Virus record (IMG/VR): IMGVR_UViG_3300037589_000052
Span: 1-41,146 of that record
DNA from: a virus
Lineage: Duplodnaviria > Caudoviricetes
DNA length: 41,146 bases
Direction: 5' to 3' (one strand)
In this document: positions 1-41,146 of the stretch, one piece after another
Layout: each line of letters opens with the position of its first letter
Numbering within the stretch: position 1 is the first letter of the stretch
Notes under the pieces: model-generated
What the model saw: the letters and a program-made list of their open reading frames with translations, nothing else
Databases searched by the model: none
Told to the model about the DNA's origin: nothing
Translations under genes and position numbers: made by a program

Positions 1-102
1 TCCCACCGCTTCCGGGTGATTTTGCTGAATGGGGAGAAATACTCGGATCATCCCCTCACCTTAAACCCTGCCTTCACGGACTGGATGATGGGGTGGCCTT
101 CG
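1..102. repeat. Terminal overlap identical to 41045-41146 (circular contig closure)
   Basis: Exact 102-bp identity between the first and last bases. It falls inside a reading frame that continues across the join, so it is an assembly overlap. Confidence 0.95.
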
Positions 103-191
103 GGCTGGACCGATCCGCTGCAGCCGGTAACGGAGTGGTGCCAGTGGCTGCAGCACGCGCGTACCTTGATCTGAAAAAGGCCATGGCTTGA
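3..191 (+). CDS. C-terminal part of the C5 DNA methyltransferase main (alpha) frame, continuing from 40321 across the origin
   Basis: Reads ...GVAFGLDRSAAAGNGVVPVAAARAYLDLKKAMA*. GNGVVP is a motif X-like sequence; TGA at 189-191. Confidence 0.85.
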   Translation, partial: PPLPGDFAEWGEILGSSPHLKPCLHGLDDGVAFGLDRSAAAGNGVVPVAAARAYLDLKKAMA

Positions 192-253
192 AGCAGCACT
201 TTGAGGGGCTTAAACGCCCCTTCAATCCCGCCTCAACCCAAAATCTCGTTGCT

Positions 254-321
254 GTAAAAAAGTCTGTAAATCACTGCAAAAAAGTCCGTCACGCTACAGC
301 AAAAAAGTCCGTCACGCTACA
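254..321 (-). mobile_element. Right end of Mu-like genome with three tandem putative transposase-binding sites
   Basis: Perfect 23-bp tandem GCAAAAAAGTCCGTCACGCTACA at 276-298 and 299-321, plus a degenerate copy GTAAAAAAGTCTGTAAATCACT at 254-275. Ends in CA, as Mu ends do. Confidence 0.85.
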
Positions 322-326
322 AACAG

Positions 327-355
327 TGTGAGTTGAAAGACTTATTTACAGTGAT
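327..355 (+). mobile_element. Left end of Mu-like genome (terminal TG, first transposase-binding site)
   Basis: TGTGAGTTGAAAGACTTATTTACAGTGAT aligns with the reverse complement of 270-298, TGTAGCGTGACGGACTTTTTTGCAGTGAT. Confidence 0.8.
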
Positions 356-1120
356 GCCGGAAGATATCCGCAGTGGTCGGAAGACTTCGGAATGACGACA
401 AAACAATGACTTAGCGGTCGGATCGTCACATAAGGGCCTTTATGTTCAATTTTGCAGTAAAGGCTGAAAACTCGCCTCTCACGGGTTCTGAGACGTCAAG
501 CAGCGCCTTGGCGCCTTGGCAACAGCGCACTCGATAAAACCCGTTTAAATAAGGCTTAAACGCCCAGCATCAGGGCGTCGAAACCAGAGAAACGGTAGTT
601 GTCAGGACATAAGGAACTGGGACCACACTCGCCCAGTTTCGATATGAGGTCCCAGAACCGAATTATTTACTGCATGGCAAAGGCTTAGCGCACCTATACC
701 CCCAAAGAGAGTGTCTTATTCTGGGACCCAGTTTGGGCAATGCACCGCCTTCAGCCCCTGAATATTCCTCAACACAGAGTGAATGTCTGGTATGCGCAGA
801 TAGCGACCTTTGCAAAGTTTGGCTAGGTTCCCAACAGCGGACCTCCGTGCAGCGTGCCGCGCAAGCTGGGTGAGAGGCCATAGGCTACCTGAAGCGTAGT
901 TCTCATATTCCTTTCGCTGGCAATGAACCGATCTTGTGTTTTCGGTGGTTAAACAAGCAAGCATTCGTGAACTAATTTCAGTTTTAACCAGTCCTCAGCG
1001 CAACGACGCAGGGCCACCTAATTGCGGTCAAGTGTACTTGCGCCTTCTGAATTGATGCTGTTTTGTATCGGAGTCGCCTGACAATTAGAGAAAGCAGTAC
1101 AGGATCGGGGTAAAACGTTT

Positions 1121-1720
1121 TCAGGACTTGATCTGCGCTTCCAACTCGGCAATGCGCGCATGCAGCTTATCAAGGCTCGGGCGAATTTCTTCGATGGTAT
1201 ACCGTTCAGTGATGTGCTGAGGGCAGTTCCAGTCGTAGCCTGCCACCTCAATCAGCATCGCCCTTTCTGGATGGACGCGGCGCGCCCCGTCCGGCAAGGT
1301 CAGTCCAGCCGCTTGCCCTTCTTCTACGGAAACCACGCGCGCGTGGCCAAGCATCTTCAACCGCGCCCGATTGGGGTAATCCATCAGGAAGAGCGACACG
1401 CGGTCCGAGCCCACAAGATTGCCGGAGCTGATGTACTGCCGGTTCCCACGGTAATCAAGAAAACCAAGTGTCGCCGGCCCAAGCACCTGAAGAAAGCCAG
1501 GCTGCCCGCCGCGGTGCTGGATGTAAGGCCAGCCGGTCTCCGACACGGTGGCGATGTAAAAGCTGTCCCGTGCGCGGATGAAAGAAGCCTCGTTCTCTGT
1601 AAGCGTCTGAGGCTGTTCGGTCTGAGCTGCCATACTGGCATAGGCCTTGCGGCTGCCTTTCTCCTCCTGCAACGCTTTTACGGCGGGCGTAAAGGCAAGA
1701 TCGGCGTATAGGTTTCTCAT
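1121..1720 (-). CDS. Pyridoxamine 5'-phosphate oxidase-like FMN-binding protein
   Basis: Start MRNLYADLAFTPAVK with GGAGA RBS. Motifs DSFYIATVSETGWPYIQHRGG, DYRGNRQYIS and DWNCPQHI are typical of the family. Confidence 0.85.
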   Translation of the reverse strand: MRNLYADLAFTPAVKALQEEKGSRKAYASMAAQTEQPQTLTENEASFIRARDSFYIATVSETGWPYIQHRGGQPGFLQVLGPATLGFLDYRGNRQYISSGNLVGSDRVSLFLMDYPNRARLKMLGHARVVSVEEGQAAGLTLPDGARRVHPERAMLIEVAGYDWNCPQHITERYTIEEIRPSLDKLHARIAELEAQIKS

Positions 1721-1772
1721 TGTTCTGTCTCCGAAAGTGGCCGGCGCTGGCGCGCGCCGGCGGTGCGTGCGA

Positions 1773-2792
1773 TTACCAGCGCCAAGGCACTTCAACGAAC
1801 TCGAAGGTATCGCCCGCGCGGCGTATCTTACCCAGCGAGGGGAACGCGGCATGATAGCCCATCCATGTAATGCCATCGCTTGCAGCCCGATCAAGCAGCT
1901 TGATCCTCGTCTCTACCAGGCTCGGTCCGTCATACTCAAAGGCAGAGACCCAGCCCGGTGCAATGCTGTTTTGCTTCACAAGCAGCGTCGTATCCGAGGC
2001 GTAAAGCAACTGCTCGCCCCCGGATTCGATCAGCACGACAATGGAGCCTGGCGTATGACCTGGGGCAGGCAACAACAGGATGCCCGGTGCCACCTCACGC
2101 TCGACGCTCACATCTAACTGCTCCACATTCGGAGCCGCGACCGGCAACACTGCCTGCGTCGTACTGATGAAAAGGTCTTTGAAAGCCTCCGGCTGCGCGG
2201 AGGCTCGCACATCAGCCACCGCCTGATCAGACGTCCAGTAAGCCCATTCAGCGGCGTTCCAGATAATTTGAGCGTTGGGGAAGCGCAGCTTCAGGTTCGG
2301 GTCAACAAGGCCCGCAAAATGATCTGCATGGCCGTGCGTAATGATTACAGTGTCGATGTCACCCGGAGATACACCTGCATTGGCCAGCGCTAGTGCATGC
2401 CGCCCGAAACTTGATCCGAGGAAATGGCCAAAGCCGGCGTCGATGAGGATTTTGCGGTCACCTTCCTCGACGAGCAGCGCGTTCATGGCAAAGTCGATAT
2501 TGTCTTCGGGCTGCAGCAGTTGCGCCTGCACTTCGGCGAACTCCTCCGGCGTGGCATTTATGGCAAAAAGGTTCTGGCCAGGGAAAAATCCGTTGCCGTC
2601 CGCCAGCACCGTGATCGTCTTGGATCCCATTGTGTATCGGTAAAAGCCGGCGCCATTCATGGCCGGAGCAGGCGTCGCAGCCGTTTGGGCAAGAGCTACA
2701 GGTGCGGTCAAGCTAACGGCCGCAGTGGCCGCAGCTCCAGCCCCCAGCGTTCTGAAAAATGCGCGGCGGCCCACGGAGGATGTCTGTGTCAT
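1773..2792 (-). CDS. Tat-exported metallo-beta-lactamase-fold hydrolase (methyl-parathion-hydrolase/lactonase-like)
   Basis: Twin-arginine GRRAFF plus Ala-rich signal; LIDAG, THGHADH, PGHTPG and C-terminal YH metal motifs. Confidence 0.88.
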   Translation of the reverse strand: MTQTSSVGRRAFFRTLGAGAAATAAVSLTAPVALAQTAATPAPAMNGAGFYRYTMGSKTITVLADGNGFFPGQNLFAINATPEEFAEVQAQLLQPEDNIDFAMNALLVEEGDRKILIDAGFGHFLGSSFGRHALALANAGVSPGDIDTVIITHGHADHFAGLVDPNLKLRFPNAQIIWNAAEWAYWTSDQAVADVRASAQPEAFKDLFISTTQAVLPVAAPNVEQLDVSVEREVAPGILLLPAPGHTPGSIVVLIESGGEQLLYASDTTLLVKQNSIAPGWVSAFEYDGPSLVETRIKLLDRAASDGITWMGYHAAFPSLGKIRRAGDTFEFVEVPWRW

Positions 2793-2855
2793 GGTTGGAA
2801 CCTTTCGTCTTGAGAGGATTGCAGTGTCATGACGCAAAGGTACGTAGGGCTACAT

Positions 2856-2893
2856 ATGTTCACAATCTGCAGATCTGGAGAAACACTGAGAAC
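2856..2893. promoter_or_regulatory. Putative LysR-controlled promoter region upstream of the hydrolase
   Basis: ATGTTC...GAACAT dyad. It shares GTTCACAA with the palindrome GTTCACAAATGAAC (3830-3843) upstream of the LysR gene. Confidence 0.35.
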
Positions 2894-2938
2894 ATTTTGT
2901 AGATAGTCGAATTGATCATCGTCGTTGGATCATCTTGA

Positions 2939-3826
2939 TCAAAACTGCTCAGACAGGTGGTCTATCAATGCCCGGATGCGCGCGGTGAGATGACGGCTGG
3001 GCGGATAGACGACATAGAGCGCCAGCGGGTCGATCTCCTGCATCTCGAAAAGCGCGCGCAGGCTGCCGTTCTCAAGATAAGGGCGCACCATATAGGCGGG
3101 GAGCCGGCAGATGCCCATTCCATCGACCGCCATGCGCACCACGGCAGGTAGAGAATTGCTTCGAAAACTGCCCGATACATTTACGCCCAGTATGCCCTGC
3201 GGCCCCTTGAACCGCCAGGTGTCCGGCTGCGCACCGAGCGTCAGCAAAAGGCAATTATGACCCGTCAGCGCTTCTGGGGTCTCGGGCGTGCCGTGCGCAT
3301 CCAGATAGCCCGGGCTTGCACAACAAGTCACAGGCATTTCGGTCAGCTTGCGCGCTACGAGTGATGAATCGCTCAGACTGCCGAACCGGATGGCTAGATC
3401 AAAGCCTTCTTCCACAAGCGAGACATTGTGGTCCGACAGGAGCAACTCCACCTGAACATCAGGATTGGACTGTTGAAACGGACGCAGCATTTGGGTGAGG
3501 TGCATAGTGCCAAAGCCAGTGGAAGCGGCAATCCGGATACGACCCGCCAGTGCGCCTTGACGGCGTTGCACCAAGCCTTCTAATTCGTCAAACTGCTCGA
3601 TCAGCGGAAGGCAACGGGAGTAATACGCCTGCCCTGTCTCCGTGAGGGTCACGCTGCGCGTAGTGCGGTGGAACAACTGCGCACCTAATCGCGCCTCTAA
3701 CTGGCCGACGTATTTGCTTGCCAGTTTCGTGCTGATGCCTACCTGTTTTGCACCTTCAGTGAATGATCGGTGCGCTGCCACAGCGGCAAACGTCCGCATC
3801 CCTTCAATCGTATCTATTTTCGACAC
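2939..3826 (-). CDS. LysR-family transcriptional regulator (CrgA/DmlR-like); start uncertain
   Basis: N-terminal HTH (SFTEGAKQVGISTKLASKYVGQLEARLGAQLFHRTTRSVTLTETG) and substrate domain (LVEEGFDLAIR). Confidence 0.9.
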   Translation of the reverse strand: MSKIDTIEGMRTFAAVAAHRSFTEGAKQVGISTKLASKYVGQLEARLGAQLFHRTTRSVTLTETGQAYYSRCLPLIEQFDELEGLVQRRQGALAGRIRIAASTGFGTMHLTQMLRPFQQSNPDVQVELLLSDHNVSLVEEGFDLAIRFGSLSDSSLVARKLTEMPVTCCASPGYLDAHGTPETPEALTGHNCLLLTLGAQPDTWRFKGPQGILGVNVSGSFRSNSLPAVVRMAVDGMGICRLPAYMVRPYLENGSLRALFEMQEIDPLALYVVYPPSRHLTARIRALIDHLSEQF

Positions 3827-4284
3827 TCCGTTCACAAATGAACATTTTTTTCGAAGATTATCGCCCTTTTCCTCGCCTGTCATCCCGCTTGCTTCGCAGC
3901 AGCATTCAACCCGCTCAAACTATTGGCACCGAGTTTGAAGTGAAGTGCTGGATCTGTAGTTCTCGTGAAGGCTTATGGCCCAAACACCAGATTCGAAGAG
4001 TTTTGCGATTGTAGCTTAGTCACTCCTGACAAACCGAAGTGCATCAGCCATGTGTTCAGTCCAATGAACGGTTTGTCCGCATCTTACCGCTTCGTGACGC
4101 TCGCGACGAAGGTCAGCTATCGCGAATACGCGTATAGGGCTGCAGGTCCGCTCTGGGCTGACAGCTGCCATTGGGCGAAGGCCACAGCAAGTACCCAATG
4201 CCATCTTAAAACAAAGTAGCAGATGCGGCCTCATCGGAGGATCGAGACTGGGGCCTATCGAAGCTCGCTGAACTTGCCCCGCCC

Positions 4285-6282
4285 TTACGACGCGAGAGTG
4301 CGCTCAAGCTGCTGACCACGCGGAACTGTTATTGAAAATGTACACCCCTCACCTGGAGGCGACGAAAGTGAAACACTTCCCCCCCAGCCCTCAACCGTCT
4401 TCTGAACAAAGGCGAGGCCCAGACCACTTCCTGAGACCGAAGAAGACAGTCGTTTGAAGGGCTCAAATACAGTATCTTGATATTTCTCAGGGATACCGAC
4501 ACCGTCATCCGTCACGTGAATTTGGACATTCCCAAGGTCCTCCGTCGCAGAAATCACAACGCTTCCAGCGCTCTTGCCATGGTGTTTCAATGCGTTGCTG
4601 ATCAAGTTCCTCATCACCGCTTCGAAGGCGACAGGGTCTGCAAAAACCTGGGGCATTGTCTCAGGCATTTTTATCGTGAACCCTTCAGGAGGCTTCACTA
4701 CCTTCAAAACGTTTGCGAGCCGATCACAGGGGTCAAAACTCTGGGGCCTCCCATTTTCAGTCCCAGCGGAAGCATATGTGAGCAAGTCTTCAATCAACGT
4801 CATCATTACATCCGCTTGTTGCGTCAAGAGACCCAAGTATTCCTCAACAGTCTGAGGGACCTGAATTTCGGCATCGGCGAGGTCTTCAATAATGAACTCG
4901 ACCAGCGGGGCGATTCTGGAAACCGGGCTCCTTAAATCGTGCGCTGCAATCGCGGCAAATGACTCCAACTGCGCATTGGCTAGTTTCAACTCCTCGGCCT
5001 GCTGCACGATCGTTTCCTGGAGGGCGGCTTGGGCGGTCACGTCGACTCTGATTGACGCAAAGTGTTCCGCGCCAAGTCGGAAATCCCGGGCCTCATAAAC
5101 CAAGCCATTCCTCGCCTTGACCAACCGCCGATTGTCTTGCCCTGCCTTTACAGAGGCGATCACATCCGAAACGAATTCATCAACCGACTTGTCATTCACG
5201 CCGAATTCTACCACTGCGGCTTTGTACGATACACCGATCAAGTCAGCCATCGTCGCGCCCGCGTCGACCTGGCGCACGAGACGGGGAAAGCTCTTTGCGA
5301 AACCTGCATTCCGATGCACGGCGCGCATGTCTTTGTCATAGATTACGATGGCAGCATTGAGCTCATCCAATGCGTTAACGAGCAGGTCGTTTGCCTGGTT
5401 CGCCCGGAGAGCGCGCGCCGCTTCGCGTTTATAACGAAGCACACGTATACCAAGATAGCCCGTCACCGGCGCGAAGAGCGCGAGCAGGACCGCCACGATC
5501 CAGAACGCGGGTTTCTCATAGAGGTAGGTATCCCGTCCGAACCAACTTTCCCTGAGGGGCTTGATCATGGCGGGAGATAGAGACTGATCCAAGGCTTCAT
5601 TTAAGTCAGGCAAAAGATCCGCGCGCGCCTCGGAAACCAAAATCGCATAGGGCATGGAGACGAGGCTCGGCTCCAAGGTTGTGATCTCATCAAAAACCTT
5701 CGCCTCTCGCAGCCGGGCTGTAAACGCCTCTTGCCCAGATACCACCGCGTCGATCTCACCAAGCAAAAGCGGAACGATCAAATCGTCGGTCCGCTGAAAT
5801 TCCACAATTTCAGCGAACGGGATCATCCTTGCGGCTGAGATTGAGGCGCTACCCTTAACCACCCCAATGCTCTTGCCTGCCAAGTCTTCGTTGCGGTCGA
5901 ATTCACTCGTCCTCAGAGTGAAGGCAGCCAACTCGATGCTACCAACCTCTTGCGTTGCAAGAACTTCCTCCAGCCGCTCAGGGGTCGTCACCATGAACGT
6001 ACTGAGGTCAATTCTACCCGACGACAGCAACTCCATCGTGCGAGCAGGATTGGCGGAATAGACAAATTCAGGCTGATGCCCAGCTGTTTCAAGGACACGC
6101 CGCAGAACATCAATAGAGAAGCCATCAGCCTCCCCGACAGCATTAGTAAAACTATACGGAGGGAACTCGGTGAACCCGACTCTCAGTGTCTCAGCCGATG
6201 AAGAGGATGAGACGAACCAAGATGCCGCGGCCAGAGCGCTCAAGAGACCTTTGAGACGACGGTTGCGACGGACACGAGCCAT
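4285..6282 (-). CDS. Orphan sensor histidine kinase (periplasmic amino-acid-binding-type domain, TM, PAS-like, HisKA, HATPase)
   Basis: LRVGFTEFPPYSF...GFSIDV binding-protein motif; H-box AAHDLRSP; N-box NLISNALKH; G1 DDGVGIP; F-box VFEPF; G2 GSGLGL. Confidence 0.9.
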   Translation of the reverse strand: MARVRRNRRLKGLLSALAAASWFVSSSSSAETLRVGFTEFPPYSFTNAVGEADGFSIDVLRRVLETAGHQPEFVYSANPARTMELLSSGRIDLSTFMVTTPERLEEVLATQEVGSIELAAFTLRTSEFDRNEDLAGKSIGVVKGSASISAARMIPFAEIVEFQRTDDLIVPLLLGEIDAVVSGQEAFTARLREAKVFDEITTLEPSLVSMPYAILVSEARADLLPDLNEALDQSLSPAMIKPLRESWFGRDTYLYEKPAFWIVAVLLALFAPVTGYLGIRVLRYKREAARALRANQANDLLVNALDELNAAIVIYDKDMRAVHRNAGFAKSFPRLVRQVDAGATMADLIGVSYKAAVVEFGVNDKSVDEFVSDVIASVKAGQDNRRLVKARNGLVYEARDFRLGAEHFASIRVDVTAQAALQETIVQQAEELKLANAQLESFAAIAAHDLRSPVSRIAPLVEFIIEDLADAEIQVPQTVEEYLGLLTQQADVMMTLIEDLLTYASAGTENGRPQSFDPCDRLANVLKVVKPPEGFTIKMPETMPQVFADPVAFEAVMRNLISNALKHHGKSAGSVVISATEDLGNVQIHVTDDGVGIPEKYQDTVFEPFKRLSSSVSGSGLGLAFVQKTVEGWGGSVSLSSPPGEGCTFSITVPRGQQLERTLAS

Positions 6283-6686
6283 TTCATCACCCAGAATTGA
6301 GCTTGGTTGAAACACCAATAACAGCTTCATCCCTAAGGGATTGTAAACTCTGGAGTTCAGACAGGAGCATATTTTTGTCTAGGCTACCGGGCAACACTCA
6401 TTCTCAGTTTTTCAATTACTTCCGCTCGCTCTGCGCGTCCGTCCTACTTGGCCAAGCATTGAGTTGCACAAACCAGTTCCATCAATTGACACGACTGTTA
6501 GTCCGACAGCAGGGAAACACGCACCGCGTGCAATCTGCGACTCAGAACGAACTCAAAGCCAGTTGGTTTTAGGCACTGCTCCGCCAGACTTCGCTCATAA
6601 ATTTCCGCGCGGTTCTTGCTAAGACACTACCACCTTCGAGAAGCATCATTTCAAGACGGGGAAAGGTCAGCAGCACATTGGTAGTT

Positions 6687-7352
6687 CTACCACTCGTGCA
6701 TCGAGGCAACCACACGACCGACTACGCGGACGCCGTCTGCTTCGGGTGTCGTGATCTCTATAGGCGCGTATTGGGCGTTGCGGCTCACGAGGCGAACGGT
6801 GTCGCCGGGGACGTATTGGATCCGCTTCACGAACAGGTTGCCCGAGTACTGCACCGCATAGATCTTGCCATCGGCCAGGTCGGTATTGGCCAGGTCAATC
6901 AACACCAGGTCACCATCATTGAGATCCGGCTCCATACTGTCGCCGCGCACGGATATGACCGAGAGGCTGTCCGGCTTTAGACCTCGCTTCCCCAACCATT
7001 TCCGATTGAACGCATAGGACTGCGCTGCGTCTTCGCTCGCAACCTCACTCCCGTTACCTGCGGAAGCCTCCACCTCGTAACGCGCGACCTGCACAAAATC
7101 GGCTGCAGGCAAGGTTTCAACGCCAGAGTTACTAGACGAGTCGCCAATACTAGCCTCAATTCCTAAAAGCCAGTTCGCATCCACCTGCAAAAATCGAGAA
7201 ATACTACTAAGCGCTTCGTGATCAATGCGTTGCTTGCCAATCTCTATTGCCTGCACCTTGGCCTCAGCGATGCCAACGCTCTCCCCGAAAAGCCTCCGCG
7301 ACAACCCTAACGCCTCTCGGCGCTCTCGAATTTTTTCACCAATATCAGTCAC
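6687..7352 (-). CDS. Phage repressor (XRE HTH + S24 peptidase domain)
   Basis: N-terminal HTH (IGEKIRERREALGLSRR); ASAG cleavage-site-like motif; VRGDSMEP and VKR catalytic motifs; divergent from ner. Confidence 0.92.
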   Translation of the reverse strand: MTDIGEKIRERREALGLSRRLFGESVGIAEAKVQAIEIGKQRIDHEALSSISRFLQVDANWLLGIEASIGDSSSNSGVETLPAADFVQVARYEVEASAGNGSEVASEDAAQSYAFNRKWLGKRGLKPDSLSVISVRGDSMEPDLNDGDLVLIDLANTDLADGKIYAVQYSGNLFVKRIQYVPGDTVRLVSRNAQYAPIEITTPEADGVRVVGRVVASMHEW

Positions 7353-7370
7353 TTGCGAGAACTCCGCTCA

Positions 7371-7415
7371 AATCTAGTAAATAATCATTGCTTAATTATG
7401 ATTATTTACTAGATT
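7371..7415. promoter_or_regulatory. Operator/divergent promoter: perfect 18-bp inverted repeat between repressor and ner
   Basis: AATCTAGTAAATAATCAT-N9-ATGATTATTTACTAGATT in an AT-rich intergenic region. Confidence 0.8.
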
Positions 7416-7458
7416 GGTGTTGTAAGGCCGCGACGCAAGGCGGCATCGCGAGGGAACA

Positions 7459-7755
7459 ATGCCAAAGTTTAGCAAACCATACCAGCCCGGAGCGATCCTC
7501 CATGAGGTCATCGTTGGCGCGTTTCGCGCATCCGGCACCAGTTTTGAGACATGGTGTCGAAAAAATGGCGTCCACCCCAGCACGGCTCGGACCGCCACTT
7601 ACGGCCAATCAGGAGGCACGCAGGGCCGTGCGCTCTTGAAGCGCATCATCGCCGCCGCCGGAGAGGAAATGGTCTCGACCGCCTACACCAAGCGCATGAT
7701 CGCAGAGGCATCGCATTTGTCCGAGGTCACTGACAAAGCGAAGGCCTCGAACTGA
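7459..7755 (+). CDS. Ner/Cro-like DNA-binding protein
   Basis: First early gene, divergent from the repressor; HTH-like segment GTSFETWCRKNGVHPSTAR. Confidence 0.7.
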   Translation: MPKFSKPYQPGAILHEVIVGAFRASGTSFETWCRKNGVHPSTARTATYGQSGGTQGRALLKRIIAAAGEEMVSTAYTKRMIAEASHLSEVTDKAKASN

Positions 7756-8009
7756 TGCAGCAGTTTCGCAAATCCCCACACCAAGACGCCACCACTCACA
7801 CGCTGTCCGGGGCATTTGCGACCACCGGGGCTGAGGTCCCGGTTCAGCCAGACCGCGCGAACAGCGCACGCGCACTGCGCGCGGTCTGGCCCAAATTTCG
7901 CGCGGCAGAGCGCAGATTTTCAGCCAGCATTTGGGGTGACCTGATCGGTTGCGCCTGCCTCGCCATCATTTTCGTCGGCCTGCTCTGCTTGCCGCTGATT
8001 TGGGAGTAA
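7755..8009 (+). CDS. Hypothetical protein with C-terminal transmembrane helix
   Basis: TGATG coupling to the upstream gene; hydrophobic C-terminus LIGCACLAIIFVGLLCLPLIW. Confidence 0.65.
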   Translation: MQQFRKSPHQDATTHTLSGAFATTGAEVPVQPDRANSARALRAVWPKFRAAERRFSASIWGDLIGCACLAIIFVGLLCLPLIWE

Positions 8010-8016
8010 AAATCAG

Positions 8017-8466
8017 ATGAACATCTTCACTATATTTTGGGGTCGGTGCTTTCAGAAGCCTAAGCACCTCTTGAAAGCACAGTTTGTCGAAGAGGCATCG
8101 GCAGTCGAAATCGCGCGGCAGCGGAAAGAACGCCTGGGCGTAGCGCAGTACAATCGTAAAACTGACGGGATTATCTCTTCGGTCCTTGCGGACGCTTCGC
8201 AGTCACCTTTTCCCCGTGGGTCTGGATTGTCCGGATCCAAACCATGGGCACAGATTGAAAATCCAGAAGATATTCGAGCCTTTGTCGCAGATGCCACGGA
8301 AGAAGAACTGCGTGAGATGGCAGCACTTGTGCTGGCGGATAGTGTTCTGAGCCCGGAGTGGGCAGAGGTCCGAGAACGGATTGTGCTTGCCGTATACGCC
8401 TACGAAGGGTCGTGGCGAAGATTGACTTCGGTAGTGTCTGAAGTGCGGCGTCCTGTACGGCGATAA
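8017..8466 (+). CDS. Hypothetical protein
   Basis: 149-aa ORF directly after the previous stop; lower GC than flanking genes. Confidence 0.5.
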   Translation: MNIFTIFWGRCFQKPKHLLKAQFVEEASAVEIARQRKERLGVAQYNRKTDGIISSVLADASQSPFPRGSGLSGSKPWAQIENPEDIRAFVADATEEELREMAALVLADSVLSPEWAEVRERIVLAVYAYEGSWRRLTSVVSEVRRPVRR

Positions 8467-8698
8467 CCTCCGCCGGGATTTTTGAAAGAAAATCATCCAT
8501 GTACGCGAGCCACTTTTCCTCATCGTCGTCTGCGAACTCACCGGGTGCACGCTTGGGATCCTCTGAGAACAGAGCGTCTTCGAGCGCACAAAGCTCATCA
8601 AATATTTCGCTGCGCCAAAACACTCTCATTGGCATGTCGGTGAAGTTGTCGGCGTTCCGGTTCGATAGTGGGTGTTCGGAAAACATAGCGATCCTCAA
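8171..8698 (-). CDS. Hypothetical antisense-oriented accessory protein (acidic N-terminal half)
   Basis: Only long ORF covering 8467-8700; protein-like acidic helical N-terminal part; 3' part overlaps 8017-8466. Confidence 0.4.
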   Translation of the reverse strand: MRIAMFSEHPLSNRNADNFTDMPMRVFWRSEIFDELCALEDALFSEDPKRAPGEFADDDEEKWLAYMDDFLSKIPAEVIAVQDAALQTLPKSIFATTLRRRIRQAQSVLGPLPTPGSEHYPPAQVLPSHAVLLPWHLRQRLEYLLDFQSVPMVWIRTIQTHGEKVTAKRPQGPKR

Positions 8699-8743
8699 AG
8701 CTTAGCGAATGCAATTTAAGAGTGAAACTAAGGTAGTATTCCC

Positions 8744-9601
8744 ATGACGGCAAAGATCATCCAGTCGATCACCGAACTGCCAGTTGACGAGATCCAGATG
8801 GGCGACCGACTGCGGCCGGTCTCCCCGGCCGGTGTGGAGGCCATCAAGGCCTCGATCACCGAGCTCGGCGTGATGAAAGACGCCATCCACGTTCGCAAAC
8901 ACAAGCGCGGCGGCAAGATCGAACTACTCGCAGGAGCGCACCGCCTGACTGTCGCCCGTGAGCTGAATTGGCCGACCATCAAGGTGGTGTGCTGGGAATG
9001 CAATGACGACTTCGCGCGCCTGATGGAAATTGACGACAATCTCGCCGGGGCGGAACTCACAGCGCTCGACACTGCGGTGTTTCTCGCAGAGCGCAAGCGG
9101 GTCTATGAGAGGCTACATCCCGAAGCCAAGCAGGGCGGCGCACGCGGCAACCAGCACACAGGAGGTTGGCAAACGGACACGATGTCCTTTTGCCACGCAA
9201 CCGCAGAGAAATTCGGCATTTCAGACCGCCATGTGCGCCGCATGGTCAGCGCAGGGTCAGTACTGACCGGCGGTGACGCCCACCGGCTGCGCTCCTCCGG
9301 GCGTCCTGTAACCCTCAATGACCTGACTGAGCTCGCCAAAATCGGCGATGTATCCGAGCGCTACCGCGTGATCGACCTGCTGGCCGAAGGCAAAGTCAAA
9401 AGCGCTAAGGACGCGCGCAAGACCTGGGCAAGTGAGCAAAACCGGGGTGTGACGCCGCCGATGAACAACACCGAAAAGACCTGGCTGCGCCTGCAGGATG
9501 CCTGGAAGCGGGCCAGCAAGGCGGGTCGCGTGACCTTCCTTGAAGAACACGGGGCTGAGGTCCAGGCACTCCTCGACGAGATCCGCGAGGGGCAAGCCTG
9601 A
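8744..9601 (+). CDS. ParB-like N-terminal domain protein
   Basis: IHVRK...LLAGAHRLTVARELNW resembles the ParB/Srx GxxRxxA motif; C-terminal HTH (TAEKFGISDRHVRR); coupled to transposase A. Confidence 0.8.
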   Translation: MTAKIIQSITELPVDEIQMGDRLRPVSPAGVEAIKASITELGVMKDAIHVRKHKRGGKIELLAGAHRLTVARELNWPTIKVVCWECNDDFARLMEIDDNLAGAELTALDTAVFLAERKRVYERLHPEAKQGGARGNQHTGGWQTDTMSFCHATAEKFGISDRHVRRMVSAGSVLTGGDAHRLRSSGRPVTLNDLTELAKIGDVSERYRVIDLLAEGKVKSAKDARKTWASEQNRGVTPPMNNTEKTWLRLQDAWKRASKAGRVTFLEEHGAEVQALLDEIREGQA

Positions 9602-11703
9602 TGGAGACCCCGAGCCAAGAATGGTGGAGTGCGGCGGAGATTGCCGACGCGCGTCTGCCGGATCTGCCCACCACCAAGCGCAAGGTCAACCAGCGCGCCA
9701 AGGTTGAAGGCTGGGACCGCCAGCCCGGCAAAATCCGCCGCCGCAAAGGCAAAGGCGGCGGGCTGGAATACCATTATTCCCTGTTCCCGATCCGCGCCCG
9801 CATGTCTCTGATCGCCCCGCCCGTTGACGAACCAGAACCAAAGCGCAGCCGCGAGGCCGCTTGGGCCGATTACGCGAGGCTCAACGACAAGGCTAAATCC
9901 AAGGCTGAAGACCGCCTGCAAGCGGCACGCCTAGTCGCGGAATGCGAGGGTGCAGGCATGAGCAGATCCGCCGCAGTTTCCGCCGTGGCGCTGCGGGTCG
10001 ACGCCTCGGAGAAATCCATCTGGAATTGGCTTGCCTTGATCGAAGGCGTGGCCGAGGCCGACTGGCTGGCCTACCTCGCGCCCAAATCGACCGGCGGCAG
10101 AGGCAAGACCGCGCCGCTGGACCCTGAGTTCTTCGCCCTGATCCGTTCCGACTGGCTGCGTCTGGAGGCCCCCTCGCTGACGTCCTGTTATGACAGGGCA
10201 AAGCGGGTTGCCAAAAAAGAGGGGCTGCCGATTGCCCCCATCCATAGGGTGCGCAAGGCCATTAAGGAGACGGTTTCCAAGCCGACAGAGATTTTCCTGC
10301 GCAAAGGCGCGGAGGCGCTGCGCCGTTATTACCCGCATCAGGATCGCGACAAGAGCGCACTAAGCGCGCTTGAGTGCATTTGCGGTGATTACCACAAGTT
10401 CGACGTCTTTGTGCGCTGGCCCGGTGAGGCACTGCCAGTGCGTGTGCAAGGCGTGTTCTTCTCAGATGTCTACTCCGGCAAAATCCTCTCGTGGCGGCTT
10501 TCGCTGACCGCGAACAGCCACACGGTCCAGCTCGCCATTGGTGACCTCATCGAGCGCTACGGCATCCCGCAGGCCGCACTTTTGGACAACGGGCGCGAGT
10601 TTGCGGCCAAGGTCATCACCGGCGGCGCGGAAACGCGGTTCCGGTTCAAGGTGCGCGATGACGATGTGCCGGGCCTCTTGCCAATGCTTGGCGTCAACGT
10701 GCTTTGGGCCACGCCCTACTCCGGCCAATCCAAACCGATTGAGCGCGCGTTCCGGGACCTCGGTGACCGAGTGGCAAAGCATCCGGCGTTTGAGGGCGCG
10801 TACACCGGCAACAAACCCGACGCGAAGCCCGAAAACTATGGCAACCGCGCGGTTCCGCTTGAAGATTTCATCGCGGTCCTCACGGAGGAGATCGAAGACC
10901 ACAACGCCCGCGAAGGCCGACGCAGTGAAATCGCGTTTGGGCGGTCGTTTAACCAGGTGTTTGAGGCCTCATACCAAAGCCGCCCAATCCGCAAGGCCAC
11001 CGAAGAACAGCGCCGCCTCTGGCTCATGGGGGCGCAGGGGCTGAATGCCAGCGCCAAGAATGGTGAGCTGAAACTGATGGGGTCCCGGTATTGGGCCGAG
11101 TGGATGTATCGCATCGCCGGGCAAAAGGTGGTGGGGCGCTTTGACCCAGACAACCTTCACGCCGGACTGCATGTCTATGACCTCGACGGTCAATACATCG
11201 GCCATGCGGCCTGCGTGAAGCGTGGCAACTTCCTCGGTGTTGAGGATGCGCGCGAGTTGGCCCGTAAGCGCAGCCAGTTCATGCGCGCTGCCAAGGAAGA
11301 GGCCCGCGCCAGCCGCGAGTTTACCGCTGCGGAAATTGCAGCCCGCCTGCGCGCCGCAGGGGAGGACGCAACTCCAGACGCGCTGCCCGAGGCCGAGGTG
11401 ATCCAACTGGCCACCCCGCATCGCAACGCCCCGAAGGCCCCGCGCCTCACACAGGAGAGCCAGAACAGTGCCCAAGAGGACCGACTGGAGGCGCAAATCG
11501 CACGCCTTGCGGATCGCCGCAAACCGCAGCCCGTCGATGACGACCCGGAGGTGCAGTTCAACCGCTGCGTTGAGCTCGAGCAGCTCGACGCGGAAGGCCA
11601 CCCGCTGACCGAGGAGCAGCGCAATTTCATGCAGGATTATCAGAGATCCGCCCAATACCGGAGCTTTCTGCGCATGCGCAAAGCTCTTGGCACCGAGGAA
11701 TAA
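9601..11703 (+). CDS. Mu-type DDE transposase A
   Basis: N-terminal Mu HTH (WWSAAEIA...GKGGGLEYH); DDE triad CGDYH / LDNGREF / KPIERAF; Mu C-terminal beta-barrel region. Confidence 0.95.
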   Translation: METPSQEWWSAAEIADARLPDLPTTKRKVNQRAKVEGWDRQPGKIRRRKGKGGGLEYHYSLFPIRARMSLIAPPVDEPEPKRSREAAWADYARLNDKAKSKAEDRLQAARLVAECEGAGMSRSAAVSAVALRVDASEKSIWNWLALIEGVAEADWLAYLAPKSTGGRGKTAPLDPEFFALIRSDWLRLEAPSLTSCYDRAKRVAKKEGLPIAPIHRVRKAIKETVSKPTEIFLRKGAEALRRYYPHQDRDKSALSALECICGDYHKFDVFVRWPGEALPVRVQGVFFSDVYSGKILSWRLSLTANSHTVQLAIGDLIERYGIPQAALLDNGREFAAKVITGGAETRFRFKVRDDDVPGLLPMLGVNVLWATPYSGQSKPIERAFRDLGDRVAKHPAFEGAYTGNKPDAKPENYGNRAVPLEDFIAVLTEEIEDHNAREGRRSEIAFGRSFNQVFEASYQSRPIRKATEEQRRLWLMGAQGLNASAKNGELKLMGSRYWAEWMYRIAGQKVVGRFDPDNLHAGLHVYDLDGQYIGHAACVKRGNFLGVEDARELARKRSQFMRAAKEEARASREFTAAEIAARLRAAGEDATPDALPEAEVIQLATPHRNAPKAPRLTQESQNSAQEDRLEAQIARLADRRKPQPVDDDPEVQFNRCVELEQLDAEGHPLTEEQRNFMQDYQRSAQYRSFLRMRKALGTEE

Positions 11704-11715
11704 GGAGAGCAGAGC

Positions 11716-12504
11716 ATGTCACCAAGCATCGCCCCACTGCGCAATGTCGCAGCACTGATTTCACTGGTCGAGCGCGTGCAGGACCGCTCCATGGGACTGC
11801 CGGGGATGGCGGTTTTTTACGGCCCATCCGGTTGGGGGAAAACCACCGCCACTACCTTTGTCACCAATGAGTATCAGGCCTACAACGTGCAGGTCCTGAG
11901 CTGCTGGACACCAAGCTACTTCCTACAGTCCATCATGCGCGAGATTGGCATTAAGCCGGTGCGCGGCGTGCCTGCGATGGTCGAAGCCATTGCCGCGCAT
12001 ATGGCACGGGCCGACCGCCCGCTGATCATCGACGATGCGCAGTATCTCACCAAGAACAAGAAGCTGATCGAATTGGCCCGCGATCTTTATGAGGCCAGCC
12101 AATCAACGGTCATTCTGGTCGGTGAGGAAGAACTCCCCCAGCACCTCACCAAGTGGGAGAACATCCACAACCGCCAGCTTGCATGGGAGCCCGCCCTCGC
12201 CTGCAATCTCTCGGATGCGGAAAAGCTGGTGCAGATCTACAGCCCCGATGTGACGATTGAGCGGGATCTCTTGTCCGAGATCGTCGACGCTTCGGGCGGC
12301 TCCATCCGCCGGGTCGTGACCAATATCGACCAGGCCAAGGAACTTGCCCGCTCGCGCGGCACCAGCTGCGCCGATCTGGCCCTCTGGGGGGATCGCGTGT
12401 TTGCAACCGGCCAGCCACCGGCTGTGCGCAGGCTCACCTCGGCCAGCCCCTCCCCTGCCCCGCGCAAGGGCGCCAATGTTCGGATTGCGGGAGCCGGGAA
12501 ATGA
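11716..12504 (+). CDS. Transposition protein B (AAA ATPase)
   Basis: AGGAG RBS; Walker A GPSGWGKT; Walker B LIIDDA; follows transposase A. Confidence 0.92.
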   Translation: MSPSIAPLRNVAALISLVERVQDRSMGLPGMAVFYGPSGWGKTTATTFVTNEYQAYNVQVLSCWTPSYFLQSIMREIGIKPVRGVPAMVEAIAAHMARADRPLIIDDAQYLTKNKKLIELARDLYEASQSTVILVGEEELPQHLTKWENIHNRQLAWEPALACNLSDAEKLVQIYSPDVTIERDLLSEIVDASGGSIRRVVTNIDQAKELARSRGTSCADLALWGDRVFATGQPPAVRRLTSASPSPAPRKGANVRIAGAGK

Positions 12505-13049
12505 GCAATCAATTCCGATCCGATATGGAGGCTTCCGCGTGGCGCGCGGCGCAAACGCTGCGGCAGATCCACTGGAGCGACCTTTTGGCCTTTGGTGTGG
12601 TGCGCTCCACCGCCAAGAAATTCGTGAACCGCTGGGCCGAAGCGGGTCTGATTACCCGCATCCCAACGGATGACAGCCGCAAGGTCTATGTCCGCACTGA
12701 TCTTGCGCCAACCGTAGCCACCGAACCGCCCAGCTATGATGACAGCGCCGAGGGCAACATGTGGCGTAGCATGCGCGGCCTCAGGGTGTTCTCCGCAACC
12801 GACATTGCCGCCCATTCCAATGCAGGCGGCGTCGAGGTCTCGGTCGCCCAGGCGCGGGCTTACTGCCGCCTCCTGGTGCAGTCGGATCACCTGCGGGTGC
12901 AGCAAACCGCCATAGGCGGCAAGCGCGAGGCGAAGTTCAAGCTGGTCAACAACACAGGCCCCGTCGCGCCCAAGCCACGCAAGGTCAAAGGCGTGTTTGA
13001 TCCGAACACCGCCGATTTTGTTTCTCTCGACAAGGAGGTGCTGCTGTGA
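12501..13049 (+). CDS. Hypothetical phage protein (probable winged-helix DNA binding)
   Basis: ATGA overlap with the B gene; NMWRSMRGLRVFSATDIA helix pattern. Confidence 0.7.
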   Translation: MSNQFRSDMEASAWRAAQTLRQIHWSDLLAFGVVRSTAKKFVNRWAEAGLITRIPTDDSRKVYVRTDLAPTVATEPPSYDDSAEGNMWRSMRGLRVFSATDIAAHSNAGGVEVSVAQARAYCRLLVQSDHLRVQQTAIGGKREAKFKLVNNTGPVAPKPRKVKGVFDPNTADFVSLDKEVLL

Positions 13050-13420
13050 GCGCAGACGCATTTGCAATGAACAAGGCCCGCATTGGCTGGCACGGAAACA
13101 TCCCCGACTGGGTAGAGGCACTCGCAGCCGAGTGTGACGTGACCAGCCAAGCCAAAACGGCCACCCGTCTCGGATATTCCGCTGGGGCTGTGAACCTTGT
13201 CCTCAGCAACCGCTACGGGGCCAGCACAGACGCCATCGAACAGTCTGTGCGAGGCGTGCTGATGGCCGAGAAGGTCACCTGCCCTGCCATGGGCGAAATC
13301 GGCAAGGACGTCTGCCGCATGTGGCGCGAGCGTTCCAGGACCTTTTCGGCCGCCAACAGCCAGCACGTCAAAATGTTCAAAACCTGCCCCAAGTGCCCGC
13401 ATTTTCTGGCCAACAAATGA
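13046..13420 (+). CDS. HTH protein with C-terminal cysteine cluster
   Basis: SQAKTATRLGYSAGAVNLVL HTH; CPAMG...C...CPKC; GTGA overlap with the upstream gene. Confidence 0.75.
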   Translation: MSADAFAMNKARIGWHGNIPDWVEALAAECDVTSQAKTATRLGYSAGAVNLVLSNRYGASTDAIEQSVRGVLMAEKVTCPAMGEIGKDVCRMWRERSRTFSAANSQHVKMFKTCPKCPHFLANK

Positions 13421-13479
13421 GCGCCACAACGCGCGCGCATTTCCCCCAAATTTTGCCCCCTGAACAGGAGTACAGGCGA

Positions 13480-14157
13480 ATGACCGAGCAGCACGCTCTC
13501 TCAAAACCCCCTTCCCGTCAGCCCGCACAGGTGCCAAGCGGCGAGGAAACCATCAACGGCACTTCCTATATGCGCAACGCCCAGGGCGATCTGCGCCCGA
13601 CAGAACTGGTCAAGCCGCAGGACAAGCTCCAAGACCAGACCGTGCGCGGCATCATCGGTTATGCACTGGCCCTCAGCGACGAGGTGAGCCGGTTCAAAGG
13701 CCACACTTTTGAGGACATCAGCGCCTTTGAGGCGATCCTTGCGGACCAATACGGCGCGACGGTCGGCGGCAAGAAAGGCAACAAGACCCTCATGAGCTAT
13801 GACGGTCTGTTCAAGGTTCAGGTGCAGGTCGCGGATCTCATTGACTTCGGCCCCGAGCTGCAAACCGCCAAAACGCTGGTCGACGAATGTCTGACGGAAT
13901 GGGCTGCAGATGCCCGCCCGGAGATCCGCGACATCGTGACCCGCGCCTTCAACACCGACAAAGCCGGTCAGATCAACCGCTCTGAAATCTTCATGCTCCT
14001 GCGTCTGGACATCGACGATGACCGCTGGAAGCGCGCCATGCAGGCCATCAAGGACGCGATCCGCGTGGTCGGCTCCAAATCCTACGTGCGCTGCTACCAG
14101 CGAGCGACGCGCGATGCGGCATGGACCGCGATCCAGATCGACCTGGCCAAAGCCTGA
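13480..14157 (+). CDS. DUF3164-like Mu-like phage protein
   Basis: AGGAG RBS; YMRNAQG, GGKKGNKTLMSYDG and GSKSYVRCYQR are recognisable family motifs. Confidence 0.8.
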   Translation: MTEQHALSKPPSRQPAQVPSGEETINGTSYMRNAQGDLRPTELVKPQDKLQDQTVRGIIGYALALSDEVSRFKGHTFEDISAFEAILADQYGATVGGKKGNKTLMSYDGLFKVQVQVADLIDFGPELQTAKTLVDECLTEWAADARPEIRDIVTRAFNTDKAGQINRSEIFMLLRLDIDDDRWKRAMQAIKDAIRVVGSKSYVRCYQRATRDAAWTAIQIDLAKA

Positions 14158-14170
14158 GGAGGACACCAGC

Positions 14171-14446
14171 ATGCAAATTGCAAAATTCATGGATGCAGCG
14201 CGGGTGCCCATGCCCGCAGAGCATGACGACCAGCCGATCTCAGGCGGCGTCAGCAGCGTGTTGGCGCGGGGCTACCCGGCTCAACTGGCGCAGATGAATG
14301 TGGATCACCTGCTCATGACCGCGAGCCCGGCAGAACTCGAAGAACTAGCGGCGCGCTGGGGGATCCCCATTCATATCGTGAAACGCCGCAGCAATGCTCT
14401 GATCGGGCAAGCCGCCCACCAAATCGCCAAACGGCGGGAGGGGTGA
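14171..14446 (+). CDS. Hypothetical phage protein
   Basis: GAGGAGG RBS before ATG 14171; tight packing. Confidence 0.65.
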   Translation: MQIAKFMDAARVPMPAEHDDQPISGGVSSVLARGYPAQLAQMNVDHLLMTASPAELEELAARWGIPIHIVKRRSNALIGQAAHQIAKRREG

Positions 14447-14447
14447 A

Positions 14448-14702
14448 ATGGCTATGACATCCAGCCAGATCGAACAGGGTCTCGCCAAAGCGTTCACCAT
14501 CTACACAACGAAACAGCGCCGCGCAGGCTTGGTGCTTGGAAACTGCCTCGCGGTATTGCGTCAGGAGGCAGCGCTTGCGCATCTGGACCCGCGCGACTTT
14601 GAGCGCATGGCGCGGGAGCAGATGGAGATTGCAGATGCCCGGATGCACTCGGACGTGGCGAGCTTTCACCCGGTGGCAGCAGTGGCTGGCGGGACGCTCT
14701 GA
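14448..14702 (+). CDS. Hypothetical phage protein
   Basis: GGAGG RBS; tight packing. Confidence 0.65.
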   Translation: MAMTSSQIEQGLAKAFTIYTTKQRRAGLVLGNCLAVLRQEAALAHLDPRDFERMAREQMEIADARMHSDVASFHPVAAVAGGTL

Positions 14703-14703
14703 T

Positions 14704-15159
14704 ATGTCTGCCGCGCTCAAACGCAAAATCCATCTCGGTTGCCGAGAGCTGGGCCTCGATAATGAGGCCCGGCGCGATCTGCAGCTGGTGGTCACAGGCA
14801 AAGCCTCGATGAAGGATATGAACGAGGCCGACCTCAAAGCACTGGTGAAGCGGCTGGAAGCAGACGGGTTCAAACCTGCAAGCGGCGCGAGGAAGGCTTT
14901 CGAGCCCGCGCCGCGCGCCGATCTTCGGCTGGTCCACAAGCTCTGGGGTGAACTCGGGCGTTCGGGCCAACTCAGAGACAAGAGCCGGGCGGGGTTGAAC
15001 CGCTTCATTCGCGCCCGCTTTGGCAATCACTGGGCCATGGTGCCTGCAGACGTGGATATGCTGACCGAGTGGTCCCAGATTGATCAGGTGATCCAAGCCC
15101 TGAAAAACTGGGGGCAGCGCGCCGGGATCGACTTTGATTGGGAGGCATACTGCAAATGA
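14704..15159 (+). CDS. gemA: GemA/gp16-like protein (DUF1018)
   Basis: KIHLGCRELGLD...TGKASMKDM...GFK and C-terminal VIQALKNW pattern; position before the Mor/C-like gene. Confidence 0.8.
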   Translation: MSAALKRKIHLGCRELGLDNEARRDLQLVVTGKASMKDMNEADLKALVKRLEADGFKPASGARKAFEPAPRADLRLVHKLWGELGRSGQLRDKSRAGLNRFIRARFGNHWAMVPADVDMLTEWSQIDQVIQALKNWGQRAGIDFDWEAYCK

Positions 15160-15560
15160 GCCAGTCGCGCCGCCCCAGCGAAGGCAAACTGCCCCTTTCT
15201 TATCCCAAACCCACCGCGCAGGTGGAACCATATGTGGAGGCCTTGGGTCTGGAGGACACCCTGAAGTTCATCGGCGCATTTGGTGGAACTGAAATCTACA
15301 TAGCCTCCGACCCCAAATCCCGTTCCAGAGTTGTGGAGGTCGTCGGCTACCCCAAAGCACGGATGCTTGCGAGCATCATCGAGAAGCTGCCACGCCGTGT
15401 TCCCCTCGCCAAGCAATGGCGCGCGCAGGTGTATCATGCCATGGGCTACAGCAAAGCCGAAGTGGCGCGGAAACTCTCAATTCATGAAGATACTGTTCGC
15501 AGATACTTGACCCGCCAATCGACTAAAACGCATGATAACAACCAACTAAACCTCTTCTAA
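15156..15560 (+). CDS. Mor/C-like late transcription activator
   Basis: FGGTEIYI strand motif plus C-terminal HTH (YSKAEVARKLSIHEDTVRRYL); last gene before the lysis operon. Confidence 0.75.
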   Translation: MSQSRRPSEGKLPLSYPKPTAQVEPYVEALGLEDTLKFIGAFGGTEIYIASDPKSRSRVVEVVGYPKARMLASIIEKLPRRVPLAKQWRAQVYHAMGYSKAEVARKLSIHEDTVRRYLTRQSTKTHDNNQLNLF

Positions 15561-15566
15561 CAAGAT

Positions 15567-15598
15567 GCCCCCGGCAGTTTCGGGGGCGTTTTTCGTTT
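15567..15598 (+). promoter_or_regulatory. Dyad plus T-tract element before the lysis operon (terminator and/or late-activator site), copy 1
   Basis: GCCCCCGGCAGTTTCGGGGGCGTTTTTCGTTT; nearly identical to 24374-24404. Confidence 0.7.
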
Positions 15599-15648
15599 TA
15601 GGTCTGCGCCATCCTGAAACCTGCAAAGCAGGTTTAGGGATGGCATAA

Positions 15649-16518
15649 ATGGCATTTGAAAACGGTATTCTCTCGGGGGTGAACTATACCCCTGCCACCC
15701 ACATGGGCGGCGAAATCACACCCGACCTCGTGATCCTCCACGATACCGCCAGCAGCCTCTCCGAGGGCAGCGCTGCGGACTACCTGCAAGACAATGACGC
15801 TAAAGTCTCGGTTCACTTCGTGATCGAGCTGAACGGCAAGCTGCGCCAGCTGGTCCCGATCCATCGCCGCGCCAATCACGCAGGCGCATCCAGTTACCAC
15901 GGGCGTCAGGGCTGCAACGGGTTCAGCATCGGCGTTGAACTGGTCAACCCCGGCAAGATGCGCGCGGCCGGTGCAAATGGCGTGACGTGGTTTGGGGCCA
16001 CCGTGAAGAACGGCCACCCCTACACAGTGGAGATTGCAGAGACGCCGGAACACGGTCGGGGCATGTGGATGCACTACCCCGAAACGCAGCTCGACACGTT
16101 GATCTGGCTCCTGCGCTTACTGTTTGCGGAATGCAAAACGCTGCACGACATCCGCGCTCATTGGTACGTCTCGCCGGGGCGGAAGGTGGACACAAACCCG
16201 CTATTCCCGATGGAGCAAATCCGTTCTCACATCCTGGGCAGGGATGATCCCGCCGATGAAGCGGCCAGTCGCGACAGCCGCGCTGTTGAGCCAGGCGAGA
16301 TGGTCATCACCAGCAGCAATGGCGACACCCTGAACATGCGCCGCTGGCCGAGCTTCAATCCCAACATCATCGCCAAGATCCCGGATGGCACACCCGTGCC
16401 GGTTCTGCGGCGCGGCACCTTCGACGGTCGCGACTGGCTGCAGGTGTTCTACGCCGGTCAGGAAGGCTGGATCGTGGCGCGCTACGCCGACCCCGTGACC
16501 TACGCCCTCCCCCGCTAA
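15649..16518 (+). CDS. Endolysin: N-acetylmuramoyl-L-alanine amidase (Amidase_2) + SH3-like cell-wall-binding domain
   Basis: VILHDTA, SVHFVI, HAG, SIGVELVN, H...PGRKVD; C-terminal LNMRRWP...WLQV...GQEGWI. Confidence 0.92.
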   Translation: MAFENGILSGVNYTPATHMGGEITPDLVILHDTASSLSEGSAADYLQDNDAKVSVHFVIELNGKLRQLVPIHRRANHAGASSYHGRQGCNGFSIGVELVNPGKMRAAGANGVTWFGATVKNGHPYTVEIAETPEHGRGMWMHYPETQLDTLIWLLRLLFAECKTLHDIRAHWYVSPGRKVDTNPLFPMEQIRSHILGRDDPADEAASRDSRAVEPGEMVITSSNGDTLNMRRWPSFNPNIIAKIPDGTPVPVLRRGTFDGRDWLQVFYAGQEGWIVARYADPVTYALPR

Positions 16519-16532
16519 AGGAGCATCCCCCG

Positions 16533-17072
16533 GTGAAACAGAAAGACAAGATCCTCCAAATCCTCGGCGGCATCGCCCCCACGATTGCAACCGCCCTTGG
16601 TGGCCCGCTCGCGGGCGTTGCAACAAAGGCGCTCGCCGCCAAACTGCTAGACCGACCCGACGCCAGTTCCGAAGAAGTCGAAGCGGCAATTCTCGGAGCC
16701 AGCCCCAACGACCTCTTGAAACTCAAAGAGGCAGAAGCCGATCTGGAACGCCACCTGATTGATGCAGGTATTGAACTGGAGCAGATCGCGGCCGGTGATC
16801 GCGACAGCGCGCGCAAACGTCAGGCGGCGCTCAAAGACCGCGTCCCTGGCATTCTTGCCGCGCTGGTGCTCATCGGGTTCTTCTCGGTCATCGCCTACCT
16901 CCTGAAATATGGCCTTCCGCCCGCCAGCGCCGAGATCCTGGCGCTCTTGATCGGTGGGCTTTCAGTCGGGTTCACCCAGATCCTGAACTATTACTTCGGA
17001 AGTTCCGCCGGATCGAAAAACAAGGACGTGATGATCGAGCGGATAAAGGCCGCATCGGGGGCAAGGCCCTGA
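16533..17072 (+). CDS. Putative holin
   Basis: APTIATALGGPLAG N-terminus, two hydrophobic helices, YYFGSSAGSK C-terminus; follows the endolysin. Confidence 0.75.
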   Translation: MKQKDKILQILGGIAPTIATALGGPLAGVATKALAAKLLDRPDASSEEVEAAILGASPNDLLKLKEAEADLERHLIDAGIELEQIAAGDRDSARKRQAALKDRVPGILAALVLIGFFSVIAYLLKYGLPPASAEILALLIGGLSVGFTQILNYYFGSSAGSKNKDVMIERIKAASGARP

Positions 17073-17443
17073 TGCTCTTTGACCCGACAATCACGCTGGG
17101 CAACGTCCTCGCTGCGCTGGCCTTGCTGGTGTCGCTCGGCACTACGGTCTTTGCGTGGCTCGCCACCCGCCGATCCAATGTGGAAGCGCGGTTTCAGCGC
17201 GTGGATGAGCGCTTCAAGGAAGGTTCTGATCGCATGGATCGGCAGGAAGGCCGCATCGCCCGCGTCGAGCAATCGGTTCAATCCCTGCCGAGCAAGGATG
17301 ACCTGCATCAGATCGAACTGACCCTCGCCAATGTGGCGGGCACCATGCAGCGCATGGAGGCGGTGATGGAGGGCAACCAGAAAATCATGACGCGCCTCGA
17401 AACCGTTGTGACCCGCCACGAAGACCACCTCCTGAACAAGTAG
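17072..17443 (+). CDS. DUF2730-like membrane-anchored coiled-coil protein
   Basis: N-terminal TM, coiled coil with LPSKDDLH; Mu-like position before the packaging genes. Confidence 0.7.
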   Translation: MLFDPTITLGNVLAALALLVSLGTTVFAWLATRRSNVEARFQRVDERFKEGSDRMDRQEGRIARVEQSVQSLPSKDDLHQIELTLANVAGTMQRMEAVMEGNQKIMTRLETVVTRHEDHLLNK

Positions 17444-17450
17444 GACCGCT

Positions 17451-17747
17451 ATGAGCTACGCTGACGAGCTGCGCAAACACGCCCGCATCGCCATTCTTCG
17501 TTTTCTTGAGGATGCGCCCAAGTACACCTCCAACGTCTCCATGTTGGCCACGCAACTCCCCCGCGTCGGGATCGCCTTCACCCGCGACCAGGTGACGACT
17601 GAGGCCCACTGGCTGAAGGAACAGGGGCTTGTTGACCTTGAAGACCACGCAGGCTTTGTCGTGATCGCCGCGACGACGCGCGGTGTCGAGATCGCCCAGG
17701 GGATCGCACGCCACCCCGATATCCAGCGCCCTCGACCGGGAGCGTGA
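17451..17747 (+). CDS. Mu gp26-like small winged-helix protein
   Basis: RIAILRFL...WLKEQGLV...TRGVEIAQG...IQRPRP pattern and synteny. Confidence 0.7.
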   Translation: MSYADELRKHARIAILRFLEDAPKYTSNVSMLATQLPRVGIAFTRDQVTTEAHWLKEQGLVDLEDHAGFVVIAATTRGVEIAQGIARHPDIQRPRPGA

Positions 17748-17750
17748 CCC

Positions 17751-18308
17751 ATGCCACCGCCCAAGAAACTGGATCTGATCCCGCATGAAGTGCGCCAACG
17801 GCTTGCCATGGCGCTGCAAGAGCGCGGCTTTGCCGACATTGTCGCCGTGACAGAGGAATTGAACTTCTGGCTTGATGAGGCCGGACTTGAGATCCGTATC
17901 GGCAAGTCTGCTGTTGGCGAATACTCCAAGCTCTTGAAGAACCAGCGCGACGCCTTCGCCATGGCGGAAACCCTGCTCGGTGATTTCGACATCGAGCATG
18001 AAAGCACCATGCACAAGGTGCTGATGCAGATGATCGCCACCGCCGCCTTCCAGATGATGAATTCGGTCGCGGAAAAGGACGACACCGAATGGGATCCGAA
18101 AAGCCTCGCGCATTTGTCGCGCATGCTCAAAGACCTGATGCAATCGGCGGGACTGCGTGAGCGTTTGCGGGAGGATGAAGAGCGCCGCATTGCGCGCAAG
18201 GAACGGGAACGGCTCGCAGGCGAGATCGAGCAGAAAGCCCATCAACTCGGCATGACCCGCGACACCGTTCATGCGATCAAGGCCGACATTCTGGGGGTCG
18301 ATGCGTGA
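17751..18308 (+). CDS. Mu gp27-like protein (DUF3486, putative small terminase)
   Basis: KLDLIP...IGKSAVGEY; directly upstream of the large terminase. Confidence 0.78.
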   Translation: MPPPKKLDLIPHEVRQRLAMALQERGFADIVAVTEELNFWLDEAGLEIRIGKSAVGEYSKLLKNQRDAFAMAETLLGDFDIEHESTMHKVLMQMIATAAFQMMNSVAEKDDTEWDPKSLAHLSRMLKDLMQSAGLRERLREDEERRIARKERERLAGEIEQKAHQLGMTRDTVHAIKADILGVDA

Positions 18309-19993
18309 CCGCCACCGCAATCACCGACGCCGAGTGGGAAGCGCAACGCGCCGCTGACCGTCAGATGCTGCCGGGCGTGCTCAATGAGAGCATGGACCTG
18401 CCGCATGTGCTTTTGTCCTATCAGCAGCAGCTTTTGCAGACGACCGCCCTTTATCAGTTCGTGGTCTGCGAGAAATCGCGCCGGATCGGTATGACATGGG
18501 CGGTGGGCGCTGACGCGGTCCTGACCTCTGGCCTGGCCCGTTCCGAGGGCGGTATGGACACGCTTTACATCGGGTTTAACCTCGATATGGCGCGCGAGTT
18601 TATCGACACCTGCGCCATGTGGGCCAAAGCGTTCATGCCCGCCGCCAGTTCGGTGCAAGAGTTCCTATTCAAGGATCAGGAAGAGGGCAAGGAGGAGCGC
18701 GACATTCAGGCCTTCCGCATCCGCTTTGCATCTGGGTTCGAGGTCGTCGCGCTTTCCTCCAAGCCCCGCTCGCTGCGTGGCCGCCAGGGCTACGTAATCT
18801 TTGACGAAGCCGCCTTCCACGACGAGCTCGAGGAAATGCTCAAGGCTGCAAACGCCCTTTTGATGTGGGGCGGCAAGGTTCTCGTGATCTCGACCCATGA
18901 TGGCGACGCCAACGCCTTCAATGTGCTGGTGCGCCAAGTCAACGAAGGTGAGAAAGGCGACACTGCCAAAGTGGTGCGTGTCACCTTCAACGACGCGGTC
19001 GACGCCGGGCTTTATGAACGCATCGCTCTGATCCAGCGCGCCCAAGGTCGTGAGCCAATGGGCAAACAGAAATGGATCGACAGCACCCATGCGGTCTATG
19101 GCGACGACGCCGACGAAGAGTTGCACTGCATCCCCAAGGCGGGCACCGGGGCGTGGTTGACCGCGCCGCTCATCGAGGCGCGCATGAATGCGGATGCGCC
19201 CTGTCTGGAACTGGAACTGCCCGGCGACTACCTGCAGCGCAGCACTGCCGAGCAACGGGAGCTGATGCGCCCCTTTATGGAGCGCCTAGAAGAAGTGTTG
19301 GACGCGCTGCCACTCGACGTCCTCTATGCGCTTGGGTTCGACTTTGCCCGCGTGGCAGACCTCTCCGTCCTCTGCCTCCTCGCCATCGAGAAGAACATGC
19401 ACCGCCGCGAAGCGCTCTCCATCGAGATGCGCAACGTGCCCGGCAACGAGCAGAAGCTGATCGTGGGCATGGTGATGGAGCGGATCCGCACCCGCTGCGT
19501 CGGCGCGGCCTTTGACGCAACCGGCATGGGCTGGACCGTGGCCGAGGATATGGGGCGCAAGTTCGGCCTCAAGGAAGGTGACGACAGTCCCGGCATGGTC
19601 TGGGCGATCAAGTTCAGCCAGGACTGGTATCGCGTAAACATGCCGCCCCTGAAAACCGCCTTTGAGGAAGCCACGCTCTCGATTGGGCGCTGGGACGCTC
19701 ACATGGGCGACCTGCGGGCCGTCAAAAAGATACGCGGCATCCCCCGCGTACCAGAGATCCGCGAAGCCGACGCCAAAGGCAAGAAACGCCACGGCGACTA
19801 CGCCATCGCATTGGCGCTGGCGCATTTTGCCTCCCGCATGCGCTGGGTCGAAATCGCCTACACGCCCGTGCCCGACAATCGTAACAGCGAGCCCCCAGAA
19901 GGGCGCATGGGACTGACCGTTGAAGAACAAGACGCGCTGGACCGTCCGTGGTGGCAAGAACCACTCGGCGCATCCATTCGCGGAGGCTTGTGA
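18305..19993 (+). CDS. Large terminase subunit (Mu gp28-like)
   Basis: KSRRIGMT Walker A; VIFDEAAF Walker B; ISTH coupling motif; nuclease residues GFDFAR, DATGMG, HGD. Confidence 0.93.
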   Translation: MTATAITDAEWEAQRAADRQMLPGVLNESMDLPHVLLSYQQQLLQTTALYQFVVCEKSRRIGMTWAVGADAVLTSGLARSEGGMDTLYIGFNLDMAREFIDTCAMWAKAFMPAASSVQEFLFKDQEEGKEERDIQAFRIRFASGFEVVALSSKPRSLRGRQGYVIFDEAAFHDELEEMLKAANALLMWGGKVLVISTHDGDANAFNVLVRQVNEGEKGDTAKVVRVTFNDAVDAGLYERIALIQRAQGREPMGKQKWIDSTHAVYGDDADEELHCIPKAGTGAWLTAPLIEARMNADAPCLELELPGDYLQRSTAEQRELMRPFMERLEEVLDALPLDVLYALGFDFARVADLSVLCLLAIEKNMHRREALSIEMRNVPGNEQKLIVGMVMERIRTRCVGAAFDATGMGWTVAEDMGRKFGLKEGDDSPGMVWAIKFSQDWYRVNMPPLKTAFEEATLSIGRWDAHMGDLRAVKKIRGIPRVPEIREADAKGKKRHGDYAIALALAHFASRMRWVEIAYTPVPDNRNSEPPEGRMGLTVEEQDALDRPWWQEPLGASIRGGL

Positions 19994-20073
19994 AAGGACA
20001 CATCATGACCGCATCCAATCCAGCCCTTACCCGAGCGCGGCCTCCCGGTCGCGCCAACATGGGGAGCTGATCC

Positions 20074-21735
20074 ATGGCGAAAACCCCGACCTTGCTCGAC
20101 CGCTGGGGAAACCCGGTTCGGCGCGCGGATCTCAAACACCAGGAGGAGCCCTCCCTCATCGGCGGGGTCCGAAGCCCGCTCACTGGATACCCCGGAGATG
20201 GGCTGAACCCCGGACGCTTGGCCGCCATTCTCAAGGATGCGGACGCTGGAGATCCCATCCGCTATCTGGAACTGGCGGAAACCATCGAGGAGCGGGACGC
20301 ACATTATCTCGGGGTCTTGGGAACCCGTCGCCGCTCCATCTCGCAGTTGGACATCACGGTGGAACCCGGAGAGGACACACCGCTTGGCGAAGAGATCGCC
20401 GAGCGCGTGCGCAAGTGGCTCTTGCGCGATGAGCTGACGGACGAGCTGTTCGAAATCCTCGACGCCCTGGGCAAAGGCTATTCCTTCACCCACATCCGCT
20501 GGGATACCTCCGAGGGGCAGTATGAACCCGCGACGCTCGAGTATTGCGACCCACGCTGGTTCCGCTTTGACCGCAAGGACCTGAAAACGCCTCGGATGCT
20601 GAACCCGGAAACCGGCCAAGAAGAGATCTTGCCGCCCTTCCAGTACATCTACGCACCGATGAAAGCGAAATCCGGCCTGCCGCTTCGCTCCGGTCTGGCG
20701 CGGGTGGCGCTCTGGGCGTGGCTCTTCAAGGCCTACACCCAACGGGACTGGGCGATCTTCACCCAGACCTATGGTCAGCCCTTGCGGATTGGCAAATATG
20801 GCCCCGGCACCTCCGAGGATGACCGCAAGACCTTGTTCAAGGCCGTTGCCAATATTGCCGGAGACTGCGCCGCGATCATTCCCGAAAGCATGATGATCGA
20901 GTTTCAGGAGGCCAAGAGCATCGGAGCCTCCACCGATCACTATGAGCGTCGGAGCGACTGGCTAGACAAGCAAACCTCCAAGCTGGTGCTCGGCCAAACC
21001 GCCACCACCGACGCGGAGACCGGCGGCTTGGGGTCCGGCAAAGAACACCGCCAAGTGCAGGAAGACATTGAGCGCGCGGATGCCAAACAACTCGGCGCAA
21101 TCATCAACCGCGATCTGATCCGCCCGTGGATCCAGCTTGAGTACGGCCCCGACGCGCCTGCCCCGCGCCTGAAAATCGGCCGCCCGGAGCCGGAAGACCT
21201 GGTAGCCTTCTCCAATGCGCTGAACCCGTTCATCCAGAATGGTCTGCGCGTGAAGCAGTCCGAGATCCTCGCAAAGTTCGGTCTCTCCGATCCGACGCAG
21301 AAAGAGGCTGCACTCGGCGGATCAGCGGCAAATTCGCCCGAAAATGGCCCGCAGGCCGCATCTGCGACCGGGCAATCGGATGGGATGGCCCCACAGAGCG
21401 AATTTAAATGCCGGTTAAACGCCTATCTCGACAATTTGGGGGGCGATGGTGCGCTGCAGGCTGAGGAGGCCCCTGAGAGGCGCTCTGAGGCGCTGCCGCC
21501 AGAGGCGATGCTTGCGGCGCGCCTCGAAACAGAGGCGCGCGCTGGGATGGGCAGCATGCTTGGCCGCATCGAGGAGATGCTGAAAGCCGCCGGGAGCTTT
21601 GAAGAGTTCCGCGAAATGCTGCTCGCCAGCTCAGATAAGATTGATGCGGCGGAACTGGAGGCCGTTCTGTCAAACGCCGTGCTCGCGGGCGAGCTTGGTG
21701 GGCGCGCGATGATCGAGGACGAAGCCGATGGTTGA
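20074..21735 (+). CDS. Portal protein (Mu gp29, DUF935)
   Basis: YGQPLRIGKY and SKLVLGQTATT motifs; synteny. Confidence 0.9.
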   Translation: MAKTPTLLDRWGNPVRRADLKHQEEPSLIGGVRSPLTGYPGDGLNPGRLAAILKDADAGDPIRYLELAETIEERDAHYLGVLGTRRRSISQLDITVEPGEDTPLGEEIAERVRKWLLRDELTDELFEILDALGKGYSFTHIRWDTSEGQYEPATLEYCDPRWFRFDRKDLKTPRMLNPETGQEEILPPFQYIYAPMKAKSGLPLRSGLARVALWAWLFKAYTQRDWAIFTQTYGQPLRIGKYGPGTSEDDRKTLFKAVANIAGDCAAIIPESMMIEFQEAKSIGASTDHYERRSDWLDKQTSKLVLGQTATTDAETGGLGSGKEHRQVQEDIERADAKQLGAIINRDLIRPWIQLEYGPDAPAPRLKIGRPEPEDLVAFSNALNPFIQNGLRVKQSEILAKFGLSDPTQKEAALGGSAANSPENGPQAASATGQSDGMAPQSEFKCRLNAYLDNLGGDGALQAEEAPERRSEALPPEAMLAARLETEARAGMGSMLGRIEEMLKAAGSFEEFREMLLASSDKIDAAELEAVLSNAVLAGELGGRAMIEDEADG

Positions 21736-22882
21736 TCTCGCGGCTAGTTTTCGCAAACCCTTTGCCGAACAAGTCGCCGCCTTTCGCCTTCGCCTCGGGG
21801 ATCTGGTGCCCACCGCGCGCTGGGATGACATCGAGCGCAGCGCCCATGATCGCGCTTTCATGGTTGCGGGGGCGGTGAAGGCTGACTTGCTGACCGATCT
21901 TGGGGCTGCGGTAGACAAAGCCATCGCTGCCGGAACCGGGTTTGAGACCTTCAAGCGCGATTTCCGGGAGATTGTCGAGCGCAATGGCTGGCACGGCTGG
22001 ACAGGCGAAGGCACGCCCGGTGGTGAAGAATGGCGCATGCGGGTGATCTACCGCACCAACATGCGCGTGTCATATCAGGCCGGGCGCTTTGCCCAGTTGC
22101 GTGACGGCGGGTTCAAGTATTGGGTCTACCGCCACGGCGGATCGCACGACCCACGCCCCGAGCATCTGGCGCTCGACGGTCTGATCCTAGAAGCCGACCA
22201 CCCATTCTGGGCAATCTGGTTTCCGCCCAATGGCTGGGGCTGTTCCTGCCGGGTCTTTGGCGCGCGCTCCAAAGCCGCCGCGATCCGGCGCGGTGGCAAT
22301 CCAAATGTGAAGCTCCCGACAGGCTGGGACGCGCGCGATCCGCGCACAGGCGCGCCACAAGGTATCGACCGGGGCTGGGACTATGCGCCGGGCGCAAGTG
22401 CTGCCGACACCATCCTCGCCTTTCGCGACAAACTGGAAAACCTGCACGCGCAGCCCGCAACCGATCTGATTGAAAGCTGGCTTGATGGACCGTTTAAGCG
22501 CTGGTTTGAGGAACCGCGCGGCGCATGGCCGCTTGCACGTCTAAGCGATGCAGATGCGCGGAAAATCGGCTCTCAGCGTCGCGTGGCGGAACTCTCGGCT
22601 GAAACCCTTGCGAAACAGCGCCGGCATCACCCCGAGCTGAAGGTCGCGGAATACGCGCAGGCGCAAGCGACAATCAATCTTGCAACCCACCGCGTGCAGG
22701 ACGGCGAAAACAGTCTGATTTTCGTGCGCGATGATCCCAGTGCGCCGGGATACGTGCTGGTCGTAAAGGCAACGAGAACCGGGCAAGGTCTCTTTGTCAC
22801 GAGCTTCCGGCGGCTGACTTCAAACCAAACAAAGCGGGACGCAGAGATCGCCCGACTGATGCGTAAAGGTGACGGGGGCTAG
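21728..22882 (+). CDS. MuF (gp30) head morphogenesis protein with C-terminal BECR-like (PBECR2-type) nuclease extension
   Basis: MuF core (IYRTNMRVSYQAGR, RPEH, PPNGWGCSC, GWDYAPG) followed by about 120 aa with HHPEL..EY and a beta-rich YVLVVKAT..LFVTSFR end. The nuclease assignment is by pattern recall. Confidence 0.8.
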   Translation: MVDLAASFRKPFAEQVAAFRLRLGDLVPTARWDDIERSAHDRAFMVAGAVKADLLTDLGAAVDKAIAAGTGFETFKRDFREIVERNGWHGWTGEGTPGGEEWRMRVIYRTNMRVSYQAGRFAQLRDGGFKYWVYRHGGSHDPRPEHLALDGLILEADHPFWAIWFPPNGWGCSCRVFGARSKAAAIRRGGNPNVKLPTGWDARDPRTGAPQGIDRGWDYAPGASAADTILAFRDKLENLHAQPATDLIESWLDGPFKRWFEEPRGAWPLARLSDADARKIGSQRRVAELSAETLAKQRRHHPELKVAEYAQAQATINLATHRVQDGENSLIFVRDDPSAPGYVLVVKATRTGQGLFVTSFRRLTSNQTKRDAEIARLMRKGDGG

Positions 22883-22908
22883 GCGAGAACCGTTTGGGAG
22901 GGAAAGGC

Positions 22909-23009
22909 GCAGGCGGTGGGGCCTCCCTCCAGCAAGCTGGCAACCCCACATGGCGCTCCGATCAAATGATCGTGCTACGGCCGGGAGTATATCACCGTGT
23001 CACGCCTGC
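22909..23009 (+). ncRNA. Candidate structured RNA (multi-stem junction with loop-loop pseudoknot)
   Basis: Closing stem GCAGGCG/CGCCTGC; inner stems GTGGGG/CCCCAC, CCAGC/GCTGG, TGGCGC/GTGCTA, GATCA/TGATC, ACGG/CCGT; loop complementarity CTCCC/GGGAG. Confidence 0.6.
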
Positions 23010-23025
23010 AATGGAGATCATAGGC

Positions 23026-23511
23026 ATGTACACCTTGAAATTCAATAACGAGGGATTGGAGTTGCGCCTGAAGCAGCTGCAATCGCAGCTCGATGATATG
23101 TCGCCTGTGATGCAGGATCTGGGCGAGTTTCTGGTGCAATCGACCCAAGACCGCATGTTGAAAGGTCAGCAGCCAGACGGAACCCCCTTCGCGCCGCGCA
23201 CGGAAACCACTCTGGCGCTCTACGCTGCCAAGGGGTTTCGATTTGGCGCACAACCACTGAACAAGAGCGGTGAGATGCGCCAACAGCTCAACTATCAGGC
23301 CAGCGCCGATGGGCTAACGTGGGGCAGCAATGCAATCCAAGCGGCGGTCATGCAGTTCGGGGCAAGGCAGGGTGCGTTTGGGTCAAATGCTAAGGGCACC
23401 CCGCTGCCTTGGGGCAACATTCCAGCCCGTCCGTTTCTCGGCCTGTCCGACACTGATCGCAGCGCAGTTGTGGAGGAGTTGGAGGGTTGGTTGGCACGAA
23501 ACCAGCAATGA
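23026..23511 (+). CDS. Virion morphogenesis protein (Mu gpG-like)
   Basis: GGAG RBS at 23013; QQPDGTPFAP, GSNAIQAAVMQFG and IPARPFLGLS motifs. Confidence 0.88.
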   Translation: MYTLKFNNEGLELRLKQLQSQLDDMSPVMQDLGEFLVQSTQDRMLKGQQPDGTPFAPRTETTLALYAAKGFRFGAQPLNKSGEMRQQLNYQASADGLTWGSNAIQAAVMQFGARQGAFGSNAKGTPLPWGNIPARPFLGLSDTDRSAVVEELEGWLARNQQ

Positions 23512-23660
23512 TCACCCGTAGAACCACATTACTTCGCCAAAGCTTTCCCTCCCGCGAAAGATACAACGCCCAAAGCCAGAACGGATTGAAGAACGCTGGC
23601 CAAATTTCTCAATATGCTGCAACCTATACGGGCTGTTTGTTTATTTTGGGAGGATCAGTT

Positions 23661-24317
23661 TTGGAAATAGTAGCACGAGCAAAGACATATACTTCTCTCT
23701 TTTCAGCTTTAATTCTCGCTCTTTCGCCATTCGCAGTCTCGGCGAATGAAGCACCGGCGGAGTTCTTCTTGTACGGATATGAGTTTGCCCCTTCTGAAGG
23801 AGACAGTTTTACCAGAACCAAAACCATTACCACTGGCGACCATCACTGCGAGAGCAGCTGCAAAGGTGAACCAACTCGAACGGGTTATCGGATAGAGGAC
23901 CGTGCGCAAGGGCCAAATGAACAAATAGTGGACGCTTCGCTATCGTGCGACTCTGGTTTGTGCGCATTTTCACAAGTCATCTCAGTCAATCATAATACCA
24001 CGTCGAGCTATGCAACATTCGATGTCTGGAGCCGTCCAATGAATTGGACCCTCACAACGACCTTTGTCCCAATCGAATGGGTTCAAGGTGACCGAAAGCA
24101 GATTGACAATGATCGCGTTGAGGCAGGTAGCGTTTTCCTAATCGAACATGATCGCAGGAACTTCATCGGGATCGACATGGATGTCGAAATTCCGAACCTC
24201 GGTCGGGTTCGCATGAATCCATCCTCACCACTTGAGCCCTACTTCTCGCTCATCAACAAATCCACGGTGGGGTTCACGGATACATATAGTATTCGCTTCA
24301 ATGGCACCTCAGGTTGA
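23661..24317 (+). CDS. Moron: secreted cysteine-containing hypothetical protein
   Basis: GGAGGA RBS before TTG; signal peptide (SLFSALILALSPFAVSA); 4 Cys; lower GC than neighbours. Confidence 0.7.
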   Translation: MEIVARAKTYTSLFSALILALSPFAVSANEAPAEFFLYGYEFAPSEGDSFTRTKTITTGDHHCESSCKGEPTRTGYRIEDRAQGPNEQIVDASLSCDSGLCAFSQVISVNHNTTSSYATFDVWSRPMNWTLTTTFVPIEWVQGDRKQIDNDRVEAGSVFLIEHDRRNFIGIDMDVEIPNLGRVRMNPSSPLEPYFSLINKSTVGFTDTYSIRFNGTSG

Positions 24318-24373
24318 CCGAACGAAGGTTTCCGATCACAATCAACTCCTGAGTGAGTAGAAAAGAGTATCGC

Positions 24374-24404
24374 GCCCCCGCACAGTCGGGGGCGTTTTTC
24401 GTTT
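24374..24404 (+). promoter_or_regulatory. Dyad plus T-tract element before the protease/capsid operon, copy 2
   Basis: GCCCCCGCACAGTCGGGGGCGTTTTTCGTTT; matches 15567-15598. Confidence 0.7.
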
Positions 24405-24428
24405 CTCAGCTGCGGCAGTTTAGCTGTC

Positions 24429-25511
24429 ATGAGCAGAGCATCGCATATCGCCATGATGGCCGCACAGGACCTCCCCTCCCCCCCAGAGGGGGCGGACGTT
24501 CCTGAATGGATCCAACTGACCCCAGCCGGACGTTTTGAAACCTTCGACGCGCGTGGCCCTTACGAGATCGCAGATCCGCAAGCCGTGATCGACGAAAGCT
24601 TCAAGGCACGGGGTGAGATCGAAATCGACGTCAATCACTCTTCGTTCACCGCCGCCAAGGCCGGGGGTGAGGCCCCTGCCCGCGGCTGGATCGTCGAGAT
24701 GCAATCCCGCGAGGACGGAATCTGGGGCAAAGTGCGCTGGACAAAAGAAGGCGCGCGCCTGGTTGCAGATCAAGCCTACCGCCGGATTTCGCCAGTCTTT
24801 CGTCTCGCCCATCCCGGCAGCAAGCGCGTCGTCGCGATCCTCAATGCTTCCCTCGTGAACCGTCAAAACCTGCGCGGGCTGGCCGCGCTCAACTTCGAAG
24901 AGGAGGAACGCATGTCGTTTCTGAAACAACTCGCGGGCGTGTTGGACCTCGGCGCGGATGCGACCGAAGACCAGGTCACGGCGGCGGTCAATCTGCTGAA
25001 AGACAGTGGTGCGACTGCCGTGGCCGCGCAATCTCAACTCAATGAGATTGCCACAATCCTTGGCGTTGATGCCGAAGGCGATGTGGTGGCTGCTGCCAAG
25101 GCAACGGCAGGCGGCGCACCGGATGCGGTCGCCCTGCAAGCTGCAATGACAGAGCTACAGGGCACCATTGCAGCGCAGGCGGAGCAGATCGCGGGACTTA
25201 TGGGCAGCGCATCCAAAGACAAGGCCGAAGCCTTTGTGGACGGCGAGTTCAAGAAAGGCCGCCTGATCCCGAAGGCACTGCGCGACCATTACATCGCCAT
25301 GCACCAGGAAGATCCGGCCCGCGTAGAAAAGGAAATCGCAGGAATGCCGATGCTGAACAGCGCCGGGGTGCCTCATCTCTCCCCGCCCAGCGAGGACGGC
25401 AAAATCGCGATGAACGCCGAGCATCTCGCCGTCGCGGCCCAGCTCGGCCTTTCAGAGGAAGCCTATCTCGCCACGCTCGAAGGCGAAAGCAACGAAACGG
25501 GGGGCGCGTAA
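24429..25511 (+). CDS. Head maturation protease (Mu gpI-like)
   Basis: WIQLTPAG, IDVNH, APARGWI, YRRISPVF, ASLVNRQNL motifs. Confidence 0.9.
   Translation: MSRASHIAMMAAQDLPSPPEGADVPEWIQLTPAGRFETFDARGPYEIADPQAVIDESFKARGEIEIDVNHSSFTAAKAGGEAPARGWIVEMQSREDGIWGKVRWTKEGARLVADQAYRRISPVFRLAHPGSKRVVAILNASLVNRQNLRGLAALNFEEEERMSFLKQLAGVLDLGADATEDQVTAAVNLLKDSGATAVAAQSQLNEIATILGVDAEGDVVAAAKATAGGAPDAVALQAAMTELQGTIAAQAEQIAGLMGSASKDKAEAFVDGEFKKGRLIPKALRDHYIAMHQEDPARVEKEIAGMPMLNSAGVPHLSPPSEDGKIAMNAEHLAVAAQLGLSEEAYLATLEGESNETGGA
24912..25511 (+). CDS. Putative scaffolding protein from in-frame internal start (Mu gpZ-like)
   Basis: GAGGAGGAACGC-ATG right after the protease domain, followed by Ala-rich helical sequence; same arrangement as Mu I/Z. 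Confidence 0.65.
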   Translation: MSFLKQLAGVLDLGADATEDQVTAAVNLLKDSGATAVAAQSQLNEIATILGVDAEGDVVAAAKATAGGAPDAVALQAAMTELQGTIAAQAEQIAGLMGSASKDKAEAFVDGEFKKGRLIPKALRDHYIAMHQEDPARVEKEIAGMPMLNSAGVPHLSPPSEDGKIAMNAEHLAVAAQLGLSEEAYLATLEGESNETGGA

Positions 25512-25943
25512 ATGCCTGCACTGACCGAAGACCGCAATACGCAGCAGCTGATCGGCAACCGGCGCGAAGGCCCGCTGGCCGCCGCGACGCTGGTTTATAC
25601 CGGATCCATCGTTCTGCGCGCCGCCAATGGGTATCTGCATGAAGGCCATACGGCGACCGGCATGGTCGGCGTCGGCGTGGCAGAAAAGCGCGGTGACAAC
25701 CGCACCGGTTTCGATGGTGACGAAGCCCTGCGTTATTGCATCGGCACCTTCCAGTTCGCCAACTCCGCCGCTGCCGATGAGATCACCCAAACCGACATCG
25801 GGGCGCTTGCTTACGTGGTGGATGACCAGACCGTTGCCAAGACCGATGGCACCGGCACGCGCTCACCCGCAGGCGTGATCGACGGCGTGGACGCCCAAGG
25901 CGTCTGGGTCCGCTTTGACGAAGCCCTGACCAAAGCCTTCTGA
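25512..25943 (+). CDS. Probable capsid decoration/cement protein
   Basis: Between protease and capsid genes; Gly/Ala-rich beta pattern ending GVWVRF. Confidence 0.65.
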   Translation: MPALTEDRNTQQLIGNRREGPLAAATLVYTGSIVLRAANGYLHEGHTATGMVGVGVAEKRGDNRTGFDGDEALRYCIGTFQFANSAAADEITQTDIGALAYVVDDQTVAKTDGTGTRSPAGVIDGVDAQGVWVRFDEALTKAF

Positions 25944-25954
25944 AAGGACTGACA

Positions 25955-26848
25955 ATGATCCTGAACTCCACATCTATCAACGCTTTGCGGGTTGGGTTTA
26001 AGACCTCCTACCAAGGGGCCTTTGACAAGGTCCCCCAGCACAAGGACCGCGTGGCGACGACAATTCCGTCCTCGGCAGGTGAAAACGTCTATGCCTGGCT
26101 GGGCGAACTCTCGGGCATGCGCGAATGGCACGGCCCCAAGGTCATCGACAACCTGAAGAACAGCGACTACCGCATCCGCAACGTCGACTTCGAGAAAACC
26201 ATTGGCGTTGATCGCAATGACATCGAGGACGACACCCTCGGTCAGTACTCGCAACGTTTCGAGATCCTTGGGCGTACTGCCGCGCGTCATGCCGAGGATC
26301 TGGTGTTTCGCAAACTCGCCAATGGCTTCAGCGAGCTTTGCTATGATGGCCAGCCCTTCTTTGACACTGACCACCCGGTCCTCAATGAGGCGGGTAACGA
26401 GGTCTCGGTTGCCAATACTGACGGCGGCGCAGGCGCGCATTGGTTCCTGATGTGCACCGATGAAGTGGTCAAACCGATCATCTTTCAGGAGCGCAAAAAG
26501 CCGACCTTCGTCCACAAAGACCGCCCGGATGACGACAACGTCTTTTTCAACCGGCAACTGGTCTATGGCGCAGAGGCGCGCTGCGGGGTGGGCTATGGCT
26601 TCTGGCAAATGTGCTGGGGGTCGAAGCAGGATCTCACAGCAGCGAATTATGCCACCGCGCGGGCCGCACTGATGAGCATGAAGGGCGACCACGGCACGCC
26701 GATGGGACTGGTGCCCAACCTGTTGGTGGTGCCGCCCACACTCGAAAGCGCTGCCCGCAAGATCCTCCATTCAGAATTCGCCGCAGGTGGCGAGACGAAC
26801 GAGTGGAAAGGCACCGCCGAACTGCTTGTCGTCCCGTGGCTGGCATAA
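25955..26848 (+). CDS. Major capsid protein (Mu gpT-like)
   Basis: YAWLG...MREW, DIEDD, CYDGQPFFDTDHPV, KPIIFQER, GYGFWQ, LLVVPP. Confidence 0.95.
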   Translation: MILNSTSINALRVGFKTSYQGAFDKVPQHKDRVATTIPSSAGENVYAWLGELSGMREWHGPKVIDNLKNSDYRIRNVDFEKTIGVDRNDIEDDTLGQYSQRFEILGRTAARHAEDLVFRKLANGFSELCYDGQPFFDTDHPVLNEAGNEVSVANTDGGAGAHWFLMCTDEVVKPIIFQERKKPTFVHKDRPDDDNVFFNRQLVYGAEARCGVGYGFWQMCWGSKQDLTAANYATARAALMSMKGDHGTPMGLVPNLLVVPPTLESAARKILHSEFAAGGETNEWKGTAELLVVPWLA

Positions 26849-26859
26849 GGAGCTGACCC

Positions 26860-27291
26860 ATGAGTGAACGTGATGATCTCAAAGCCCGCGCGCAGGAACT
26901 GAACCTTGAGTATGCGGCGAACATCTCCACTGCCAAACTCAAAGAACTGGTCGATGAAGCCGTGGCAAATCCTTCCTCTGGCGACGCCGAAAGCAGCAAC
27001 AACCAAGGCATTGGCGAGGCGAACCCTTTTGAGCATGCATTGAGCGACGCGGCGAAGGTTGCCGAAGGCGAGACCACTGCGCCCAAGGAGGCAACCGCCG
27101 AGCCTGAGTTCCATGGCCGCAAGTTTCTGCGCGTGCTGGGGCCGCAATCCGGCTTTCGCCGCGCAGGCCGCCGGTTCGGCGCAAAGCCCGTGGACATTCC
27201 GCTCGATGAGTTGAGCGAGGCCGAGGAGCTGGCGCTCAAGGCCGAGTCCCGGCTGATCACCACCTATCACGTCGAGGGCGTGAACGAATAA
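26860..27291 (+). CDS. Mu-like gp35/HI1506-type protein
   Basis: C-terminal GFRRAGRRF...LSEAEELALKAESRL; follows the capsid gene. Confidence 0.7.
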   Translation: MSERDDLKARAQELNLEYAANISTAKLKELVDEAVANPSSGDAESSNNQGIGEANPFEHALSDAAKVAEGETTAPKEATAEPEFHGRKFLRVLGPQSGFRRAGRRFGAKPVDIPLDELSEAEELALKAESRLITTYHVEGVNE

Positions 27292-27380
27292 AGCGGCCAG
27301 CTCTGCCCCAAGAGCCGCTTTTGCTCCGGCAAACGGAGCCTTGGCCCGGCGGCGATCCTCGCGTCGCCGGGCCGTTTCCT
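27290..27380 (+). terminator. Three consecutive hairpins after the capsid operon (terminator/structured RNA)
   Basis: AAAGCGGC/GCCGCTTT; GCTCCG-GCAAA-CGGAGC; GGCCCGGCGGCGA/TCGCGTCGCCGGGCC followed by GTTTCCTT. Confidence 0.55.
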
Positions 27381-27399
27381 TCCCACGGAGCGCTGGCAG

Positions 27400-27828
27400 A
27401 TGGCCTACACCACACTTGATGAGCTGATCGATCGCTATGGCGAGAACATGTTGATCGCCTTGACCGATCGGGGCGATGCCGCCACCGGCGCGGTGGATCT
27501 GGACACGATCAACCAGGCCATTGCCGAGGCCGACGCGCTGATCGACGGTTTTCTGAAGGGGCGCTATCAGCTCCCGCTCTCCGAGGTGCCCGCCCAGGTG
27601 CCGCCGCTAAGCCGCGCAATCGCAATCTGGAAGCTGCACCTTTACGAGGCCCCCAAACAGATCGAGGCCGAATACCGCGAAGCGATGGCGCAACTGCGCG
27701 ACATCGCAAAGGGGATCATCGTTCTGGATGTGGCCGGTCTAACGCCAAAGACCAACAGCAGCCAAGGCGTCATGACCACTGACCGCGAGCGCCCGCTGAC
27801 GCAGGACAGTCTCAAGGGGTGGATCTGA
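27400..27828 (+). CDS. Head-tail connector (Mu gp36, DUF1320)
   Basis: MAYTTLDELIDRYG...IDGFLKGRYQLPL...LRDIAKG. Confidence 0.85.
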   Translation: MAYTTLDELIDRYGENMLIALTDRGDAATGAVDLDTINQAIAEADALIDGFLKGRYQLPLSEVPAQVPPLSRAIAIWKLHLYEAPKQIEAEYREAMAQLRDIAKGIIVLDVAGLTPKTNSSQGVMTTDRERPLTQDSLKGWI

Positions 27829-28259
27829 TGCTGGACGCCGTCAAAGCGCGCCTTGAGACCCGCCTCAGCGAATTTGCGGGCCGGATCGAGACCTCGGTGG
27901 ACCTGACCCGCCTTCTGAAAGATCGCGGCATCCCGCAGAACTCCACCGCCTTTGTGGTGCCGATTGGCCTGCAGGGCCGCCGCGCGCCCGACGCCACCAG
28001 CATCTTTATGCAGGACTACGTCGAGACCATTGGCGTGCTTCTGGTGGCCCGATCCTACGACCAAACAGGCTCTCAGGCGCTCGAAAAACTGCGCCCCTCT
28101 ATCCAGCAGGTGATGGAGGCCTTGGCCGGTTGGTCGCCCGGTTCGACCTTCGGCGTCTTCGAGCTGCGCCAGGGCAATGTCGCAGGGATCAGCGGCGGCG
28201 CGCTTTTCTACATGATCGAGTTTTCCATCAACGACCAACTGAGGATCACGCTGCAATGA
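27828..28259 (+). CDS. Tail terminator/completion protein (gp37-like)
   Basis: TGATG coupling; AFVVP and ALAGWSP motifs; synteny. Confidence 0.7.
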   Translation: MLDAVKARLETRLSEFAGRIETSVDLTRLLKDRGIPQNSTAFVVPIGLQGRRAPDATSIFMQDYVETIGVLLVARSYDQTGSQALEKLRPSIQQVMEALAGWSPGSTFGVFELRQGNVAGISGGALFYMIEFSINDQLRITLQ

Positions 28260-28399
28260 CCAAGCCCAAGAAGCCCCAGCTCCCCGCATCCGGTGGCAGC
28301 TATGTCGTCCAGGCGAGCGGTAATCTGAAACAGACCGCCGCCACTGAGCCCAAGCCCCCGCGCAGCACCAAAGCGCCCACGCAAAAGAAGGAGACCTAA
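28256..28399 (+). CDS. Small hypothetical protein
   Basis: ATGA overlap; 47 aa containing GGSY; fills the gap before the tail tube gene. Confidence 0.6.
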   Translation: MTKPKKPQLPASGGSYVVQASGNLKQTAATEPKPPRSTKAPTQKKET

Positions 28400-29332
28400 A
28401 TGTCCCTCAACTGGAAGCAAAAGGTTCTCCTGGTCAAAACCGAAGTGACCTATGGCACCGACGCCGCCCCCAGCGGGGCTGCAAACGCCATTCTCGCGCA
28501 GGACGTGCAGCTCAAGCCCATGGAAGGCACGGATGTCTCGCGGGATCTGGAACGCCCCTACTTTGGCGCGGACGCAACGATCCCGACCGAGTTGATGAGC
28601 GAAATCACCTTTGATGTGGAACTCGCCCCCTCGGGCGTGGCCGGCACGCCGCCCGCGTGGGGATCGCTCCTGCGCGCCTGCGGCTTGGCAGAGACCGTCA
28701 ACGCGGGCACATCCGTTGTCTACAACCCGATCACGCAAGCACCCGAGAGTGCGACCGTGCATCTGCACATCGACGCCACACGCTATGTGATCCTTGGCGC
28801 GCGCGGCAATGTGCGCTTTGACCTTCAGGCGCAGGCCGTCCCGAAACTGCGGTTCACCTTCAAAGGCCTGTTTGTGAAGCCCGCCGATGCGGCCTACCCC
28901 GCCGCCGACCTGACCGCTTGGACCGTCCCGCAGGTCGTCACCATGGGCAACACGCCCGTGTTCCAGGTCGACGCCGTGGATCTGGTGATGCGCTCCTTCC
29001 AGATGGATCTGGGCAACCAGATCGAAGGCCGCTTTCTGGTCGGCCGCGAGGAGGTCAAACTGGGCGACCGGCAAGAGAGCATCGCGACCACCGTCGAGGC
29101 GGTTCAACTCTCCGCATTCGATCCGTTCCAGCGCGCGCTCGATCAAAGCGCCACCGCCCTGCAGCTCACGCATGGCACCGGCGCGGGCCGGATTGCCACA
29201 CTCGACGTGCCCGCCGCGCAGATGCAGCGCCCGCAGGGGCTGTCCACCGCCCAGAACGTCAAGGAATGGCCCCTGCGTCTAGTCCCGCTGCCGCAGGCGG
29301 GGAACGACCAATTCACCCTGACACTCACCTGA
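28400..29332 (+). CDS. Major tail tube protein
   Basis: AAGGAG RBS; KTEVTYGTD and LLRACG; upstream of the chaperone and tape measure genes; no sheath gene present. Confidence 0.8.
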   Translation: MSLNWKQKVLLVKTEVTYGTDAAPSGAANAILAQDVQLKPMEGTDVSRDLERPYFGADATIPTELMSEITFDVELAPSGVAGTPPAWGSLLRACGLAETVNAGTSVVYNPITQAPESATVHLHIDATRYVILGARGNVRFDLQAQAVPKLRFTFKGLFVKPADAAYPAADLTAWTVPQVVTMGNTPVFQVDAVDLVMRSFQMDLGNQIEGRFLVGREEVKLGDRQESIATTVEAVQLSAFDPFQRALDQSATALQLTHGTGAGRIATLDVPAAQMQRPQGLSTAQNVKEWPLRLVPLPQAGNDQFTLTLT

Positions 29333-29347
29333 CCCGAAGGCCCGGCC

Positions 29348-29677
29348 ATGTTCAAAGTAGACGAAAACCCGAGTTTCACCCGCACCGTGAAGGTCAAGGT
29401 TCCCAAAGGCGAAGGCCATGAGGAGCAGACCTTTAAAGCGGCGTTTAACGTGGTGGACGATGAGATCGTCGACGGCGTGCAGCTGCAAAATGCCGCCGAG
29501 GTGAAGAAGGTGCTGCGCAAGATGCTTGCAGGCATGGAGGACCTCGCCAACACCGCAGGCGAGGCGATCCCCTACAGCGAAGAGATCCGCGAGAAGATCC
29601 TCAAACTGCCCTATGTGCGGATCGCGCTTCTGGCCGCGTACTACGAAGGCGTCACGGATCAACGCTCGGGAAACTGA
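29348..29677 (+). CDS. Tail assembly chaperone
   Basis: Between tube and tape measure genes; ends in slippery G GGA AAC TGA. Confidence 0.8.
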   Translation: MFKVDENPSFTRTVKVKVPKGEGHEEQTFKAAFNVVDDEIVDGVQLQNAAEVKKVLRKMLAGMEDLANTAGEAIPYSEEIREKILKLPYVRIALLAAYYEGVTDQRSGN

Positions 29678-30030
29678 GAGCCGCCGGTCGCGCCTGGGCG
29701 ACCGGCACGCTGTTCCCGGCCAGGCGCAGCAATGAGGCCAGAGACGACGCGGCGCTCTTTGGCCTCGCGCTCCAAGCCACCCCAGAAGACCAGGACACGG
29801 TACGGATCTGGAACTGCAATGTTCGGGCCATGCTCGCGTTTCTCGCCATCCAGACGCAATGGCGCGTTCTGGCGCAGGCGGATGGGAGCCGCTTCTGGGT
29901 CGGCCTTGATTACAGCGCCGCAGACCCCGCGTTCAGGCTGGAAGGCCTGACCCTCACGCCCGCCGACTGGGTGGGCCTTCGCATCATCGAGAACGCAGCG
30001 CGGGCCGCGCTGAATGAGAGGCAATCATGA
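29668..30030 (+). CDS. -1 frameshift extension of the tail assembly chaperone (DUF1799-like)
   Basis: XXXYYYZ site GGGAAAC at 29668-29674. The -1 frame is open as GKLRAAGRAW...FLAIQTQWR...GLDY...LRIIE to TGA 30030. Confidence 0.8.
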   Translation, partial: GKLRAAGRAWATGTLFPARRSNEARDDAALFGLALQATPEDQDTVRIWNCNVRAMLAFLAIQTQWRVLAQADGSRFWVGLDYSAADPAFRLEGLTLTPADWVGLRIIENAARAALNERQS

Positions 30031-32402
30031 CCTTTGTCGTGCAAGGCGAGATCTTGATGGATGGCTCCGACGCCAAGTCGGAACTCCAGCGCCTGCGCGC
30101 AGAGCAGGCGAAACTCGCCACCTCCACGGATAAGATCAATCAGTCCTCGACCAGATGGGGCAGGTCTACTTCAGGTTTGCGCTCGCGACTAAGTGCCCTG
30201 CGGACCAGCGCTGCGAACTGGATATCCGGATTGCGCGGCGTCGATGACACTCAAGCGCTTGCGGCTGGGAGCGCAGCCAATCTAACCGCGCAGTTCAACG
30301 ATGTGGCCGTGATGATGGCGGCGGGCCAAAACCCGATGCAGCTTGCCATTCAACAGGGCACACAGATCACGCAAGTGTTTGGCAACCGGGGCGCGGCGGC
30401 CGCATTGAGCGCAACACGGCAGGCCGTACTCAATATGGTCTCACCGCTCAATCTCATCACCATCGGCTCCATCGCTGCGGGCGCGGCAGCGGTGCAATGG
30501 CTGTCCAAAGCTGGTGAGGAGGCCGAAACCTTTGAGGACCGCCTGGAGGCTTTGAGCGATGCAGTCGACGCTTTTGGTGACCGCCAGGCGGATGCCTTTC
30601 AAAGTGCCGCGGATATGGCCGAAAAGTTCGGCTCGGCCTCCCCCCAGTTGCGCCTGGTTCTGGCTGATCTGGCCGCGCTGGCAAAGATTGATGCGCAGCG
30701 CAATATCGACGAAACATCCCAGAGCATTCGGGAACTGGTGACAGAGGCGCGAGGCGCGCGTGACCGAAACGCCTTTGCCGCCAGCGCCAACTTCCTTGGG
30801 CTGAAAGCGGCCACCGCTGACGCACGCGCGCTCGGCACCGCCCTGAACCAAAACCTCAAGATTCTGGAAGAGTCTGAGGACCAGGCAAAACGCCTTAAAG
30901 CCGCCTACAACCTGCGCGACATTATCTTGGAAGCCAGCGGTGGCATTGAGAACCTCTCCTCGCGTCAAACTGAGTTCTACGATGGATTGGCGCAGCTCAT
31001 CCAAGGCCTTGAAGCCTTCGAAAGCACGGCGGTCAAACCGCTCGAAGATCTGAAGAAGGCCGGGACGGATCTTTGGAACGGGCTTCTGAAGAACACCCCC
31101 AAAGTGCGTGCCGAACTCGAAGAGGTCGCAGCAACCGCCCGCGCCACCATCCAGCAGCTTCAGCTTGAGGCGCAGATAAACGAGGCGATCCGCAGCAGCG
31201 GTGAAGGCAGCATCGAGGTCGCAGAGCTGCGCCTTCAAGCCGAGCGCGCGGTGTTCCGGCAGCGAGTCGAAGAGCTGACAATCACGGAGCAGCTCAAGCA
31301 AGAGATGATGGCCTCTTGGGACGCCGCCAATGGCGTGGCGCGCGTCGATATGGCGGGGAGTATCTCGCTTGCAGCCAATGAAGCGCAGCGCCTCAAGACT
31401 GAGCTACTTGCAGCGCGCGGGGCCGACATCATGGCCCGTGTCAAAGCAAACCCCGATTTCTACGATCCGCGCGGCGAGAGCGCCGGATCCGGCAACTCCA
31501 ACTATGTCTATCAGGATCAGGGCCTGCCGCGCGTGGTGCTGCCACCCAACCCAAGAGGCAGCAGCGCGCGGGGCGGCGGCTTAGCAGCAGCACTCGACCG
31601 CGAGCGCGAAGCCATTGAGCGCTTGATGCAGCGTGAGCGAGAGCAGTTGGAAATCCTGCGCGAGACGGACCCGATCCAGCGCGAACTGATCCGGCACCGC
31701 GAGACCATGAGAGCCGCGACCGACGCCGAACGCGAGGCGCTGGAAAAGATCATCGGCAAGCGGCTCGAAGAGCAGCAGGCGATTGAACAGACCCGCGAGC
31801 TCGGAGACTATCTCGGCGAGACCATGCAGGACGTGAGCACCGCCCTGGTCGCAGGCGGCGACGCGGCGGCCGATGCATGGGACCGCGTCAAAGCCTCCAT
31901 CCTCTCCGCAGTCCTTGAGGCAAGCCTTCTGGGCGATGGCCCGCTGGCGGGCGCGTTTGGCACCGATGCCAGCGGCGGCTTGCTGGGCGGGCTGCTCAAG
32001 CGCGCTGACGGGGGCATCATCACCGGGCGCGGCGGCGATCGCAGCGATCAGGAACTGGTGCTGGCCAGCCCCGGCGAGTTCTTTGTGAACGCCAAAGCCA
32101 CCCGCAAGCACCGCCATCTTCTGGAGGCGATCAATGCCGGGTCGCTCCTTCCCGGCTCCTTGCCTGCATTTGCAAATGGCGGGGCCTTTGGCGCGCCGCC
32201 GGTGCTGCCTGCGGTGAGTGCCGGGGGATCGTCGCAAGCGCCGGGCATGTCACGCGTCCGCATCGAACCAAGCCCGATGTTTCGGGCGGTGGTCGAGGAG
32301 CAATCCCGCGAGACCTCCGTCGAGGTGATGCAGACCTACGACCGCGAGCACTCGGGCGAAGCCTTCGACCGCAAGCTGGATGATCCTTGGAGGGTTGGCT
32401 AA
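30027..32402 (+). CDS. Tape measure protein
   Basis: 791 aa, Ala-rich and helical; lambda-type AQFNDVAVMMAAGQNPMQLAIQQGTQI; C-terminal ADGG...GEFFVNAKAT. Confidence 0.9.
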   Translation: MTFVVQGEILMDGSDAKSELQRLRAEQAKLATSTDKINQSSTRWGRSTSGLRSRLSALRTSAANWISGLRGVDDTQALAAGSAANLTAQFNDVAVMMAAGQNPMQLAIQQGTQITQVFGNRGAAAALSATRQAVLNMVSPLNLITIGSIAAGAAAVQWLSKAGEEAETFEDRLEALSDAVDAFGDRQADAFQSAADMAEKFGSASPQLRLVLADLAALAKIDAQRNIDETSQSIRELVTEARGARDRNAFAASANFLGLKAATADARALGTALNQNLKILEESEDQAKRLKAAYNLRDIILEASGGIENLSSRQTEFYDGLAQLIQGLEAFESTAVKPLEDLKKAGTDLWNGLLKNTPKVRAELEEVAATARATIQQLQLEAQINEAIRSSGEGSIEVAELRLQAERAVFRQRVEELTITEQLKQEMMASWDAANGVARVDMAGSISLAANEAQRLKTELLAARGADIMARVKANPDFYDPRGESAGSGNSNYVYQDQGLPRVVLPPNPRGSSARGGGLAAALDREREAIERLMQREREQLEILRETDPIQRELIRHRETMRAATDAEREALEKIIGKRLEEQQAIEQTRELGDYLGETMQDVSTALVAGGDAAADAWDRVKASILSAVLEASLLGDGPLAGAFGTDASGGLLGGLLKRADGGIITGRGGDRSDQELVLASPGEFFVNAKATRKHRHLLEAINAGSLLPGSLPAFANGGAFGAPPVLPAVSAGGSSQAPGMSRVRIEPSPMFRAVVEEQSRETSVEVMQTYDREHSGEAFDRKLDDPWRVG

Positions 32403-33052
32403 TGGCGCTTTCCTGGCCGCTACCGCTGGAGAGCTTTTTTGATGGGCTCCCGATTCAGAAAATCAGCTGCCATCTCGGCCGCGCGGAGACCAGTTCAGAG
32501 ACCGGCGGTGGCGAAGTCATCTCGCACGGCATGGGCACCCGGCTTTGGCGCGGGCGTGTTGTCCTGGACAAAGAGGAGCATGTCTATTGGGCAGCCCTTG
32601 AGGCAAAGCTCGCCCTGCTGGAGCAACCCGGCGCGAGCCTCTTGCTGCGTGACACCCGCGTTGATGGCACCCGCTACGACCCGATGCTTGCAACCCTTGG
32701 GGCTGCGACGCCGCAGATTGCCAGCCTTGTTGCCAATCACCGCGAGTTGAGCCTGTCGGGACTGCCTGCGGACTACAAGATCGCCGCCGGGGATCTCTTG
32801 GGCTTCAGCTATGGCGCCGCCCCCACCCGCTATGCCTATCACCGCGTGGTGGTCGGTGCAGATGCAGACGCGACGGGCGTTGCAAACGACATCGAGGTCA
32901 TCCCCTACATCCGCCCCGGCGCACAGGTCGGTGCCCCCGTCACGCTGGGTGTTCCGGTTCTCAAGGCCCGCATTGTCTCTGCCGCCTACGGGCAGAGCCG
33001 CGCGCGGTTGAGCGAGGGCGGCTCCTTTGAGTGGATCCAGACGCTGAGGTAG
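32402..33052 (+). CDS. Distal tail protein (putative)
   Basis: TAATG coupling after the tape measure gene; synteny. Confidence 0.65.
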   Translation: MALSWPLPLESFFDGLPIQKISCHLGRAETSSETGGGEVISHGMGTRLWRGRVVLDKEEHVYWAALEAKLALLEQPGASLLLRDTRVDGTRYDPMLATLGAATPQIASLVANHRELSLSGLPADYKIAAGDLLGFSYGAAPTRYAYHRVVVGADADATGVANDIEVIPYIRPGAQVGAPVTLGVPVLKARIVSAAYGQSRARLSEGGSFEWIQTLR

Positions 33053-33054
33053 CC

Positions 33055-33645
33055 ATGCAATACGACGCAGTCACGCAAAACCAGCTCGAAGAACGACGCG
33101 GCACCGACGCACGCGTCCTGTTGTGGATCGAAGCCAAGAACCGCGAAACCGGCCTCCCCGAGGTGATTGGCTTCTGGTCTGGCGATGACCACCAGGACTT
33201 TCTGATCGATGGCGAAATCCGTACCTATTTTGGCGCGGGTCAGGTGATCAACGTTCCGCCGATCATTGTCGAGCCGGGGTTTCAGGTGCGCAACTACCGC
33301 GTGAAGCTGCCGCCCTTCACCGACGAGGTGAAGACCTTGATGCAGACCTATGAACCACGCTTGGCGCGGGTGGAAATCCATTCCTGCCCGCTCGATATCG
33401 ACAGCGGCGCGCCCCTTGGCACGCCCCTGCGCCGCTTCAAGGGCTTCCTCAACCAGGCCCCCGAAGAGCGCAAGCAAGGCGGCTCCAGCTACACCGAACT
33501 GGTGATGGTGTCTTATGCCCGCGTCCTGACCATCGGACTGCCATTGAAGCGCTCAAGCGCCGAACTCAAACGCCGCAACCCAAATGACCGGGGGCGCGAA
33601 TACATCGACACCACCGGCCAATGGACTGTCCCATGGGGGATGTGA
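33055..33645 (+). CDS. Tail tip/hub protein (putative)
   Basis: Tight packing in the tail-tip cluster; ends VPWG. Confidence 0.6.
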   Translation: MQYDAVTQNQLEERRGTDARVLLWIEAKNRETGLPEVIGFWSGDDHQDFLIDGEIRTYFGAGQVINVPPIIVEPGFQVRNYRVKLPPFTDEVKTLMQTYEPRLARVEIHSCPLDIDSGAPLGTPLRRFKGFLNQAPEERKQGGSSYTELVMVSYARVLTIGLPLKRSSAELKRRNPNDRGREYIDTTGQWTVPWGM

Positions 33646-34046
33646 TGCAGGATCGGGCCGAATTGCTGCTCACCTACCTGCGCGGCGTGCGTCAGCGCTG
33701 GGGCGGGTTTCGCCCCGGCCGGGTGGACTGCGCGAACTATGCGCACGGCTGGTACAAGCTGCTGACCGGGCAAGACATCCGCGCCCGGCTCGGCATCACC
33801 TATTCCACGCTCGAGGAGGGTAAAGCGGCCCTGCGCGCCAAGGGCTATCCAGATCTGGCCGCGCTGGCCGCCCACCACATGCCAGAAATCCCGCCCCCCG
33901 ATGCCGTCCTTGGCGACATTGCGACTGTGCGCGAGGGCGATGAGACCATTCTCGGCATCATGGGCGGCCCGCAGGTCCACCTTCTGACCCTGAACGGTCC
34001 AAGCGTTCTCAGCCGGTGCAAAGCCGAGCGGGTGTTTCGCCCATGA
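33645..34046 (+). CDS. NlpC/P60-like tail protein
   Basis: FRPGRVDCANY catalytic-Cys pattern, GDIA; precedes the tail tip gene. Confidence 0.65.
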   Translation: MQDRAELLLTYLRGVRQRWGGFRPGRVDCANYAHGWYKLLTGQDIRARLGITYSTLEEGKAALRAKGYPDLAALAAHHMPEIPPPDAVLGDIATVREGDETILGIMGGPQVHLLTLNGPSVLSRCKAERVFRP

Positions 34047-37000
34047 CGCGCCTTTGTCTGATCCTCGCCCTGGTGCTGCTGGCCTCCCCGGCGGCGGCCG
34101 ATCCGATCACCGCCCTGGTCTCGGCGGTCACGACCTTCTTTGGCGGGGGCGCAACCTTTGCCGTTTTCGCCCAGGCTCTGCTGCGCTCTCTGGTCAAGGC
34201 CGGGATCTCGATGCTGGTGGCAAAGCTGCGCCAGCGAAAGCAGAAATCGCCCGGCATCCAATCCACCCACACCACCAGCGGCGGCACGGAAGCGCAAGCC
34301 ACTGTGCTTGGGCGTTTTGCGACACGCGGGCATCTGGTCTACCAGAACAGCGTCGACGAAAACAACAAATGGCTGATCCATGTGGTCGAGTTTGGCGACC
34401 TGCCCGGCGCGACCCTGAACCGCTTGATCCTCGACGGGGACTACACAGAATTGGGAGCGGCCGGGAGTGGTGGCCTGCGCCCTATTGTGTCCAAGACCTC
34501 AAACGGCACCGTCTATGGCTATGCGACCTTCTATGATGGAACGCAGACAACGGCGCACCTCGATCTTGTCAACTGGGGCGGCGCACTTGGCGACCGGCCG
34601 TGGACCGACGATCATATCCTGACCGGCACCTGTTACGCGGTGCTCTACTTTCACCGCAAGGATGAGCTCTATCCCGGCGGCGTTCCCAAATACGCTTTCG
34701 AGCTGGACGGCCCGCCCCTCTATGATCCGCGCAAGGACAGCAGCATCGGGGGCAACGGGCTGCACCGCTTCAATCTGCCTGAGAGTTGGGAGCAAACAAC
34801 CAACCCGATGGTGATTGCCTACAACGTCCTGCGCGGGATCACATTGCCGGGTGGCAATGTCTGGGGCGGTGGTTTCCCTGCCGAAGACCTGCCCTACACC
34901 GAGTGGGCCGAGGCGATGGACGCTTGCGATCTGGCCGTCGCAGGTTCTGACCGCGCGCAGTTTGAAGCGGGCTTTGAAATCAAGTTTGAAGAGCCACCCG
35001 CCGACTTCCTCGAAGAGCTGTTCTCCGCCGCGAATGCGCAGATCGTGGAAATGGGCGGCTATTGGTATCCGATTGTTGGCAGCGCCACCTCTGCCTCGGC
35101 CGAGATCTCGGATGATGACGTCCTGGTCTCCGAAACCTGGCAGCACGACCCTTTTCCCGGTCTTGAAAGCACCTTTAACGCGGTCACAACGACCTACACC
35201 AACCCGGCCTCTTTGTGGGAGGCCTCCACGCTCGATACCATCGTCATGGACGATTGGGTTGCCGAGGATGGCCGCCGCAAGCTCTTTGAGCTGAACCTGC
35301 CGATGGTCTTCAACGCAAAGCAGGCGCGCCAGCTTGCCAATGCCCTTTTGCGTGAAAACCGCAGGTTCAGGACGCATCGCCTGCCCCTGCCCGGCGAATA
35401 CGCGCATCTGCGCCCGCTCCAGAATGTGAACCTCAGCCTTCAGGACTACGGCTACACCGCCAAGACATTCCGCGTCACAGAGATTGCCTATGATCTCCAC
35501 ACGTTGAACGTCTCCGTATCTCTGCGCGAAACCGATCCTGCAGACTTTGATCCTGATCCGGGGCTGGAGCTGCCGGAAACCCCGCTCCCAACCGGCCCCA
35601 TTGTCGCGACCGACGCAGGCGTGGTGGGCTTTGCCGTAGCCGGTGAGACGATCCGGGCGTCTGGCGGCAATCCACATGCGCCCGCCATTCGCATCGTCTG
35701 GGAGGGGCGGCTCTCGGACACTTGCACCGCGCTGACCTTCCAGATCCGCCTGCAGGGGCAATCTGATGCGGACATTGCCAGCACCACCAATGTGGCCGCA
35801 GGCAGCTATCGCCACCACCCGGTTCAGCCCGACGCGACCTATGAGGTGCGGGCAAAAGCCATTGCCCCAAGACGTCAAACCACCTGGACACCATGGCTTC
35901 CGGTGAAGACGCCGGACGTGCGCATCGCGCCTGATTTACTGGACGCAACCGTCTGGGACACCATCGCGCAGGATGCACAGGCCACCGCCTCCGCACTTGA
36001 CGCGGATCTGGTCTCCGAGGTGATCCAGCCCCTGAGCCGCGATCTGGAACTGCGCACGGTTGAACAGCGCACCATGGCAGAGGCGGTCGCCATGATCGGG
36101 GACCAGGTGCTCTGGGCCATCACGCGCCTGTCGGATGTGGACGGTCGGTTTGCAGACGCGGGCATCGTGCAAGACCCCGAGACCGGCAAGGTGCGGATCT
36201 ATGCGCTGGAGCAAGAGGCCGAGCGCATCAGCGAGGCCGAGATCCGCCTGAGCGCTGCCGAGGCGAGCATCGCCCTCTCTGCAACCGAGGCATGGGTTCG
36301 CGGGCAAATCACCGAGGCCATGCTGGATCCAACCCAGATCCCGCTTGTCGAGGACTTGCAGTTGCAGGTCAACGAGGTGGAACTGGAACTTGATGCGATC
36401 AACGCCGATCTGGCCCTTTCGGCCTCGCAAACAGAGGTCGACGGTCTGGGCGCGCGGCTCTCGACGGCCGAGGCCAATCTGGACGCCGCCGAAACCGCCA
36501 TCTCGCTCAAGGCCGAGCAGAGCCAGCTGGAAAGCCTGCAGGGGCGCGTGCAGACCGCAGAGGTGCAGATCTCGGCGCTGGATGGGCCGCAGCTGACCCA
36601 GACGGTTGCGGATACGCGCTATCTGCTGGACGCCGACGAGGCCGCCGCAGAGCAGACGCTCGCGAGCCTTTTGCAGGCCCATGCAGAGGGCGAGCGCATC
36701 CGCCAGTCCATTGCATATGCCACCGAGGATCTGCGCGCACGGATCACCGAGGATCGCGAGGCCGTGGCGGCGCTTTCGGTTCAGATCGGCGCATCCATCA
36801 GCAACGCCATGGCGCTCATCGAGGCCGAAAGCCTCGCCCGCGCGTCACAGGATGAGGCTATCGCAGAAGATCTGCTGGCGCTCGATGCGCGGCTTTCCGA
36901 TGCCGAGGGCAACGTTACCGCGCAAGCCAATGCGCAGAGCCAGCTCACCACCCGTGTGAGCGAGGCAGAGGGGCAGCTTTCCGCGCAGGCCGCATCGGTG

Positions 37001-37999
37001 GAGGCGCTCAACACGCGGCTTCAAGATGCAGAGGGCAACATCACCACGCAGGCCGACGCACAGACCCAACTCACCACCCGCGTGAGTGACGCAGAGAATG
37101 CGCTCTCTGCACAGGCTCAATCGGTGCAAACGCTCACCACCACCGTGGGTGAAAACACCACGACCGTGCAAACCGTCTCGGAAAGTGTCGACGGCATGTC
37201 GGGGCGACACATGCTGCGCGTCAATTCGAACGGCGTGGCCACCGGCATGGTGATTGCGGCCGAGGCTGGCGACAACGGCGCGGTCAGCAGCACAATCGCC
37301 TTTGCGGCGGATAGCTTCTCGATTTCCCCGCCGAGTGGAGCCGGGGCGGTCTCGCCTTTTGTGTTCTACGCCACACCGCGCGTGATTGATGGCATATTGT
37401 TTCCGGCCGGGCTTTATGTTGAAAACGCTTATCTTGGCCGGGCGATGATCGGGCGCGGTCAGATCACCGACACGCTGCAAAGTGACGACTATGCAGAGAG
37501 CAACGGGCGGCCAACGCAGGGCGTAAAAATCAACTTCAAGACCGGCAAGGTAAAAACCGCCGGTCTGGTGATCAGCCGCCCCCTGCGGATCGCCCAAGGC
37601 AACTTCACCGCCACCGGCACCTATTCCCACGGCGCGCGATGGGCCTTTGTGAATACGGGCATTCGGGTGGGCAAAAATGATGTCTGGGAGGCGTCCCAGG
37701 TAGCGCTGGTTGCCTCTGCGGCTATCACCAGCGGTGCAACCGCACCATCCGGCTTTGATCCCAATAATTCCTTCTGGACCCTGAGAACGGAGATCCAGCC
37801 CGGAGCGCGTTGGAACGGGTTTGGCGGCGGCAATCCGGCTCCGGCAAATCCCTGGAGCCGCGATCCCAACGCGCTTGTCACGCCCTGGTGGTCATCGGCC
37901 ACCGACCAGCGGCTCTATCTCGCAATCTCGCTGGAGATCCTCGGCGGCGTTTATTTCATCAATCCCAAAATCGAGTGGACCGTTTTCGAGGTCACATAA
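34043..37999 (+). CDS. Tail tip/host specificity protein (gpJ-like)
   Basis: About 1318 aa; LYDPRKDS, NPMVIAY, FN3-like region, long coiled coil, FAADSF motif. Confidence 0.85.
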   Translation: MTRLCLILALVLLASPAAADPITALVSAVTTFFGGGATFAVFAQALLRSLVKAGISMLVAKLRQRKQKSPGIQSTHTTSGGTEAQATVLGRFATRGHLVYQNSVDENNKWLIHVVEFGDLPGATLNRLILDGDYTELGAAGSGGLRPIVSKTSNGTVYGYATFYDGTQTTAHLDLVNWGGALGDRPWTDDHILTGTCYAVLYFHRKDELYPGGVPKYAFELDGPPLYDPRKDSSIGGNGLHRFNLPESWEQTTNPMVIAYNVLRGITLPGGNVWGGGFPAEDLPYTEWAEAMDACDLAVAGSDRAQFEAGFEIKFEEPPADFLEELFSAANAQIVEMGGYWYPIVGSATSASAEISDDDVLVSETWQHDPFPGLESTFNAVTTTYTNPASLWEASTLDTIVMDDWVAEDGRRKLFELNLPMVFNAKQARQLANALLRENRRFRTHRLPLPGEYAHLRPLQNVNLSLQDYGYTAKTFRVTEIAYDLHTLNVSVSLRETDPADFDPDPGLELPETPLPTGPIVATDAGVVGFAVAGETIRASGGNPHAPAIRIVWEGRLSDTCTALTFQIRLQGQSDADIASTTNVAAGSYRHHPVQPDATYEVRAKAIAPRRQTTWTPWLPVKTPDVRIAPDLLDATVWDTIAQDAQATASALDADLVSEVIQPLSRDLELRTVEQRTMAEAVAMIGDQVLWAITRLSDVDGRFADAGIVQDPETGKVRIYALEQEAERISEAEIRLSAAEASIALSATEAWVRGQITEAMLDPTQIPLVEDLQLQVNEVELELDAINADLALSASQTEVDGLGARLSTAEANLDAAETAISLKAEQSQLESLQGRVQTAEVQISALDGPQLTQTVADTRYLLDADEAAAEQTLASLLQAHAEGERIRQSIAYATEDLRARITEDREAVAALSVQIGASISNAMALIEAESLARASQDEAIAEDLLALDARLSDAEGNVTAQANAQSQLTTRVSEAEGQLSAQAASVEALNTRLQDAEGNITTQADAQTQLTTRVSDAENALSAQAQSVQTLTTTVGENTTTVQTVSESVDGMSGRHMLRVNSNGVATGMVIAAEAGDNGAVSSTIAFAADSFSISPPSGAGAVSPFVFYATPRVIDGILFPAGLYVENAYLGRAMIGRGQITDTLQSDDYAESNGRPTQGVKINFKTGKVKTAGLVISRPLRIAQGNFTATGTYSHGARWAFVNTGIRVGKNDVWEASQVALVASAAITSGATAPSGFDPNNSFWTLRTEIQPGARWNGFGGGNPAPANPWSRDPNALVTPWWSSATDQRLYLAISLEILGGVYFINPKIEWTVFEVT

Positions 38000-38011
38000 G
38001 GAGGCAATCTA

Positions 38012-39952
38012 ATGGCTTGGGTTTCATCAGGCACGGTCAGCGTCACCAACGGCAGCACCACCGTCACCGGCACGGGCACCAGCTGGTTCGGCGCGATGCA
38101 GAACGGCTGGGGCTTTGTCGGCCCGGATGGGCGGGTCTATGAGATCCTGACCGTCGACAGCGCCGACACCATCACGCTCAAAACGCCCTATCAGGGGTCC
38201 ACCGCAGCGGCGCAGGCTTACGCGGTGTTTCCCACCGGATCCCATAATCTCGACCTGACCGCAGCGCTGCAGCAGCTCCTGAGCGACTATCAGGGCGTCT
38301 ATGACACCGTGGGCCAAGGGCGGTTTCCCGGCGAGGTGGTCTTTGACGCGGACCGTGACACGGGCATGGGCAACCCCTCCGCCAATGAACTCGGCCTCAA
38401 GGCGGGCGATGTGTGGCAACTGCTCTTGAAGGGCGGTCAGGCCTCGGGCGCGGCGGTGCAGGCTAGCCTGATAGACGCAACGGCAGGGAAGCTGGCCAAG
38501 GTGGGCGCGTTTGGTTGGGGCGCGACGGGCGCAGTTGATGAGATTGCCGACATTAACGCTACCAATACACCCTCCGGGGCTTGGACCTTTACAAATACCA
38601 CAGTGAACAAAGAGAGCCTGCCTGCGGCCTTTGTCGACGCCTTCGGGATCATCATCGTGCAGCGTTCGCTCTCCAACCTCCTCACCCAGACCTCGTGGAA
38701 AAACAACGGCGATGGAGGCGTATATCGGAGGCACTATTCGGGCGGTAGCTGGCTTCCGTGGATCCAATTTGCCGAGATCGACGCCAACGGACGCATGGGC
38801 CTTGGGACTGCAAGCCCGGCCCGCCCGCTGCACATCTACAGCTCTAACGATGCCTCATCTCACCGCATGAGAATTGAGAACGGGGACGGCTGGGCTGACC
38901 TGATGGCGGATGCCACGTTTTTTAAAGTGACCACAAACGCCACGGGGGGCGGTGACACGTCATTTCTGACCTATGACGGCATCAACGGGCGTCTGGGGGT
39001 GAATGCTACACCCAACGATCATCTGCACGTTCACGAGCCAACAAACGGACCAACCGTCCTGCGCCTCTCAAACAATGAGGGAAACGTGAGGATCTTGCAG
39101 GATCAGTTCGGCAATCTGACCTTTAATCAGAATGGCCACGTCGCGCATTTTTTCGACGACTATGGCCGGATCGACATTTACGGCAACAACAGCAACAACA
39201 ATCACAAGCTGGGCGTCTATACTGAGAACCTCAGCTTCGACAACAACATACAGAGGATCGTGGCAGATCGTCCGGGCGGCTCCGGGTTTGATTTTCTGTC
39301 CTGCTTTGCCAATGACGCGGTAAGCGCCGATATAGAGTTCCGCTTTAGGGGTGACGGTCAGGCCTTTGCCGATGGCTCCTGGAGCGGCGGCGGTGCGGAC
39401 TACGCAGAGTTCTTCGAGTGGTCTGATGGAAACGCAAGCGGCGAGGATCGGCGTGGCGTCTCGGTGGTTCTTGATGGGGCGATGATCCGCCCTGCGCTTT
39501 CTGGCGAAAACCCCATCGGTGTAATCTCCGCCACTCCTTCCGTAATCGGTGACGCAGACATTGATCGCTGGAAAGAGAAGTATCTGCGCGATGCGTTCGG
39601 CTCCTACATCATGGAAGACTTCGAGATTTTGGAATGGGAAGTCCTGCGCCCGACACAAGATCCTGAAACCGGCGCATTCAGCGGGCAGTTCATCACCCGG
39701 CAATACCCGGCGGATGCTGTGCCAGAAGGCATTGTCGTCCCAGCAGACGCCACCCGCACGACCTTGCAGCGGCGCACCTTGAACCCGGCATGGAACCCAG
39801 ACGAGGAATATATCCCGCGCTCTGAGCGCCCCGAATGGGCCACCGTGGGCCTCATGGGCAAGCTGCGCCTGCGCAAAGGCCAGCCGACAAGCCCAAACTG
39901 GCGTTTCATGCGGGAAATCAACGCGGACGTTGAAGAATGGTTGGTGCGGTGA
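38012..39952 (+). CDS. Tail fibre/spike with C-terminal peptidase G2-like intramolecular chaperone
   Basis: N-terminal GTVSVTNGSTTVTGTGTSW anchor; GADYAEFFEW...IGVIS..PSVIGD...YIPRSERPEWATVGLMGKL. Confidence 0.88.
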   Translation: MAWVSSGTVSVTNGSTTVTGTGTSWFGAMQNGWGFVGPDGRVYEILTVDSADTITLKTPYQGSTAAAQAYAVFPTGSHNLDLTAALQQLLSDYQGVYDTVGQGRFPGEVVFDADRDTGMGNPSANELGLKAGDVWQLLLKGGQASGAAVQASLIDATAGKLAKVGAFGWGATGAVDEIADINATNTPSGAWTFTNTTVNKESLPAAFVDAFGIIIVQRSLSNLLTQTSWKNNGDGGVYRRHYSGGSWLPWIQFAEIDANGRMGLGTASPARPLHIYSSNDASSHRMRIENGDGWADLMADATFFKVTTNATGGGDTSFLTYDGINGRLGVNATPNDHLHVHEPTNGPTVLRLSNNEGNVRILQDQFGNLTFNQNGHVAHFFDDYGRIDIYGNNSNNNHKLGVYTENLSFDNNIQRIVADRPGGSGFDFLSCFANDAVSADIEFRFRGDGQAFADGSWSGGGADYAEFFEWSDGNASGEDRRGVSVVLDGAMIRPALSGENPIGVISATPSVIGDADIDRWKEKYLRDAFGSYIMEDFEILEWEVLRPTQDPETGAFSGQFITRQYPADAVPEGIVVPADATRTTLQRRTLNPAWNPDEEYIPRSERPEWATVGLMGKLRLRKGQPTSPNWRFMREINADVEEWLVR

Positions 39953-40163
39953 TGCGCACTGAGCGCCTGATCGCTCTGGCCGACAAATGATCCATCAACA
40001 AGGGCTTAAACGCCACTTTGAATCCCTCCGCTAGCGGAGGGCAGATGGGCGCAAGCCCCCATCTACACGGGGCCAACATTCCTACACGTAACCCCGCCGA
40101 CCAGCCTTAGCTTCATGGCCGCCTCCTGTCCTCGAGGACGGCGCTTTCATGGAGTGATTCCAT

Positions 40164-40367
40164 TTGCAACTACAAGAGCAACGTTGTGGCGCATGTCGCA
40201 AACTGCTATTCAAAATCGAGCCCGGCGCATTGGTCGGGGTGCTGTCAATCAAGTGCCCCCGGTGCCGGTCTCACATAGAACTGAGGCCCTTGAGCCCTTC
40301 ACCAGAACGCCCGGAGCGTGATGGAAAGGACGCAAAGTGTGGCTCTTTGTTCCCCCGAAAAACATGA
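40164..40367 (+). CDS. com: Com-family zinc-finger translational regulator
   Basis: RCGACRKLLFK...IKCPRCR closely parallels Mu Com; GGAG RBS before TTG; located near the right end before a DNA-modification gene. Confidence 0.85.
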   Translation: MQLQEQRCGACRKLLFKIEPGALVGVLSIKCPRCRSHIELRPLSPSPERPERDGKDAKCGSLFPRKT

Positions 40368-41146
40368 AGACGTTCGCGGCCTCAGCCTTTGCGCCGGTGT
40401 CGCAGGACTTGATCTTGGCCTTCACCTCGCAGAACCCGGATACCGAGCTGTGTGTTATGTCGAACGAAACAGTTTCACCGCAGCCGCTCTCGTGGCGCGG
40501 ATGGCGGACACGTCCCTGGATCCGGCTCCTATTTGGGACGATCTCAAATCCTTCGATGGCAAACCGTGGCGTGGCCGCATTCATCTCGTCTCTGCCGGTT
40601 ATCCCTGCCAGCCCTTCACACTCAGCGGCTCCCGCAAGGGGGAAGACGACCCCAGGCACCTCTGGCCAGACGTCGCCCGCATCGTCGAAGAGGTGCAGCC
40701 TGAGTGGTGCTTCTTTGAAAACGTGCCAGGGCATCTCACCCTTGGCCTCCAGGACGTCACCCGAGATCTTCAGGCAATGGGCTTCCGGGTTGCAGCGCGC
40801 GTCGTATCAGCGGCGGAAGTCGGCGGGACGCATACCCGTGAAAGGCTGTTCATTCTGGCCCACGCCGACGTTCAAGCCCGGAGGCAATCGCGCCTGCATC
40901 GCCGGGGGACCGGAGGGGATCCAGTTCAAGACCGATCAGAACCAGACCGGCTCGCAGATCGGGATCAAGACCGCCGCGACCGCCTAGACGCTCATGTGGG
41001 AGTTGATGATGGCGGCGGGTTGGCCCCCTCAGCGGTTCCGGTCTTCCCACCGCTTCCGGGTGATTTTGCTGAATGGGGAGAAATACTCGGATCATCCCCT
41101 CACCTTAAACCCTGCCTTCACGGACTGGATGATGGGGTGGCCTTCG
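40321..41146 (+). CDS. C5-cytosine DNA methyltransferase, main (alpha) frame; continues across the origin to 191 (304 aa; absent from the ORF track)
   Basis: Manual translation gives motif I SLCAGVAG, motif IV AGYPCQPF, motif VI FFENV, motif VIII HTRERLFI and motif X GNGVVP. Confidence 0.9.
   Translation, partial: MERTQSVALCSPEKHEDVRGLSLCAGVAGLDLGLHLAEPGYRAVCYVERNSFTAAALVARMADTSLDPAPIWDDLKSFDGKPWRGRIHLVSAGYPCQPFTLSGSRKGEDDPRHLWPDVARIVEEVQPEWCFFENVPGHLTLGLQDVTRDLQAMGFRVAARVVSAAEVGGTHTRERLFILAHADVQARRQSRLHRRGTGGDPVQDRSEPDRLADRDQDRRDRLDAHVGVDDGGGLAPSAVPVFPPLPGDFAEWGEILGSSPHLKPCLHGLDDGVAF
40337..41146 (+). pseudogene. Overlapping +1-frame methyltransferase beta-like subunit, interrupted by TAG at 40985-40987; continues across the origin to 174
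   Basis: 216 open codons including WPTP, a single TAG, then TLMWELMM...LNPAFTDWMMGWPSGWT (motif IX-like) to TGA 172-174. Confidence 0.65.

Follow-up and report, generated by a model that had tools for sequence, protein, structure and literature searches.

A convergently encoded, structured RNA behind BECR-tipped MuF proteins of Mu-like phages is a candidate RNA immunity factor

The closest described relatives of the locus analysed here are the MuF polymorphic toxins and the MuF–PBECR fusions (PMC5576092, PMC5512222), which, in the available parts of both papers, join a MuF core from the head-packaging module to a swappable C-terminal toxin domain. Immunity is ascribed there to a small protein ORF, and such an ORF follows 89.4% of MuF toxins in the accessible text of Jamet et al. 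2017 (PMC5576092). PBECR domains occur in up to 26% of polyvalent proteins, and the available sections offer only guesses at their targets and control (Iyer et al., PMC5512222). The present locus shares with these systems the core, the swappable domain and its genomic module, the exchange of cassettes on one core and a PBECR-type active-site motif. Its exchangeable tip is encoded in the head module of a temperate phage; a downstream immunity ORF was not found, and BECR tips are followed by a convergent RNA gene instead.

Protein toxins with a pseudoknotted RNA partner are known from type III toxin–antitoxin systems, in which, as far as the available text goes, the toxin gene is preceded by RNA repeats transcribed together with it (Blower et al. 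2012, PMC3401426). The RNA described here is likewise pseudoknotted, but it is a single 101-nt gene that lies behind the toxin, is read from the opposite strand and has a promoter of its own, so that the type III layout does not apply; the toxin, unlike those of that source, is a predicted BECR fold fused to a virion protein. Tandem copies, as in type III, were found here as well (L205). By analogy with the type III families ToxIN, CptIN and TenpIN, the RNA may act by neutralising the toxin. Neutralisation of a prophage toxin in cis and in trans by direct binding of a structured ncRNA has been described for AbiF/RCd22 (bioRxiv 10.1101/2025.04.15.648962); in the accessible part of that preprint, however, the toxin is Abi_2/Cas13-related, the RNA is encoded upstream of its gene, and the system acts in abortive infection rather than as a virion-borne effector. 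The pseudo-ToxI of phage PhiTE, a toxin-less, tandem-expanded antitoxin-like RNA, provides a precedent for orphan copies and arrays, but it mimics the antitoxin of a host plasmid in the available description (PMC3475682), whereas the RNA studied here usually accompanies a nuclease domain of the phage itself. No RNA linked to PBECR or MuF was described in the openly available literature searched, in its main texts. Large anonymous catalogues of candidate phage RNAs could hold the motif unnamed.

The window, i.e., the whole stretch of DNA analysed, is a complete virus record of 41,146 bases (IMGVR_UViG_3300037589_000052) with Mu-type genes for transposase, terminase, portal, gpF, gpG, protease I and gpT; the nearest named relatives of its gpF belong to Rhodobacteraceae. 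The original prediction had proposed that gpF extends past its MuF core and that the 143-nt gap before gpG folds into a compact 101-nt element. The extension and the gap (gpF stop at 22880-82, gpG ATG at 23026) were both confirmed, and the predicted segments were verified at their positions: GCAGGCG (22909-15) and CGCCTGC (23003-09), GTGGGG (22916-21) and CCCCAC (22944-49), CTCCC (22923-27) and GGGAG (22983-87). Features of the locus are collected in Table 1. Elsewhere in the window, the left end (1773-6330, minus strand) carries host-type genes for a metallo-beta-lactamase-fold protein, a LysR regulator and a histidine kinase, which fits the packaging of host DNA that is usual in Mu-like phages. 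An A+T-richer plus-strand ORF at 23487-24317, between gpG and the protease gene, has no Pfam match, is followed by a hairpin at about 24370-24400 and looks like a moron gene.

Table 1. Features of the gpF–gpG region and of the minus-strand RNA gene (window coordinates)
Feature	Position	Strand	Remarks
Portal	20074-21735		precedes gpF
gpF / MuF minor head protein, 384 aa	21728..22882	+	PF04233 at residues 59-176; between portal and gpG
Predicted colicin-like BECR domain, PBECR3 type, residues 258-384	22499..22879	+	AlphaFold pLDDT 91.6; structural matches; conserved residues
Type A structured RNA, 101 nt, putative 5' end 23009	22909..23009	-	four-way junction and loop-loop pseudoknot
P4 and optional P4a hairpin	22916..22949	-	loop arm GGGAG (22927-22923) pairs with P2 loop
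P3, variable hairpin	22955..22975	-	behind purine-rich internal loop (A / GA)
P2, ACGGU/GCCGU, invariant U·G	22977..22998	-	loop contains UGAUA and pseudoknot arm CUCCC (22987-22983)
P1 5' arm; 7-bp closing stem with 22915-22909	23003..23009	-	acceptor-stem-like; P4 directly next; 6/7 pairs compensatory
Sigma-70-type promoter of the RNA	23017..23045	-	-35 TTGAAT 23045-23040, 17-nt spacer, -10 TATGAT 23022-23017; overlaps gpG start
gpG, virion morphogenesis protein	23026..23511	+	PF05069

Homologues of the element, hereafter type A, were sampled through domain searches and a loose pattern (at least 120 matches, with about 310 estimated), which gave 79 distinct copies; the domain lay nearby in 59 of the 120 matches listed, and many of the others were chance matches in coding DNA that a fuller motif removed. 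A covariance model yielded an alignment of 94 copies, fitted to the nested structure and with the pseudoknot outside the model. Across these 94 homologues, 98.7% of the cells are paired and 23 of the 34 pairs change on both sides. The CUCCC/GGGAG contact, which the original prediction had read as a pseudoknot, is paired in 100% of cases, with compensatory changes at four of its five pairs, so that the folded element and its contact are borne out by covariation. When the structure was slid by 1-3 columns as a control, only 37-45% paired. The invariance of the core is partly imposed by the search pattern; copies found via the protein have a similar core, with compensatory variants. Folding of the single sequence was no more than modestly above chance for the 101 nt (z -2.2; z +0.5 for the whole gap) and does not convince by itself; it is the homologues that decide the reality of the element. 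On this comparative evidence, type A is a real, uncatalogued RNA gene family.

Some details of the predicted fold were revised. The proposed 6-bp TGGCGC/GTGCTA helix was not upheld, since its TGG side varies freely and support is confined to two pairs and an internal loop; the CCAGC/GCTGG hairpin exists in the window but is optional, being missing in 27 of the 94 homologues. The view that the gap holds no ORF needs qualification, as the gpG frame is open upstream back to a TTG at 22894, but element lengths are spread over all three mod-3 classes (34/23/36 across 93 homologues), so that the element is under no coding constraint. No Rfam family was assigned to the element in searches of the window at gathering score, of the region at E≤10 and of 13 homologues; the sole relevant weak match, tRNA-Sec (E 0.28), fell on a neighbouring pseudo-tRNA of L126. 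Searching the RNA with blastn against 50,697 GenBank phages returned no match. The loose pattern also caught another recurring motif in seven loci (L022, L028, L047, L066, L087, L128, L134), with the common sequence GATGCGGTCG...CGCTCCTGCACTTACGCGCTACGGCCCTTAG; neither MuF nor the domain was found near these loci, which possibly carry another phage ncRNA.

The layout of the four-way junction, with P1 leading into P4, pairing between the P2 and P4 loops and a variable P3, appears to resemble that of a tRNA. ARAGORN made no tRNA call for type A; a conserved 3' CCA and a canonical T-arm are absent, and the element does not qualify as a tRNA. A T-loop is a candidate reading of the UGAUA of the P2 loop, in which U and A are near-invariant; against it, position 4 is mostly a pyrimidine, and a second RNA type described below, type B, is without the motif.

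The original prediction had implicitly placed the RNA on the plus strand, at the tail of the gpF message. Reading the supported fold on the minus strand gave 266 G·U against 11 A·C pairs, or 84 against 11 without two near-invariant columns; in P1, with the pairing chosen on Watson-Crick pairs only, the counts were 20 and 4. The only sigma-70-type site within 500 bp is the minus-strand one (0.2 expected), and its -10 box ends 7 nt ahead of the first base of P1. In 57 of 93 homologues, P1 is preceded at 5-12 nt by a -10 box, compared with 2 of 93 at the opposite end, and 31 of these 57 have a TTG at -35 spacing, while the sequences upstream of P1 are otherwise unrelated among homologues. Because of the predominance of G·U over A·C and the conserved sigma-70 promoter, the RNA is assigned to a minus-strand gene convergent with gpF, and the transcript probably starts at 23009 and runs toward the gpF stop. 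Convergent orientation was observed in 79 of 80 loci, and in some of them the RNA overlaps the gpF stop. A clear terminator is absent from most type A loci.

The tip of gpF was modelled as an N-terminal helix followed by a 4-5-stranded sheet, the arrangement of the BECR fold that had been anticipated for the extension. The top seven structural matches from VIA are all BECR RNase toxins, namely BrnT, the 7vd7 toxin, CdiA-CTs and colicin D, at middling Z-scores (BrnT 6.8, rmsd 2.9, 75 aligned; CdiA-CT 6.1/6.0; colicin D 5.8); Foldseek returned no match at E≤0.001 for the tip model against the PDB. According to the available text of Iyer et al. 2017 (PMC5512222), the PBECR active site comprises a His in the first helix and a Ser/Thr in the last strand, and the tip has a Lys-preceded His in the (pre-)alpha helix together with Ser/Thr in the last strand. 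Conserved residues are K296, Q297, H301, Y309, K347, T349, T358/S359 and R370; among 46 homologues, K296 is invariant and H301, T358 and S359 are kept in at least 90%. The residue pattern also agrees with the colicin-like group of Pham et al. (bioRxiv 10.64898/2026.08.28.747851), in whose accessible text tRNA is the usual target of the characterised members, and the modelled tip may thus be an active RNase, probably acting on tRNA. The window's domain gave no match to Pfam PBECR3 (PF18812) at the curated cut-off of 30 bits; below the cut-off, the model was matched in relatives (4 of 10 members, best E 0.025; L263, 26.6 bits). The domain represents an uncatalogued family related to PBECR3, with 908 representatives at E≤0.001. 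The fold searches lent no support to the HIT domain that a Pfam match (E 0.008) had suggested.

The coupling of RNA and tip was assessed in a collection defined by the MuF core only. It held 84 loci, 58 of which had a usable stop, flank and core-end motif and were reduced to 36 distinct rows; of the 26 loci left out, five were inspected manually. All seven short MuFs are without the RNA and reach gpG within 24 nt or less. The 19 rows with BECR-type tips have a 60-180-nt non-coding gap with a folded element, which is of type A in 7 rows and of type B in 1; the elements of the other 11 were judged by eye. Visibly degenerate tips (7 rows) lack the element, six abutting gpG and one having a 75-aa ORF. 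An ART tip (L239) is followed by an 89-aa ORF and a tip without Pfam match, which we read as peptidase-like (L244), by a 68-aa ORF; one row could not be placed. The MuF cores of L239, L244 and L236, the last of which carries the window-type domain and RNA, are nearly identical (support 100/100). Of 17 RNA-bearing rows, 15 have a minus-strand -10 box where gpG starts, compared with 2 of 16 other MuF rows. A Fisher test on the tip and gap classes (p 2e-10) was set aside, as the classes had been set by eye after the gaps were seen.

A fixed motif rule (H301, K347, S/T359) was applied to 88 distinct domain loci. The motif was intact and the RNA present in 73; three had an intact motif without a type A or B match, these carrying a third element as judged by eye; seven had a changed motif with the RNA, and five a changed motif without it. 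In the protein-first subset, the same four classes held 43, 3, 3 and 5 loci (p=8e-4, a value that overstates independence because the loci are related). In the closest sisters of the window gpF, with 97% core identity and TSFRR replaced by TNIQR, the whole gap is lost, and no copy of the RNA was found elsewhere in two near-complete genomes of these sisters. In one phage (L136/L233), S359G goes together with damage to the -10 box and a lower score of the RNA. In phage Mu, F overlaps G; the Mu domain is called inactive in the available text of Iyer et al. (PMC5512222). These comparisons indicate that the RNA is tied to BECR-tipped MuF proteins and occupies the immunity position. The central proposal, a BECR tip followed by a pseudoknotted RNA, possibly a tRNA mimic, in the immunity slot, thus gains strong comparative support, except that the RNA is encoded opposite to the gpF message and does not form its tail. 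The refuting condition named with the prediction, an RNA present regardless of the nuclease extension, mostly failed to apply, as the seven short MuFs are without it; exceptions are four orphan genomes and a pseudo-tRNA behind the short MuF of L314.

Each tip class was found with its own RNA class. Type B shares the CUCCC/GGGAG contact, adds another pseudoknot and is preceded by a -10 box of its own; 17 of its 40 pairs show compensatory changes in 12 sequences. The type A covariance model did not detect types B and C; as far as established, the RNA types share only P1/P4 and the CUCCC/GGGAG contact. PBECR3 and related tips are followed by 60-95-nt minus-strand elements in the gpF–gpG gaps. Hairpin loops of 7 nt centred on CAU, GAU or AAU were seen in L258, L271, L304, L274, L269, L254 and L266; those centred on CAU or GAU presumably recall Met/Ile anticodon loops. 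A further class resembles tRNA more closely, having a 7-bp acceptor stem, a D-arm, a canonical T-arm and a degenerate anticodon arm, but no CCA. Nine of the 12 pattern matches are pseudo-tRNAs of this kind (L316 (= L248), L311, L313, L315, L318, L319, L314, L320, L312), and seven of the nine are convergent behind MuF. A tRNA-like score was obtained for 5 of the 12 matches, and ARAGORN labels some pseudo-tRNAs Gly, SeC or ???. The statistics of one alignment, in which the L311 row lay on the wrong strand, were left aside. The window-type domain and the domain linked to pseudo-tRNAs gave no significant profile match (probability 2.8%), so this tip class is only weakly tied to PBECR; its own matches to MuF_C/PBECR3 have E 0.008-0.09. 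An A+T-rich element with a similar layout was also seen in a Helicobacter prophage.

Type A copies also occur outside the usual arrangement. In L009, L174 and L175, an insertion of about 1 kb, DNA methylase-like by sequence, lies between gpF and the RNA, and the RNA keeps its place at the start of gpG. The tandem locus (L205:2770-3745), from a genome-collection record, holds five type A RNAs, each preceded by a -10-like box, behind a MuF-less domain and adjoining a RadC-like ORF; mixed tandems were found in L219 and L225. Ten type A copies lie in records without the window-type domain. One of these adjoins a pseudo-tRNA; in G007, type A sits behind a PBECR2 tip, after a second element, and is therefore not strictly cognate. 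Four complete phages with type A (G002, G003, G006, G009 = L026, L031, L082, L117) gave no PBECR-model match in searches that ran PBECR1, PBECR3 and MuF_C without positive control, PBECR4/5 being outside the set. In L026 and L031, the orphan RNA lies directly ahead of small same-strand ORFs with ribosome-binding sites. In G004, type A was observed about 750 nt behind a gene for a 2,563-aa polyvalent protein. The copies without the domain and the case of L314 fit spare immunity, for which PhiTE is a precedent, but also a decoy role.

We consider it narrowly probable that the RNA is a separately transcribed, tRNA-shaped antitoxin for a virion-borne RNase. The gpF tip would be a tRNA-cutting BECR ribonuclease, and the opposite-strand RNA would fold like a tRNA, bind the ribonuclease and block it, thereby filling the role of immunity gene in a MuF polymorphic toxin. 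With a sigma-70 promoter, it would be made in the lysogen and during lytic growth, gpF being a late gene; it would protect the producing cell, and lysogens would be immune to the same RNase arriving in related virions. The RNA could inhibit by binding directly or by competing as a mimic; P1 would stack on P4, the P2–P4 loop contact would form the elbow, and orphan and tandem copies could provide spare or broadened immunity. Counting against the antitoxin are the middling structural Z-scores, the PBECR3 match below cut-off, type A behind the PBECR2 tip of G007, the seven changed-motif loci that keep the RNA, the orphans, L314 and the missing CCA and T-arm. Somewhat short of probable is the generalisation that pairing with an RNA immunity gene holds for phage BECR RNases at large. 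MuF toxins would then exchange cassettes of nuclease and tRNA-mimic RNA, the latter in several unrelated folds that include pseudo-tRNAs and pseudoknotted four-way junctions, for cassettes that combine a toxin with protein immunity, and orphan RNAs would confer broad immunity. If true, a polymorphic toxin system would have an RNA immunity factor, joining the fields of polymorphic toxins and RNA antitoxins, and there would be a reason why many MuF nucleases seem to be without immunity genes and a natural library of matched pairs of RNase and inhibitor RNA. Some "aberrant tRNAs" of phages may be nuclease inhibitors. The matched, separately transcribed RNA offers an experimental handle, since domains can be assayed for toxicity and RNAs for rescue within and across the classes, and several uncatalogued phage ncRNA families are added.

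The main rival to the antitoxin, which we regard as rather unlikely, assigns the effector role to the RNA and that of maturase or carrier to the domain: the tip would trim or bind the RNA and perhaps package it into the virion, and the tRNA-shaped RNA would serve as a decoy for host defences that target tRNA or are based on RNA. Such a decoy is consistent with the orphan copies in complete phages that lack a detectable domain, with dosage arrays and with the pseudo-tRNA class, and joint loss of motif and RNA fits it equally well. Without a clear terminator, the 3' end must be made somehow, and PBECRs may counter RNA-based host restriction according to the available text of Iyer et al. (PMC5512222). 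An unrelated RNA fold for each tip class, however, is what matched inhibitors and not one anti-defence decoy would show; sister cassettes, moreover, put protein immunity ORFs in the same slot, and a sigma-70 promoter is suited to lysogeny, a state in which gpF is not produced. Less probable again is type I-like cis-antisense control, in which the transcript would read into gpF and silence leaky toxin message, the 5' fold acting as a stabiliser, or in which gpF would bind the element and regulate the F–G junction. Besides the convergent orientation and the overlap with the gpF stop, this agrees with RNA-library contigs of a relative that extend from 23009 at least 590 nt into gpF. But antisense pairing needs neither an invariant junction nor a compensatory pseudoknot, tandem and orphan copies exist, and the RNA is kept despite the methylase insertion. 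The expression data comprise contigs only, from four runs with small word shares; the relative is a prophage with a deletion, its late genes are covered to a similar depth, and for this reason the contig is not counted as proof of expression. One contig ends at 23009 with a fold-back, which is weakly consistent with a molecule end there.

We find it very improbable that type A is an independent phage small RNA, a riboswitch-like leader or a ribozyme that merely favours this site. The orphans, two of them just upstream of small ORFs, and the highly invariant core would fit, but the RNA is absent after short MuFs and non-RNase tips, is lost with a changed motif, is replaced by unrelated RNAs at other PBECR-like tips and has no Rfam match. 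A plus-strand structure in the late message, excised by gpF in the manner of ToxI or controlling gpG translation, is scarcely credible: its Watson-Crick stems would be identical on both strands and the element does end just ahead of the gpG ribosome-binding site, but the G·U excess and the promoter are both on the minus side.

In a relative from runs X1 and X2, window position 8997 is joined to 22324, a 13.3-kb deletion that keeps the BECR part and the RNA. By arithmetic, this join fuses a ParB-like ORF at 8744 in frame to the gpF tail.
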